This document shows, one piece after another, positions 1 to 8,598 of a stretch of 8,598 nucleotides of DNA (positions are counted from its first letter, which is position 1; each line of letters begins with the position of its first letter). The position numbers and the translations under genes were made by a program. The notes under the pieces are model-generated. The model made no database searches. It was not told where the DNA came from and saw only the letters and a list, made by a program, of their open reading frames with translations. This DNA comes from a virus. Taxonomy: Duplodnaviria; Heunggongvirae; Uroviricota; Caudoviricetes. The stretch is from the IMG/VR virus record IMGVR_UViG_2802429224_000018. One strand, written 5' to 3'.

Positions 1-1980
1 TTATGAATTAATTGATCGTGAAATCTCACACCAATAAACTCCATCAAATTGAAGTTCTATTCTATCAAGACCACTATTAGGGACCCAATCACCATTGAGA
101 CGCAAATTACCAGACATGTCTTTCAGGGTAACGATATCTGATGAAGTTGCAATCCCAAGAAGCAACCTTTGCCATTGCGTACCACCATTAATCGTGGTTA
201 AATCAACCCTTCCTCCAGATAAACGGTGGAATGAGCGGGTTACAGTTATTGCCCCGGAAATGACTGGTAAAGTAGTCGCTTCATTTACTTGTTTTTTTAT
301 TAGATTGACTTCTGGCTTAAGATTGCCATCTTTATCAAGAACCATTACGTCAGAAGTTCCATATCTAAACTTCAATTTATTTTCATCACTATCATCACGA
401 TATATTTTTAAACCACTAACAGTAGAATTAGCAGAATCGCCAAACTGAATAGAGCTATCTGTAGTTCCATCTGTCTGTGTTTCTGCCCTGGCACGCAATC
501 CTTTACCCTTATGCCAGACATCAAATCCACGCCAAGATGGGCCACCAACCAATATCACACTCCCCCCAGCGGAGTTCCCAATACATGAGGCATCCTTATA
601 AACTGGATCGTCTGTAAATCTGCACCCAATAAAATAAACATCGCCAGTGGTGTCATCACCAACGAACCTTGAGGTATTGGCTGTAGGGTCAGATGTGTAA
701 TCAGGAAGCTCCATCACCACACTTTGAAAAACAACATTATTGGCGCTATATAATTTTATAGCATCATTACCATACTGCTGAATTCGACCGCCTGTAATAT
801 AATGTCCATTAATAGAGAACCCACCGCCATCAATAACTAATGCCGTACTATTAAATTGTCCTGTTTGCCGAGAGTGATGGTCGTTTGCATACAAATCCCA
901 ATTATCCCATCTGGTTTCACTTAGACCGTGGCTGCCTGTTCCAAGAACTATAAATCCAACATTGCCAGACGAAGATCCGTTTATGAACTTTGTACCATCA
1001 GGGTCTGATCCATAATGAATAACCCCTGCAACTGGGAAATACCCCCACACCGTTATATTTTCGTACCTCCCCCTCGTAACATCGTTGCAGAACAGCCCAA
1101 CATCATAATTAGAACGATTATCAGATGAAATGCCTGTTAATTCCCCACTTTCATTTAAGACATCCATATCCATAACGATAGCAATATTTGTCATTGAGCG
1201 TGGTGAGCTGTCACCTGCTCCGTCTTTTACACAATAAGTAAAGCTATCGTATGGTGAACTTCTTACAGTGCTTCCTTTCGCAATACCAGTACCTGAGAAT
1301 ATTAATGTTGTCCCTGGAATTTTATTTTTGTATCCCGGCCTCAGAAATCTCTTATCGTCCTGCCAGTTTGGGAAAGCACCCATTTTAGGAGAGAATACCC
1401 CCCTCCATTCCGCTGCTTTTTTCTCAATCCCATTTGAGCATCTAAATTGACCGTGAGGAAAATATAGTGCTTTCCCATTTTGCGCACACCATTCATCAGC
1501 AGCAATTATTGCTTCCGTGTCATCAGTTATATAATCTCCTCTTGCCCCCCAAGCACGAACATCCCCCTCATCACGCCATCTTGATATCTGAAGAAGTGGA
1601 TATTTCATAACACCATCAGGATCTTCTAACTGCTGGCGAAGCTGATCCGGGTCGTACTTCAACACATTAGGGAAATAGAACTGCTGCGCCCCATATGCAT
1701 CGTACACAGCCATAGAATGTCCTTGCACAGTTACGAACTTGGCAATCTGTCCGTTATATACCGGATATCCAGCAGCGTTAATGATGATGGGTTGCGAAAC
1801 AGGAACGTGAGAACCGTCTTCGTTCTCCACATAAACCTGAATCTGGTTTTCAGGGTTTACCGGGTCAGTGTCAATTTTACCGATATAAATTTTGCCATTG
1901 GCTACGGCTTTAAAAGAACGTGCCATAGTGAAGAGTTGCGAAGGCATCGATACAATCACATTGGCTGTAATGTCTGTCAT
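1..1980 (-). CDS. Tailspike protein: P22-family capsid-binding N-terminal domain fused to a beta-helix, pectate-lyase-like receptor-binding/depolymerase domain
   Basis: 659-aa ORF, ATG at 1980-1978 with GGAG 8 nt upstream, TAA at 3-1. The first ~113 aa ([43 protein letters not shown]...VLKYDPDQ) match from memory the conserved head-binding domain of P22/Sf6/HK620-type tailspikes. Just downstream is [18 protein letters not shown]...[11 protein letters not shown], the G-x-G-D-x-x-TDDT...YFP-x-G signature typical of pectate-lyase-3-type phage depolymerases. Position as the last late gene after ant matches P22 gene 9. Confidence 0.9.
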
Positions 1981-2046
1981 TTAATTTGCTCCAGATACAA
2001 GGAATCGCCGCAGCATGGCTACGGTTGGGATTTGTTTGGTTTTTGA

Positions 2047-2065
2047 ACTACGAAAATTTCGTAGT
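2047..2065. repeat. Perfect inverted repeat (9-bp arms, 1-bp centre) in the ant-tailspike intergenic region
   Basis: ACTACGAAA-a-TTTCGTAGT read directly; it lies 67 bp upstream of the tailspike ATG, between the ant terminator and the tailspike gene. Function unknown. Confidence 0.4.
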
Positions 2066-2116
2066 GCTATCCATCAAGGCCATCGCCGCTTAGTTGCTGC
2101 GGTGAATTTTGGGCAT

Positions 2117-2140
2117 AAAAAAACCCAGCCGAAGCTGGGT
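2117..2140 (-). terminator. Rho-independent terminator downstream of ant
   Basis: On the minus strand: GC-rich stem CCCAGC / GCTGGG around a UUCG tetraloop, immediately followed by seven T residues (plus-strand A-run 2117-2123), ~20 nt after the ant stop codon. Confidence 0.8.
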
Positions 2141-2158
2141 CGTTGCGTTGGTTATCTG

Positions 2159-3088
2159 TCAGTAGTTATGTATTGAAGGAGGTAATTCTTTATTCTTAAG
2201 TCTCATCCATGCGGAAAGATTCGTTGGTCCGTCTGGCTCATTGATATCAACATCTCGTGTGTGATTGATTAAAACGTCTCTCGCCATTCCGATAACATAC
2301 GAGAACTCATGACCATAGTCGTAGCATCTGCCGGAATAGTTCGATTGAATTTGTTTTAGCGCCGGATACAATTCGCGGAATAATGCCTGTGAGCGGTTGG
2401 CATAATCCCATAACCATACAAGACTGTTTGCTTCTTTTGCAGAAAGCTCGTTGGTTTTCTTATCTTGTTTGCCGATGAACTCTCCTTCAAGCGGAACGCG
2501 AGCAGCAAGTGACAGTGCTTCGGTAAACTGCTCCTCACTGATTTCTTTGTACGAACATCCAAAATGGGATTTCAGTGACGACCACATGGTGATCATCGCC
2601 TTAGCCTGTTTTTCTTTTGGCAGAGACTGACCGCGACTCATGACGAGTTGTTTAATGGCTTCCTGCTGTTCAGTGGTGATTTTACCCGGCAACGCCTTTT
2701 TAGCTTTGCGTGGGTTAACTACATGGCCTTTAGTCCAGTACTCGTATAGCACATCGTCACACTCTTCCTGATACTGGATTACCTTGTCGCGGATTTCAGG
2801 GCGGACTTTGTTAGGACTGATGGTTTGCAGCCAGCCAGCAAGTTTGCGAAGTGCCAAACAAATAATCTCACGGCACTGTTCATCACCAGGAAGCTGCATT
2901 GTGATTTTCACAATGGAGGTTTTAAACCGTTGCTTTATTTTCGTAAACTGTGAAGCCCAATCCATACCCATTCCCTCAACGATAGGTTTCATTGGGGTGT
3001 ACGGATCACCGTTGTGATTGACGACATAAAGCTCTGCGCCGTGGAATGGCACGTTGATAGTAGATACCGCTGTTGCTATACTTTTCAT
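2159..3088 (-). CDS. ant: Antirepressor Ant (P22 immI-type)
   Basis: 309-aa ORF, ATG at 3088-3086 with AGGAA 9 nt upstream, TGA at 2161-2159. It lies immediately downstream of an Arc-like gene and divergent from an Mnt-like gene, which is the canonical immI arrangement. The N-terminus ([23 protein letters not shown]...) is recalled as P22 Ant-like; P22 Ant is ~300 aa. Confidence 0.8.
3054..3082 (+). promoter_or_regulatory. Psar-like sigma70 promoter inside the first codons of ant, firing antisense
   Basis: TTGATA (3054-3059), a 17-bp spacer, then TATACT (3077-3082) on the plus strand. The predicted start near 3089 is directly opposite the ant start codon. Confidence 0.5.
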
Positions 3089-3160
3089 GTCAATATTTCC
3101 TAAGCCGATTTGTTGATACCGAAGCCCTGACTGTTACAGCAGTTGGGGCTTCACTGTTTT
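3089..3160 (+). ncRNA. sar: sar-like small antisense RNA complementary to the ant ribosome-binding site
   Basis: The Psar-like promoter upstream and an intrinsic terminator (hairpin 3121-3152 plus T-tract to 3160) bracket a ~70-nt transcript. It is fully complementary to the ant Shine-Dalgarno and leader (3089-3105). P22 sar is 68-69 nt with the same placement and orientation. Confidence 0.55.
3121..3160 (+). terminator. Intrinsic terminator of the sar-like RNA
   Basis: GAAGCCC (3121-3127) pairs with GGGCTTC (3146-3152); the stem can extend to ~13 bp with two G-U pairs around a 6-nt loop. It is followed by ACTGTTTTGATTTCTTT on the plus strand only; the minus-strand side is not U-rich. Confidence 0.55.
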
Positions 3161-3320
3161 GATTTCTTTGCCGCATCAAGCATCACTTCTGAAAACGTGC
3201 GCTTGCCACTGAATACTCTTTCTCTTCTCAATTTTTCGTTCGTGCCAAATGATTCGCCATGAACAAAATTTGGTCTCAAAATGGTAAGCGCAATCTCTTT
3301 GACTACTGCATCCAAGCAAA

Positions 3321-3461
3321 TCACACTGTTACCCCCTCCCTCTTCAGGCTGTCCAGCACCCGTTTAATTACTTCTGCGCTGAATGAGCGACACTCTTCCT
3401 TTGCTTTTTCTTCAAGAATTTTTTCTAGCTTCTCTGGCATACGCAGTGTTTTTACCTTCAT
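3321..3461 (-). CDS. arc: Arc-like ribbon-helix-helix repressor (46 aa); not present in the supplied ORF track
   Basis: Manual translation of the minus strand: ATG at 3461-3459 with GGAGGA 4-5 nt upstream, TGA at 3323-3321. Product is MKVKTLRMPEKLEKILEEKAKEECRSFSAEVIKRVLDSLKREGVTV, which aligns with P22 Arc as recalled (NLRWPREVLDLVRKVAEENGRSVNSEIYQRVMESFKKEG): L-R-x-P, A-x-E-x-x-R-S, E-x-x-x-R-V and K-x-E-G are conserved. It is upstream of ant and divergent from mnt. Confidence 0.8.
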   Translation of the reverse strand: MKVKTLRMPEKLEKILEEKAKEECRSFSAEVIKRVLDSLKREGVTV

Positions 3462-3480
3462 TGCATCCTCCGTTGTATGT

Positions 3481-3540
3481 GGTACGCATACATAGTATTT
3501 AGGTACGCATTGATAGTCAATAGATACCTACATATCCTGT
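3481..3540. promoter_or_regulatory. Divergent Pant/Pmnt promoter-operator region
   Basis: Minus strand (Pant): -35 TTGACT (plus 3520-3515), 17-bp spacer, -10 TACTAT (plus 3497-3492). Plus strand (Pmnt): -35 TTGATA (3510-3515), 17-bp spacer, -10 TATCCT (3533-3538). The two -35 boxes overlap within the palindromic core TTGATAGTCAA. Around it sits a 31-bp imperfect palindrome centred at 3515 (TAGGTA...TACCTA outer arms, 11 of 15 arm positions symmetric) and a 15-bp direct repeat GGTACGCATnnATAG at 3481-3495 and 3502-3516. Confidence 0.55.
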
Positions 3541-3566
3541 GGTAAAAAATTATTCAGGATGTGCCG

Positions 3567-3818
3567 ATGTCTGATCGTAAGTACAAAAACCCTCAAGTGA
3601 ATCTGAGGCTTCCTGTAGAGATAAAGGAACGTCTTATTGAACTGGCTGAGGCTAATTCTCGTTCATTAAATGCCGAGATGGTCGCGGCACTTGAAGCATG
3701 GACCGAAAAAAATAAACACATTCAAGCACTAGACCTTGCAACTATAGCATCACGATTGATAGATCTTGAACGCGATGTTGAGACGCTAAAGACCATGTAT
3801 GGTAAGGATGAAAAATGA
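3567..3818 (+). CDS. mnt: Mnt-like ribbon-helix-helix repressor (maintenance of lysogeny; represses Pant)
   Basis: ATG at 3567 with AGGA 7 nt upstream; the track's GTG at 3561 is too close to the SD. 83 aa, TGA at 3816-3818. NPQVNLRLPVEIKERLIELAEANSRSLNAEMVAALEAW aligns with P22 Mnt as recalled (PHFNFRMPMEVREKLKFRAEANGRSMNSELLQIVQDAL). Same length as P22 Mnt and divergent from arc. Confidence 0.85.
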   Translation: MSDRKYKNPQVNLRLPVEIKERLIELAEANSRSLNAEMVAALEAWTEKNKHIQALDLATIASRLIDLERDVETLKTMYGKDEK

Positions 3819-4024
3819 ACAAAAAACAGTTTATTAAGTCAACAACGTCAAGCAAGGAAGAGCTAGAGAAGGAGCTAAACTCCCTGAAATATGCTCTGTG
3901 CCTGGTTTACTCAAGACTGCCAATGGAAGATAAAAACGCCATTTACAATGAAATGATTAGCAGCCTTGATTTTAACGATAGAGACCTAGCATCCCACCTC
4001 AACAGCTTCCGCGTCCCTGAGTAA
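3815..4024 (+). CDS. Hypothetical 69-aa protein, translationally coupled to mnt
   Basis: Its ATG (3815-3817) overlaps the mnt TGA (3816-3818) in an ATGA junction; AAGGA 6 nt upstream; TAA at 4022-4024. Predicted soluble and helical; I recognise no family. Confidence 0.6.
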   Translation: MNKKQFIKSTTSSKEELEKELNSLKYALCLVYSRLPMEDKNAIYNEMISSLDFNDRDLASHLNSFRVPE

Positions 4025-4184
4025 TTCTGTTGCGGATTTGCTTCTTGCGGTGGTTTAAGCTGGAGAGCTTGGCTTCTGCTTCTGATATTTGTGCATCAAG
4101 ATCTTTAAGCTCAAGATCTGAAAGTCGCTGGTCAAGCAAGGTTTGGTTCAACTCAATGTTGTTCAGGCGTTCTTCTATGGTCAT
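3999..4184 (-). CDS. Hypothetical 61-aa charged coiled-coil protein
   Basis: ATG at 4184-4182 with AAGGTG ~5 nt upstream. Heptad-like, Leu/Glu/Asp/Lys-rich sequence (LNNIELNQTLLDQRLSDLELKDLDAQISEAEAKL). Its 3' end overlaps the 3' end of the 3815-4024 ORF by 26 nt. Could be a chance ORF. Confidence 0.35.
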   Translation of the reverse strand: MTIEERLNNIELNQTLLDQRLSDLELKDLDAQISEAEAKLSSLNHRKKQIRNRITQGRGSC

Positions 4185-4209
4185 ATTGTCACCTTAGTGG
4201 GAGGTTGGT

Positions 4210-4509
4210 GTGAAGCGATGGGTTATAGGTGCATTCTGTTTTCTAATTAGTGGTCTTGCACAATCGCAAGATAAGGATCTGAAATTTGCTAACGACATGT
4301 TAGTTACAGCTAAAGTTGCTGGCATGTGTGGAACATTTAAACAAATGTTTGCTTTTCAAGAAGCAACCCAGATGCCAGGCGGAGATGAATTTATTGAACG
4401 TTTTTTGAATACGGAAATTTCTCGCCTAGGGATGTCACTTCAAGAGTTCATGAAGTTGTGCACAGATTCTATAGAGTCATACAATAAATTAAAAAGGATG
4501 TCAGAATAG
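4210..4509 (+). CDS. Hypothetical secreted (signal-peptide) protein, 99 aa
   Basis: GTG start at 4210 with GGGAGG 5 nt upstream. N-terminus MKR-WVIGAFCFLISGLAQS-QDK has the n/h/c organisation of a Sec signal peptide; the mature part (~80 aa) is helical with two Cys. TAG at 4507-4509. No recognisable family. Confidence 0.6.
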   Translation: MKRWVIGAFCFLISGLAQSQDKDLKFANDMLVTAKVAGMCGTFKQMFAFQEATQMPGGDEFIERFLNTEISRLGMSLQEFMKLCTDSIESYNKLKRMSE

Positions 4510-4523
4510 CCATCCATGGCTAT
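4506..4523. repeat. Perfect inverted repeat ATAGCCAT-cc-ATGGCTAT (8-bp arms)
   Basis: Read directly from the sequence. It overlaps the stop codon of the 4210-4509 ORF and sits just upstream of the SD of the mini-ORF, between the convergent accessory cassette and the gp16-like gene. Confidence 0.35.
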
Positions 4524-4535
4524 CTGGAGGTTAAT

Positions 4536-4604
4536 ATGGTAACAATCGGTTGGATTATTGTTGCCCTGCTTGTTGCTCTGTGGGCAAAGAATCGTTACTA
4601 CTGA
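4536..4604 (+). CDS. Candidate 22-aa hydrophobic mini-protein ([22 protein letters not shown]); not in the ORF track
   Basis: ATG at 4536 preceded by GGAGG with a 6-nt spacer; a single predicted transmembrane helix with a basic/aromatic C-terminus; TGA at 4602-4604. Caveat: its last 50 nt are antisense to the 3' end of the gp16-like gene, and antisense of Gln/Glu-rich coding sequence tends to look hydrophobic. Confidence 0.25.
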   Translation: MVTIGWIIVALLVALWAKNRYY

Positions 4605-6723
4605 GAAAAGCGACAATACCAACGCGGGCTAGATTTTTCTTCTCGTCCGCTGATAGCGTATTTACCCAATCCCTATATGGTTTCACTTTCTGCATTGAAG
4701 CATCCACCGATTTCCTAGAGGCTGGGGTGCTGGCGTGACCTGCGGCAATCCTTTTTGAGAGATTTTTAAAAGCCGGAGATGCTATTAATTCATCAGCGGC
4801 AGCCATTCTTGAGTTTTTACCAGAACGGAGGAGGCTAAAGAGTACCCCTGCCGTACCGGCTCCAGGCGCTCCAATGGCTGTGGTTAGCCCTTCTGCTTTA
4901 GCCACGTCTTTTCCTATTCCATATATACGCCCAAGCATTCCCTTCTCTCCTGCGAACTGATTCATCATCCGGTCAATTTGAGAGGAGGAATACACCTTCT
5001 CGCTGCCCACCCTTTGCATGCCAGAAGCCACCTCATAGATGTTTCTCAACCTACGCGTAGCCGGATAGCCAATTGCCCGGCTCAATGCCTGCATATTTGA
5101 TTTGTTTCTTGATAGCCCTTCATACCACTTAACAAACCCAGGAACACCAAGTGACTGCCCGGGAGATTTAGCGAACGTAGTGAAAGCCCTATTCATTGCG
5201 GTGGCAACAGCTGGTTGCACCATGTCATCAGGAAGATTTGAAACTAGGCGACGGAAGTCACCTCCCTTTCCTTGAGACATATCGACGATAGCTTGCTGTA
5301 ATTGCGGCACTATTCCTTTATCCAAGTCTCTGCCAAGATTTTGAACAGCGGCTGCCTGTACTGCGAATCTCTTTCTCCCGATCTCTCTAGCTAAATTCCA
5401 TGTATCCTCTGCACCATATTTGGCAGCAGCGGCTCCCTGATCTTGTATCAGTGCGCTTTCAATAATTCCAAGGTGCCGAGCGTCGATGCCGCTATATGGC
5501 CCTTTATCCATCTCTTTGCCAAGAGCCCTTCCAACCTGTCGTCGAACTGCATCAAGAAGACCATAAGTCGGGGCGGTGTTTGGGTCTATTTGTTCCAAGG
5601 TCTTTGACAGTTGAGGATATAGCGATTTTAGTTTTTCTAGCCCACCGACATCATCTGCAATATCCTCAATGGCGTTAGTGGTATGGGTGGTATCTACGGT
5701 AGCTCTTGTTGGAATTTTTGCTCTAATTTGATTGTATAGAGTGTCTTCTTGGCGCTTCAGGTTTGATCTTAACTCCTCATAAGAGCTTTTTACCTTTTGA
5801 TTGATAAAGTCCTTATCAACGCTCCCACCAAAATCATTAATAAATTTATCTGCCTGCTCTCCAAGCCTACTAATGGCCTCTCGCTGTGCGTGGAACAGTT
5901 TATTCCCTGGGGTTGCAGCTAAAGCATTTTCAAACGCGCGGTAAGAAGGGTTGCTGGAGTACATGCCGGGAGTTAAGGCATCTTCCATCCCAAGATTGCG
6001 GGCGGCCTGTAGCACAGAATCATCTGGTGAAACAGCTTTCGCGAGAGCATTTAAACCAGATCTGTTTCCTGTTATTGGATTCACATCTGTAGCTTTCGTT
6101 GCAACCCTCGCCATTCCACTAAGTTCAGATGCCTGAGACATTTCTGCCGATGGAGGCTTAAACCTCTTCGTAACCGCACTGGCTGCTTTGCTAATCACTG
6201 GAGATGCCAATTCAGCAATTGGACCAGCGGCAGCACCTATAGCCGCCCCTGTAGTTACATTGCCACCGGTTCCGTTAGCAACAACACCACCTTCAACAGC
6301 GCCAAGCCCTGCGGCGGCAGCCAGCCTTGCCGCCCCTTTCGGAACCTGAGAAATAATCCCACCACCACTAACAAATGGCGCTGCTTGTCCAACAAACTCA
6401 CCAACATCTTGTGCGGTTGATGGTTTTGCCGCTAACTTCTGCTGTAGAGACTGAATTGCGGCTTGCTCTTCTGGTGTCATATCCTGAAACAGGCCAACAC
6501 CTTTACCAATATCCATCAATCCACTGAGAACACCATACATAAAACGGTCGAAACCGTTAGCATTATTAACAACATTTTCCTGTCTGGAATTTTCCTCTGG
6601 CGAAACCAAAGGTGATTGCTGCTGTTCTGGTTGGGCATCAAGCACAAAACCATCAGGAAGCTGTGAGTTATCAGGCTGATTATCGAGAACAAAGCCTTCG
6701 GGTAAACCTACATCGGTTGCCAT
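4555..6723 (-). CDS. Ejection (DNA-transfer) protein, P22 gp16-like
   Basis: 722-aa ORF, ATG at 6723 with AGGAA 7 nt upstream, TAA at 4557-4555. It is the third of three consecutive late genes directly upstream of the immI module, matching the P22 order 7-20-16-(sieA)-mnt-arc-ant-9. Ala/Gly-rich internal stretches. The start overlaps the preceding gene's stop by 16 nt. Confidence 0.75.
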
Positions 6724-8051
6724 TGTCCGTTCCTGTAAATGAGTTTCTGACCAGTTTTAGGGTTCGTTGCCGTCGCGCCTTCTGATATCCCACTTGGCGC
6801 AGCTTTTGTCTGCCCATTACCACCTTGTGGTGTAGGCTGCGCTGGGACATCGTCAAATAGCTTGGCCTTCCTTCTCCCTAAGCTTTTTTTCAGCCCCTGA
6901 GGAATAGTATCTCCATACGTATCCAGATATTCGTCTACCTGCTGGTTAAACTGCTGCCCCATAGCGTTGGCGTTAATTTTTGCTGCGTTAACAATGTTAT
7001 CCCTCGCTTCCTGTGACAAGCCATTCCCTGCATTAAGCTGGTCTACATATCCTTTTATCTGCCCCCATATGCCATCAGAGCGCATAACCTGAACCTGTTC
7101 ACCTTCGCGAACAACTGACTGAGGGTCGAGAGACTTCATGTAATTAAAGATAATCCCAAGTTGGGCAGCGCCAGTATTTACCTTGCTAAGGGCTTGCAGA
7201 GAGTTTGCCGCCGCTCTGACAGAGTTATAATTTTTGCCAAAATTGGTAATGTCAGAATTTAATCCCTTAATTAAGTCTGCTGACGGCTTACCTTTTTGCC
7301 CCAGCTCCATTAGCTTCAATCCCATCTCATCTGAGTGCATTTGTGCCCGCTGAGCCCTGTCTAGTTGAGCGTTCTGGATATTTGCCCATCCTCTCGCATT
7401 CTCCATATCAGCCTGACGGATGCTTTCATCCAATCGCCCTTTCTCAAGTTGGCGACCAACCATCTTATCCTGAACAGCAAACGCCTTTTCTGGTCCAAGC
7501 GCACCGAGAGACATAGTAGTCAGCATGTGTGATAGCTGCTCTGGATTCTGAATACCTGTCTGAATCATCCAGTCAGCATTCGCCCCCACGCGATTTAACC
7601 TGTCCTTGTTATCAGTAATGAATTTACTGTAGGCTTCCGGTCCCTGAGAAAGAGCGACGTTAGCCCTCATGGCTAAATCGCCCATATCGTTGCGTTGCTG
7701 CTCATTAAGACCGGAAAACGCCTGTTGTGCCTGTGTAACAAACGCTGGATTTTCCTGGGCAAACTTAAATAGTCCCGATGGATCACCAGAAGCCCATGCA
7801 TCAGCGTGAACCTTATTGAACGCATTAATCGCTTTCTGTTGCTGTTCCTGCTTATAAATATCAGCAACTCCAGCCAGACCACGTAACGCGGTCAGACCAA
7901 CGTTATTTGCACCTGAGCGAGCCAATTCATTGTTTTCGCGGATCAGACCAAGCGTTGCGTTAATGTCGCTTGCCTTTGGCGCATTCTCATTTTGCGTACC
8001 GATGCCAGCCAGAAAACCACCAGAATTAATACCCTGTTGCCACGTAGCCAT
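6708..8051 (-). CDS. Ejection (DNA-transfer) protein, P22 gp20-like
   Basis: 447-aa ORF (P22 gp20 is ~470 aa), ATG at 8051 with AAGGGG 7 nt upstream, TAG at 6710-6708. Middle gene of the three-gene ejection cluster. Confidence 0.75.
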
Positions 8052-8061
8052 TGATTACCCC

Positions 8062-8595
8062 TTAAAACAACGAGCCAAGCAATCCGATACCAGCACCAAT
8101 GCCAGCGCCCCAAGGTGTTGATGTTCCCAAAAGGCTGGCAAGACCTGCACCGGCAATCGCACCGGACGTTCCGCCACTAATTGCTGTCTGAAGACTTGAT
8201 GGTTTGTTGGCGTTAGCAGCGGCAAGTGCTGCGCTTTGCTGTGCAATGCTACTCATGTTGTTGGCGTATGTCTGCCCAGCGTTTGCCTGACCTTGCAACG
8301 CACCAAGGCCAATGTTTGCCAGATTGTTGTAGTTGCTCATTTGTCCAGATAGCCATTGCTGACCAAGCGTTGGTGCGATTGTTGCTAACTGATTACTGGT
8401 TGCGGTGGAACCCAATCCACCTGTTGCTTCCGCTGCAGCCAGACTCTGATAGCGAGCCTGACCTGCAAGGTCTTTATACTGCTGAGAGTTGTAATACTGG
8501 TTAAGCGCCTGACCTTGCCCTTCCAGAGACGATAAGTTCTCGAGGCTGCCGACATACTTCTCAGCCAGAGGAGTAAACGGTTTCAGGTTGTTCAT
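8062..8595 (-). CDS. Ejection (DNA-transfer) protein, P22 gp7-like; N-terminus at the window edge
   Basis: 177-aa ORF from the ATG at 8595-8593, TAA at 8064-8062. Gln/Asn/Ala/Gly-rich low-complexity sequence with a hydrophobic Gly/Ala/Leu C-terminal tail (GAIAGAGLASLLGTSTPWGAGIGAGIGLLGSLF), consistent with a membrane-inserting ejection protein. The reading frame is still open at 8598, so the true start may lie outside the window. Confidence 0.65.
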   Translation of the reverse strand: MNNLKPFTPLAEKYVGSLENLSSLEGQGQALNQYYNSQQYKDLAGQARYQSLAAAEATGGLGSTATSNQLATIAPTLGQQWLSGQMSNYNNLANIGLGALQGQANAGQTYANNMSSIAQQSAALAAANANKPSSLQTAISGGTSGAIAGAGLASLLGTSTPWGAGIGAGIGLLGSLF

Positions 8596-8598
8596 GAT

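What the first reader, a model, noticed from the sequence alone, without database searches (positions are those of the whole stretch)
1..1640. Mosaic tailspike with a swapped receptor-binding module
The capsid-binding domain (to about codon 113, near nt 1640) is near-identical to the P22/HK620/Sf6 type as recalled, then the sequence switches to an unrelated beta-helix depolymerase-type domain with a pectate-lyase-3 signature. This part also looks more AT-rich by eye (not computed). The specificity of this receptor-binding domain determines host O-antigen or capsule range and may be undescribed.
Basis: partly seen in the sequence, partly recalled or inferred. Interest (0 to 1): 0.5.

Follow-up and report, generated by a model that had tools for sequence, protein, structure and literature searches.

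The report
Prophage tailspike with swapped capsule-targeting domain
This is the tailspike gene of a P22-like prophage: it has the standard virion-attachment domain joined to an uncharacterised beta-helix receptor domain, and the genomes carrying it suggest that domain targets a rare, recently catalogued capsule type rather than the O-antigen.

Summary
Window 1-1980 (minus strand) is one intact 659-codon tailspike gene.

- **Head-binding domain.** Codons 1-113 are a P22-type head-binding domain: Pfam E 6e-67, 92% identical to Sf6, 97-99% to CUS-3 and other E. coli prophages, 76% to P22.
- **Receptor domain.** From about codon 160, similarity to every characterised tailspike falls to noise. The rest is a confidently modelled right-handed beta-helix plus a small C-terminal domain. 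No solved or characterised relative exceeds 17% identity by structure or 35% by sequence.
- **Known architecture.** This mosaic design is textbook for P22-like phages.

What my analysis adds is a lead on the receptor. Only 2 of 5426 complete E. coli genomes carry this receptor domain. They have different O-antigens (O23, O1). Both carry a rare group-2 capsule locus family found in 14 of 5426 genomes (chance about 6e-6). By gene and locus lengths these loci match the genotype-defined types K123 and K136.

The window comes from a non-coli Escherichia. Isolates from the same assembly series, equally diverged from E. coli, carry K123. A Rahnella-like genome carries diverged versions of both the capsule genes and the receptor domain.

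Best reading: a capsule-specific depolymerase tailspike, a new member of a known kind. The enzyme chemistry and the receptor are inferred, not shown.

The parts
1..1980 (-). Tailspike gene, 659 codons plus a stop codon at window 1-3; last gene of the prophage late region
   Evidence: ORF list. The exact protein is WP_236942048.1, 'phage head-binding domain-containing protein [unclassified Escherichia]'. The window is the reverse complement of GCA_002965365.1 PTST01000023.1, locus L008 positions 1-8598.
1642..1980 (-). Head-binding (tail-hub attachment) domain, codons 1-113
   Evidence: Pfam PF09008 E 5.8e-67. Matches solved Sf6 and P22 head-binding domains. 92-99% identical to Sf6, CUS-3, 683R2 and ANT.
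1573..1641 (-). Helical neck, codons 114-136 ([20 protein letters not shown]). A second module shared with some but not all P22-like tailspikes, and a likely recombination joint
   Evidence: 68-82% identical to CUS-3, 683R2 and ANT but 36% to Sf6. Predicted helices at 111-135. The same motif sits in P0021, which has a different N-terminal adaptor.
307..1572 (-). Right-handed parallel beta-helix, codons 137-558: the receptor-binding and presumed catalytic domain. The N-terminal cap (137 to about 188) carries the generic 'GA.GD..TDDT.A' motif
817..1413 (-). Allele-variable stretch, codons 190-388
   Evidence: 18 of the 22 receptor-domain differences between the window/E10 allele and the GF131 allele lie here (190-206, 276-283, 303-320, 350-388). 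There are none in 389-620.
4..285 (-). C-terminal beta-sandwich domain, codons 566-659 (TINGG...GNLRL...DRI.L..DG..WCE.SRS), after a low-confidence linker at 559-565
   Evidence: Secondary structure and pLDDT. It is conserved in most relatives, duplicated in P0009, and replaced by a Peptidase_S74 chaperone domain in P0006, P0013 and P0021.
1995..2025 (-). 5' edge of the exchanged tailspike cassette, 15-45 nt upstream of the ATG
   Evidence: Homology with the otherwise different prophages of E. coli E10 and GF131 starts at L008 6574 and 6604 respectively. It ends 122 nt after the stop codon (E10) or 6 nt before the end of the gene (GF131).
2122..2141 (-). Terminator-like hairpin between ant and the tailspike gene
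   Evidence: Consensus scan: GACCCAGC-TTCG-GCTGGGTT followed by a T run, at L008 6458-6477. This is a pattern match only.

Best explanation
The gene encodes the tailspike of a P22-like (Lederbergvirus-type) temperate phage, resident as a prophage in a non-coli Escherichia.

Residues 1-113 attach the spike to the tail hub, as in P22 and Sf6. P22-type spikes are trimers; that is established for the family but not testable here.

Residues 114 to about 160 (neck plus N-cap) are a semi-conserved joint, and recombination swaps receptor modules there.

Residues about 137-558 form a right-handed beta-helix. It most likely binds and cleaves a surface polysaccharide so that the virion can reach the outer membrane. 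Residues 566-659 form a small C-terminal domain that probably stabilises the trimer.

The most likely substrate is not the O-antigen. It is a group-2A (kps, ABC-transporter-dependent) capsule of the genotype-defined K123 type. A 96%-identical allele occurs in a K136 host.

The K-specific genes are a GT4 glycosyltransferase, a KpsS/KpsC-like PF05159 transferase and, in K123, a GT61 glycosyltransferase. This suggests an acidic, probably Kdo-containing polymer.

I infer glycoside-hydrolase chemistry using conserved carboxylates (candidates D271, D273, D287, D300, D328, E424). The invariant basic residues (K210, R214, R240, H368, H369, R371, R454) would hold the acidic substrate.

Shown: domain architecture, fold, mosaic boundaries, and co-occurrence with the capsule locus. 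Inferred: receptor identity, enzymatic activity, catalytic residues, and hydrolase rather than lyase.
For: Architecture and context:
- Head-binding domain and beta-helix.
- The gene follows gp7/gp20/gp16-type ejection genes and an immI region with Arc/Mnt, Ant and sar RNA.

Module exchange:
- The same tailspike (93-99% nt) sits in prophages with different neighbouring genes and different integration sites.
- The receptor-domain family is joined to at least four different N-terminal adaptors.

Receptor:
- The receptor-domain DNA occurs in only 2 of 5426 complete E. coli genomes.
- E10 has O23 wzx/wzy and GF131 has O1 wzx/wzy.
- Both have kps loci whose region-2 proteins are homologous: GT4 79% and PF05159 protein 75%.
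- That region 2 is found in only 14 of 5426 genomes. The hypergeometric chance that both tailspike genomes fall among them is 6.2e-6.

K-type matches to the kTYPr catalogue (PMC13171606):
- E10's locus matches K123: ORFs of 378, 541 and 309 aa, and a locus of 13,383 bp against 13,384 bp for the reference.
- GF131's locus matches K136: a GT of 311 aa, 12,359 bp against 12,361 bp, and the same pairwise identities.

Alleles track K-type:
- E10 (K123) has a receptor domain 100% identical to the window.
- GF131 (K136) differs at 22 receptor-domain residues, clustered in 190-388.

The window's own kind of host:
- The host flank is about 90-91% identical to E. coli.
- The K123-type GT4 occurs in Escherichia marmotae and in assemblies PTSM and PTSR of the window's own accession series.
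- In PTSR the flanking genes are 90.9% identical to E. coli and the kps locus is 95.9% identical to E10's.

Deeper co-occurrence:
- One 271,680-bp contig (GCA_964270465.1) carries a kps locus with GT4 57% and PF05159 protein 53-56% identical to E10's.
- The same contig carries a prophage tailspike whose receptor domain is 40.5% identical to the window's.

Precedent: CUS-3 is a P22-like prophage whose tailspike is annotated as an endosialidase, i.e. K1-capsule-specific.
Against: - No biochemical data exist for any family member that I could find.
- The association rests on two complete E. coli genomes plus one distant genome. The third co-occurrence was noticed post hoc.
- I could not show that the window's own assembly (PTST) carries K123. 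I could only show it for sister assemblies and the species group.
- K-type assignment was made by matching lengths and identities in a paper's supplement, not by running the typing tool.
- The capsule's composition is unknown; 'Kdo-containing' is an inference from enzyme families.
- A prophage's tailspike need not match its present host if the surface antigen was later replaced.
- Five other K123 genomes and seven genomes of the third, 77%-identical region-2 variant (probably K105) lack this receptor domain. That is expected for a non-fixed prophage but gives no support.
Confidence: 0.6

Rival explanations
1. O-antigen-specific endoglycosidase tailspike, as in P22, Sf6 and HK620. The beta-helix would bind and cut the LPS O-polysaccharide of its host, and the capsule co-occurrence would be coincidental.
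For: This is the default for P22-like phages. Published surveys link Lederbergvirus prophage tailspikes to host O-serogroup (PMC10408124; PMC2629481). The architecture and fold are the same as in O-antigen tailspikes.
Against: The two complete E. coli lysogens have unrelated O-antigen clusters, O23 and O1, while their tailspikes are 96% identical. E10's receptor domain is identical to that of a tailspike resident in a different Escherichia species. The association with the capsule locus has a chance probability of about 6e-6.
Confidence: 0.17
2. A depolymerase for another surface glycan shared across serotypes, such as colanic acid, enterobacterial common antigen or LPS core.
For: A shared receptor would explain hosts with different O-types. 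Pas et al. propose this for tailspike subtypes found in prophages of several serogroups (PMC10408124). The N-terminal 199 residues match a PHROG annotated as a colanic-acid-degrading tailspike.
Against: The PHROG match covers only the head-binding domain, neck and cap, not the receptor domain. A glycan common to nearly all E. coli would not explain why the receptor domain occurs in only 2 of 5426 genomes, both within a 14-genome capsule class.
Confidence: 0.1
3. A receptor-binding spike without enzymatic activity (an adhesin-type beta-helix), or a decaying prophage gene no longer matched to any receptor.
For: Beta-helix adhesins such as PfbA are among the top structural matches. No catalytic motif of a defined CAZy family was recognised.
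Against: The ORF is intact and highly conserved across about 89 sequence variants. Acidic and basic residues stay invariant across relatives down to 28% identity. The prophage is present in two tandem copies in E10, which is compatible with recent activity, though it could also be an assembly artefact.
Confidence: 0.08

Closest known systems
Tailspikes of P22 (gp9), Sf6 (gp14) and HK620 (gp9)
   Same: The N-terminal head-binding domain is the same: 76%, 92% and about 90% (HK620 at DNA level) identity. The gene position, the overall plan (N-terminal adaptor plus right-handed beta-helix) and the presumed role in cutting a path through a surface polysaccharide also match.
   Different: The receptor domains are unrelated in sequence: 17-24% identity (Sf6), which is noise, and no PDB sequence match for P22 or HK620 beyond the head-binding domain. 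Those three enzymes are O-antigen endoglycosidases. This one is associated with a capsule locus rather than an O-type.
CUS-3 endosialidase tailspike (K1-specific P22-like prophage of E. coli)
   Same: The head-binding domain is 99% identical, and the neck is also shared (77% over 114-135, DNA match to nt 405). It is a capsule-specific P22-like prophage. The GF131 relative uses a CUS-3-like integrase at the argW tRNA-Arg site next to yfdC, and carries an acetyltransferase beside the tailspike where CUS-3 carries neuO.
   Different: The CUS-3 tailspike is annotated as an endosialidase, and its receptor part shares only 21-25% identity (noise) with the beta-helix here. The GF131 acetyltransferase is not neuO (no DNA similarity, no heptanucleotide repeats). 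The putative capsule is K123/K136, not K1.
Tail proteins of Escherichia phages alia and vB_Eco_J-01 (Justusliebigvirus), Escherichia phage P151 (a ~40-kb phage), and Rahnella phage Sarma103
   Same: They belong to the same receptor-domain family over nearly its full length, at 32-35% identity, E 1e-68 to 1e-76. They are the closest relatives in isolated phages.
   Different: The N-terminal adaptors and phage types differ. At this divergence the specificity is probably different. I found none characterised, and the records name them only as tail protein, tail fiber protein or hypothetical protein.
Solved beta-helix enzymes (Geobacillus virus E2 ORF18, AlgE4 and alginate epimerase/lyase, Klebsiella depolymerase Depo32, CBA120 TSP1/2, Dettilon tailspike gp208)

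Membership tests
P22-like tailspike (gp9 type) | N-terminal Head_binding domain (Pfam PF09008) above the curated threshold | tested here: met
   223.5 bits against a cut-off of 24, residues 1-113 over the full model. Matches solved Sf6 and P22 domains.
P22-like tailspike (gp9 type) | Gene lies at the end of the late region, after the gp7/gp20/gp16 ejection genes and the immI (mnt/arc/ant, sar) moron | tested here: met
   PHROG and Pfam assignments of neighbouring genes. Rfam sar RNA at window 3090-3155, 62 bits against a threshold of 43.
P22-like tailspike (gp9 type) | Receptor domain is a right-handed parallel beta-helix | tested here: met
P22-like tailspike (gp9 type) | Stable homotrimer with endoglycosidase activity on the receptor polysaccharide | not testable with these tools
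   Only a monomer could be modelled. No biochemical data were found.
Pfam PF12708 (Pectate_lyase_3, now Pect-lyase_RHGA_epim) | Whole-protein score at or above the gathering threshold | tested here: not met
   25.4 bits against 27, and only residues 141-188 against profile positions 4-53 of 213. Several relatives carry a precomputed PF12708 hit.
Characterised P22-like receptor domains (P22 endorhamnosidase, Sf6, HK620, CUS-3 endosialidase) | Detectable sequence similarity beyond the head-binding domain | tested here: not met
   No match beyond residue 118 to Sf6, P22 or HK620. For Sf6 and CUS-3, 17-25% identity in forced global alignment beyond residue 160. The profile search matches only the cap.
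Capsule-specific depolymerase tailspikes (functional class) | Occurrence tied to hosts with one capsule type, independent of O-type | tested here: met
   Both receptor-domain-positive genomes (of 5426) are among the 14 with this kps region-2 family, and they have different O clusters. The sample is small.
Capsule-specific depolymerase tailspikes (functional class) | Degrades the purified capsular polysaccharide | not testable with these tools
   Requires an experiment.
Polysaccharide lyases of beta-helix fold (PL1, PL3, PL6, PL9 or K5-lyase type) | Catalytic Lys/Arg base with Ca2+ site, or family signature motifs | tested here: inconclusive
   No sequence match to any lyase beyond the cap. Structural matches to lyases are no better than to hydrolases.

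The most novel reading that the evidence does not exclude
This receptor-domain family could be the first sequence-defined family of phage depolymerases for Kdo-type group-2 capsules. The family has about 290 clusters at 50% identity, and I found no characterised member. It would co-diversify with a GT4 + PF05159 capsule-synthesis cassette across Escherichia coli, E. marmotae-like strains and Rahnella-like bacteria. The window's protein would be the cognate enzyme for the newly catalogued K123 capsule, whose structure is unknown. It would define a new glycoside-hydrolase family.
Probability: 0.25. Interest if true: 0.6.

Novelty: new member of a known kind. Interest (0 to 1): 0.4.

Why it matters
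Tailspike receptor domains set phage host range. They are also used as typing reagents, as capsule-stripping enzymes and in engineered phages or tailocins.

E. coli group-2 capsule diversity was only recently catalogued. K105, K123 and K136 are genotype-only types with no known structure, and K105 is reported as the commonest type in food isolates (PMC13171606).

A cognate depolymerase for K123 and K136 would give a direct tool to detect, degrade and structurally analyse these capsules. It would show that P22-like prophages track capsule type across Escherichia species.

If the link is wrong, the finding is simply one more uncharacterised receptor module in a well-understood mosaic gene.

Tried and rejected
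- **Characterised full-length match.** None found in 50,697 phage records by megablast or tblastn, nor among PDB sequences.
- **O-antigen hypothesis.** Weakened, because the two lysogens are O23 and O1.
- **GF131 acetyltransferase as CUS-3 neuO (K1 capsule).** Rejected: no DNA similarity and no AAGACTC repeats. GF131's region 2 is not the K1 type.
- **Capsule as K13/K20/K23 or K15.** Rejected: those loci have different gene content (PMC12887879; PMC7387560).
- **Scan of one genome per species for the receptor family.** Found nothing. IMG/VR gave only six loci.
- **Attempt to show that the window's own assembly carries K123.** The exact look-up of the E10 PF05159 protein returned one short contig. 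Only sister assemblies PTSM and PTSR could be shown.
- **Rahnella phage Sarma103 as a close relative of the Rahnella-like prophage spike P0012.** Not so: 28% identity.
- **Literature search for the assemblies or strain GF131.** Found nothing relevant.
Full report
**1. What is in the window**

The window is the reverse complement of positions 1-8598 of locus L008, which is GCA_002965365.1 contig PTST01000023.1. An identical stretch occurs in one Logan assembly.

On the minus strand it carries the end of a P22-like late region:
- a gp7-like gene (8062-8595), a gp20-like gene (6708-8051) and a 722-aa gp16-position ejection gene (4555-6723);
- small genes of unknown function;
- an Arc/Mnt-type repressor (3561-3818, plus strand);
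- the antirepressor gene ant (2159-3088), with the antisense sar RNA at 3090-3155 (Rfam 62 bits against a threshold of 43);
- the tailspike gene at 1980-1.

The host flank beyond the window (yedE, yedF, amyA, fliDST) is only about 90-91% identical to E. coli. NCBI names the exact protein WP_236942048.1, 'MULTISPECIES ... [unclassified Escherichia]'. The host is therefore a non-coli Escherichia.

**2. Check of the observation**

Residues 1-113 match Pfam Head_binding end to end (E 5.8e-67) and match the solved head-binding domains of Sf6 and P22. Identity over this stretch is 92% to Sf6, 99% to CUS-3, 97% to two other E. coli P22-like tailspikes and 76% to P22.

DNA similarity to phage records ends at gene nt 339-354 for Sf6, HK620 and N7.

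The boundary is nested. CUS-3 continues to nt 405, Gally and 683R2 to nt 437, and some E. coli prophages to nt 461-473. Residues 114 to about 160 form a helical neck and the first beta-helix cap, with the motif [29 protein letters not shown]. The same motif occurs in a relative with an unrelated N-terminal adaptor (P0021). Beyond residue 160, identity to all these tailspikes is 13-26%, which is noise.

The compositional claim holds mainly at third codon positions. GC3 is 30% in the receptor part, 48% in the head-binding part (p = 4.7e-4) and 43% in the other phage genes (p = 3e-7). Overall GC is 41.5%, 44.8% and 46.3% respectively.

The 'pectate-lyase-3 signature' is a sub-threshold Pfam hit to the cap only.

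**3. The receptor domain**

A 26-sequence alignment gave an AlphaFold model with pLDDT about 90 for residues 130-659. The N-terminal domain was poorly modelled because few aligned sequences carry it. The model shows three neck helices, a long beta-helix to about residue 558, a short uncertain linker, and a C-terminal beta-sandwich at 566-659.

In isolated phages the best relatives are 32-35% identical: alia, vB_Eco_J-01, P151 and Rahnella phage Sarma103. I found no characterisation of any of them.

In the 5.8-billion-protein collection there is one 90% cluster of 89 sequences, named only 'phage tailspike' or 'head-binding domain-containing protein', mostly from E. coli. The next relatives are 53% identical or less.

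An exhaustive profile search finds 292 representatives (50% clusters) at E of 1e-30 or better. The family is real and moderately large, and I found no studied member.

Relatives carry at least four different N-terminal adaptors (Head_binding, PF18668, PF25692, others). Some replace the C-terminal domain with a Peptidase_S74 chaperone. This is the signature of a horizontally shuffled receptor module.

Residues invariant across the family are K210, D328, H368, H369, E424 and R454. D208, R214, R240, D271, D273, D287, D300 and R371 are nearly invariant.

**4. The cassette moves**

- A second assembly with the identical tailspike protein (L007) shares flanks at 96-98.5% but has a different gp20 C-terminus, gp16 and small-gene block.
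- E. coli E10 shares only the tailspike, from 45 nt upstream to 122 nt downstream, at 98.5%. Its receptor domain is 100% identical in protein.
- E. coli GF131 shares only the gene itself, at 93% nt and 96% aa. Its prophage sits at the tRNA-Arg site next to yfdC (argW) and has a CUS-3-like integrase.
- P0001 has a divergent first 47 residues and an otherwise near-identical protein, so breakpoints also fall inside the head-binding domain.

The conserved-N-terminus, unrelated-C-terminus pattern is documented for P22-like phages (PMC2629481). Exchange of receptor domains between phage genera is also documented (PMC10408124; bioRxiv 10.64898/2026.05.19.726188).

**5. Which receptor?**

Blastn at about 65% sensitivity finds the receptor-domain DNA in only two of 5426 complete E. 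coli genomes, E10 and GF131. I located their surface-polysaccharide loci by walking the annotated chromosomes.

Their O-antigen clusters differ. E10 has O23-family wzx/wzy and GF131 has O1-family wzx/wzy with rmlBDAC.

Both have a group-2 kps locus next to pheV with homologous K-specific genes. These are a GT4 glycosyltransferase (79% aa identity between the two strains) and a PF05159 KpsS/KpsC-like protein (75%). E10 has an extra GT61 gene.

A sensitive DNA search with E10's two shared genes hits only 14 of 5426 genomes: six at 100%, GF131 at 79% and seven at 77%. The chance that both receptor-domain-positive genomes fall in that set is 6.2e-6.

The two strains differ in O-type, K-variant, prophage backbone and integration site. 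Shared descent therefore does not explain the link.

**6. Naming the capsule**

- K123 has ORFs of 378 aa (GT61), 541 aa (PF05159) and 309 aa (GT4). Its reference locus is 13,384 bp.
- K136 has ORFs of 538 and 311 aa and a reference locus of 12,361 bp.
- K105 has ORFs of 538 and 311 aa and a reference locus of 12,752 bp.
- Pairwise identities among the three are 79-80% for the GT4 and 72.6-73.9% for the PF05159 protein.

E10's genes are 378, 541 and 309 aa in a locus of 13,383 bp, so it matches K123. GF131's GT is 311 aa, its locus is 12,359 bp, and the identities to E10 are 79.2% and 74.6-74.9%, so it matches K136. The seven remaining genomes are probably K105.

These assignments are by concordance, not by running the tool. 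The polysaccharide structures are unknown. The catalogue paper reports that GT99/GT107-like domains in K-specific ORFs correlate with Kdo in the repeat unit. Its supplement lists a 537-aa PF05159 ORF in the K12 locus, and K12 is among the Kdo-containing capsules. Region 2 here encodes no sugar-nucleotide synthesis genes. I therefore infer a Kdo-containing acidic polymer.

**7. Further support**

- *Alleles track K-type.* The K123 host has the window's receptor domain exactly. The K136 host's allele differs at 22 receptor-domain positions. Eighteen of these cluster in residues 190-388 and none fall in 389-620.
- *The window's own kind of host.* The K123-type GT4 cluster includes Escherichia marmotae proteins. 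The exact marmotae-type protein is encoded in assemblies PTSM and PTSR, of the same accession series as the window's PTST, in a complete GT4-PF05159-GT61 kps locus. In PTSR the flanking gsp genes are 90.9% identical to E. coli, the same divergence as the window's host flank. The kps locus is 95.9% identical to E10's. I could not show the locus in PTST itself.
- *A deeper pairing.* One 271,680-bp contig of GCA_964270465.1 carries a kps locus with GT4 57% and PF05159 protein 53-56% identical to E10's. Its flanks are syntenic with Rahnella inusitata, which has a GT4-PF05159-GT61 locus. About 200 kb away on the same contig lies a prophage tailspike with an unrelated N-terminal adaptor and a receptor domain 40.5% identical to the window's.
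- *A conversion-type gene.* The GF131 prophage carries a cytoplasmic hexapeptide-repeat O-acetyltransferase beside the tailspike. This is the position where CUS-3 carries neuO. It is not neuO itself.

**8. Mechanism and confidence**

I am confident (above 0.9) that this is a functional-looking mosaic P22-type tailspike.

That its receptor is the K123-type capsule, with the sister allele specific for K136, is my best explanation at about 0.6.

Enzymatic cleavage is inferred from the fold, the conserved carboxylates and the behaviour of the class. Two lines of reasoning make me favour a hydrolase over a lyase. Kdo linkages are not substrates for classical uronate beta-elimination. From my own knowledge, not checked here, phage Kdo-glycanases described in the 1980s were hydrolases. 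Nothing here tests this point.

Rivals are O-antigen specificity (about 0.17), another shared glycan (about 0.1) and a non-enzymatic or orphaned spike (about 0.08).

**9. Novelty and score**

The architecture and the idea of swapped receptor modules are well known, and capsule-specific P22-like prophages exist (CUS-3). The protein is already in databases under automatic names.

What is new is the assignment of an unstudied receptor-domain family to a specific, newly catalogued capsule family. This assignment is a statistical and comparative inference.

I rate it a new member of a known kind, with interest 0.4.

Noticed in passing
window 3090-3155 (+), next to ant at 2159-3088 (-): Rfam sar RNA (RF00262, 62 bits against a threshold of 43), antisense at the start of the antirepressor gene. 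Together with an Arc/Mnt-type gene at 3561-3818 (+), this gives a complete P22-type immI region.
   Followed up: partly
window 3816-7450 (L008 1150-4782): A second assembly with the identical tailspike (L007) has no DNA similarity here. Its gp20 C-terminus, gp16 (636 aa with Pfam P22_gp16, against 722 aa with no Pfam hit here) and small genes are a different cassette. So the ejection-protein block is mosaic too.
   Followed up: partly
window 4210-4509 (+): A 99-aa ORF with an N-terminal signal-peptide-like sequence (MKRWVIGAFCFLISGLAQSQ). It lies on the opposite strand between the ejection genes and immI, and matches only a PHROG of unknown function. It may be a prophage-expressed moron or exclusion gene.
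   Followed up: no
L001 and L015 (E. coli E10, NZ_CM143887.1, about 3,824,000-3,908,000): The whole P22-like prophage is present as two tandem copies with a period of 42,756 bp, each with its own integrase and tailspike. This is either true tandem lysogeny or a long-read assembly artefact from replicating phage DNA.
   Followed up: partly
L002 14070-14765 (E. coli GF131 prophage, next to the tailspike): A hexapeptide-repeat O-acetyltransferase (WbbJ / maltose-acetyltransferase-like, far below every NCBIfam cut-off) lies between the tailspike and a CUS-3-like integrase at the tRNA-Arg site next to yfdC (argW). It is not neuO. It may acetylate the receptor polysaccharide.
   Followed up: partly
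L030 12372-13361 (GCA_964270465.1 kps locus): A 329-aa lipoprotein-like beta-helix protein (NosD/Beta_helix Pfam) is encoded inside the capsule locus. It has no blastp similarity to the tailspike receptor domain. It could be a host capsule-processing enzyme.
   Followed up: no
L037 (GCA_002965345.1) compared with L028 (E. coli E10): The kps capsule locus is 95.9% identical between an E. marmotae-like isolate and E. coli, while the adjacent gsp genes are 90.9% identical. This suggests the K123 locus moved between Escherichia species.
   Followed up: partly
L012, L013, L014 (E. coli GF131, NZ_CP172134.1): Gene order shows a large chromosomal inversion relative to K-12, spanning at least the rut/ompA to fliC/gnd region.
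   Followed up: no

Follow-up and report, generated by a model that had tools for sequence, protein, structure and literature searches.

The question raised by this locus is whether a short plus-strand segment at the 5' end of an antirepressor gene, positions 3054-3160 of the window (the whole 8,598-nt stretch of viral DNA that was analysed, IMG/VR record IMGVR_UViG_2802429224_000018), encodes the small antisense RNA sar known from phage P22. The immI region of P22 comprises mnt, arc, ant and sar (PMC2629481), and sar itself was described in P22 by Liao et al. (1987), Wu et al. (1987) and Schaefer and McClure (1997) (references of PMC2629481). In P22 and its relatives sar binds to the ant mRNA and thereby blocks its translation (PMC11016777; PMC13397905). 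A further transcript of arc and ant comes from Plate, and it is a target of sar (PMC12111858). We conclude with high confidence that the segment is the sar gene of a P22-like prophage, the antisense RNA of which would block the synthesis of Ant. This assignment is based on homology, structure, covariation and genomic context, and transcription, the exact RNA ends and the repression of ant are carried over from P22 by analogy.

The Rfam model for sar, RF00262, matches positions 3090-3155 of the plus strand with 62.1 bits (gathering score 43, E 2.7e-11). The match is full-length, covering model positions 1-68 of 68, and it is the sole Rfam match within the whole window. P22 itself reaches 97.8 bits with this model. 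Among other phages, N7 scores highest with 94 bits and TL-2011b lowest with 44.8 bits; the Rfam listing for sar at the gathering threshold does not include the Edwardsiella phages GF-2 and Edno5 or one Klebsiella phage. The element possesses the two hairpins of the family, a 5' hairpin followed by a 14-bp 3' hairpin, and its minimum free energy fold has the same form as that of P22. It lies antisense to the ribosome-binding site of ant, between ant and the preceding gene of the Pant operon. At the level of sequence, a sigma-70 promoter of its own is present inside the 5' end of ant, followed approximately 70 nt downstream by an intrinsic terminator. A sequence-only reading of this DNA had proposed a sar-like RNA in the P22 arrangement, and this proposal is borne out by the RF00262 match and by the geometry of promoter, start, hairpins and terminator, which is that of the P22 genome (NC_002371). 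The element represents the ordinary sar RNA that is already known.

Table 1. Features of the window around the sar element, ordered by position.
Feature	Position	Strand	Basis or remark
Tailspike gene, P22 head-binding domain	1980-1	-	Pfam
ant, 309 aa	2159-3088	-	Pfam P22_AR_N and P22_AR_C; 58% identical to P22 Ant
Psar -35 hexamer TTGATA	3054-3059	+	Promoter scan; 5/6 to consensus
Psar extended -10, TG-C-TATACT	3074-3082 (TG 3074-3075, TATACT 3077-3082)	+	Promoter scan
Predicted sar RNA, ~69-72 nt	3089-3160	+	Start and end by analogy with P22; Rfam match 3090-3155
Hairpin I	3089-3117	+	7-bp basal stem GUCAAUA/UGUUGAU
Hairpin II, intrinsic terminator stem	3121-3152	+	14 pairs, loop UACA, then ACUGUUUU
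orf57, 57 codons, between arc and ant	3151-3324	-	Candidate gene
arc-like repressor gene, 46 aa	3321-3461	-	Pfam Arc; 36% identical to P22 Arc
Overlapping divergent promoter-like sites	3492-3538	both	Promoter scan; layout as in P22 annotation
Pant candidate	TTGACT 3520-3515, TACTAT 3497-3492	-	Promoter scan
Pmnt candidate	3510-3538	+	Promoter scan
mnt-like ribbon-helix-helix repressor gene, 85 aa	3561-3818	+	Pfam Arc domain; 32% identical to P22 Mnt
722-aa ORF	4555-6723	-	Adjoins ejection-protein genes
Inj_translocase ejection-protein gene	6708-8051	-	Pfam
P22_gp7 ejection-protein gene	8062-8595	-	Pfam

The surroundings of the element are those of a P22-type immI region (Table 1), with mnt divergent from arc-ant, two ribbon-helix-helix repressors and a P22-type antirepressor. 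BLASTP comparisons with P22 Arc, Mnt and Ant gave E-values of 3e-9, 1e-11 and 2e-122, respectively. The ATG of ant is located at 3088-3086 and is preceded on the minus strand by an AGGA Shine-Dalgarno sequence at 3101-3098. Two inverted repeats, TGTATGTGGTACGCATACA (3474-3492) and GTACGCAT (3503-3510), were observed where the divergent Pant and Pmnt promoters lie; these repeats, which differ from the P22 operators, are candidate operators for Arc and Mnt. The immI region is embedded in the late operon, with the ejection genes, ant/arc and the tailspike gene all encoded on the minus strand. On this strand, small ORFs accompany the 722-aa ORF between the ejection-protein genes and the Pant-like promoter. 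The 722-aa ORF gave no match in a Pfam search; it matches PHROG 6704 (unknown function) over its full length and, weakly, a lytic tail fibre family. The tailspike carries an N-terminal head-binding domain typical of P22. Its C-terminal part of approximately 546 aa (1-1640, minus strand) shows at most 35% protein identity to anything in the phage collection and found no megablast match among 5426 complete E. coli genomes.

The promoter, Psar, has a 17-nt spacer between its hexamers and agrees with the consensus at 10 of 12 positions in the scan of the plus strand. On the opposite strand its -10 covers ant codons 3-4 and its -35 covers ant codons 10-12, and on the plus strand TATACT is followed by TTT and then by CAT (3086-3088), which is complementary to the ant start codon. 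In all 123 loci compared, 3 nt separate the -10 hexamer from the complement of the ant start codon. The hexamer is TATACT in 95 loci and takes other TAnnnT forms in the remainder, and the TG of the extended -10 is present in 120. The -10 is conserved although 28 different ant N-terminal contexts lie upstream of it. The -35 of the window, TTGATA, falls into the best class seen among the loci, with GTGTTA at the same place in P22.

By analogy with P22, the RNA is predicted to start at G3089, 7 nt after the -10 and directly beside the ant ATG, and it probably ends in the U run 3157-3160. It folds into two P22-type hairpins with -29.8 kcal/mol (z -6.0), a stability reached by none of 200 shuffles. 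The apical part of hairpin I contains the anti-Shine-Dalgarno UCCU (3098-3101). The terminator scan found the 14-pair stem of hairpin II followed by ACTGTTTTGA, and the U tract of this terminator is interrupted (ACUGUUUUGA). Taken by themselves, neither the promoter-like sites (3 found, 1.9 expected in 1.3 kb) nor the terminator-like sites (3 found, 1.0 expected in 1.3 kb) are above chance, and the significance of the element comes from the Rfam homology. Both the near-consensus promoter TTGATA-17-TATACT opposite the ant start and the terminator approximately 70 nt downstream on the same strand had been noted before; the former was recovered by the promoter scan at the same position and the latter corresponds to the hairpin at 3121-3152 with the U run at 3157-3160. 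The placement of this terminator in an arc-ant spacer holds only if orf57 is no real gene; otherwise it resides in an orf57-ant spacer.

For the structural comparison, 120 IMG/VR loci were gathered by a 17-mer from the 5' arm of hairpin II. Among the loci gathered in this way, hairpin I occurs in 28 distinct alleles, all of which form a basal stem of 5-8 bp enclosing the anti-Shine-Dalgarno UCC or CUCC. The hairpin I allele of the window is itself a common one, present in 6 of the sequences examined. A covariance model built in this analysis was searched over 60 sources, each of which gave one strong match, used at E 1e-5 or better. As plain MAFFT misplaced the P22-type 5' arm by one column, the covariance-model alignment was used for the pair counts. 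In 56 distinct sar sequences, 96.5% of the pair cells are paired, vs 37-44% with the partners slid by 1-3 columns, in an alignment that is fitted to the model. Nine pairs changed on both sides in these 56 sequences, among them every one of the 6 hairpin I pairs, and none of 500 shuffles reached the covariation score. The invariance of the hairpin II 5' arm is partly a selection effect, this arm being the search key for most loci. The loop bases of hairpin II vary while its stem stays paired, and in the Edwardsiella phages, which were found by BLAST, the hairpin II stems differ and are still complementary.

These data bear on the possibility that the element is a sar homologue by descent that is silent or functionless here and is kept only within a block often exchanged by P22-like phages. 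The sar core is indeed a mosaic joint, with 28 upstream (ant N-terminal) and 29 downstream contexts among 123 loci, and the CUS-3 record labels the corresponding stretch (3073-3153) as 'bsq2 boundary sequence', both of which would fit a silent passenger. However, the promoter is intact with a better -35 than in P22, the ant, arc and mnt ORFs are intact as well, the changes across hairpin I alleles are compensatory and not random, and hairpin II keeps its pairing under loop variation and even in the different stems of the Edwardsiella phages, so that we regard a silent copy as very unlikely.

The strand on which the structure acts was also considered. Hairpin II has -22 kcal/mol on the plus strand vs -16 kcal/mol (z -4.4) on the minus strand, and hairpin I has -5.6 kcal/mol (z -3.7) on the plus strand vs -0.6 kcal/mol (z 0.1) for its complement. 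The plus-strand hairpins are stronger than their complements because of conserved G-U pairs, three of which become A-C mismatches on the minus strand, where the stem is interrupted and 6 kcal/mol weaker. A U tract following the hairpin was not found on the minus strand, and the terminator scan reports a terminator here on the plus strand only. On the mRNA, the region of the ant Shine-Dalgarno sequence is essentially unstructured. The strand asymmetry and the missing minus-strand U tract indicate that the structured and terminated RNA is the plus-strand one, and this points to the plus-strand RNA as the selected structure. A main function of the hairpin in the arc-ant mRNA of the minus strand, for example in mRNA processing or stability or as a Pant terminator, with the plus-strand promoter then being incidental, would suit the intercistronic position of the hairpin II complement just upstream of ant and the fact that this complement still folds, but given the strand asymmetry, the unstructured hairpin I complement and the retention of the extended -10 in 120 of 123 loci, such a main role was rejected as extremely unlikely.

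The preferred reading, an active sar RNA, can be put into the following mechanism, which is modelled on P22. The extended -10 sigma-70 promoter situated opposite the first dozen codons of ant would start transcription of sar at approximately G3089, and transcription would end about 70 nt later at the intrinsic terminator formed by 3121-3152 and the U run. The predicted RNA is a perfect complement of the ant leader between -1 and about -70, the AGGA Shine-Dalgarno sequence included, and may present its anti-Shine-Dalgarno in the apical part of the weakly paired 5' hairpin. Pairing of sar with the ant mRNA would occlude the ribosome-binding site, resulting in a block of Ant synthesis. This regulation would matter most for transcripts that escape the repression of Pant by Arc and Mnt. 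Late-operon read-through may be among these transcripts; on its way to the tailspike gene it has to pass through immI on the minus strand.

The sar block of the window is identical in the NCBI assembly GCA_002965365.1 (contig PTST01000023.1) and in a Logan assembly. In both assemblies, non-phage genes (ZinT, DUF1398 and TusA families) come after the tailspike gene, and this indicates the end of a prophage. Window positions 3040-3330 are matched in 635 of 5426 complete E. coli genomes, and the block of sar plus orf57 occurs with 98.8-99.6% identity in many complete E. coli genomes, e.g., in O104:H4 strains. In the phage collection, from which the taxonomic spread of sar is taken, sar-like sequences were found in Salmonella, Escherichia, Edwardsiella, Klebsiella and Cronobacter phages, beside several kinds of antirepressor genes. 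A scan of genome contigs (596 Gb) with the 17-mer CCGAAGCCCTGACTGTT was tried as a measure of spread and discarded, as only one of its 85 matches had the full hairpin II and the rest were due to chance.

Among the phage records examined, sar is annotated only for P22, P22-pbi, P22virB-3 and epsilon34. In Salmonella phage SPN3UB a sar-like RNA (48 bits, Rfam) precedes a gene for a 'hypothetical protein', and in two further Salmonella phage records a sar-like RNA precedes a 'Rha protein' gene; all three records are filed in the collection outside the P22 genus (Lederbergvirus). The identification matters little beyond correct annotation, as it concerns a classic element that Rfam finds at default thresholds in a sequence that is already public. 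In practice, most E. coli records of phages and prophages with a sar copy lack its annotation. As leads, the variety of hairpin I alleles and orf57, the ORF without a name between arc and ant, are only mildly useful.

The GTG start of orf57 overlaps the arc TGA (GTGA) and is placed behind a GGAGG motif, and its stop codon (3153-3151) is located in the 3' arm of hairpin II, at a place equivalent to that of the arc stop in P22. The ORF directly upstream of ant is thus orf57 and not the Pfam-recognised Arc homologue. For its product, the only match is PHROG 17642 (unknown function); a Pfam match was not obtained, and there is no significant similarity to P22 Arc. Approximately 10 close protein homologues exist, some of them with frameshifted C-termini. 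In a check for coding signals, the related loci were found to differ from the window at only 3 sites in this region, and the AlphaFold model is of low confidence (mean pLDDT 54.5). Annotations of the block disagree: a hypothetical protein is listed in several RefSeq E. coli records but not in others, and phiv205-1 annotates a hypothetical gene of 174 nt at the equivalent position. orf57 is absent from P22 and from the closest complete E. coli relative.

Two further ideas, that the hairpin I alleles, attached to a nearly constant hairpin II, are specificity types and, separately, that orf57 is a third protein of the arc-ant operon, are considered unlikely. If the former were true, the sar RNA of a prophage would silence the ant of a superinfecting P22-like phage in trans only with a matching hairpin I allele, and the specificity types would resemble the incompatibility groups that are set by plasmid antisense RNAs. 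If the latter were true, the product of orf57 would be an uncharacterised third operon protein, the stop codon of which is tied to the sar terminator.

Among known systems, the c4 antisense RNA encoded in immI, a second immunity region, of phages P1 and P7 is likewise small and represses an antirepressor operon at the level of translation. However, c4 is not homologous to sar. It is released by processing of the transcript that also carries its target, and it works by way of short complementary sites. It does not have the form of a convergent transcript that is made from its own promoter and is complementary over its whole length.

The closest counterpart is P22 sar (NC_002371), to which the window sequence shows 83% identity over 81 nt, the comparison that the sequence-only reading had suggested. 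As in P22, an extended -10 of the form TG-C-TATACT is placed in the first codons of ant, the first base of the RNA lies 7 nt after the hexamer and adjoins the ant ATG, the RNA folds into two hairpins with the anti-Shine-Dalgarno in hairpin I, and the terminator extends into the 3' end of the ORF upstream in an immI region with mnt, arc and ant. The description of the RNA as diverged from P22 fits hairpin I, which together with the linker is identical at 12 of 30 positions and has the stem GUCAAUA/UGUUGAU here vs GUUGGU/ACUGAC in P22, but not hairpin II, which is identical at 33 of 34. Further differences to P22 are that the -35 of the window is nearer to the consensus, that the upstream neighbour of ant is orf57 and not arc, and that Arc, Mnt and Ant are only 36%, 32% and 58% identical to the P22 proteins. 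Within E. coli, unannotated sar copies with 94-99% identity over the -10 and the RNA body are present in PhiR12_1/4/5, Kapi1, CUS-3, phiv205-1 and the O104:H4 prophages, with the Escherichia phages PhiR12_1/4/5 being 98.8% identical to the sar of the window, and these P22-like copies differ only in the ant N-terminus and in the upstream module that are joined to the sar core.

Follow-up and report, generated by a model that had tools for sequence, protein, structure and literature searches.

A probable 46-codon arc gene in the immI region of a P22-like prophage

The DNA analysed here, a stretch of 8,598 nucleotides (hereafter the window), carries an antirepressor gene and, further along, an mnt-type repressor gene. 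Between them, on the minus strand at positions 3321 to 3461 (stop codon included), lies a reading frame of only 46 codons. A first, sequence-only reading proposed that this frame encodes an Arc-like repressor and thereby completes an immI module comparable to that of phage P22. Is such a short frame a gene, and would its product be the missing partner of mnt and ant? Length alone carries no significance in this matter, since the window holds 85 open reading frames of at least 30 amino acids. Considering the Pfam and hhalign matches, the pattern of selection and the identity with a RefSeq protein, the frame is very probably a functional arc gene, encoding the 46-residue ribbon-helix-helix repressor of the immI module in a P22-like (Lederbergvirus) prophage.

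A short Arc-type reading frame and its conservation

The coordinates first proposed for the frame are exact, on the minus strand. Translation would start at an ATG and yield the product MKVKTLRMPEKLEKILEEKAKEECRSFSAEVIKRVLDSLKREGVTV; 46 residues are the maximum length, as an in-frame stop codon precedes any earlier start. The strong Shine-Dalgarno (SD) sequence claimed for the gene was also recovered: read from the sequence, GGAGG occupies positions 3467 to 3471 on the minus strand, 5 nt before the ATG, and a purine-rich GGAG or AGGA element is retained at this place across diverged loci.

The product belongs to the Arc family. It matches the Pfam Arc profile (PF03869) over positions 9-46 of 50, scoring 33.6 bits (E=3.4e-8) where the gathering score is 20.4, and it is assigned in PHROGs to phrog_228, "Arc-like repressor". 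Searches against proteins of solved structure with phmmer returned P22 Arc (1ARQ) for the single sequence (E=1.7e-3), and a profile built from 13 relatives returned P22 Arc chains (E=2.5e-7) as well as AmrZ (E=4e-8). With hhalign, residues 1-45 of the window protein were aligned to residues 7-51 of P22 Arc over 45 columns with a probability of 96.1%; BLASTP gave 36% identity between the two proteins over 39 ungapped residues. The ribbon-helix-helix signature that had been noticed in the sequence is thus confirmed by a Pfam match above the cutoff and by profile matches to solved P22 Arc structures, and the search for membership of the Arc/MetJ ribbon-helix-helix superfamily gave a significant match.

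Structure prediction, which had been suggested as a check, gave a model of only moderate confidence. In the AlphaFold (AF2) model of the monomer, a strand (residues 6-7) is followed by two helices (10-22 and 29-41), which is the anticipated order of elements. The mean pLDDT is moderate (65.5), as may be expected because an Arc monomer is half of an intertwined dimer, and a Foldseek search of the PDB with this small and uncertain 46-residue model gave no meaningful match. By homology with P22 Arc, the N-terminal strand KVKTLRM should pair, in the dimer, with its counterpart in the other subunit, and the resulting sheet of two strands would read the major groove of DNA in a sequence-specific manner. 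CopG, RelB/ParD, TraY and AmrZ, which are ribbon-helix-helix antitoxins or plasmid regulators, belong to the same fold class, with a weaker match in the case of TraY; the window protein differs from them in having neither a toxin partner nor a plasmid context.

The likeness to P22 Arc (53 residues; PDB 1ARR, 1PAR and 1BDT; PF03869) extends to the place of the gene, which in both cases is the first downstream of Pant, divergent from mnt and upstream of sar and ant. Conserved features are the arginine of the strand and the proline that follows it, the motif R-S-x-x-x-E where helix B starts, and K-x-E-G at the C-terminus. The window protein had been described as shorter than P22 Arc with a different N-terminus, and the alignment agrees: residues 1-6, that is the N-terminal arm, are missing, and the C-terminus is one residue shorter. 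In P22 Arc, Q9, N11 and R13 are the base-contacting residues; their positions are occupied in the window protein by V3, T5 and R7.

Conservation was studied in loci fetched through the neighbouring Mnt protein, 80 of them from IMG/VR, to which the window was added to give 81. A short Arc frame, divergent from mnt and about 100 bp upstream of it, is found with its SD sequence in 77 of these 81 loci carrying the window's type of Mnt, and an antirepressor gene follows downstream in all nine loci for which downstream frames were listed. No Arc was called at the usual position in three loci; in two of these (L014 and L037), a different mnt gene and a different Arc allele stand in between. For the 46-residue allele, 37 copies were obtained with 17 distinct DNA sequences, the variable columns of which are distributed 7/3/17 over the three codon positions. 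Between the window gene and a copy of the CUS-3 type, 10.5 synonymous and 1.5 nonsynonymous differences were counted. A longer allele of 48 residues (MKVKTLRMPEWLEKALEQSAKKDDRSFSNEVLRRLKESVAKDGIVCPE), carried by the Salmonella phage SEN22 and its relatives, shares the first ten residues, the control region and the Mnt type of the window but is only about 57% identical to the window protein overall. Across codons 1-10, the two alleles are separated by 5-6 synonymous changes, for about 6 synonymous sites, and by no nonsynonymous change. At position 7, all six arginine codons occur among the alleles. Purifying selection on the gene is therefore strong, and most of it falls on the strand that would read DNA.

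These data bear on a reading in which the gene, although intact, is in decay, the armless protein no longer binding DNA usefully and ant being left to the control of Mnt and sar. The arm contacts DNA in P22 Arc, and the window protein lacks these six residues. In addition, degraded arc genes have been reported from some P22-like phages (PMC2629481). However, a short N-terminus is conserved throughout a whole clade, with alleles of 46, 48 and 50-53 residues, and the codons of the strand are those under the strongest purifying selection in arc, which a non-functional strand would not show. Decay of the gene is therefore improbable, and a working repressor remains the preferred reading.

The immI module and its control region

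On the other side of a 105-bp spacer (3462 to 3566) and in divergent orientation, the plus strand carries mnt (3567 to 3818; the RefSeq start is the ATG at 3567). Its 83-residue product combines an Arc domain (Pfam Arc, 40.1 bits) with a C-terminal oligomerisation region. It resembles P22 Mnt (83 residues; PDB 1MNT) as the product of a divergent partner gene and by its ribbon-helix-helix N-domain; identity amounts to 32% over 79 residues, the C-terminal region included, and the tails are similar (TLKTMYGK and TLKDLYKK, respectively). The strand of the window Mnt, PQVNLRLP (encoded within 3567 to 3620), has Q, N and R as in that of P22 Arc (PQFNLRWP), unlike that of P22 Mnt (PHFNFRMP).

On the minus strand, ant (2159 to 3088) encodes a 309-residue antirepressor, recognised by Pfam P22_AR_N (151 bits) and P22_AR_C (103 bits). 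The antisense RNA sar was located by Rfam RF00262 on the plus strand at 3090 to 3155 (62.1 bits against a gathering score of 43, E=2.7e-11), where it covers the ribosome-binding region of ant. A terminator scan found a 14-bp hairpin at 3121 to 3152, followed by a T run. The layout is that of P22, and in both phages the 5′ end of sar abuts the start codon of ant. A candidate Psar (TTGATA, 17 nt, TATACT, with an upstream TG) was found by promoter scan on the plus strand at 3054 to 3082, inside the 5′ end of ant; it scores 10 matches out of 12 and has the same position as the annotated sar promoter of P22. In two representatives of the SEN22 type (L011 and L062), no sar reached the Rfam threshold.

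The gene order is that of the annotated P22 record. The mnt / arc-ant architecture that had been suggested is therefore present, and it is more complete than was described, with sar, its promoter and its terminator; arc and ant are, however, not adjacent as in P22, since the 232 nt between these two genes of the same strand hold sar and a reading frame of 57 codons. The module as a whole stands between the tailspike gene (1 to 1980, with a P22-type head-binding N-terminus) and the ejection-protein genes (4555 onward). The 722-residue frame at 4555 to 6723 has the position of P22 gene 16, and neighbours in related loci are annotated accordingly. The region between homologues of P22 gene 16 and gene 9 has been termed the "ant moron" (PMC2629481). 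A complete and probably functional immI matters for annotation, because a prophage with ant but without arc would be read differently.

Three small frames with no assigned function fill the interval from mnt to the gene 16 homologue. The first, of 69 residues (3815 to 4024, plus strand; PHROG 16466), overlaps the mnt stop codon as ATGA. The second, convergent and of 61 residues (3999 to 4184, minus strand; PHROG 7586), is predicted to form a coiled coil and has a weak XhlA-like match. The third, of 99 residues (4210 to 4509, plus strand; PHROG 19844), has a signal-peptide-like N-terminus and occupies the position of sieA in P22.

The spacer between mnt and arc contains conserved promoter-like elements on both strands. 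Its core is conserved among 34 distinct versions, some of which have fully diverged flanks, and reads GTAGGTATCTATTGACTATCAATGCGTACCTAAATACTATGTATGCGTACCACATACA in the orientation of arc. A promoter scan proposed a candidate Pant on the minus strand (3492 to 3520), with a -35 hexamer TTGACT (3520 to 3515), a 17-nt spacer and a -10 hexamer TACTAT (3497 to 3492). The -35 hexamer is invariant across the 34 control regions, and the -10 hexamer is TA(C/A)TAT in all but two of them (L071 and L072), which have CACTAT. Relative to arc, this candidate has the same position as P22 Pant. On the plus strand, the same scan gave a candidate Pmnt (3510 to 3538), with TTGATA (3510 to 3515), 17 nt and TATCCT (3533 to 3538). 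Within its -10 hexamer, only T, A and the final T are invariant across diverged loci, the pattern that is expected of a working -10 hexamer. Pant and Pmnt are inferred as candidates from consensus scans and conservation. Their -35 hexamers overlap back to back, whereas in P22 the two promoters overlap almost completely on opposite strands. With such a different geometry, the regulatory logic of P22 may transfer incompletely in detail.

Three GTAC-centred sites, exactly 21 bp apart, were found within positions 3481 to 3531. A repeat search placed GGTACGCAT at both 3481 and 3502, with a degenerate version, GATACCTAC, following at 3523. One site falls in each promoter spacer and one at the predicted start of Pant transcription; the sites at 3502 and 3523 also belong to an imperfect inverted repeat with arms of 18 nt (3496-3513 and 3517-3534), whose centre falls on the -35 region common to both promoters. 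The window has no exact copy of the 9-mer other than those at 3481 and 3502, and among 91 loci the pair was found in 68, once per locus and always in the mnt-arc spacer. These sites are obvious operator candidates, but much less confidence is placed in their use as operators than in the arc gene itself. Their assignment to Arc or to Mnt by covariation among the 34 control regions was tried and failed, because the loci had all been chosen to share one Mnt strand. The GTAC sites stay the same beside Arc strands that differ (SSVRF, VSVRM), and the two loci with tandem mnt genes, L014 and L037, are uninformative in this respect since the window-type mnt is there a second, passenger gene without GTAC sites. 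In four other loci (L064 and L066 to L068), where Arc starts with MKKVKTIRMPDW or MKKVKTIRMPEW, a palindrome, GTATGCATAC, stands in place of the GTAC site where Pant transcription is predicted to start, and the other two sites are retained.

A scheme for the working of the module may be drawn from the P22 paradigm (PMC11016777, PMC2629481). An operon consisting of arc, the 57-codon frame and ant would be transcribed from the candidate Pant (3520 to 3492), facing away from mnt. Upon infection, Pant would fire, Arc would accumulate and shut off its own operon, and the synthesis of Ant would be confined to a short burst. Arc would probably also shut down Pmnt, given that the -35 region is common to both promoters. 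In the lysogen, Mnt would hold Pant off, and pairing of sar RNA with the ribosome site of ant would act as a third brake.

Mosaic arc genes and the junction between arc and sar

The operator region of the window shows no similarity to the operators of P22, either Oarc (ATGATAGAAGCACTCTACTAT) or Omnt. With its different strand residues, the window allele appears from these comparisons to represent another type of specificity within one kind of switch, rather than a system outside the immI kind. N-terminal residues of Arc and Mnt are said, after work of Knight and Sauer in 1989, to set operator specificity.

Related loci offer what may be regarded as a natural illustration of that result. On one side, Arc alleles that are only about 57% identical keep MKVKTLRMPE together with the same control region. 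On the other side, ATCC 11775 and phiv205-1 (L005 and L006) have in common with the window the C-terminal half of Arc (AKEECRSF...KREGVTV) and the frame downstream, and differ from it in the N-terminal half of Arc, the operator region and mnt (L005 1671 to 1940, L006 1735 to 2004). A metagenome contig (L091) carries an Arc in which an N-terminal half of P22 type (MQGARKMPQFNLRWP) is fused to a C-terminal tail of window type, DSLKREGITV. These mosaic joints indicate that strand and operator move together. Thus, the Arc strand and the operator region would be inherited as one unit, and the joints inside arc would mean that the strand travels with the operator region, and the helical body with the downstream genes. 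In the spacer of L005, the -35 hexamer is flanked by inverted arms of 12 bp, GATAGCAAAGTG and CACTTTGCTATC.

Tandem mnt genes, with two specificity types in one operon, were observed in L014 and L037 (1744 to 2252) and in CUS-3 (L001, 1866 to 2395). In L014 and L037, the window-type mnt is the second gene and no GTAC sites are nearby. It may be speculated that stacked Mnt alleles widen the immunity conferred by immI against superinfecting phages. L014 also carries a third type of immI (1636 to 1980), in which an Arc (IAPLGIRIPPEI) and an Mnt (ISPLGIRIPDYL) have the same recognition strand, so that both would presumably read the same half-sites; its spacer contains the repeats ACACCGTG and ACACTGTG.

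The other variable part of the locus is the junction downstream of arc. P22 has no gap between the arc stop codon and the sar terminator. In the window, about 165 nt lie between the two, and an extra 135 bp or so is taken up by the frame of 57 codons on the minus strand (3151 to 3324; PHROG 17642, function unknown), which has no counterpart in P22. The GTG with which this frame starts shares bases with the stop codon of arc (GTGA), and its own stop is a TGA at the foot of the sar terminator, of which it forms the first base-paired triplet. The frame is annotated as hypothetical in ATCC 11775 and phiv205-1, and it also stands behind three or more other Arc alleles, in E. coli, in Klebsiella aerogenes and in a metagenome. 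A pN/pS of about 0.5 was obtained on 11 differences, with variable columns distributed 7/2/4 over the codon positions, and its AF2 model has a pLDDT of 54.6. No match to a protein family, a toxin, an NCBIfam model or a PADLOC defence system was found for it; for the proteins of the locus in general, NCBIfam offered no specific model and PADLOC no meaningful match. In L091 (1542 to 1760), an in-frame duplication of 45 nt has lengthened a copy of the frame to 72 residues, with RRERVF repeated.

A derivation of this frame from ant was considered. In a protein collection clustered at 90% identity, the 57-residue product is grouped under a 300-residue antirepressor as representative. This clustering is probably an artefact, direct comparison having given no significant similarity: 33% identity with E=0.04, and shuffle tests with p=0.16 against the window Ant and p=0.03 against another antirepressor. 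The idea of an ant relic is thus unsupported.

The content of the junction was counted over 38 loci with a 46-residue Arc. It is empty in 10 and holds the 57-codon frame in four, a cysteine-rich frame of 67 codons (the CUS-3 type) in 17, a frame of 80 codons in three, one of 73 codons in one and one of 74 codons with CxxC pairs in one; one locus has 177 nt without a frame, and one has no clear assignment. The frames are mutually dissimilar, of at least five kinds and 57-80 codons in length, and all of them overlap the arc stop codon by 4 nt. At the two junctions that were read, those of the window type and of CUS-3, the frame ends in a TGA at the foot of the sar hairpin. Paired CxxC motifs are seen in two of the products, MSKECCFCG...CSDC in CUS-3 (L001 2638 to 2840) and MRISYINCDFCH...CNKC in L027. 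Junctions counted as empty keep a remnant of 12 codons (MIRLDAAKKSKQ; L002 1660 to 1757). This remnant looks like the 57-codon frame after an in-frame deletion of 135 bp between the short repeats GCTTGGATGC and GCTTGATGC.

The same counts speak to the view that the ribbon-helix-helix protein is an antitoxin and the 57-codon frame its coupled toxin, instead of arc being a dedicated regulator of ant. A ribbon-helix-helix antitoxin gene overlapping a small gene is a common layout, with which the GTGA overlap fits, and the neighbouring Mnt gives weak, sub-threshold matches to antitoxins of this fold. However, with the junction empty in 10 of the 38 loci and filled by four other, dissimilar frames in about 22-23, arc does not depend on a 57-codon partner. 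Neither a toxin nor an NCBIfam or PADLOC match was returned for that partner, the best family match of the window protein is Arc itself, and the flanking sar, ant and mnt define immI. A toxin-antitoxin pair is thus very improbable here, and arc is preferably regarded as a regulator of ant. It is tempting to imagine, though only tentatively, that the interval from the arc stop to the sar terminator serves as a dedicated insertion slot for small accessory genes, which would be translated by coupling to arc and expressed, like the antirepressor, in the brief burst from Pant that follows infection. In such a case, the 57-codon frame would encode a real early protein, for instance an anti-defence or host-takeover factor, and would not be filler.

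Public records and the case of CUS-3

The arc gene was presented at first as missing from the list of open reading frames. It is absent from that list, as it would be under a default cutoff of 60 residues like that of the frame finder used here, but public annotation does contain the identical protein: RefSeq WP_000865490.1, "Arc family DNA-binding protein", agrees with the window product in sequence (100% identity), length and context. It occurs at the same position in E. coli O104:H4 2011C-3493, whose prophage matches the window only across about 3050-3800. WP_000865490.1 and WP_000865491.1 are Arc proteins of prophages of E. coli, Salmonella, E. albertii and Pectobacterium. Contigs with the exact sequence number about 1000 and come from E. 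coli and Salmonella, with close variants in E. albertii and Pectobacterium; the surrounding 1.4-kb region has matches in about 780 complete records of E. coli. Literature searches returned no experimental work on this allele. The gene is already known, and the annotation call, while correct, is ordinary.

CUS-3 is a different matter. In its genome (CP000711; L001 2501 to 2641), an intact arc is present that is 97.8% identical to that of the window, with the same SD sequence and the same control region; the record leaves it unannotated and labels the stretch only 'bsq2; boundary sequence'. The ε34 genome paper of 2008 concluded that arc is apparently missing from CUS-3 and HS-1 and that these two must regulate ant in another way (PMC2629481). 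That the frame is a chance one in intergenic boundary sequence, as the CUS-3 record in effect treats the stretch, could find encouragement in this label, in the 2008 comparison and in the abundance of frames of 30-60 codons in the window, but it is refuted by the selection and profile results and is left with a negligible probability by the Pfam match above the cutoff, the variation dominated by third positions with its very low nonsynonymous to synonymous ratio, the SD sequence and position conserved across the loci, and the identical protein annotated in RefSeq. The published statement therefore needs a small correction, at least as regards CUS-3: this phage does have the arc gene, which escaped annotation merely by its small size.

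Follow-up and report, generated by a model that had tools for sequence, protein, structure and literature searches.

A probable bidirectional control region in a non-P22 allele of the phage immunity-I module, read as a candidate tripartite ribbon-helix-helix switch

The window analysed in this study, a stretch of viral DNA 8,598 nucleotides in length, is identified by its sequence content as the immI region of a P22-like prophage. It carries a tailspike gene, ant, the sar RNA, a 46-amino-acid Arc-family gene on the minus strand and an 83-amino-acid Mnt-like gene on the plus strand (Table 1). This is the P22-type arrangement, in which mnt diverges from arc-ant and is accompanied by the sar antisense RNA and an adjoining tailspike gene; gene set, gene order and the homology of the repressors (Pfam Arc) are the same as in P22 immI. 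The assignment rests on the P22-type N-terminus of the tailspike, on ant, on the arc-like and mnt-like ORFs, on sar, and on matches to Pfam Arc and to P22 structures. The closest phages are lederbergviruses, namely CUS-3 (95.6%) and SEN22 (81%).

Table 1. Predicted features of the immI control region and its neighbourhood (positions in the window).
Feature	Position	Strand	Basis or remark
sar antisense RNA of the ant ribosome-binding site	3090..3155	+	Rfam RF00262, 62.1 bits (gathering score 43), E=2.7e-11
Arc-like ribbon-helix-helix gene, 46 aa, MKVKTLRMPE...	3321..3461	-	ORF; first gene of arc-ant operon
Shine-Dalgarno GGAGGA of arc-like gene	3466..3471	-	sequence; 4 nt ahead of ATG at 3461
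19-bp palindrome TGTATGtGgtaCgCATACA around site 1 at Pant start	3474..3492		terminator scan: 8-pair stem
Site 1, GGTACGCAT	3481..3489	+	covers predicted Pant start; consensus GGTAYGCAT across relatives
Pant -10 TACTAT	3492..3497	-	promoter scan; identical to P22 Pant hexamer; 17 bp from -35
Imperfect palindrome centred on 3515	3496..3534		site 2 and site 3 around two -35 hexamers
Site 2, GGTACGCAT	3502..3510	+	inside Pant spacer, abuts Pmnt -35; exact copy
Pmnt -35 TTGATA	3510..3515	+	promoter scan
Pant -35 TTGACT	3520..3515	-	promoter scan; base 3515 common to Pmnt -35
Site 3, ATAGATACCTAC	3520..3531		inside Pmnt spacer; consensus TAGrTAYsYAC
Possible hairpin CATATCCTG (3531-3539) with CAGGATGTG (3555-3563)	3531..3563	+	inverted repeat; would hide mnt ribosome-binding site
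Pmnt -10 TATCCT	3533..3538	+	promoter scan; 17 bp from -35
Mnt-like repressor gene, 83 aa, MSDRKYKNPQVNLRLP...	3567..3818	+	ORF; ribbon-helix-helix domain plus C-terminal helix

A preliminary description of this DNA had called the two divergent genes Arc-like and Mnt-like, and these identities hold. Both products match Pfam Arc (PF03869) above its curated cut-off (E=3.4e-8 for the Arc-like and E=3.1e-10 for the Mnt-like protein), and so both fit the profile of ribbon-helix-helix (Arc/MetJ) repressors, an N-terminal β-strand followed by two helices. The sar RNA adjoins ant, with a promoter-like site at 3054-3082 and a terminator hairpin at 3121-3152. A PDB search with the Arc-like protein finds P22 Arc structures, and in E. 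coli ISHS7 its gene is labelled by PGAP as encoding an Arc family DNA-binding protein. The ATG start of the mnt-like gene is backed by PGAP and by relatives without an upstream GTG. The top PDB match of its product is P22 Mnt (1mnt, E=3e-5), covering residues 8-52 only; the two proteins are 33% identical, and no sequence match to the C-terminal domain of P22 Mnt is detectable in the PDB search. A helix is predicted at residues 57-78 in a single-sequence AlphaFold model of low confidence (mean pLDDT 71), and the sequence there places L57, I60, L64, L67, V71 and L74 at a hydrophobic spacing of 3-4 residues, a pattern that fits a tethering domain. The Pant operon is predicted to comprise the arc-like gene, a small ORF and ant, and the Pmnt operon the mnt-like gene.

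The two operons would be served by sigma-70 promoters in opposite directions. As first described, their -35 boxes lie back to back and overlap: TTGATA on the plus strand and TTGACT on the minus strand share a single base, 3515, and each has a -10-like hexamer 17 bp away. Pant and Pmnt are the sole consensus matches on their strands within the intergenic region in the promoter scan, and their transcripts are predicted to start near 3485 (Pant, minus strand) and near 3545 (Pmnt, plus strand), approximately 60 bp apart.

These promoter calls, including the back-to-back placement, are supported by the pattern of variation among 32 non-redundant relatives, which range from E. coli to Photorhabdus and Arsenophonus. 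Pmnt follows TTGnnn-17-TAnnnT, in which the first, second and sixth bases of the -10 hexamer (T3533, A3534 and T3538) are invariant in 32/32, and this TAnnnT persists even where the leaders are long and unrelated. The inner and flanking positions 3532, 3535, 3539 and 3541-3543 each carry less than 0.4 bits, and conservation collapses past 3538. The Pant hexamers behave alike, following TTGACT-17-TAnTAT, with variation within the -10 at position 3 only. Where the two -35 boxes meet, the TTG of Pmnt (3510-3512), which belonged to the alignment anchor and is found in 75 of 77 loci, is fixed, as is GTCAA (3516-3520), found in 75/77 distinct upstream regions. The last three bases of the Pmnt -35 box, 3513-3515, are variable, as evident by the versions TTGCTAGTCAA, TTGTTAGTCAA, TTGCTCGTCAA and TTGAATGTCAA.

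Conservation is not confined to the promoter hexamers. A 65-bp core is ~83% identical (mostly 80-94%) among relatives found in E. coli, Salmonella, Xenorhabdus, Photorhabdus, Arsenophonus and Chimaeribacter; the corresponding values are ~63% for the adjacent Mnt-like coding DNA and ~39% for third codon positions. At the sequence level, this comparison demonstrates strong purifying selection on the core, with promoter-like and operator-like patterns of variation.

The preliminary description had placed 15-bp direct repeats on either side of a 31-bp palindrome. The repeats are real, in that GGTACGCATacATAG (3481-3495) and GGTACGCATtgATAG (3502-3516) agree at 13/15 positions with a start-to-start distance of 21 bp, the likeness extends to 16/21 (3481-3501 versus 3502-3522), and GGTACGCAT occurs in exact copies (9/9) at 3481 and 3502. 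Among 1000 dinucleotide shuffles of the 105-bp intergenic region, 1/1000 reached 16/21 and 28/1000 contained an exact 9-mer repeat. However, the palindrome is not flanked by them, as its left arm is itself the second repeat copy. The palindrome, TAGGTAcgcaTTGAtagTCAAtagaTACCTA (3500-3530), is likewise present but imperfect; the repeat finder gives it 18-nt arms (3496-3513 and 3517-3534) that are complementary at 14/18 positions (78%) around a 3-nt centre, a value reached in 6/1000 dinucleotide shuffles. By hand count, the arms match at 17/18 positions in Photorhabdus temperata (L009) and at 13/18 in L010.

Read by sequence, the direct repeats and the palindrome are one and the same thing, namely three copies of GGTAYGYAT whose GTAC/ATAC cores are 21 bp apart. 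The core centres fall at 3483.5, 3504.5 and 3525.5, so that each step covers two helical turns and all three copies present the same DNA face. The earlier placement of the repeats two turns apart is supported, and a third copy is added to them. In site 2, none of the 32 representatives departs from T3504, A3505, G3507 or A3509, and C is found at 3509 in one further lineage (L403 and L405). Site 3 is the least conserved of the three and is degenerate in the window's lineage, where its best reading is GGTATCTAT on the minus strand (3528..3520, one mismatch) and its plus-strand reading is GATACCTAC (3523-3531). It is direct in other lineages (GGTACGCAC, GGTACGCAT or GGTATGTAC), and L321 carries three good direct copies, GGTACGCAT, GGTATGCAT and GGTACGCAT, at 21-bp steps. 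The spacing is shifted by 1 bp in three lineages (L022, L047 and L088).

Over the whole window, the motif with one mismatch is matched 8 times where 5 matches are expected, an excess without significance; the relevant feature is that three copies are gathered within 50 bp. When GGTAYGYAT-N12-GGTAYGYAT was scanned for in other contexts, this control region was the sole result besides chance matches in coding repeats. We read the three copies as putative operators because the conservation of the promoter spacers and of the Pant start, which RNA polymerase does not need, falls on them. The half-sites TAGGTA and TACCTA suggested earlier must be replaced by GGTAYGYAT, since the bases before GG vary and the CGCAT that they omit is conserved.

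Comparison with P22 reveals shared components in a different layout. Pant is TTGACn-17-TACTAT in both (TTGACA-17-TACTAT in P22, TTGACT-17-TACTAT at 3520..3492 in the window), and both have a palindrome at the Pant start and a conserved element in the Pant spacer. In P22, as taken from the annotation of X01916, which is marked 'potential', the Pmnt -10 overlies the Pant -35 and the starts are ~37 bp apart, whereas the window has back-to-back -35 boxes and starts ~60 bp apart. We rejected a P22-style placement of Pmnt in the window: at the equivalent place the plus strand reads GATAGT, the key second base of which, A3513, is variable (C in 6/32, T in 1/32), and the hexamers are poor.

The operators differ as well. 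P22 has two unrelated ones, the 17-bp mnt operator GGTCCACGGTGGACC and an arc operator of 21 bp whose TAGA boxes are inverted, whereas in the window one 9-mer recurs at 21-bp steps in three copies. The sequence of the mnt operator, which in P22 lies just past the Pant start, is absent; a different 19-bp palindrome lies in the equivalent place, with conserved arms TGTAT and ATACA (1.2-1.8 bits), the left of which is replaced in the L094 lineage. A search for a P22-type arc operator found no TCTA and no inverted TAGA pair in 3470-3545, and the Pant spacer carries GGTACGCAT. ATAG boxes were also considered as Arc-type TAGA boxes and rejected: all are direct, G3495 varies (G in 20, T in 7), and replacement of the third box by ACAC, ACAT or ATAC in some lineages counts against that reading. 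The preliminary description correctly named TAGGT as a half-site of the P22 mnt operator, which reads TAGGTCCACGGTGGACCTG. The likeness that it saw extends to 6/8 bases of one half-site (AGGTACGC versus AGGTCCAC) but not to the arrangement, because the P22 operator has adjacent inverted halves and the window a 21-bp spacing.

Three related sites, about two helical turns apart and laid over two divergent promoters, recall the OR region of phage lambda. There, OR1, OR2 and OR3 are related sites ~two turns apart between PR and PRM. One promoter is overlapped by two of the sites, while the other has the middle site against its -35 box and the third site within it, an arrangement that allows one promoter to be repressed and the other to be autoregulated. 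The window has the same three-site arrangement over its divergent promoters. The components are different: lambda uses 17-bp palindromes, helix-turn-helix dimers and -35 boxes that do not overlap, whereas the window has asymmetric 9-bp motifs, presumably ribbon-helix-helix dimers, and overlapping -35 boxes.

We infer that the three motif copies are ribbon-helix-helix repressor sites that form a lambda-OR-like tripartite switch. Overall, bases 3474-3540 are probably, with a confidence somewhat above even, a bidirectional control region of this kind in a non-P22 allele of the immunity-I (immI) module. Each copy would bind one ribbon-helix-helix dimer. The Mnt-like protein, by means of its C-terminal heptad helix, should be a tetramer of two dimers, and in the assignment that we favour it would clamp the identical sites 1 and 2. 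With these sites occupied, Pant would be shut and the antirepressor kept off in the lysogen, leaving the Pmnt -10 free. Site 3, weaker and inverted in the window's lineage, would fill only at higher repressor levels and provide negative autoregulation; alternatively, the Arc-like protein may fill it and shut both promoters, as P22 Arc does. The one hint of graded affinities is the low conservation of site 3 and its degeneracy in the window's lineage. Binding of protein to the three sites, its cooperativity and the assignment of proteins to sites are all put forward here as inferred parts of the model.

This model makes a structural demand on the Mnt-like protein. Two dimers placed 21 bp apart would be farther from each other than in any Arc or Mnt complex known to us, so the tetramer would need a long reach. 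The NikR tetramer, which holds two ribbon-helix-helix dimers apart on half-sites separated by a ~16 bp spacer, offers a precedent for a tethered dimer pair spanning ~21 bp. However, the half-sites of NikR are inverted, unlike the direct repeats of sites 1 and 2, and NikR possesses a large metal-binding domain at its centre, in place of which the Mnt-like protein offers no more than a helix of ~25 residues.

Several observations link the motif to the Mnt-like protein: its near-invariant reading strand, the 6/8 bases shared with the P22 half-site, its C-terminal helix and the locus L196. Every motif-bearing locus has essentially the same DNA-reading strand, Y[KR][NH]PQVNLRLP, apart from rare variants that end in RIP, RMP or RLS. 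L196 has an mnt-like gene without arc or ant; it has lost the Pant -35 and keeps GGTACGTGT beside the -35 and GGTATATATAC further upstream. It is a single case, in which the retained motif matches are individually not significant. Because the motif is always accompanied by both the Arc-like and the Mnt-like gene, the comparison cannot tell which of the two proteins reads it. A metagenome scan for loci with one repressor only found every Arc-like relative with enough sequence paired with a PQVNLR protein, and L196 is the sole mnt-only locus found, to which a second, protein-based scan added none. Furthermore, the reading residues of the Mnt-like protein are Q, N and R, identical to P22 Arc and in agreement with the Arc F10V variant, whereas P22 Mnt has H, N and R; the likeness of the motif to the P22 mnt operator may therefore be coincidental.

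Additional elements lie at the edges of the region. The arms of the possible leader hairpin have a different sequence yet are still complementary in other lineages, and the folding z is below -1.5 in 15/38 leaders. The left arm of this recurrent hairpin overlaps the Pmnt -10, which would make sense if some mnt transcripts began upstream of the predicted start. At the other edge, the 19-bp palindrome and the conserved TGTAT (3474-3478) are left unexplained by a simple three-site model.

An alternative that gives this palindrome a role is a P22-like division of labour, in which the Mnt-like tetramer would bind TGTATGTGGTACGCATACA (3474-3492) and the Arc-like protein the palindrome at 3515, where occupation of site 2 and the inverted site 3 would cover both -35 boxes and shut both promoters. 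The positions agree with P22, whose mnt operator follows directly on the Pant start and whose arc operator falls within the Pant promoter. The P22 logic, by which Mnt represses Pant alone and Arc represses Pant and Pmnt alike (PMC2724298), would be reproduced. The 19-bp palindrome has 7/9 symmetric pairs and conserved outer arms; the central palindrome is significant by shuffles and nearly perfect in L009, and the window's third motif is best read inverted. However, sites 1 and 2 are identical (9/9), and two different proteins would have to read one 9-mer. Moreover, many lineages have a direct site 3 with a palindrome of only 13/18, the TGTAT arm is lost from the L094 lineage, and a 46-amino-acid dimer cannot make contact across 21 bp, which leaves cooperative binding by the Arc-like protein hard to explain. 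We regard this division as unlikely. A CI/Cro-style bistable switch built from ribbon-helix-helix parts, in which both repressors would read all three GTAC-core sites with opposite orders of preference, is quite unlikely. The Mnt-like tetramer would then bridge sites 1 and 2 over two helical turns, with possible stimulation of Pmnt from site 2; sites 2 and 3 would be the first to be taken by the Arc-like dimer, and a promoter-specific hairpin would permit mnt translation only from transcripts started at Pmnt. We know of no description of such bridging across two helical turns for Arc or Mnt proteins. No co-variation was found between the Arc-like reading-strand classes (KVKT[LMI]R[MVI]P versus P[SV][ST]VR[FM]P) and operator bases, especially G/T at 3495, as evident by the fact that both classes occur with both bases there (L022, L027 and L402).

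Two further explanations dispense with the motif copies as the main operators. The preliminary description proposed that one bound protein could switch both promoters from their shared palindromic core, TTGATAGTCAA, in which TTGA and TCAA are indeed present around a 3-bp centre, but no more symmetry than that. The core ATTGAtagTCAAT is a 5+5 palindrome with the size of the 13-bp CopG-type element. Few stretches are better conserved, and both -35 boxes would be blocked by a protein bound to it. If it were the operator, with the flanking repeats secondary, its symmetry should matter; instead, A3513 changes to C or T in 7/32 while its partner T3517 never changes, and 3514-3515 vary too. The fixed TTG and GTCAA are just what the two -35 hexamers require and can be explained by these alone. 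A core operator, which would not account for how strongly the spacers and the Pant start are conserved, is very unlikely. Lastly, the conservation might have nothing to do with regulation and stem from recent horizontal spread or from a recombination linker, in the sense of a 'boundary sequence' that joins mosaic modules. Mosaic joints are seen nearby, and in the CUS-3 record the interval 6505-6986, which takes in the arc-like gene and the greater part of the intergenic region, bears the label 'bsq2; boundary sequence'. However, position-specific patterns like that of TAnnnT, where the bases within and around the fixed ones are free, are not expected of a linker. In addition, the block has stayed conserved in such distant genera as Photorhabdus and Arsenophonus, where synonymous sites are saturated, and the flanking genes encode ribbon-helix-helix repressors that need operators. 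We consider this explanation extremely improbable.

The immI allele that carries this control region is common. A 498-bp query matched, partly or fully, 304/5426 complete E. coli genomes, with at least 80% of the query matched in 116. A literature search found no paper on this allele and no experimental test of the control region. The arc-like gene described here corrects a published inference that CUS-3-type phages are without an arc gene.

The immI region of P22 is the textbook system for ribbon-helix-helix repressors, and to our knowledge P22's is the only immI allele dissected so far. By its sequence, the present allele meets the same regulatory problem as P22 with different wiring, using back-to-back promoters and three copies of one motif at intervals of two helical turns. 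Should this be confirmed, the allele would show in a compact, well-delimited natural setting how homologous repressors and their promoters come to be rewired. Long-reach binding by a tethered ribbon-helix-helix tetramer could be tested on it, and it would supply a small, portable bidirectional switch.

The region between the two small regulatory genes of this virus is the 105-bp gap separating the arc-like and mnt-like genes of an immI module, the immunity-I module of phage P22 that consists of mnt, the divergent arc-ant and the sar RNA. This placement follows from the gene set and sar RNA (see table), from protein matches, from kinship with lederbergviruses and from existing annotation. DNA-injection genes lie beyond the mnt-like gene in the ORF list. 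The 83-aa mnt-like protein is 33% identical to P22 Mnt, with 1mnt as its top PDB match, and the 46-aa arc-like protein matches P22 Arc structures in the PDB. Among phages, the lederbergviruses CUS-3 (95.6% over 3331-3802) and SEN22 (81%) come closest. In E. coli prophages, PGAP calls both small genes Arc family DNA-binding proteins and starts the mnt-like gene at the ATG at 3567.

Coordinates of genes, RNA elements, predicted transcription starts and motif copies
Feature	Position	Strand	Basis or remark
Tailspike with P22-type head-binding N-terminus	1..1980	-	ORF list
Antirepressor gene (ant)	2159..3088	-	ORF list
sar promoter-like site, TTGATA-17-TATACT with upstream TG	3054-3082		Within first codons of ant
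sar antisense RNA, complete	3090-3155		Rfam RF00262, 62.1 bits vs gathering score 43
sar terminator hairpin	3121-3152
arc-like, 46-aa ORF	3321..3461	-	ORF list; Pfam Arc PF03869 E=3.4e-8
Site 1	3481-3489
Pant predicted start	near 3485	-	Leader ~24 nt to arc-like ATG
Site 2	3502-3510
Site 3	3520-3531
Pmnt predicted start	near 3545	+	~22 nt upstream of mnt-like ATG
AGGA of mnt-like leader	3556-3559
mnt-like, 83-aa ORF	3567..3818	+	ORF list; Pfam Arc PF03869 E=3.1e-10

Between the arc-like gene and ant lies a 57-aa ORF (3151-3324, minus strand) with no Pfam match, whose GTG start and the stop codon of the arc-like gene overlap (GTGA). An ORF of this size is annotated behind a different arc in phiv205-1, the E. 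coli ISHS7 prophage lacks it, and a Cys-rich ORF replaces it in CUS-3; the position looks like a swappable small cassette. A mosaic joint occurs at ~3802, within the final codons of the mnt-like gene, where similarity to CUS-3 stops and similarity to the Emek and Kapi1 phages starts (3802-3803), covering the next ORF (3815-4024). In one viral contig (L140 865-1000) this mnt-like gene immediately follows another, different mnt-type gene and lacks its own promoter-operator region, and CUS-3 has a tandem pair of mnt genes (L001 2737-3266). It seems that mnt genes are shuffled as cassettes.

The direct repeats, palindrome and overlapping back-to-back −35 boxes reported in the preliminary description are all present. 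GGTACGCAT occurs at 3481 and 3502, and at this 21-bp offset the match grows to 13/15 and 16/21. The palindrome is imperfect, centred at 3515, with 14 of 18 nt matching between its arms. Among 1000 dinucleotide-preserving shuffles of the intergenic region, the observed value was reached by one for the 16/21 repeat, by 28 for the exact 9-mer repeat and by six for the palindrome. TTGATA (plus strand, 3510-3515) and TTGACT (minus strand, 3520..3515) share base 3515, and both are followed at 17 bp by a −10-like hexamer. The repeats do not flank the palindrome as had been described, because the second copy is its left arm; the proposed palindromic core TTGATAGTCAA amounts to no more than TTGA/TCAA with three unpaired bases between them.

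Relatives were collected by a protein-based scan of species-representative genomes, by DNA-pattern and protein-based scans of viral contigs, and by an Arc-based scan of metagenomes. Several dozen different forms of the region were reduced to 32 representatives by removing near-duplicates; hosts include E. coli, Salmonella, Xenorhabdus, Photorhabdus, Arsenophonus, Phlomobacter and Chimaeribacter. Relative to the window, the Mnt-like coding DNA averages 63% identity, with third codon positions near saturation (39%), whereas the 65-bp core (3474-3538) averages 83%, mostly 80-94% without indels, which points to strong purifying selection on this non-coding DNA. One scan was keyed on the 15-mer ATTGATAGTCAATAG and is biased accordingly; of the 77 distinct upstream regions in the protein-derived sets, 75 contain TTGnnnGTCAA.

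The per-column conservation profile of the 32 representatives was most informative. T3533, A3534 and T3538 are invariant (32/32), while positions 3532, 3535, 3539 and 3541-3543 fall below 0.4 bits and conservation stops at 3538. The plus-strand hexamer takes the forms TATCCT, TATTCT, TAATCT, TACTAT, TAGACT, TAATAT, TACTCT, TACCAT and others, always as TAnnnT exactly 17 bp past TTGnnn, a pattern that reads as the signature of a −10 element. Its minus-strand counterpart is TACTAT or TAATAT, varying at the third base alone, and an invariant TTGAC stands 17 bp away from it, or 16-18 bp in three lineages. In the shared core, 3513-3515 vary and TTG and GTCAA are fixed. Together, the invariant −10 positions, the 17-bp spacers and this core support both predicted promoters, Pant and Pmnt, in the back-to-back arrangement first proposed.

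The Pmnt −10 assignment carries a real caveat. CATATCCTG (3531-3539), which overlaps this element, is complementary to CAGGATGTG (3555-3563), which spans the ribosome-binding site. The arms differ in sequence in other lineages, with complementarity kept (TATCCTG/CAGGATA, ACATATTCT/AGAATATGT, CTTAATCT/AGATTAAG, CTCTATA/TATAGAG and CCTGTAAA/TTTACGGG). On the plus strand the wobble pairs read U-G, and 15 of 38 distinct leaders fold with z < -1.5 versus shuffles. Because the left arm is upstream of the predicted start and missing from a transcript begun at 3545, this hairpin could silence mnt translation solely on plus-strand transcripts started further upstream; alternatively, the true Pmnt start is upstream of ~3545. 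We keep the predicted −10 element because TAnnnT is invariant also in lineages that lack the hairpin.

Conservation exceeds the needs of RNA polymerase in three blocks (3481-3491, 3502-3509 and 3521-3531), which align in 21-bp steps to give GGTAYGYAT. The best match of site 3 in the window is on the minus strand, where GGTATCTAT (3528..3520) has one mismatch, and this match is exactly the palindrome. In many other lineages site 3 is direct (GGTACGCAC, GGTACGCAT or GGTATGTAC); locus L321 has three good direct copies, and in Photorhabdus temperata (L009) GGTACC reads both ways, giving a 17/18 palindrome. With GTAC/ATAC cores at 3483.5, 3504.5 and 3525.5, spacing is 21.0 bp in either reading of site 3, and the repeats and palindrome are therefore two views of one array. 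The half-site TAGGTA suggested earlier does not describe this motif, as the TA before GG varies and the omitted CGCAT is conserved. Site 1 lies over the predicted Pant start, site 2 occupies the Pant spacer and contacts the Pmnt −35, and site 3 occupies the Pmnt spacer, 2 bp past the Pant −35.

Comparison alone cannot assign these sites to a repressor, because arc-like and mnt-like genes always co-occur in metagenome loci and no protein-DNA co-variation was found across relatives. Wherever the motif occurs, the reading strand of the Mnt-like protein hardly departs from Y[KR][NH]PQVNLRLP (rare endings RIP, RMP and RLS). Arc-like strands belong to either a KVKT[LMI]R[MVI]P or a P[SV][ST]VR[FM]P class, both retaining a hydroxyl residue and an arginine at presumed base-contacting positions. 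Weak arguments favour the Mnt-like protein as reader of at least sites 1 and 2. The motif and the P22 Mnt half-site have 6 of 8 bases in common (AGGTACGC versus AGGTCCAC). Dimers of the 46-aa protein cannot span the 21 bp to a neighbour, and the predicted C-terminal helix of the Mnt-like protein (57-78, hydrophobic spacing 3-4) could tether two dimers. L196, the single locus with an mnt-like gene but neither arc nor ant, has lost the Pant −35 and keeps motif-like copies around its own −35. Against this assignment, the Mnt-like protein shares its contact residues Q, N and R with P22 Arc, and its strand is identical to that of the Arc F10V variant. The main rival, which we consider unlikely, retains the P22 division of labour, with the Mnt-like protein on TGTATGTGGTACGCATACA, a palindrome of 19 bp located at the Pant start, and the Arc-like protein on the central palindrome.

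A literature search found no study of this immI allele. The epsilon-34 genome paper of 2008 described CUS-3 as apparently without arc, with ant control possibly different (PMC2629481). In fact, CUS-3 (CP000711) carries an arc gene: an intact 46-aa Arc-family ORF (MKVKTLRMPE...GVMV; L001 2504-2644, equivalent to window 3321-3461), unannotated within a 'bsq2 boundary sequence' feature and annotated by PGAP in E. coli genomes. In the P22 record, a putative Pmnt −10 (307-312) lies over the Pant −35 (302-307), with the Pmnt −35 directly next to the Pant −10; unlike P22, the plus strand of the window reads GATAGT at the equivalent place, with its critical second base variable. Since the superimposed promoters, arc operator and mnt operator of P22 are not found here, we rate the region as a variant of immI with a layout other than P22's.

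An Armatimonadia MAG (L012 1350-1500), from a very different host, encodes a distant relative with reading strand DPQFKLRLP and two to three upstream copies of GGACCACCGTGGTCC, similar to the P22 mnt operator GGTCCACGGTGGACC. In another relative, from Proteus (L013 and L014 1350-1500), palindromes TGTGACATCACA and TGTGATATCACA flank a divergent TTGACT pair, boxes 8 bp apart, giving the same general plan of back-to-back −35 boxes and repeated operator copies with an unrelated motif.

The layout of sites 1-3 parallels the OR1-OR2-OR3 arrangement of lambda. In the switch that we propose, the Mnt-like tetramer would clamp sites 1 and 2, and their occupancy would turn Pant off while leaving the Pmnt −10 free. 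Site 3 would then serve autoregulation, or the Arc-like protein bound there would turn off both promoters, as P22 Arc does (PMC2724298).

Follow-up and report, generated by a model that had tools for sequence, protein, structure and literature searches.

A predicted secreted protein in the sieA slot of a P22-like phage: possible anatomy of an ant moron and a candidate role at the lysogen envelope

The window analysed here is an 8,598-nucleotide stretch of tailed phage DNA (Caudoviricetes; IMG/VR record IMGVR_UViG_2802429224_000018). Its segment between mnt and gene 16 could well represent the gene 16-proximal half of a P22-type 'ant moron' (the immI accessory region) composed of three independent units, a reading to which we give about even weight. 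One of these units is orf99, which, judged from its position and start site, is a single-gene cassette and the true occupant of the sieA slot. The hotspot as such has been described before, under the name 'ant moron'. According to the published account, the region is non-essential and variable, its content is in rapid flux, and its uncharacterised genes include hkcB, hkcC and orf59a (Villafane et al. 2008, PMC2629481). That account does not feature orf69, orf61 or the orf99 family, nor, in the sections read, a Shine-Dalgarno (SD)-GTG junction used by multiple cargoes.

The plus-strand operon begins with mnt (3561..3818, plus strand), encoding an Arc/Mnt-type ribbon-helix-helix maintenance repressor. 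The product matched Pfam Arc (E=3e-10) and showed 32% identity to P22 Mnt over 79 residues in tblastn. Upstream, a consensus scan revealed a promoter-like site at the Pmnt position (3510..3538, plus strand; 9/12 matches, a consensus match only) and a divergent Pant-like site overlapping it (3520-3492, minus strand; 9/12 matches), a layout that agrees with the overlapping Pmnt and Pant promoters annotated in P22. At the other end lies the gene 16 homologue (4555..6723, minus strand), a 722-aa ejection protein ORF convergent with orf99; Pfam Phage_P22_gp16 was found in its relatives. Between mnt and gene 16, all four ORFs listed in the preliminary description are present, and its placing of them at the sieA position is borne out by the P22 order mnt, orf59a, (hkcC), sieA, gene 16. 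Indeed, the three units of the window are arranged like mnt-orf59a, hkcC and sieA in P22. When about 50 loci were compared, the content of the slot differed among relatives, in agreement with the suspected variable hotspot. The insert is variable, and orf99, with a GC content of 37.7% against 48%, is encoded in the opposite direction to genes 7, 20 and 16. Such features are seen in morons, independently expressed inserts in phage operons.

The first two genes of the segment form a conserved pair. The ATG of orf69 (3815-4024, plus strand; 69 aa) overlaps the mnt stop codon as ATGA, which suggests that the gene is translationally coupled to mnt and would be co-produced with the maintenance repressor. 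A 61-aa coiled-coil protein is encoded by orf61 (3999-4184, minus strand); orf61 and orf69 share 26 nt at their 3′ ends, the starts of orf61 and orf99 face each other, and orf61 would be expressed from the late-operon strand, convergent with orf69. Both are genuine genes under strong purifying selection, as the frame-specific dN/dS values of 0.04-0.15 demonstrate, and both have orthologues in the same order at a locus with ~50% amino acid identity (L091). For orf69 the ratio was 0.04-0.13 in the annotated frame and ~1 or higher in frames not sharing its wobble positions; for orf61 it was 0.05-0.15 in the annotated frame only. The products matched phrog_16466 (orf69, E=5e-51) and phrog_7586 (orf61, E=3e-44). 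The 46 protein clusters of orf69 all come from E. coli or Salmonella, and orf61 is present in 48/48 orf69-bearing loci as well as in further E. coli genomes that lack orf69. Similarity between orf69 and P22 orf59a was not found.

The segment had been described initially as a single accessory cassette. This could not be sustained, since the orf69/orf61 pair is conserved across many cargoes, true SieA included. The pair is 97-100% identical at loci where mnt is only 35-98% identical to that of the window, and the cargo varies between these loci. As true SieA adjoins the pair at two of them (L009/L010), orf69 and orf61 do not replace sieA. The suggestion of lysogen expression also does not extend readily to orf61; being encoded on the late-gene strand, it is not an obvious lysogen gene. 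RefSeq labels a 92-aa version of orf61 as XhlA (PF10779), a haemolysin/holin partner. This assignment was rejected: the match covers the coiled-coil part of the profile weakly (E=0.056; 14.1 bits, where the gathering cut-off is 34.7), the C-terminal membrane segment expected of XhlA has no counterpart in the 61-aa protein, which has no hydrophobic segment, and the extra N-terminal residues of the 92-aa form are an over-extension, read antisense to a neighbouring cassette and not conserved.

The third unit, orf99 (4210-4509, plus strand), starts with a GTG after GGGAGG, and a 25-nt spacer (4185-4209) separates this codon from the ATG of orf61. The translation-initiation junction GGGAGGTTGGTGTG (4199..4212, plus strand), comprising the SD and the GTG start, is where the cargo cassette begins on its 5′ side. 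The sequence GGAGGTTGGTGTG is identical at P22 sieA and orf99, and in 41 loci this junction, with 13-14 nt in common, precedes these two and about ten unrelated cargo genes. Because orf99 starts at the SD-GTG of P22 sieA itself, it can be regarded as the positional equivalent of sieA. Products of envelope type, with a signal peptide or transmembrane segments, are found in 9/10 of the cargo families using the junction. Of the P22 sieA leader, which has a promoter part, the window keeps only the last 13 nt (SD + GTG); the -35/-10 part is missing. The full P22-type leader precedes orf99 at two other loci (L023, L047). No promoter-like or terminator-like site flanking orf99 was detected in the window scan; relatives have the P22 sieA-type leader.

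The 3′ boundary of the cassette lies at the palindrome ATAGCCATCCATGGCTAT (4506..4523), within which the stop codon of orf99 partly or wholly falls. The palindrome does not appear to be a typical intrinsic terminator because no T-run follows on either strand, and the terminator scan called none at this site. At one locus (L033), similarity to the window stops right after ...GCCATCCATGGC, whereas at two others (L119, L121) a different cassette joins the same gene 16 flank at the near-identical palindrome TAGCCATCCTTGGCTA. Close copies of orf99 adjoin gene 16 of the window type in 13/14 cases, and such gene 16 alleles adjoin orf99 in 10/12. This association is explained by adjacency alone; with exceptions in both directions at the same three loci, orf99 was rejected as a specific partner of this gene 16, and the linkage is an ordinary one.

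The same loci bear on the position of the 22-aa hydrophobic mini-ORF (4536-4604, plus strand; a good SD, GGAGG, at 4526-4530), which extends across the stop codon and the last 16 codons of gene 16. It is retained with the window-type gene 16 where orf99 has been replaced and is absent where orf99 adjoins another gene 16 type. Contrary to its initial inclusion in the cassette, the mini-ORF thus goes with the gene 16 allele and is probably outside the cargo. When it was considered as a type I toxin or small membrane peptide, only three sites were seen to vary in its 12 copies, W6S among them, and it always accompanied the gene 16 allele.

The segment had also been judged by eye to be AT-rich. 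Its low GC content is real: 41.0% for 3815-4604, compared to 47.8% in gene 16 and 48.0% in gene 20. It is, however, not specific, since arc-mnt (41.8%), ant (44.9%) and the tailspike gene (42.0%) are low as well.

The 99-aa product of orf99 was expected to carry a signal peptide, and the predictions agree: it would be a secreted-protein precursor with a hydrophobic N-terminus, a signal peptide covering approximately residues 1-17/19, followed by ~80 aa of mature protein that are modelled by AF2 as soluble helices (pLDDT 94.5). For the homologue in Kapi1, the DeepTMHMM note of the depositors reads 'signal 1-22, outside'. The 19-residue hydropathy maximum of orf99 is 1.01, so that no window exceeds the cut-off of 1.6 and the only hydrophobic region is the N-terminal one of signal type; P22 SieA has four windows above 1.6 by the same measure. 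P22 SieA (PF26849) and orf99 share the slot between mnt and gene 16, the strand and the convergence with gene 16, and both are directed to the cell envelope, orf99 by prediction. Moreover, P22 hkcC is on the late strand and faces away from sieA, as orf61 does from orf99. The proteins themselves differ. SieA proteins, 164-212 aa long, cross the membrane several times; the orf99 product is predicted to be soluble, secreted and helical with a cleavable signal peptide.

No resemblance to SieA was seen, in keeping with the preliminary description. The SIEA profile, including its FxRYPxEAxxFNK motif, had no match in any ORF of the stretch, and tblastn of orf99 against the P22 sieA region was empty. 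Searches of Pfam (SIEA included), NCBIfam and the PADLOC families gave no above-threshold match for any of the four ORFs; the best PADLOC-DB match (E=7e-4) covered 43 residues of orf61, and the others were partial coiled-coil or low-score matches. For orf99, no PDB or fold relative among solved structures and no homology to known exclusion or defence proteins was found.

Although Pfam has no model for it and none of its relatives has been solved, orf99 belongs to a large family that recurs as temperate-phage cargo, very often directly after mnt. At E<=1e-3 the family comprises 267 clusters at 50% identity. In an alignment of 26 sequences, G38, C40, Q50, G58, R64, E69, R72 and C84 are invariant. 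The N-terminal hydrophobic region is present in 84/89 members, and exactly two Cys occur in the mature part of 87/89. [quoted passage not shown] At one locus (L057) the start of an orf99 paralogue overlaps the mnt stop codon as ATGA, with the same layout at another (L069), and the mnt-linked paralogue is found beside at least 5 different gene 16 types. Unlike the setting of P22 SieA, the family reaches beyond P22-like phages. In tail clusters of siphoviruses, some members come after an mnt-like gene; others neighbour cI and recombination genes, separate Mu gp45 from gp46, or adjoin lysis genes. A literature search by protein accessions and hkcB returned nothing relevant beyond PMC2629481. Taken together, the three-unit anatomy and the export and read-through proposed below form an account that we consider evenly balanced between right and wrong.

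How orf99 may act is more tentative. Its expression is assigned to read-through from Pmnt because the window lacks the P22 sieA promoter; the gene would in this way be transcribed in the lysogen, and the window scan revealed nothing resembling a terminator on the plus strand from mnt to gene 16. Against this, mnt itself was undetected in RNA-seq of the Kapi1 lysogen (PMC12922286). The precursor would be exported by the Sec pathway, and the mature protein of ~80 aa would fold into a helical periplasmic protein. There it might block an early infection step of a superinfecting phage. SieA is an inner-membrane superinfection-exclusion protein, acting on DNA injection by P22-like phages, for which exclusion has been demonstrated (PMC10883804), and orf99 would be its functional analogue rather than its relative, a candidate role that we regard as possible though short of an even chance. 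T4 Spackle and P1 Sim are small proteins with a signal peptide that counter infecting phage from within the periplasm, the type of mechanism proposed for orf99; no fold similarity of orf99 to Spackle-like or other solved periplasmic inhibitors was found. However, the family is found in phages whose DNA-delivery machines are unrelated, on islands and in an apparently non-phage chromosomal setting, as well as beside the various gene 16 types; this breadth argues against a mechanism dedicated to the ejection proteins of P22-type phages.

This breadth is compatible with a different function, in which orf99 would be a lysogenic-conversion factor that benefits the host apart from phage exclusion. 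It could be a periplasmic inhibitor of, or immunity protein against, enzymes attacking the cell wall (lysozymes, type VI secretion effectors and bacteriocins being the targets considered) or an envelope-stress factor. Members of the family are spread over Gamma-, Beta-, Alpha- and Epsilonproteobacteria and Acidobacteria. The phages that carry them represent three tail types, and members also occur on integrase-bearing islands and in the apparently non-phage chromosomal setting. Tandem duplications (P0061, P0185, P0191) are seen as with immunity genes, and the conserved TKMPGGDEF loop and charged residues would suit a binding surface. We hold such a conversion factor to be a serious though doubtful alternative.

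A role of the three genes in the life cycle of the phage itself is unlikely. In such a case orf69 would work with Mnt or modulate it, orf61 would either encode a late protein or serve to tune late transcription through the region into the tailspike gene, and orf99 would be a periplasmic factor in entry or lysis. The gene order would fit, as mnt...orf69, orf61, orf99-like, gene 16 is kept in a locus at ~50% amino acid identity (L091), where the orf69 orthologue is 50% identical and in the equivalent position, and the orf61 orthologue is convergent with orf69 and divergent from the following gene. The late strand of orf61 would fit as well; in relatives the gene is often preceded by a terminator and then directly by its SD, an arrangement that would limit orf61 to antiterminated late transcription. 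The ant moron is considered to influence gene 9 read-through (PMC2629481), and some orf99-family members adjoin lysis or baseplate genes. However, orf69, orf61 and orf99 are dispensable, none of them being present in P22 and most sequenced relatives; orf99 is found in only 7/5426 complete E. coli genomes, and unrelated genes replace it next to the same gene 16. That the AT-rich interval from mnt to gene 16 is junk, and its ORFs chance frames or remnants in decay, is highly improbable, and for orf69, orf61 and orf99 already refuted: short ORFs of this kind are common in DNA of 41% GC, the mini-ORF has no independent support and decayed 5′ ends of orf99 occur at other loci, but against these stand the purifying selection on orf69 and orf61, the residues of orf99 that are invariant in 90 sequences whose column identity averages 32%, its confident structure prediction, and the orthology of the trio in L091.

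If no exclusion effect is exerted by orf99, the region is an ordinary variable moron. The sieA gene is present in only ~1/3 of sequenced P22-like phages (PMC10883804). Genes of the orf99 type and other envelope genes would be swapped in the sieA slot by recombination at the junction of ribosome binding site and start codon. The slot is supplied by about ten unrelated cassettes with one start site, nearly all of them for membrane or secreted products, and the shared start junction is a concrete example of phage-cargo exchange. It is conceivable, if rather unlikely, that a widespread family of prophage periplasmic proteins guarding lysogens at the envelope has in orf99 its first recognised representative; such proteins might stop the periplasmic step of phage DNA delivery or inhibit wall-degrading enzymes. 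Should the exclusion role of orf99 prove true, it would define a new family of prophage envelope-protection proteins.

The terminal part of a P22-like late operon lies on the minus strand of the window, and on this strand were located a partial gene 7 (8062–8595), gene 20 (6708–8051), gene 16 (4555–6723), arc (3321–3461), ant (2159–3088) and the tailspike gene (1–1980). The antisense RNA sar, the regulator of ant, was matched at full length on the plus strand (3090–3155; Rfam RF00262, 62 bits), which confirms a complete P22-type immI region. Divergent, overlapping promoter-like sites are present between arc and mnt (3561–3818, plus), as in P22. The four small ORFs of the preliminary description are all present between mnt and gene 16: orf69 (3815–4024, plus), starting within the mnt stop codon (ATGA); orf61 (3999–4184, minus); orf99 (4210–4509, plus), with a GTG start and GGGAGG five bases ahead; and a 22-aa mini-ORF (4536–4604, plus) overlapping the 3′ end of gene 16 (its final 16 codons plus the stop). 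The AT-richness ascribed to the stretch is real (3815–4604, 41.0% GC; orf99, 37.7%; genes 16 and 20, 47.8–48.0%). It is, however, not specific to the stretch, since the arc-mnt, ant and tailspike segments are at 41.8–44.9%.

The same stretch had been regarded as one accessory cassette. This did not hold, as the orf69/orf61 pair is constant while the cargo between orf61 and gene 16 varies. The pair was found together in 48 of 48 related loci, at 97–100% identity except in four diverged ones (L007–L010); identity of the adjacent mnt across these loci was 35–98%. The interval from orf61 to gene 16 ranges from 25 nt to ~2.5 kb with very different cargo, and the locus is thus a variable hotspot. 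Cargo in relatives includes a 60-aa signal-peptide protein, lipoproteins, a P63C-domain protein, a Panacea antitoxin pair, a HicA-like toxin and a 67-aa membrane-anchored protein with zinc-ribbon-like cysteine pairs. Toxin-antitoxin-like cargo was seen in Emek (L002, 3924–4797, minus; a SocA/Panacea-domain protein and a partner) and in L033 (4406–4603, minus; a HicA-like ORF identified by eye).

At 41 loci, counted with up to 2 mismatches allowed, the gene adjoining gene 16 begins at the GTG of GGAGGTTGGTGTG. Genes starting here have 13 distinct N-termini and fall into about ten unrelated families, 9 of 10 of which have a signal peptide or membrane segments; the slot is biased towards envelope proteins. 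P22 sieA starts at the same GTG with the same leader upstream, the annotated sieA promoter lying 31–61 nt ahead of the start. In the window only the final 13 nt of this leader remain, abutting the orf61 start. The placement of the locus at the sieA position is thus borne out for orf99, which occupies the equivalent slot beside gene 16.

The 3′ edge of the cassette is a perfect 8+8 palindrome, ATAGCCATCCATGGCTAT (4506–4523), which spans the orf99 stop codon and is a recombination boundary in L033, L119 and L121. No T-run follows the palindrome, which may bind a protein or merely favour exchange. The junction between the mnt stop and the next start, GAAAAATGAA, is common to orf69 (window 3810–3820) and an orf99-family paralogue (L057, 6985–7020; L069, 2658–2693), and is a second cassette boundary, at a translational-coupling site. 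The start of the L057 paralogue (48% identical to orf99) overlaps the mnt stop as ATGA, and L069 is laid out alike. In L005 (3786–3870), and likewise in L020, a decayed orf99 5′ end of ~75 nt, disrupted by a frameshift and a stop, lies beside orf61, followed by the 67-aa membrane-anchored zinc-ribbon-like ORF and a terminator. This remnant suggests that the orf61/orf99 arrangement came first in loci of this type.

orf69 and orf61 are real genes. In comparisons of the window with the diverged copies in L007 and L009 (75–80% amino-acid identity), dN/dS in their own frames was 0.04–0.13 for orf69 and 0.05–0.15 for orf61, and ~1 or above in frames without shared wobble positions. They match phrog_16466 and phrog_7586 respectively, neither with an assigned function, and orf69 gave 46 clusters, exclusively from E. 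coli or Salmonella. The module was found in 127 genomes, with at least 80% of it in 74 of the 127. Even at only ~50% identity, L091 keeps the gene order of the window (mnt, an extra gene, orf69-like, orf61-like, orf99-like, gene 16), the orf61-like gene being convergent and overlapping with the orf69-like gene and the orf99-like gene pointing away from the orf61-like gene. In relatives a terminator often lies upstream of orf61, with the orf61 SD directly after it; expression of orf61 therefore probably depends entirely on antiterminated late transcription. In Kapi1 and some RefSeq genomes, orf61 is entered as a protein of 92 aa with the label 'XhlA' or 'hemolysin XhlA family'. The 31 extra residues of this annotated ORF (Kapi1, L001, 3729–4007; L006, 3600–3878; both minus) run antisense to the adjacent 60-aa gene and lack conservation, and the label appears to be an annotation artefact. 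The pair was ruled out as a replacement for sieA, because L009 and L010 carry a genuine SieA (Pfam SIEA, 212 aa) after it.

The mini-ORF, previously included in the cassette, follows the window-type gene 16 and not orf99, and was not counted as cargo. It remains with this gene 16 in L119 and L121, though another cassette replaces orf99 there, and is missing in L033, where orf99 adjoins a different gene-16 type. Only three sites, W6S included, vary among 12 copies. Its SD and start (GGAGGTTAATATG, 4526–4604, plus) are similar to GGAGGTTGGTGTG; a third junction may survive here as a relic, or an earlier cargo gene may have left its stump. One G of the window and the other copies is replaced by A in L003, which gives the mini-ORF a V13I change and shortens the gene 16 product from 722 to 717 aa through a premature stop.

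With orf99, a word-indexed search gave 10 clusters only and a full profile search 267 clusters (50% identity) at E≤1e-3 and 177 at E≤1e-10. Family members are ~100 aa long; an N-terminal hydrophobic region is found in 84 of 89 and exactly two mature-part cysteines in 87 of 89. Eight residues (G38, C40, Q50, G58, R64, E69, R72 and C84) do not vary among 26 diverse sequences. The depositors of the Kapi1 homologue labelled it 'signal 1-22, outside'. An AF2 model of mature orf99 (90 sequences; pLDDT 94.5, pTM 0.76) has helices at 2–36, 41–55 and 60–81. The statement that orf99 belongs to no recognisable family was upheld by profile searches, with zero Pfam matches for 26 members and none for orf99 in NCBIfam or PADLOC. 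PDB sequences gave no significant match and BFVD no match; every member is named 'hypothetical' in its source, and a literature search gave no mention of members.

A scan of IMG/VR with the family yielded 44 loci, 36 of them in P22-like ant morons (the variable immI accessory region) and on the mnt strand in every case. Among these, 13 have the window's arrangement beside gene 16, 22 come immediately after mnt and are followed by a lipoprotein gene or orf61, with at least five gene-16 types nearby, and the remaining one is the L091 orthologue. In Morganella P22-like prophages (L060–L062, 7001–8074), the slot from mnt to gene 16 is filled by three consecutive genes, for an orf99-like protein, a signal-peptide protein of 104 aa and a lipoprotein of 154 aa; L060 and L061 have a homologue of P22 orf59a after mnt. 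Outside P22-like phages, members were found after an mnt-like gene within siphovirus tail clusters (L094, L097), near recombination and repressor genes in Pseudomonas-type prophages (L109–L111), between Mu gp45 and gp46 (L063), beside lysis genes (L066, L113), in integrase-bearing islands (L049, L068) and in a Sulfurimonas chromosome (L065). The allele found in the window is uncommon, being present in 7 of 5426 complete E. coli genomes. The family is carried repeatedly by prophages, beside lysogeny genes.

orf99 would be exported by Sec, its signal peptide cut near A17–S19 and its two cysteines oxidised in the periplasm, and would be protective at the envelope. Transcription from Pmnt is predicted because no plus-strand terminator-like site was found between mnt and gene 16 in the window, from which the P22 sieA promoter is also absent. 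In RNA-seq of the Kapi1 lysogen mnt was not detected; the homologues Kapi1_059–062 are not among the listed undetected genes, and spontaneous induction confounds this (PMC12922286). Exclusion of superinfecting phage is the leading, though tentative, reading of the function. That orf99 benefits the host, for example by inhibiting wall-degrading enzymes, is only slightly less likely, and participation in the cycle of the phage itself is improbable. The family is found in phages whose injection machines are unrelated and beside different gene-16 types, which speaks against specificity for a single ejection protein and for a more general periplasmic target.

The region is the 'ant moron', previously described as in rapid flux (PMC2629481), and SieA is the characterised occupant of the slot (PMC10883804). 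orf99 shares the position of SieA but failed every other test for the SieA family. In P22 (L056, NC_002371), a late-strand ORF of ~121 aa, hkcC (13861–14226, plus), without annotation in the RefSeq record, points away from sieA; the annotated sieA promoter and leader include the first hkcC codons, which partly explains the strong conservation of the leader. The P22 layout is mnt-orf59a, hkcC, sieA, 16 and that of the window mnt-orf69, orf61, orf99, 16. With hkcC facing away from sieA and the start junction shared, the two layouts are topologically equivalent. orf99 is new cargo in an already known hotspot, and the common start-codon junction is a tidy example of cassette exchange. orf99 is not surprising in kind; its family is large, conserved and wholly uncharacterised, and orf99 may be the founding member of a new group of prophage protection proteins that act in the periplasm.

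Follow-up and report, generated by a model that had tools for sequence, protein, structure and literature searches.

The immI region and the joint behind mnt

The window, meaning here the whole 8.6-kb stretch of DNA that was analyzed, comprises the right end of the late region and the immI region of a P22-like (Lederbergvirus) prophage. Homologues of the P22 ejection-protein genes 7, 20, and 16 occupy positions 8595–4555 on the minus strand, which also carries arc (3461–3321) and ant (3088–2159), arranged with sar in the P22 order, and a tailspike gene encoding the P22 head-binding N-terminus (1980–1). The sar antisense RNA of P22 is recognized between arc and ant (3090–3155; Rfam, 62 bits, E = 3e-11). 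On the plus strand lies a gene for an 83-aa ribbon-helix-helix (RHH) repressor of the mnt type (3567–3818 from its ATG, with an alternative GTG start at 3561), the product of which matches the Pfam Arc family (PF03869) through its N-terminal RHH domain with an E-value of 3e-10, above the gathering score. Copies of this gene in relatives are annotated as mnt or as members of the Arc family.

The gap between arc and mnt contains overlapping, face-to-face promoter-like sites on both strands (3492–3538), comprising a candidate Pmnt (3510–3538, plus strand) and a candidate Pant (3520–3492, minus strand), both of which are consensus matches only. The same promoter region holds an operator-like imperfect palindrome of 18 nt (3496–3534) and a tandem 21-nt repeat, likewise operator-like, that begins GGTACGCAT. 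A promoter and operator function of these sites is read from the immI layout of P22 and is accordingly putative. Taken together, the Arc match, the position opposite arc and ant, and the face-to-face promoter-like sites identify the 83-aa gene as the mnt equivalent, and its product as the predicted repressor, of a P22-type immI. The layout agrees with that of P22 in all but one respect, which is whatever comes after mnt.

In the window, mnt is followed by ORF69 (3815–4024, plus strand), a frame of 69 codons with an ATG start and a TAA stop that belongs to the family phrog_16466. Its start codon (3815–3817) overlaps the TGA of mnt (3816–3818) by 4 nt in the form ATGA, and the original prediction of an intact 69-aa gene with a stop/start overlap on mnt is borne out, the overlap being found in all 41 copies compared. 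A Shine-Dalgarno sequence, AAGGA (3804–3808, plus strand), lies inside the last mnt codons, 6 nt 5' of the ATG, such that the final four codons and stop of mnt (K-D-E-K-stop) also constitute the ribosome-binding site and start codon of ORF69. The joint, GTAAGGATG[A/C]AAAATGA, encodes a Mnt tail of the form K-D-(E/A)-K-stop and is kept in 41/41 copies, including the locus of phage Emek, where a different gene, orf77, lies upstream. The tail is common to four Mnt alleles, and the ATGA overlap is found behind five different upstream genes among the 41 copies. It recurs between mnt and the ORF69 homologues of Proteus and Rahnella, and its conservation spans at least four specificity types of Mnt as well as three genera. 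The Shine-Dalgarno sequence reads AAGGA[C/T] in Proteus and Providencia, and the Providencia homologue retains it with no overlap on the upstream gene.

The original prediction further held that ORF69 is made whenever Mnt is made, owing to translational coupling. Of the two features by which such coupling may be recognized, a stop/start overlap that is conserved in relatives is present, while an own Shine-Dalgarno sequence that is missing or inaccessible is not, as that of ORF69 is canonical and unpaired in the minimum free energy fold of the junction mRNA (z-score −1.8). No structure occluding it was found in the predicted fold. The overlap is therefore real, yet strict translational coupling is not required, because ORF69 has a well-spaced Shine-Dalgarno sequence of its own.

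ORF69 as a gene and its predicted product

A lone open reading frame of 69 codons could arise by chance, and its reality is consequently decided by comparative evidence. Among the 41 copies compared (the window, phages Kapi1 and Emek, and 38 IMG/VR contigs), ORF69 is intact at 69 codons without exception. These copies represent 17 distinct DNA alleles with 18 variable sites, 14 of which are synonymous (13 at third codon positions) and four non-synonymous. Comparison with a variant of 80% identity, carried by a different E. coli prophage, gives a dN/dS of 0.12 at a dS of 0.90, whereas the other two plus-strand frames of the same DNA give ratios above 1 and contain six to eight stops. Homologues at 33–50% identity were recovered from Proteus mirabilis, Providencia rettgeri, Rahnella, and Enterobacter kobei by an exhaustive and a second profile search. 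The exhaustive HMM search covered 1.84 billion representatives and returned eight hits, three of which are real distant homologues; three others were dropped as repetitive or low-complexity proteins. Seven residues (M1, L24, L35, S50, D55, D57, and N63) are invariant in homologues from five genera.

On this comparative evidence, ORF69 is a genuine protein-coding gene under purifying selection. The opposite reading, that the frame is a chance one or a decayed remnant giving rise to no functional protein, could appeal to the lack of a recognizable domain, to a narrow distribution, and to expression that is itself inferred. It is nevertheless effectively refuted by the sequence comparisons, given the low dN/dS at substantial synonymous divergence, the intactness of every copy, the residues held invariant at such distant identities, and a confident AlphaFold2 model.

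The gene had been called unknown in the original prediction; it belongs to an uncharacterized family that is already in the databases, and is thus not a newly found one. It aligns with phrog_16466 over residues 1–69 on profile positions 1–69 of 69 (E = 5.5e-51), and is annotated as hypothetical both in Kapi1 (Kapi1_062, "hyp23" in the original paper; QOC59578.1) and in Emek (orf69; AFM54336.1). The two phage proteins are 97–99% identical to that of the window, and their genes have the same ATGA overlap and the same convergent neighbor, ORF61. Emek differs from the window in that the gene upstream of orf69 is not mnt but the aforementioned orf77, which encodes a 77-aa protein with two transmembrane (TM) segments. 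Kapi1 and Emek are the only isolated phages with ORF69 among 50,697 records, while 76 of 5426 complete E. coli genomes contain the gene, as do many Salmonella assemblies. No function assignment for it was found in the literature.

The ORF69 protein has a mass of 8.1 kDa, a pI of 5.8, and a GRAVY score of −0.65, and reading of its sequence revealed no TM segment or signal peptide. AlphaFold2, run on a 16-sequence alignment, yielded a model with a pLDDT of 82.6 in which a disordered basic N-terminus precedes helices at residues 14–33, 37–48, and 53–65. The invariant L35, together with an invariant P36, sits at the first turn of this model, and around the second are S50, D55, and D57, likewise invariant. 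ORF69 is thus predicted to be a soluble three-helix bundle. A Foldseek search against the PDB gave no match, and a comparison with BFVD gave nothing below an E-value of 0.99. The best PDB sequence-profile matches (E = 0.01–0.07), to the CLEC4M neck repeat and to the "IYSDLPQQER" segment of eIF4A/DDX6, were judged to be chance motif resemblances. Scans of ORF69 and its distant homologues against Pfam, PHROGs, NCBIfam, and PADLOC recovered only the unannotated phrog_16466, and the defense models of PADLOC-DB v2 gave no match to ORF69 or four distant homologues at E-values up to 1.

A cassette with ORF61 in an accessory slot

Per-column identity across the 41 loci delineates a conserved mobile cassette of ~390 bp with genes on both strands (3797–4185). 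Conservation rises within the last mnt codons (~3797) and ends abruptly at the start codon of a second gene, ORF61 (4185), and the flanks on either side vary between loci. ORF61 (3999–4184, minus strand, which is that of the late operon) encodes a 61-aa coiled-coil protein of phrog_7586 and is convergent to ORF69, the 3' ends of the two genes overlapping by 26 nt. It has 20 synonymous sites out of 25 variable ones in the minus-strand frame and a dN/dS of 0.17, and by these sequence measures ORF61 is a real gene too. A longer version of it is sometimes labeled "XhlA family" by PGAP, with an insignificant Pfam match. ORF69 travels together with ORF61 as this cassette, and the position of the left end inside the last mnt codons accounts for the Shine-Dalgarno sequence and ATG of ORF69 doubling as the Mnt tail.

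Beyond the cassette, 25 nt from the start of ORF61, begins ORF99 (4210–4509, plus strand; phrog_19844), which encodes a signal-peptide protein from a GTG start with a GGGAGG Shine-Dalgarno sequence and is homologous to a 104/105-aa protein that is ATGA-coupled to mnt in other prophages. The region to the right of ORF61 takes at least five unrelated forms, and in nine loci a terminator abuts the ORF61 Shine-Dalgarno sequence, from which it follows that ORF61 has no conserved promoter of its own. It is most simply explained as being read by the antiterminated late transcript.

The two cassette genes are closely associated. ORF61 is present at fixed spacing in all 41 E. coli/Salmonella loci with ORF69, and ORF61 homologues, which begin MTIEERL, lie convergent to and overlapping the ORF69 homologues of Proteus and Providencia. 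Identities to the two window proteins fall in parallel, at 80%/75% (ORF69/ORF61) in locus L057, ~37%/38% in Proteus, and 50%/39% in Providencia. One reading of this association is a self-immunity pair of defense and counter-defense genes, in which ORF69, made in the lysogen, would block some step of superinfecting or co-resident phages, and ORF61, read only from the antiterminated late transcript, would neutralize ORF69 when the prophage itself enters lytic growth. The switch would be enforced by the convergent overlap of the genes and by transcripts antisense to one another (a "noncontiguous operon"), as for Tai/Ati of phi80. Fixed spacing, the co-divergence of both proteins, the architectural precedent (PMC11364771), and the probable dependence of ORF61 on late read-through all speak for such a pair.

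The distribution of the genes speaks against it, however, as each is found without the other. ORF61 is present in 130 E. coli genomes versus 76 for ORF69, and follows ORF99-like cargo (8/19) or ClpP-like cargo (4/6), one ClpP-like locus keeping a 73-nt relic of the ORF69 3' end. Conversely, the Rahnella homologue of ORF69 lacks ORF61; it is coupled through ATGA to the gene for a true P22-type Mnt, and a terminator comes after it. In Enterobacter-type siphoviruses the ORF69 homologue, again without ORF61, is the sole gene on its strand between the tape-measure and DUF6246 genes, which run the other way. Furthermore, the 26-nt physical overlap suffices by itself to explain co-inheritance among close relatives, and no homology to Tai, Ati, or any PADLOC model was found. 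The evidence for a functional pairing of ORF69 and ORF61 is therefore mixed, and a defense/counter-defense pair is an unlikely, if coherent, explanation. The specific proposal that ORF69 is a new 8-kDa anti-phage or exclusion factor, with ORF61 as its off-switch, on a ~390-bp cassette that recombines at the mnt tail, is rather improbable. Were an effect on superinfection to be shown for ORF69, alone or together with ORF61, few known factors of this kind would be as small; should it have no such effect, it would be one more moron of unassigned role.

Small size, tight linkage, convergence, and overlap are also what might be expected of a toxin-antitoxin-like addiction pair, possibly controlled at the RNA level via the 3' overlap. 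Plasmids bearing the flanks of the Kapi1 gene 16 homologue were toxic in non-lysogens, and a hypothetical gene in the flanks came under suspicion in that study (PMC8787464), a weak lead that depends on how far those flanks extend. Addiction presupposes obligate co-occurrence, and ORF69 and ORF61 occur separately. In addition, they are not co-transcribed, and no match to a toxin-antitoxin family was found in Pfam, NCBIfam, or PADLOC, which leaves an addiction pair very improbable.

The position of ORF69 behind mnt is part of a general pattern. A query spanning arc, mnt, ORF69, ORF61, and ORF99 (3100–4560) matches 694 E. coli genomes, mostly via arc-mnt, as opposed to the 76 matched by ORF69 alone. 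In the prophage of the O104:H4 outbreak strain, the arc-mnt block is 96% identical to that of the window and ends exactly at the ATGA, after which comes a different gene, of 104 aa, with the same 4-nt overlap. Absence of ORF69 from a close relative with an otherwise identical immI had been put forward in the original prediction as grounds for rejecting its reading, and this prophage provides such an absence. The swap at the ATGA demonstrates that ORF69 is dispensable cargo, not that it is non-functional.

A survey of 80 IMG/VR loci with related Mnt proteins found a gene overlapping the mnt stop as ATGA in about 41, and the genes concerned come from at least ten unrelated families. ORF69 accounts for 15 loci of the survey, and the 104/105-aa secreted protein homologous to ORF99 is found in about 18. 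Other ATGA-coupled families encode proteins of 121, 193, 169, and 90 aa, as well as a 113-aa Rap1a-like T6SS immunity protein (Pfam, E = 1e-13). In further loci, the gene for a ClpP-like protein overlaps mnt by 1 nt, the gene for a 92-aa protein starts 2 nt past the mnt stop, or a tandem second mnt gene lies 23–25 nt past it. The coupling to mnt, offered in the original prediction as a clue to expression, is accordingly genuine as an overlap but is a feature of a widespread slot for cargo genes rather than of ORF69 in particular.

ORF69 is thus an ordinary cargo gene among at least ten interchangeable accessory genes at the mnt 3' end. The same 3' end serves as a docking joint in many prophages of the P22 type, among them those of E. 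coli, Salmonella, Proteus, and Rahnella, where the codons that close Mnt also provide a ribosome-binding site for the cargo gene that follows, whatever its family. This provides a compact and searchable list of candidate lysogen-expressed functions in the place where P22 has a proven exclusion gene, sieA, and the list includes the Rap1a-like T6SS immunity protein, the ClpP-like protein, and several secreted proteins. The by-products of most use are how general the mnt-tail joint is and which cargo families it serves; ORF69 on its own is a minor item.

Expression, role, and likeness to known systems

No promoter-like site was found between mnt and ORF69, where the 4-nt overlap leaves no spacer, and no plus-strand promoter-like site was found between ORF69 and ORF99. 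Site scanning and mRNA folding likewise found no intrinsic terminator past the ORF69 stop. The anatomy of the locus suggests a plus-strand transcript that would run from Pmnt through mnt, ORF69, and ORF99, crossing ORF61 in antisense, and a minus-strand transcript that would run from gene 16 through ORF61, arc, and ant to the tailspike gene, crossing first ORF99 and later ORF69 and mnt in antisense. ORF99 is probably the distal gene of the mnt-ORF69 transcript. The extent of this operon is uncertain, since the untranslated stretch of 185 nt between ORF69 and ORF99 could permit Rho-dependent termination, and at loci where a terminator immediately follows ORF61 the mnt-ORF69 transcript would end there.

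Translation of ORF69 would proceed from its own Shine-Dalgarno sequence, possibly aided by ribosomes terminating on mnt. With no promoter of its own and transcription presumed to come from Pmnt, ORF69 would be made when Pmnt is active, which is to say in the repressed prophage, and would be silenced once antiterminated late transcription crosses the region on the other strand. Its production in any established lysogen is extrapolated from the precedent of P22. Kapi1 is the only ORF69-carrying phage with lysogen RNA-seq. In that study, mnt (Kapi1_063) was below the detection threshold both in LB and in simulated intestinal fluid, and Kapi1_062, the ORF69 gene, is missing from the list of undetected genes (PMC12922286). 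These two entries are hard to reconcile with simple co-transcription, unless the Kapi1_062 counts stem from the overlapping late-strand transcript. In Gally, the P22-like prophage of strain LF82, mnt was at background in LB and induced 40-fold in macrophages (PMC9928086). Gally was set aside as a source of ORF69 expression data, as this prophage lacks the gene. Constitutive expression in the lysogen, doubtful in light of the undetected mnt of Kapi1 and the condition-dependent mnt of Gally, may thus be the wrong expectation, and the activity of Pmnt may depend on conditions.

ORF69 is most likely not part of the Mnt/Arc/Ant switch. It is missing from relatives whose mnt is the same, it is found alongside divergent types of all three regulators (Ant identities of 46–98% and Arc identities of 39–96% among ORF69 loci), and the siphovirus loci with ORF69 homologues, which stand alone in a tail module, show no immI genes. 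ORF69 might alternatively be an auxiliary immI regulator that binds Ant, Arc, or Mnt, or stabilizes the Mnt tetramer, for which coupling would supply it in a fixed ratio with Mnt; such a regulator is improbable. The preferred explanation, to which we assign a probability of roughly 60%, is that ORF69 is a genuine gene and a piece of accessory cargo, lodged in the variable slot that follows mnt within the immI of a P22-like prophage. Its product would, tentatively, be a cytoplasmic protein that is expressed from the prophage and binds another protein, and it might act in phage-phage conflict or in lysogenic conversion, although both suggestions are of low confidence. A conflict or conversion role is suggested by position and by analogy with sieA, as the sieA slot of P22-like phages and the tape-measure neighborhood in siphoviruses both place the gene opposite late transcription. 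ORF69 also coexists with SieA homologues (SIEA-domain genes) in loci L057 and L058.

Among known systems, Tai/Ati of phi80 comprises defense and counter-defense genes in a noncontiguous operon (PMC11364771), and ORF69/ORF61 resembles it in architecture only. In both, a gene on the prophage strand interrupts a Q-dependent late operon beside a very small gene on the late strand, and the transcripts are mutually antisense. The proteins are dissimilar in sequence and size (26 kDa for TaiEcA, as opposed to 8 kDa for ORF69), ORF69 and ORF61 are separable in nature, and no PADLOC hit was found.

ORF69 also resembles phage morons in the sense of Juhala and Hendrix, as it is present or absent between otherwise near-identical phages, would have a function foreign to the module around it, and may be expressed from the prophage. 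A promoter and a terminator of its own belong to the classical moron. ORF69 departs from this pattern in having neither, and in P22-like phages it relies on the transcription unit of mnt, borrowing its ribosome-binding site even from within the mnt reading frame. The exclusion moron gp15 of HK97 sits in the tail-gene cluster, and the distant ORF69 homologues of Enterobacter-type siphoviruses similarly adjoin the tape-measure gene.

A further comparison is with P22 itself, in which the order is mnt, ORF59a, sieA, and gene 16. The original prediction gave P22 mnt no coupled partner downstream, and rightly so, since P22 mnt ends on a terminator and is coupled to nothing: its stop codon, which closes a K-K-T-T tail, is embedded in the hairpin of a bidirectional terminator, AAAAAAACCACCTGACGGCGGGTT, and ORF59a starts 100 nt further on. 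ORF59a was considered as a diverged counterpart of ORF69 and rejected, being an unrelated glycine- and lysine-rich peptide. ORF69 is also unrelated in sequence to SieA and differs from it in being predicted to be soluble; it has no Pfam match, and hence none to the SieA family (PF26849), and no TM segment was seen in it. What ORF69 and the P22 genes share is the slot and the strand, between mnt and gene 16 and opposite the late operon, where P22 holds sieA, a prophage-expressed superinfection-exclusion gene with its own putative promoter that encodes an inner-membrane protein (PMC10461980).

Alternative cargo genes behind mnt

The slot directly behind the repressor gene mnt, which in the window is occupied by ORF69 (a 69-aa gene at 3815-4024, plus strand), is filled by other accessory genes in related P22-like prophages. 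The cargo of the IMG/VR locus L109 is a 113-aa signal-peptide protein whose start forms an ATGA overlap with mnt, and which matches the Rap1a immunity proteins of type VI secretion systems (PF18602, E 1e-13); since it has this match, a prophage bearing such a gene might confer immunity against a type VI amidase effector. A ClpP-like protein of 178 aa (PF00574, E 2e-11), with a start that shares 1 nt with the mnt stop, is encoded at 1161-1697 of L052 and is also found in L063, L126, L132, and L136. A 73-nt relic of the ORF69 3' end persists in L052 between the ClpP-like gene and ORF61.

Elsewhere, the commonest ATGA-coupled gene behind mnt, that of the O104:H4 outbreak strain included, encodes a secreted protein of 104/105 aa that is homologous to ORF99, the signal-peptide gene (phrog_19844) at 4210-4509 on the plus strand of the window. 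It looks as if a cassette of ORF69 and ORF61 was inserted between mnt and ORF99.

ORF61 and the Kapi1 flank

ORF61 is a conserved coiled-coil gene of 61 aa (3999-4184) that lies on the minus, or late, strand, nested among plus-strand genes. It lacks a conserved promoter, and in nine loci a terminator immediately precedes it. Of 5426 E. coli genomes, 130 carry the gene, and homologues occur in Proteus and Providencia.

In the phage Kapi1, attempts to delete hyp19, the homologue of gene 16, failed, plasmids with the hyp19 flanks proved toxic to non-lysogens, and there was a sharp rise in excision; the authors suspected a hypothetical gene flanking hyp19 (PMC8787464). In the Kapi1 region concerned (3482-4425), the hyp19 flank on the cassette side holds an ORF99 homologue and an ORF61 homologue, and perhaps one of ORF69 too.

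Mnt tails and tandem mnt genes

Mnt ends in one of two alternative C-terminal tails, which match two 3' architectures. Where a cargo gene is coupled to mnt, its Shine-Dalgarno sequence and ATGA spell out the tail K-D-(E/A)-K-stop (AAG GAT GAA AAA TGA; window 3797-3818), whereas the tail K-K-(T/P)-T-stop comes from the stem of a bidirectional terminator (AAA AAA CCC ACC TGA...; P22 2740-2775). Because each architecture encodes its own tail, the module boundary falls within the reading frame of mnt. In several P22-like prophages, such as CUS-3 (2737-3266) and about 12 IMG/VR loci, mnt is present as a tandem pair whose members differ in specificity type and are separated by 23-25 nt.

Inverted repeat and sar RNA

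The convergent genes ORF99 and gene 16 have a perfect 7-bp inverted repeat between their ends (TAGCCAT-CC-ATGGCTA; window 4506-4530), at which no T-run is present; this repeat may serve as a weak terminator acting in both directions, or as a site bound by a protein. The P22 sar antisense RNA is clearly matched at 3090-3155 on the plus strand (RF00262, 62 bits, E 3e-11), and its location, in the intercistronic region between arc and ant and immediately upstream of where ant begins, is the same as in P22.

Follow-up and report, generated by a model that had tools for sequence, protein, structure and literature searches.

Superinfection can be blocked in the bacterial envelope by phage-encoded exported lipoproteins that act on receptors, such as Llp of T5 and Cor of phi80. 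The T4 Spackle protein (Sp, gp61.3) is a periplasmic inhibitor of the gp5 tail lysozyme and is, to our knowledge, the only well-studied soluble periplasmic exclusion protein. Ivy, PliC/MliC and Tai4/Rap are small, Sec-exported and disulfide-stabilised proteins that act as stoichiometric binders. In phage P22, superinfection exclusion involves the inner-membrane protein SieA (162-164 aa), which lacks a signal peptide, crosses the membrane with three helices and carries an FxRYPxEAxxFNK motif on the cytoplasmic side; its gene is found in the map order 16 (+), sieA (-), orf59a (-), mnt (-). Among sequenced P22-like phages, sieA is carried by 22 of 66 (PMC10883804). In P22-like prophages, the gene described here occupies the sieA slot in place of sieA. 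It is a true accessory gene, or 'moron', of such a prophage and belongs to an uncharacterised family, which extends well beyond the phage members of PHROG 19844.

The DNA that was analysed (hereafter the window) is a stretch of 8,598 nucleotides from the IMG/VR virus record IMGVR_UViG_2802429224_000018 and corresponds to the right end, in reverse orientation, of a prophage of the P22-like (Lederbergvirus) type. It opens with the tailspike gene (1-1980, - strand), which encodes a P22 head-binding domain (PF09008, E=5.8e-67), and continues with the immI region, composed of ant (2159-3088, -), the sar RNA (3090-3155, +; Rfam RF00262, 62 bits) and arc (3321-3461, -). Rfam reports only the sar RNA in the window, and an RNA element within 4210-4509 was rejected on this basis. 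A promoter-like site resembling Pmnt is located at 3510-3538. The mnt-type gene, encoding an Arc-family repressor (PF03869, E=3.2e-10), lies on the + strand and ends at 3818; it starts at 3561 or at 3567, the latter being the RefSeq start codon of a 97%-identical prophage. Its stop codon is overlapped (ATGA) by the start of orf69 (3815-4024, +; phrog_16466, function unknown), which is followed by orf61 (3999-4184, -) and by the candidate coding sequence (4210-4509, +), downstream of mnt and on the same strand. The far edge of this accessory slot is formed by a convergent gene for a gene 16-type ejection protein of 722 aa (4555-6723, -; phrog_6704, E=4.8e-231), whose identity is also backed by synteny with the ejection-protein genes gp20 (6708-8051, -; PF16928, E=3.7e-108) and gp7 (8062-8595, -). 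As the preliminary description of this DNA had stated, the candidate adjoins and converges with the ejection-protein genes; all three of these lie on the - strand. The nearest isolated phage is the E. coli phage Kapi1, with 97.8% identity across 76% of positions 3500-4700 of the window, and its gene product Kapi1_059 is 99% identical to the candidate protein. A full-length prophage match, at 97.4% identity, is present in an E. coli O20:H12 chromosome, and the RefSeq coding sequence WP_022630937.1 occupies the same position as the candidate in the 97.4%-identical E. coli prophage.

The candidate ORF comprises 99 codons and begins with a GTG codon, located 5 nt after a ribosome-binding site that can be read from the sequence (GGGAGG, 4199-4204, +). 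The ORF had been considered probably real from its leader, and this judgement is upheld on other grounds: besides the GTG codon and its ribosome-binding site, protein-level relatives are found at E=1e-20 to 1e-30, which identifies the + frame as the coding frame. The local G+C content is 38%, compared with 46-50% in the flanks. Upstream, the motif GGAGGTTGG(T/C)GTG is retained in 10 of the 12 related loci that were compared, while loci L006 and L031 carry GGAGATTGGTGTG in its place. The start is preceded in most relatives by a conserved element of about 35 nt, ggtatcctgctcaaaactaaggaggttggtGTG, within which TGGTATCCT could serve as a candidate extended -10 site. In the window, 185 nt antisense to orf61 separate mnt-orf69 from the candidate; neither a consensus promoter nor a terminator was found in this stretch, and no clear sigma-70 promoter was found upstream of the candidate. 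At the 3' end, the stop codon is overlapped by an 11-bp hairpin (4501-4527; fold energy -20.4 kcal/mol, z=-2.5) that contains a perfect 8-nt inverted repeat (4506-4513 / 4516-4523). Because the hairpin is followed on the - strand by a T-rich run, CCTTTTTAATTT, it may act as a transcription terminator at the convergent junction with gene 16. In RNA-seq of the Kapi1 lysogen, mnt was undetected and Kapi1_059 does not appear in the list of genes 'not expressed' (PMC12922286).

The N-terminus of the candidate is built like a signal peptide of the Sec/SPase I type (residues 1-17/19; 4210-4266, +), with MKR (K2R3) as the n-region, WVIGAFCFLISGL (13-15 hydrophobic residues) as the h-region and AQS as the c-region, followed by QDKD. 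It shows the features expected of this class, namely a positively charged n-region, an uncharged h-region of 10-15 residues and small residues at -3 and -1, and it contains no twin arginine. A home-made rule-based test accepts the leader and predicts cleavage after A17 or S19. Since the same test also accepts 9.3% of 2124 random six-frame ORFs, the earlier argument that such a leader is unlikely to arise by chance is weak for this single sequence; the claim that a Sec-type signal peptide is present stands nonetheless. Indeed, 113 of 121 full-length relatives pass the test with N-termini that are unrelated in sequence, and it is this maintenance of a signal-like leader despite sequence divergence that makes the signal peptide compelling. 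For example, the relative at locus L009, which is 80% identical over the aligned part, begins with a wholly different, signal-like leader, MLKRNTFINAFFCSIFLLCSSVSQA, which again runs into QDKD. In addition, the GenBank record of Kapi1 carries for Kapi1_059 the remark 'DeepTMHMM: signal residues 1-22, outside 23-103', where residues 1-22 correspond to residues 1-18 of the 99-aa form of the candidate. Altogether, these sequence features indicate that the product is probably exported. A lipoprotein reading was rejected, as the leader does not end in a lipobox of the form [LVI][ASTVI][GAS]C and its sole N-terminal cysteine, Cys10, is preceded by G-A-F. In this respect, the candidate, which is predicted to be soluble and periplasmic, differs from Llp, Cor and Ltp, which are lipoproteins.

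The candidate belongs to PHROG 19844 (E=2.7e-27; residues 12-98 against profile positions 15-101 of 105), the sole library family that it matches, which is listed as of unknown function and is without annotation. While a word-indexed search returned only ten clusters, all but one of them in P22-like prophages, an exhaustive profile search reached about 267 clusters (at 50% identity) with E<=1e-3, of which 177 had E<=1e-10. Almost all members are 95-115 aa long. They share a core that reads AKxxGxCG...FQxxTxMxGGxEFxxRFxxTExxRLG...C...Y, in which K35, G38, C40, G41, F49, Q50, T53, G58, F61, R64, F65, E69, R72 and C84 are 92-100% conserved and Y91 is conserved at 89%; the candidate carries all of these residues, from K35 through Y91. 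Column conservation is highest over the stretch T53-x-M-P-G-G-D-E-F61 (4366-4392, +), which is placed in a loop in the models.

Two cysteines had been noticed in the mature part, and they prove to be a family trait. Cys40 (codon 4327-4329, +) belongs to the G38-x-C40-G41 motif of helix 1, in which the cysteine is conserved at 99%, G38 at 99% and G41 at 93%, and Cys84 (codon 4459-4461, +), its presumed disulfide partner, lies in helix 3. Both positions are cysteine in 113 of 114 aligned relatives, the lone exception having neither, and the mature part contains exactly two cysteines in 108 of the 114 sequences. This paired retention or loss is the pattern expected of a structural disulfide, so that a C40-C84 bond is probable.

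Database comparisons gave little else by which to place the family. Pfam has no match for the candidate, nor any above chance for 114 family members, and NCBIfam has none for the candidate. PADLOC returned for the candidate only a marginal match, to PDC-S48 (E=0.0041, 13.7 bits, over 26 residues), and profile searches of the PDB by sequence gave only chance-level matches (E>=0.24). All the source names that could be retrieved for family proteins read 'hypothetical protein'. A literature search yielded no paper that mentions the candidate accessions or the PHROG, and the gene is not discussed in the Kapi1 papers. Among 50,697 phage records, only those of Kapi1 and S.Kent 1-2-1 contain the gene, and tblastn found no homologue in 72,556 plasmid records. 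The genome-collection scan for relatives was run with a 19-sequence alignment.

The mature domain of 80 aa (4267-4506, +) is predicted by AlphaFold2 to form a three-helix bundle. With an alignment of 60 mature sequences, the model reaches a mean pLDDT of 94.9 and a pTM of 0.76, and its helices span mature residues 2-34, 39-54 and 58-79 (approximately 21-53, 58-72 and 77-98 of the precursor). When the signal peptide was included, with nine sequences, the pLDDT was 82, and 57-59 for the leader. In the model, T53-F61 runs from the last part of helix 1 through the loop into the first part of helix 2. It appears likely from this arrangement that T53-x-M-P-G-G-D-E-F61, together with K35, Q50, R64, E69 and R72, constitutes a binding surface. 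A Foldseek search, which had been proposed as a check in the preliminary description, found nothing below E=0.8 in the PDB or BFVD.

The position of the gene was compared across a set of approximately 37 P22-like loci, all of which carry it, from Logan, ENA, IMG/VR and RefSeq. In every case, it lies downstream of mnt and shares its strand. It either directly adjoins the 3' end of gene 16 or leaves room there for a single intervening gene, whose product is a lipoprotein of 161 aa or a protein of 75 aa. The slots that contain it show at least 12 distinct architectures. Both the slot and the orientation are those of sieA in P22, and no SieA homologue or motif was present in any of the approximately 37 loci. 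In a subfamily that is 47% identical to the candidate, the start codon overlaps the mnt stop codon (ATGA) and the lipoprotein gene follows; the prophage of E. coli O104:H4 2011C-3493 shows this arrangement (WP_000820795.1). Such an overlap implies, for this subfamily, an operon with the lysogeny-maintenance repressor. Unrelated gp16 types, of 702, 707, 722 and 836 aa, accompany versions of the protein whose N-terminal two-thirds are nearly identical.

Beyond the P22-like prophages, the family is stand-alone cargo of mobile elements, among them phage satellites or islands, an integron and other types of prophage, with hosts that include Pseudomonas, Methylophaga, Nitrosomonas and Chromatiaceae. 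Four relatives (L002, L018, L020 and L023) are carried by integrase or AlpA islands, and a relative from Limnobaculum (L014) by an island with a Bro-N gene and a primase-helicase gene (Zn_Ribbon_Prim, Toprim_3, DUF927). In Methylophaga (L015), the relative lies downstream of an ORF for a TPR protein, on the strand opposite to a gene that scores well above the threshold for an integron integrase (TIGR02249, 427 bits; cut-off 265), and is read from the ORF order as the putative second cassette of an integron array. A Pseudomonas relative (L019) is found at a prophage end, beside a cell-wall hydrolase and apparent tail genes, and ORF inspection indicates that L054 resembles this setting. At L050 and L051, the relative is located just downstream of an mnt-like gene in a prophage with apparent lambda-like tail genes. 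Further settings, likewise identified by ORF inspection, are an apparent CRISPR array with cas1/cas2 beside a Nitrosomonas relative (L022), and two ordinary chromosomal contexts, one between apparent scpA and scpB (L021) and one beside an apparent two-component system (L017).

An all-against-all comparison of the neighbours found no gene that recurs beside the family outside the P22 scaffold, and no cognate effector gene was found near family members. When ten neighbouring proteins, picked as suspicious, were submitted to PADLOC, known defence systems were recognised within about 5 kb of three relatives: CBASS at L018, where the cyclase (E=9e-141) is accompanied by a 2TM effector and a nuclease, a type II restriction-modification pair at L023, and RmrT with RmrA (RmrTA) at L052. 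Counting the CRISPR case, at least four of the 16 non-P22 loci have such a neighbour, a proximity that is suggestive only because these 16 loci are a small, hand-chosen sample.

Among the described systems, SieA resembles the candidate in position. Its gene shares with the candidate the slot between mnt and gene 16, the mnt strand and the convergence with gene 16, and the products of both are sent to the envelope (PMC10883804), the export of the candidate being predicted. The two proteins are otherwise dissimilar: the candidate is predicted to be a soluble periplasmic three-helix protein of 80 aa made with a cleavable signal peptide, its only hydrophobic stretch being the N-terminal one of 13-15 residues and its mature part being polar, unlike the transmembrane SieA. 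Homology to SieA was rejected, as both tblastn with the P22 SieA sequence and a search for its motif, run on the window and on all loci, matched only P22 itself. In architecture, the candidate resembles Spackle: the Sp precursor has 97 aa, against 99 aa for the candidate, and starts with a Sec signal peptide of some 20 residues, and its mature form contains two cysteines, as confirmed on the Sp sequence. Homology was again rejected (hhalign probability 0.04%, and no PDB sequence match), and the candidate showed no structural similarity to the solved Spackle structures. Similarly, no sequence or structural similarity to Ivy, PliC/MliC or Tai4/Rap was retrieved.

We advance a tentative proposal, which we consider possible rather than probable, namely that the gene encodes a prophage-expressed, stand-alone periplasmic binder with a general protective role against phage entry or lysins. 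Transcription on the mnt strand probably takes place in the lysogen, and could come about by read-through from Pmnt or, in most relatives, through the short conserved upstream element that includes TGGTATCCT. The 99-aa precursor would then be exported by Sec and probably cleaved after A17 to S19, and its mature 80 residues would fold in the periplasm as a three-helix bundle, probably pinned by the C40-C84 bond. Because the protein has no catalytic motif and the gene has no partner gene, it would most likely act alone, as a stoichiometric binder, and the invariant surface around the loop between helices 1 and 2 is the likely binding face. Its most likely action would be to neutralise a component of an incoming attacker that transits the periplasm, the first candidate being the apparatus with which superinfecting phages degrade the cell wall or form a channel on entry. 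The logic would be that of T4 Spackle and P22 SieA, achieved by an unrelated protein, and the target would probably not be confined to P22-like ejection proteins. A protective role is favoured by the slot, the linkage to mnt, the neighbours found elsewhere and the predicted periplasmic location. The idea of a periplasm-acting exclusion factor, put forward when the ORF was first noticed, is thus plausible, with circumstantial support from the sieA slot, the lack of co-occurrence with SieA, the overlap with the mnt stop codon in one subfamily, the carriage as mobile cargo and the defence neighbours.

The protein could instead be a lysogenic-conversion factor that binds a conserved periplasmic host protein and has no anti-phage role, a reading that we hold to be possible if somewhat doubtful. 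The bound protein might be a cell-wall enzyme, Tol-Pal, or an envelope-stress sensor or receptor, and the outcome would be altered physiology, stress tolerance or colonisation. The invariance of polar residues across distant Proteobacteria points to such a host-conserved target, although across distant hosts these residues fit a target in the invader equally well. Some members do reside in ordinary chromosomal contexts (L017 and L021), and Kapi1 raises the gut competitiveness of its host through unknown genes (PMC8787464). These observations have to be weighed against the strong bias of the family towards cargo positions in mobile elements and towards the sieA slot, and O-antigen modification in these prophages is more simply attributed to the acyltransferase gene located beyond the tailspike.

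It is also conceivable, if unlikely, that the protein is an orphan periplasmic immunity protein or inhibitor, directed against a peptidoglycan hydrolase of a competitor (a T6SS amidase or muramidase, or a bacteriocin) or against host lysozyme. It would then work in the manner of Tai4/Rap, Ivy or PliC, as an acquired defence riding on mobile elements. Small size, Sec export, the conserved cysteine pair and stand-alone carriage on mobile elements and in a putative integron cassette are all in keeping with this, and the highly conserved exposed loop would suit the plugging of an active site.

A narrow, SieA-like exclusion, in which the protein would bind specifically to the gp20/gp16/gp7 conduit and so keep superinfecting P22-like phages from delivering their DNA, seems quite improbable. 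The position argues for it, as the gene has the slot and orientation of sieA, never accompanies sieA in the loci examined and directly abuts gene 16 in the window; moreover, SieA escape mutations map to gp16 and gp20, and the conduit spans the periplasm (PMC10883804). The family is, however, also found in prophages without P22-type ejection genes, in islands and in an integron, and its core residues are invariant, while few P22-like proteins vary as much as gp16 and gp20 do (PMC10883804). Together with the linkage of nearly the same N-terminal two-thirds to unrelated gp16 types, the wider spread of the family and its invariant core disfavour a P22-specific version, and action on the neighbouring P22-type ejection proteins is weakened accordingly. 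That the ORF is spurious, or a decaying and functionless remnant, has a practically negligible probability: the gene is rare (a close form in 7 and a divergent form in 18 of 5426 complete E. coli genomes) and many related prophages keep only its first ~65 nt, but family conservation effectively refutes this reading, hundreds of relatives sharing the length, the signal peptide, the cysteine pair and about 15 near-invariant residues, in addition to the strong ribosome-binding site and the confident fold.

The gene was already present in databases as a hypothetical protein, and its signal peptide had been recorded by the Kapi1 depositors. The present analysis adds the definition of the wider family, the fold, the cysteine pair, the strict location in the sieA slot and the distribution over satellites, islands and an integron. 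Two thirds of the sequenced P22-like phages are without sieA, and this gene is one recurrent occupant of the slot; a relative in the sieA slot resides in a prophage of the E. coli O104:H4 outbreak lineage. Returning to the favoured reading of a periplasmic binder with a protective role, the protein, if it is an exclusion or immunity factor, would be non-homologous to the known systems of that kind. If it protects from the periplasm, it would be a soluble, one-gene addition to the few defences that precede phage DNA entry, and a small, well-folded reagent for studying the passage of podovirus ejection proteins or of virion lysins through the periplasm. More speculatively, and we regard this as rather doubtful, it could be the first example of a widespread and so far overlooked class of anti-phage proteins that are soluble, periplasmic and encoded by a single gene, the counterpart of T4 Spackle in temperate elements. 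With the same reserve, such a class might be traded among prophages, satellites, islands and integrons and might stop more than one phage type at an early step in the envelope, for instance cell-wall penetration or DNA conduit assembly. If a host envelope protein is bound instead, the gene would provide a new lysogenic-conversion factor. Either way, a family of approximately 267 clusters, at present without a Pfam or NCBIfam model or annotation, is brought into view.

The immI region of the window is, in its predicted elements, complete and of the P22 type, since it holds a full-length sar antisense RNA (3090-3155, + strand; Rfam RF00262; score 62.1 bits, gathering score 43; E=5.7e-12) together with divergent, overlapping Pant-like and Pmnt-like promoter sites (3492-3538). 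The ant start codon, at 3088, has the sar RNA a short distance upstream of it. Beyond this region, the candidate is preceded by orf61 (3999-4184, - strand; phrog_7586, E=3.3e-44), a coiled-coil protein gene placed antisense between orf69, whose 3′ end it overlaps by 26 nt, and the candidate, whose start is 25 nt from its own. In some similar prophages, the gene at this position is annotated "hemolysin XhlA family", and the record of phage Kapi1 notes a CDD XhlA motif in its 92-aa form. Since orf61 shares the strand of the late operon, late read-through may be what expresses it. At the other end of the candidate, a strong hairpin (4501-4527) overlaps the stop codon. Given that the T-rich tail of this hairpin falls on the - strand, the transcript that it terminates may be that of gene 16, read from the opposite side, and not that of the candidate.

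In most loci, a short conserved junction, ggtatcctgctcaaaactaaggaggttggtGTG, precedes the family gene. It is found upstream of the gene in L001 (the Kapi1 locus), L003, L007, L027, L029, L032, L034 and L036, and at 4190-4212 in the window, which retains only GGAGGTTGGTGTG of it. In locus L025 (about 4660-4705), the junction apparently stands ahead of a different gene, and the upstream reading frame there has the same KTKEVGV. The junction looks like a P22-type boundary sequence bearing a ribosome-binding site, and it perhaps includes an extended -10 site, TGGTATCCT.

Breakpoints of a mosaic kind also occur inside the family gene itself (4210-4274 in the window; 3211-3272 in L025). In many E. 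coli prophages, similarity to the window stops at about 4274, and only the first ~65 nt of the candidate gene, i.e., the signal-peptide part, are retained; the remnant is followed instead by a P63C-domain gene and a gene for a 109-aa membrane or coiled-coil protein. At the protein level, the family sequences P0004 to P0006 show no difference from the candidate across most of the first 50-60 residues; a sharp divergence follows in helix 3. A few family members carry two tandem copies of the domain behind one signal peptide (P0015, 202 aa; P0139, 208 aa; P0145, 174 aa), and their existence hints that the domain may work as a dimer.

An acyltransferase-family gene is found beyond the tailspike gene in the prophages most similar to this one (1-1016 in L026, where it is a pseudogene; 1224-3134 in L056). 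It is likely the O-antigen-modifying function of these phages, so that no O-antigen role need be assumed for the candidate.

The gene 16 homologue of the window (4555-6723, - strand) matched no Pfam family, including PF26808 (Phage_P22_gp16). The 836-aa gp16 of L009-type P22-like prophages (6249-8759 in L009, - strand) has an N-terminal SLT lytic-transglycosylase domain. The diversity of gp16 is extreme, beside a conserved protein that is predicted to be periplasmic.

Other exported proteins are predicted beside the family gene. Immediately downstream of it in many prophages, among them that of E. coli O104:H4, is a gene for a 161-aa lipoprotein (MKKSLLIIPLLLAGC...; 6190-6675 in L003, 4637-5122 in L040 and 7230-7715 in L056, the last being RefSeq WP_000749286.1). 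This protein had no match in Pfam and no credible one in NCBIfam; the operon may thus encode two accessory proteins that act in the envelope, the lipoprotein being the second. Three small, mutually unrelated proteins with signal-peptide-like N-termini each adjoin the family gene as well: the 60-aa Kapi1_060 (4446-4628 in L001; signal 1-22 in the Kapi1 record), a 129-aa protein (5531-5920 in L009) and a 133-aa protein (5495-5896 in L020, an integrase/AlpA island). The interval between mnt and gene 16, where P22 has sieA, seems to gather exported proteins.

Follow-up and report, generated by a model that had tools for sequence, protein, structure and literature searches.

A candidate 22-codon gene for a single-helix membrane protein, antisense to the end of an ejection-protein gene in the immI region of P22-like prophages

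Short open reading frames that run antisense into a structural gene are easily taken for by-products of that gene, and the immI region of P22-like prophages raises this question in a compact form: is a 22-codon ORF lying across the 3' end of the gene at the gp16 position a gene of its own or an accident of the opposite strand? The DNA analysed here, called the window, is a stretch of 8,598 nucleotides from a virus of the Caudoviricetes (IMG/VR record IMGVR_UViG_2802429224_000018). The region in question is immI of a P22-like (Lederbergvirus) prophage, and it matches phage Kapi1, as well as a handful of E. coli prophages, at ~98% identity. The minus strand carries the genes for gp7 (PF25688), gp20 (PF16928) and a 722-aa gp16-position protein as well as arc, ant and the tailspike gene, and the plus-strand genes mnt-like, orf69, orf99 and the mini-ORF converge on gp16. 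The features needed below are these:

3561-3818, plus strand: mnt-like gene
3815-4024, plus strand: orf69
3999-4184, minus strand: 61-aa coiled-coil-like ORF (phrog_7586)
4210-4509, plus strand: orf99 (phrog_19844), secreted product, for which the Kapi1 annotation has a DeepTMHMM note; signal peptide present
4506-4523, no strand: palindrome ATAGCCATCCATGGCTAT, with its core AGCCATCCATGGC at 4508-4520; small hairpin and mosaic module boundary
4526-4530, plus strand: Shine-Dalgarno sequence GGAGG, followed by the spacer TTAAT, 5 nt to the ATG
4536-4604, plus strand: mini-ORF, 22 codons and TGA (translation)
4555-4604, minus strand: overlap with the mini-ORF, 50 nt, the last 16 gp16 codons and the stop
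4555-6723, minus strand: gp16-position gene, 722 aa, TAA stop at 4555-4557

The initial annotation had pointed to this ORF of 22 codons, and its position and translation were confirmed, while the spacer between GGAGG and ATG, given there as 6 nt, has 5. Residues 1-17 of the product are uncharged and are followed by a basic and aromatic C-terminal tail, KNRYY. The palindrome ATAGCCATCCATGGCTAT includes the TAG stop codon of the upstream gene, and the ATG of the mini-ORF lies 12 nt past the hairpin that ends this gene, which is an operon-like layout. As had been noticed, the ORF escapes annotation: neither Kapi1 nor the RefSeq E. coli prophages have it annotated. Taken as a pattern alone, the start signal plus ORF does not exceed chance. 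The window holds two GGAGG-N4-9-ATG sites (the mini-ORF and arc) against 1.45 expected in Markov simulations, a figure that falls to 0.53 when an ORF of 20 aa or more has to follow. Regarding RNA, nothing exceptional was seen in the fold of 4490-4620 (z=-1.4), and whether the ribosome-binding site is partly paired depends on the context; no Rfam family was found over the mini-ORF region and no intrinsic terminator 3' of the mini-ORF.

Two other possibilities for the mini-ORF were considered and rejected. A promoter of its own was discarded because there are only 12 nt from the palindrome to the ATG and the sequence 5' of the palindrome varies between contexts, and a leader-peptide or attenuator role was discarded because no gene follows on the same strand. 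In the window, the probable co-transcription partner is orf99, since a promoter would not fit between the two, and diverged orf99 homologues are found upstream of the mini-ORF variants A, B and E described below. The orf99 family (phrog_19844) comprises secreted proteins of ~100 aa with a conserved GMCGTFKQM...QMPGGDEF motif (window, L044, L086, L135, L138 and L141), and its members precede the mini-ORF, a 75-aa gene, a 161-aa lipoprotein gene (phrog_6067) or gp16 directly. Between orf69 and orf99, the phrog_7586 ORF of the minus strand overlaps the 3' end of orf69 and starts only ~25 nt from the start of orf99; in Kapi1 a longer, XhlA-like version is annotated. In the RNA-seq paper on the Kapi1 lysogen, mnt was reported as not expressed and the mini-ORF locus was not resolved. 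A literature search found no Ribo-seq or proteomics for this prophage.

The gene that the mini-ORF runs into was called gp16-like in the initial annotation. This name stands by synteny only, as the gene follows gp7 and gp20; the protein belongs to phrog_6704 and has no Pfam match of its own. The P22_gp16 family (PF26808), which matches the L135 and L142 alleles, does not match the window allele. The protein is also mosaic when the window (4555-6723) is compared with L027 (97-2253): an N-terminal stretch is near-identical between the alleles that accompany mini-ORF types A and C, identity is only 44% over the last 250 residues and 53% over the entire protein (378/716). With the TAA of gp16 at 4555-4557, the overlap is 50 nt. 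The start and the Shine-Dalgarno sequence had been placed outside gp16 and the body antisense to its C-terminal codons; the start signal is indeed outside, and so are the first six codons, which leaves the last 50 nt of the ORF as the antisense part.

The end of gp16 itself is not constant. The overlap measures 50, 50, 35, 32 and 47 nt in the mini-ORF types A to E because the gp16 stop moves, and past a conserved ARxGxxxWL the tails of gp16 are hydrophilic, differ in length and bear no relation to one another. In EC.P3-type relatives, which are without the mini-ORF, gp16 ends 11-16 residues earlier (...WLASDS*). Because the tail is variable, the stop moves and the relatives end earlier, gp16 is taken to read into the antisense of a real small gene. 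The simplest reading of these sequences would be that the gp16 C-terminal tail is a dispensable extension that reads on to the first stop, and not that the mini-ORF is a by-product of gp16.

To follow the ORF beyond the window, comparison loci were fetched with orf99, gp16 C-terminus and DNA patterns. They contain five diverged versions of 21-22 aa:

Type A (window, Kapi1 and others): begins MVT[IV]G[WS]
Type B (L044)
Type C (Salmonella phage S.Kent 1-2-1 and E. coli prophages): MVTVGWIIAFLIAFWVGRHWL
Type D (L080, L081 and L083): MVTVGWIISFLVTSFGRRHWL
Type E (L086): 21 aa

The ATG and the stop (codon 22 or 23) are kept in 5/5, and all versions have a purine-rich site 5-8 nt before the ATG (GGAGG, GGAGG, GGAG, AAGG). 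The linker from the palindrome to the ATG is unconserved save for this ribosome-binding site, conservation restarts exactly at the ATG, and the first eight codons are highly conserved in nucleotides. The A/B and C/D/E groups are separated by a 3-nt indel which preserves the frame. Kapi1 and six related contigs (L005, L009, L018, L019, L033 and L037) have TCG (Ser) for TGG (Trp) at codon 6, window positions 4551-4553; this W6S change of Kapi1 alters a GWII motif that is invariant in every other version.

The way in which the two frames are phased makes the overlap informative. Position 2 of the mini-ORF codons pairs with the gp16 wobble position and position 3 with gp16 position 2, and therefore the two frames predict opposite substitution sites. 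Selection was examined on two independent pairs, A-B and C-E, in which the body of gp16 has a protein identity of ~77% and ~75%, respectively, with pS of 0.74-0.78 and pN/pS of about 0.2. In the overlap, 10/17 substitutions fall on gp16 position 2, which is the wobble position of the mini-ORF, versus a share of 13.6% in the gp16 body (binomial p=1.6e-5), and gp16 wobble sites differ at 4/31 versus ~57% in the gp16 body (Fisher p=9e-7). In the mini-ORF frame pN/pS is 0.26 and 0.31 for the two pairs and 0.28 pooled (Fisher p=0.0025), the substitution counts being small (17 and 19) and coming from two independent pairs only; in the gp16 tail frame of A-B it is 0.59. Taken by itself, the three-position periodicity departs only weakly from a fully neutral model (p about 0.08), and the lower overall divergence of the region could be due in part to more recent recombination in a mosaic locus. 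Judged from these substitution patterns, purifying selection acts in the mini-ORF's own frame. The check proposed in the initial annotation, conservation of ATG, Shine-Dalgarno sequence and frame in homologous prophages, comes out in favour of the ORF in all five versions, the pN/pS of variant D being an exception.

In this variant (L080 3531-3596, L081 and L083), eight nonsynonymous changes relative to type C are clustered in codons 9-17, pN/pS is 1.25, the Hessa value is +1.1 and the predicted membrane propensity is lost. The adjacent gp16 is ~98% identical to that of type C (pS 0.08), which suggests either a local patch or a double frameshift that was compensated. The prophages that carry it have an IS256-family insertion (L080) or a gp16 deletion (L081), and the ribosome-binding site reads GGGG in L081/L083.

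Concerning the product, the best 16-aa Kyte-Doolittle mean of the mini-ORF is 2.51; in the rest of gp16, the 329 stop-free windows of this antisense phase reach 1.83 at most. The hydrophobicity of the helix is not what the antisense strand of gp16 yields in general. Across the variants residues 1-17 have a mean of 2.2-2.5 (2.46 for the 17-residue uncharged stretch of the window mini-ORF), types A, B, C and E give position-independent Hessa sums between -1.2 and -2.3 kcal/mol, and the C-terminal tail has a net charge of +1 to +2. One transmembrane helix is predicted for the product. By the positive-inside rule, its topology would be N-out, C-in, with the KNRYY/GRHWL tail in the cytoplasm and aromatic residues at both interfaces. 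Residues G5, A9/A10 and A13/A14 may form a small-residue face typical of helix-helix packing, and the protein would then probably work by packing against another membrane protein. The reading as a small membrane protein, put forward when the ORF was first noticed, is supported, since frame, start, ribosome-binding site and hydrophobicity are conserved among the five versions.

Comparable small proteins are known in E. coli. AcrZ, MgrB, MgtS and KdpF, as well as the toxins IbsA-E and ShoB, have fewer than 50 aa, a single hydrophobic helix and an aromatic or basic cytoplasmic end, and small inner-membrane proteins and type I toxins of that class are routinely missed by annotation. The mini-ORF differs from them in that it is prophage-borne, overlaps a convergent structural gene and has no family match: no profile of Pfam, NCBIfam, PHROG or PADLOC matched any variant at or near the curated threshold. 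The peptide strings were not found in a literature search, nor were small prophage membrane proteins in superinfection exclusion at the mini-ORF locus. With the peptides as tblastn queries, the only matches in 50,697 phage records were Kapi1 and Salmonella phage S.Kent 1-2-1, and a degenerate back-translated pattern gave only chance matches in unrelated taxa among 185,579 species-representative genomes. The metagenome scan with the degenerate pattern gave one type-A copy. The pattern also found a 37-aa hydrophobic ORF, preceded by GGAGG and starting with MVTVGWII, in L082 (1052-1165; IMG/VR contig 3300032007_004072, 148 kb); this contig is from an unrelated large phage and the likeness is probably a coincidence.

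The place of the mini-ORF in the prophage becomes clearer when the junctions are compared. Homology between prophages breaks, on either side, at the palindrome ATAGCCATCCATGGCTAT. In L012 and L013, orf99 is joined to other gp16 alleles without the mini-ORF, and in L020/L030 the mini-ORF and its gp16 are joined to other upstream genes; these swapped joins across the palindrome indicate that the mini-ORF belongs to the gp16-side module. Among 46 IMG/VR loci of this gp16 family, 20 have the mini-ORF and ~23 have instead a gene for a 75-aa two-helix membrane protein (phrog_7294). In L138-140 this 75-aa gene, which is called, starts from TAG-palindrome-GGCTATCAGGAGGTT-N4-ATG. The order there is an orf99 homologue, TAG-CCGTCCTTGGCTATCAGGAGGTTGCGATG and the 75-aa gene, and the window counterpart is TAG-CCATCCATGGCTATCTGGAGGTTAATATG, with the same palindrome and GGAGGTT ribosome-binding context; the GGCTATCNGGAGGTT context is found upstream of the annotated 75-aa gene in L138 as at the mini-ORF. 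In L199 the same initiation context starts a 41-aa single-helix ORF beside a P22-type gp16.

The proteins that share this slot can be compared with the mini-protein. The 75-aa gene (L028 2217-2444; L138 2821-3048; ~23 IMG/VR loci, L104-L130) overlaps the gp16 stop by 4 nt and is about as frequent as the mini-ORF in this gp16 family. In the EC.P3/E212-type prophages its product has in common with the mini-protein the position from palindrome to gp16 stop, the overlap with this stop and the initiation region shared in L138, but it is three times longer, with a second helix and a charged tail; gene callers do annotate it, and it presents no detectable sequence homology. The 41-aa ORF MITNIILWIIFAVLVTISVQLSNVTKLLRSIDAKNDETRPD of L199 (5705-5830, minus strand; IMG/VR contig 3300013953_000020) has the slot and the initiation context, and its helix shares WII-x-A-x-LV with the mini-protein. 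It differs by a 22-residue polar C-terminal tail, a P22-type gp16 and the lack of a gp16 overlap, and its homology is uncertain. By its sequence it may be a longer relative; a tblastn gave no match for it in the phage collection. A search of IMG/VR with the palindrome-plus-GGAG pattern returned mostly chance matches, plus L199.

As for the joints themselves, the palindrome starts at the stop codon of whichever cassette gene is upstream, and the same motif (core GCCRTCCNTGGC) makes up the 22-nt intergenic region between sieA and gene 16 in P22 (L134, about 815-836). Its role may be that of a recombination boundary or of a 3'-end hairpin; as no T-run comes after it, it does not qualify as a classical terminator. 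Another junction, GGAGGTTGGTGTG, is conserved as well; AAGCGATKG (V-K-R-W/L) often comes next, and this junction provides the ribosome-binding site and the start of unrelated cassette genes (window 4197-4218; L027 2505-2540; L028 2435-2470; L134 1320-1350; L199 5825-5845). The genes begun by it are orf99, a YobH-family gene, the 75-aa membrane protein gene, the 41-aa ORF and P22 sieA. The region behaves as a site of cassette exchange would, its 5' and 3' joints staying fixed.

The type-C loci connect this slot with sieA. In them, ~115 nt before the first cistron are near-identical to the promoter and ribosome-binding region annotated for sieA of P22, and an operon of a YobH-like gene, hairpin and mini-ORF stands in place of sieA; the window, of type A, does not share this promoter region. 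SieA of P22 is an inner-membrane protein, expressed from the prophage, which blocks DNA delivery (Leavitt et al., mBio 2024, PMC10883804), and mutations that escape it fall within the C-terminal parts of gp16 and gp20 (PMC10883804). It shares with the mini-protein the convergent slot abutting gene 16, the GCCRTCCNTGGC intergenic motif and the inner-membrane location, which for the mini-protein is predicted. On the other hand, SieA has ~164 aa, several transmembrane helices and a cytoplasmic FxRYPxEAxxFNK motif (PMC10883804), and the mini-protein has 21-22 aa, one helix and no sequence similarity to it. Of the features of the SieA family, the mini-protein thus has the convergent immI location and lacks the size (about 160-200 aa), the several helices and the motif.

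Considering all these data, the mini-ORF is probably a real, translated terminal cistron of the sieA-side operon, which would make an inner-membrane microprotein. It would close the leftward immI transcription unit, the one in which sieA is found in P22, and would lie on the other strand from the late operon. It would be translated from its own Shine-Dalgarno sequence right after the hairpin which ends the upstream envelope-protein gene, and its 3' two-thirds would be overprinted by the dispensable C-terminal extension of the convergent ejection-protein gene. The conservation and the selection are seen directly in the mini-ORF frame; translation, membrane insertion, expression from the prophage and function are inferred.

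Other explanations have to be weighed against this one. It is improbable that there is no gene and that the ORF is a product of chance or of the antisense strand, its conservation being that of a non-coding boundary sequence for module exchange or the result of a recent recombination of the patch. The simulations agree with such a reading, as a ribosome-binding site plus ORF of this size is expected 0.53 times per window, and ~36% of the 22-codon windows that lie in the mini-ORF's antisense phase across gp16 have no stop; a mosaic junction is plain at the palindrome, which is conserved even in P22, and variant D has a pN/pS above 1. However, the enrichment of substitutions at the mini-ORF wobble position is independent of divergence time (p=1.6e-5), pN/pS is 0.28 with a frame-preserving indel, the ribosome-binding site is kept within an unconserved linker, the hydrophobicity is above that of every same-phase antisense window in gp16, and the same site drives annotated genes elsewhere. 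The caution that the ORF could be an antisense artefact is therefore largely refuted, the substitutions following the mini-ORF codon positions and the gp16 tail being variable and absent in relatives. It is very unlikely that the ORF makes a type I toxin-like peptide, which would damage the membrane and whose mRNA would be neutralised by the fully complementary gp16 3' transcript of the late operon or by an unrecognised antisense RNA. With 22 aa it is a small hydrophobic membrane peptide, as such toxins are; its size and composition are like those of Ibs and Sho-class toxins such as IbsC, the ribosome-binding site is strong, and the gene order means that the antisense late mRNA necessarily covers the ORF during lytic growth. 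Nevertheless, this late transcript would be missing in the lysogen, where a toxin needs restraint, and a dedicated antisense or divergent RNA with its own promoter was not found: a consensus scan of 3000-5200, which is weak evidence, gave no promoter-like minus-strand site downstream of the ORF. A long structured 5' leader is absent, as the ORF lies 12 nt past the hairpin and the fold has z=-1.4; there is no Rfam match, and in relatives the slot holds ordinary small membrane protein genes. The toxin-like alternative of the initial annotation hence found no specific support in this operon-like arrangement.

The act of translation, and not the peptide, could also be what matters: ribosomes carried beyond the hairpin would set the point inside gp16 at which Rho terminates the convergent transcript or would stabilise the upstream mRNA, or antisense pairing would modulate expression of the gp16 3' end. 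The operon-terminal position running into a convergent gene, with no intrinsic terminator found downstream, would suit this role, and so would the nucleotide conservation of the eight 5' codons, but purifying selection on amino acids and a hydrophobic, aromatic character maintained across differing nucleotides are not needed for it, and it is slightly less probable than a toxin. Least probable of all is a decaying remnant of a longer slot gene of the 41-aa or 75-aa type, shortened as the gp16 module became attached. Mosaicism in the slot is high and the 41-aa protein of L199 shares M-x-T...WII-x-A-x-LV with the mini-protein, yet the length of 21-22 aa, the start and the stop are stable across lineages in which gp16 synonymous sites are saturated, and a pN/pS of 0.28 indicates a maintained function.

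If the mini-ORF is a real gene, the favoured role, suggested by its position only, is superinfection exclusion of P22-like phages or another accessory role at the envelope level, which is possible but rather unlikely; exclusion would act at the step of DNA delivery through the inner membrane. More doubtful is that the peptide is a minimal superinfection-exclusion or injection-blocking factor, in which one helix would sit beside or inside the gp16/gp20 conduit of incoming P22-like phages and block genome entry. The linkage of the mini-ORF to gp16 alleles is forced by their physical overlap and is therefore uninformative on function. If true, the injection-blocking peptide would be by far the smallest such protein, and would belong, with the 41-aa and 75-aa proteins and SieA, to a group of small membrane proteins that replace one another in a single recombination slot by the ejection-protein gene.

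Few phage small membrane proteins have been characterised, and the mini-ORF has a clean comparative selection signature despite its overlap with a structural gene. For the family of ejection proteins encoded on the other strand, the annotated C-terminal tail is probably a read-through passenger, which matters for comparisons of the gp16 C-terminus, the region of the SieA-escape mutations. Moreover, since codons 1-6 are outside gp16, the mini-ORF can be knocked out with the ejection protein untouched, and it gives a handle on whether very small helices mediate prophage defence or envelope remodelling.
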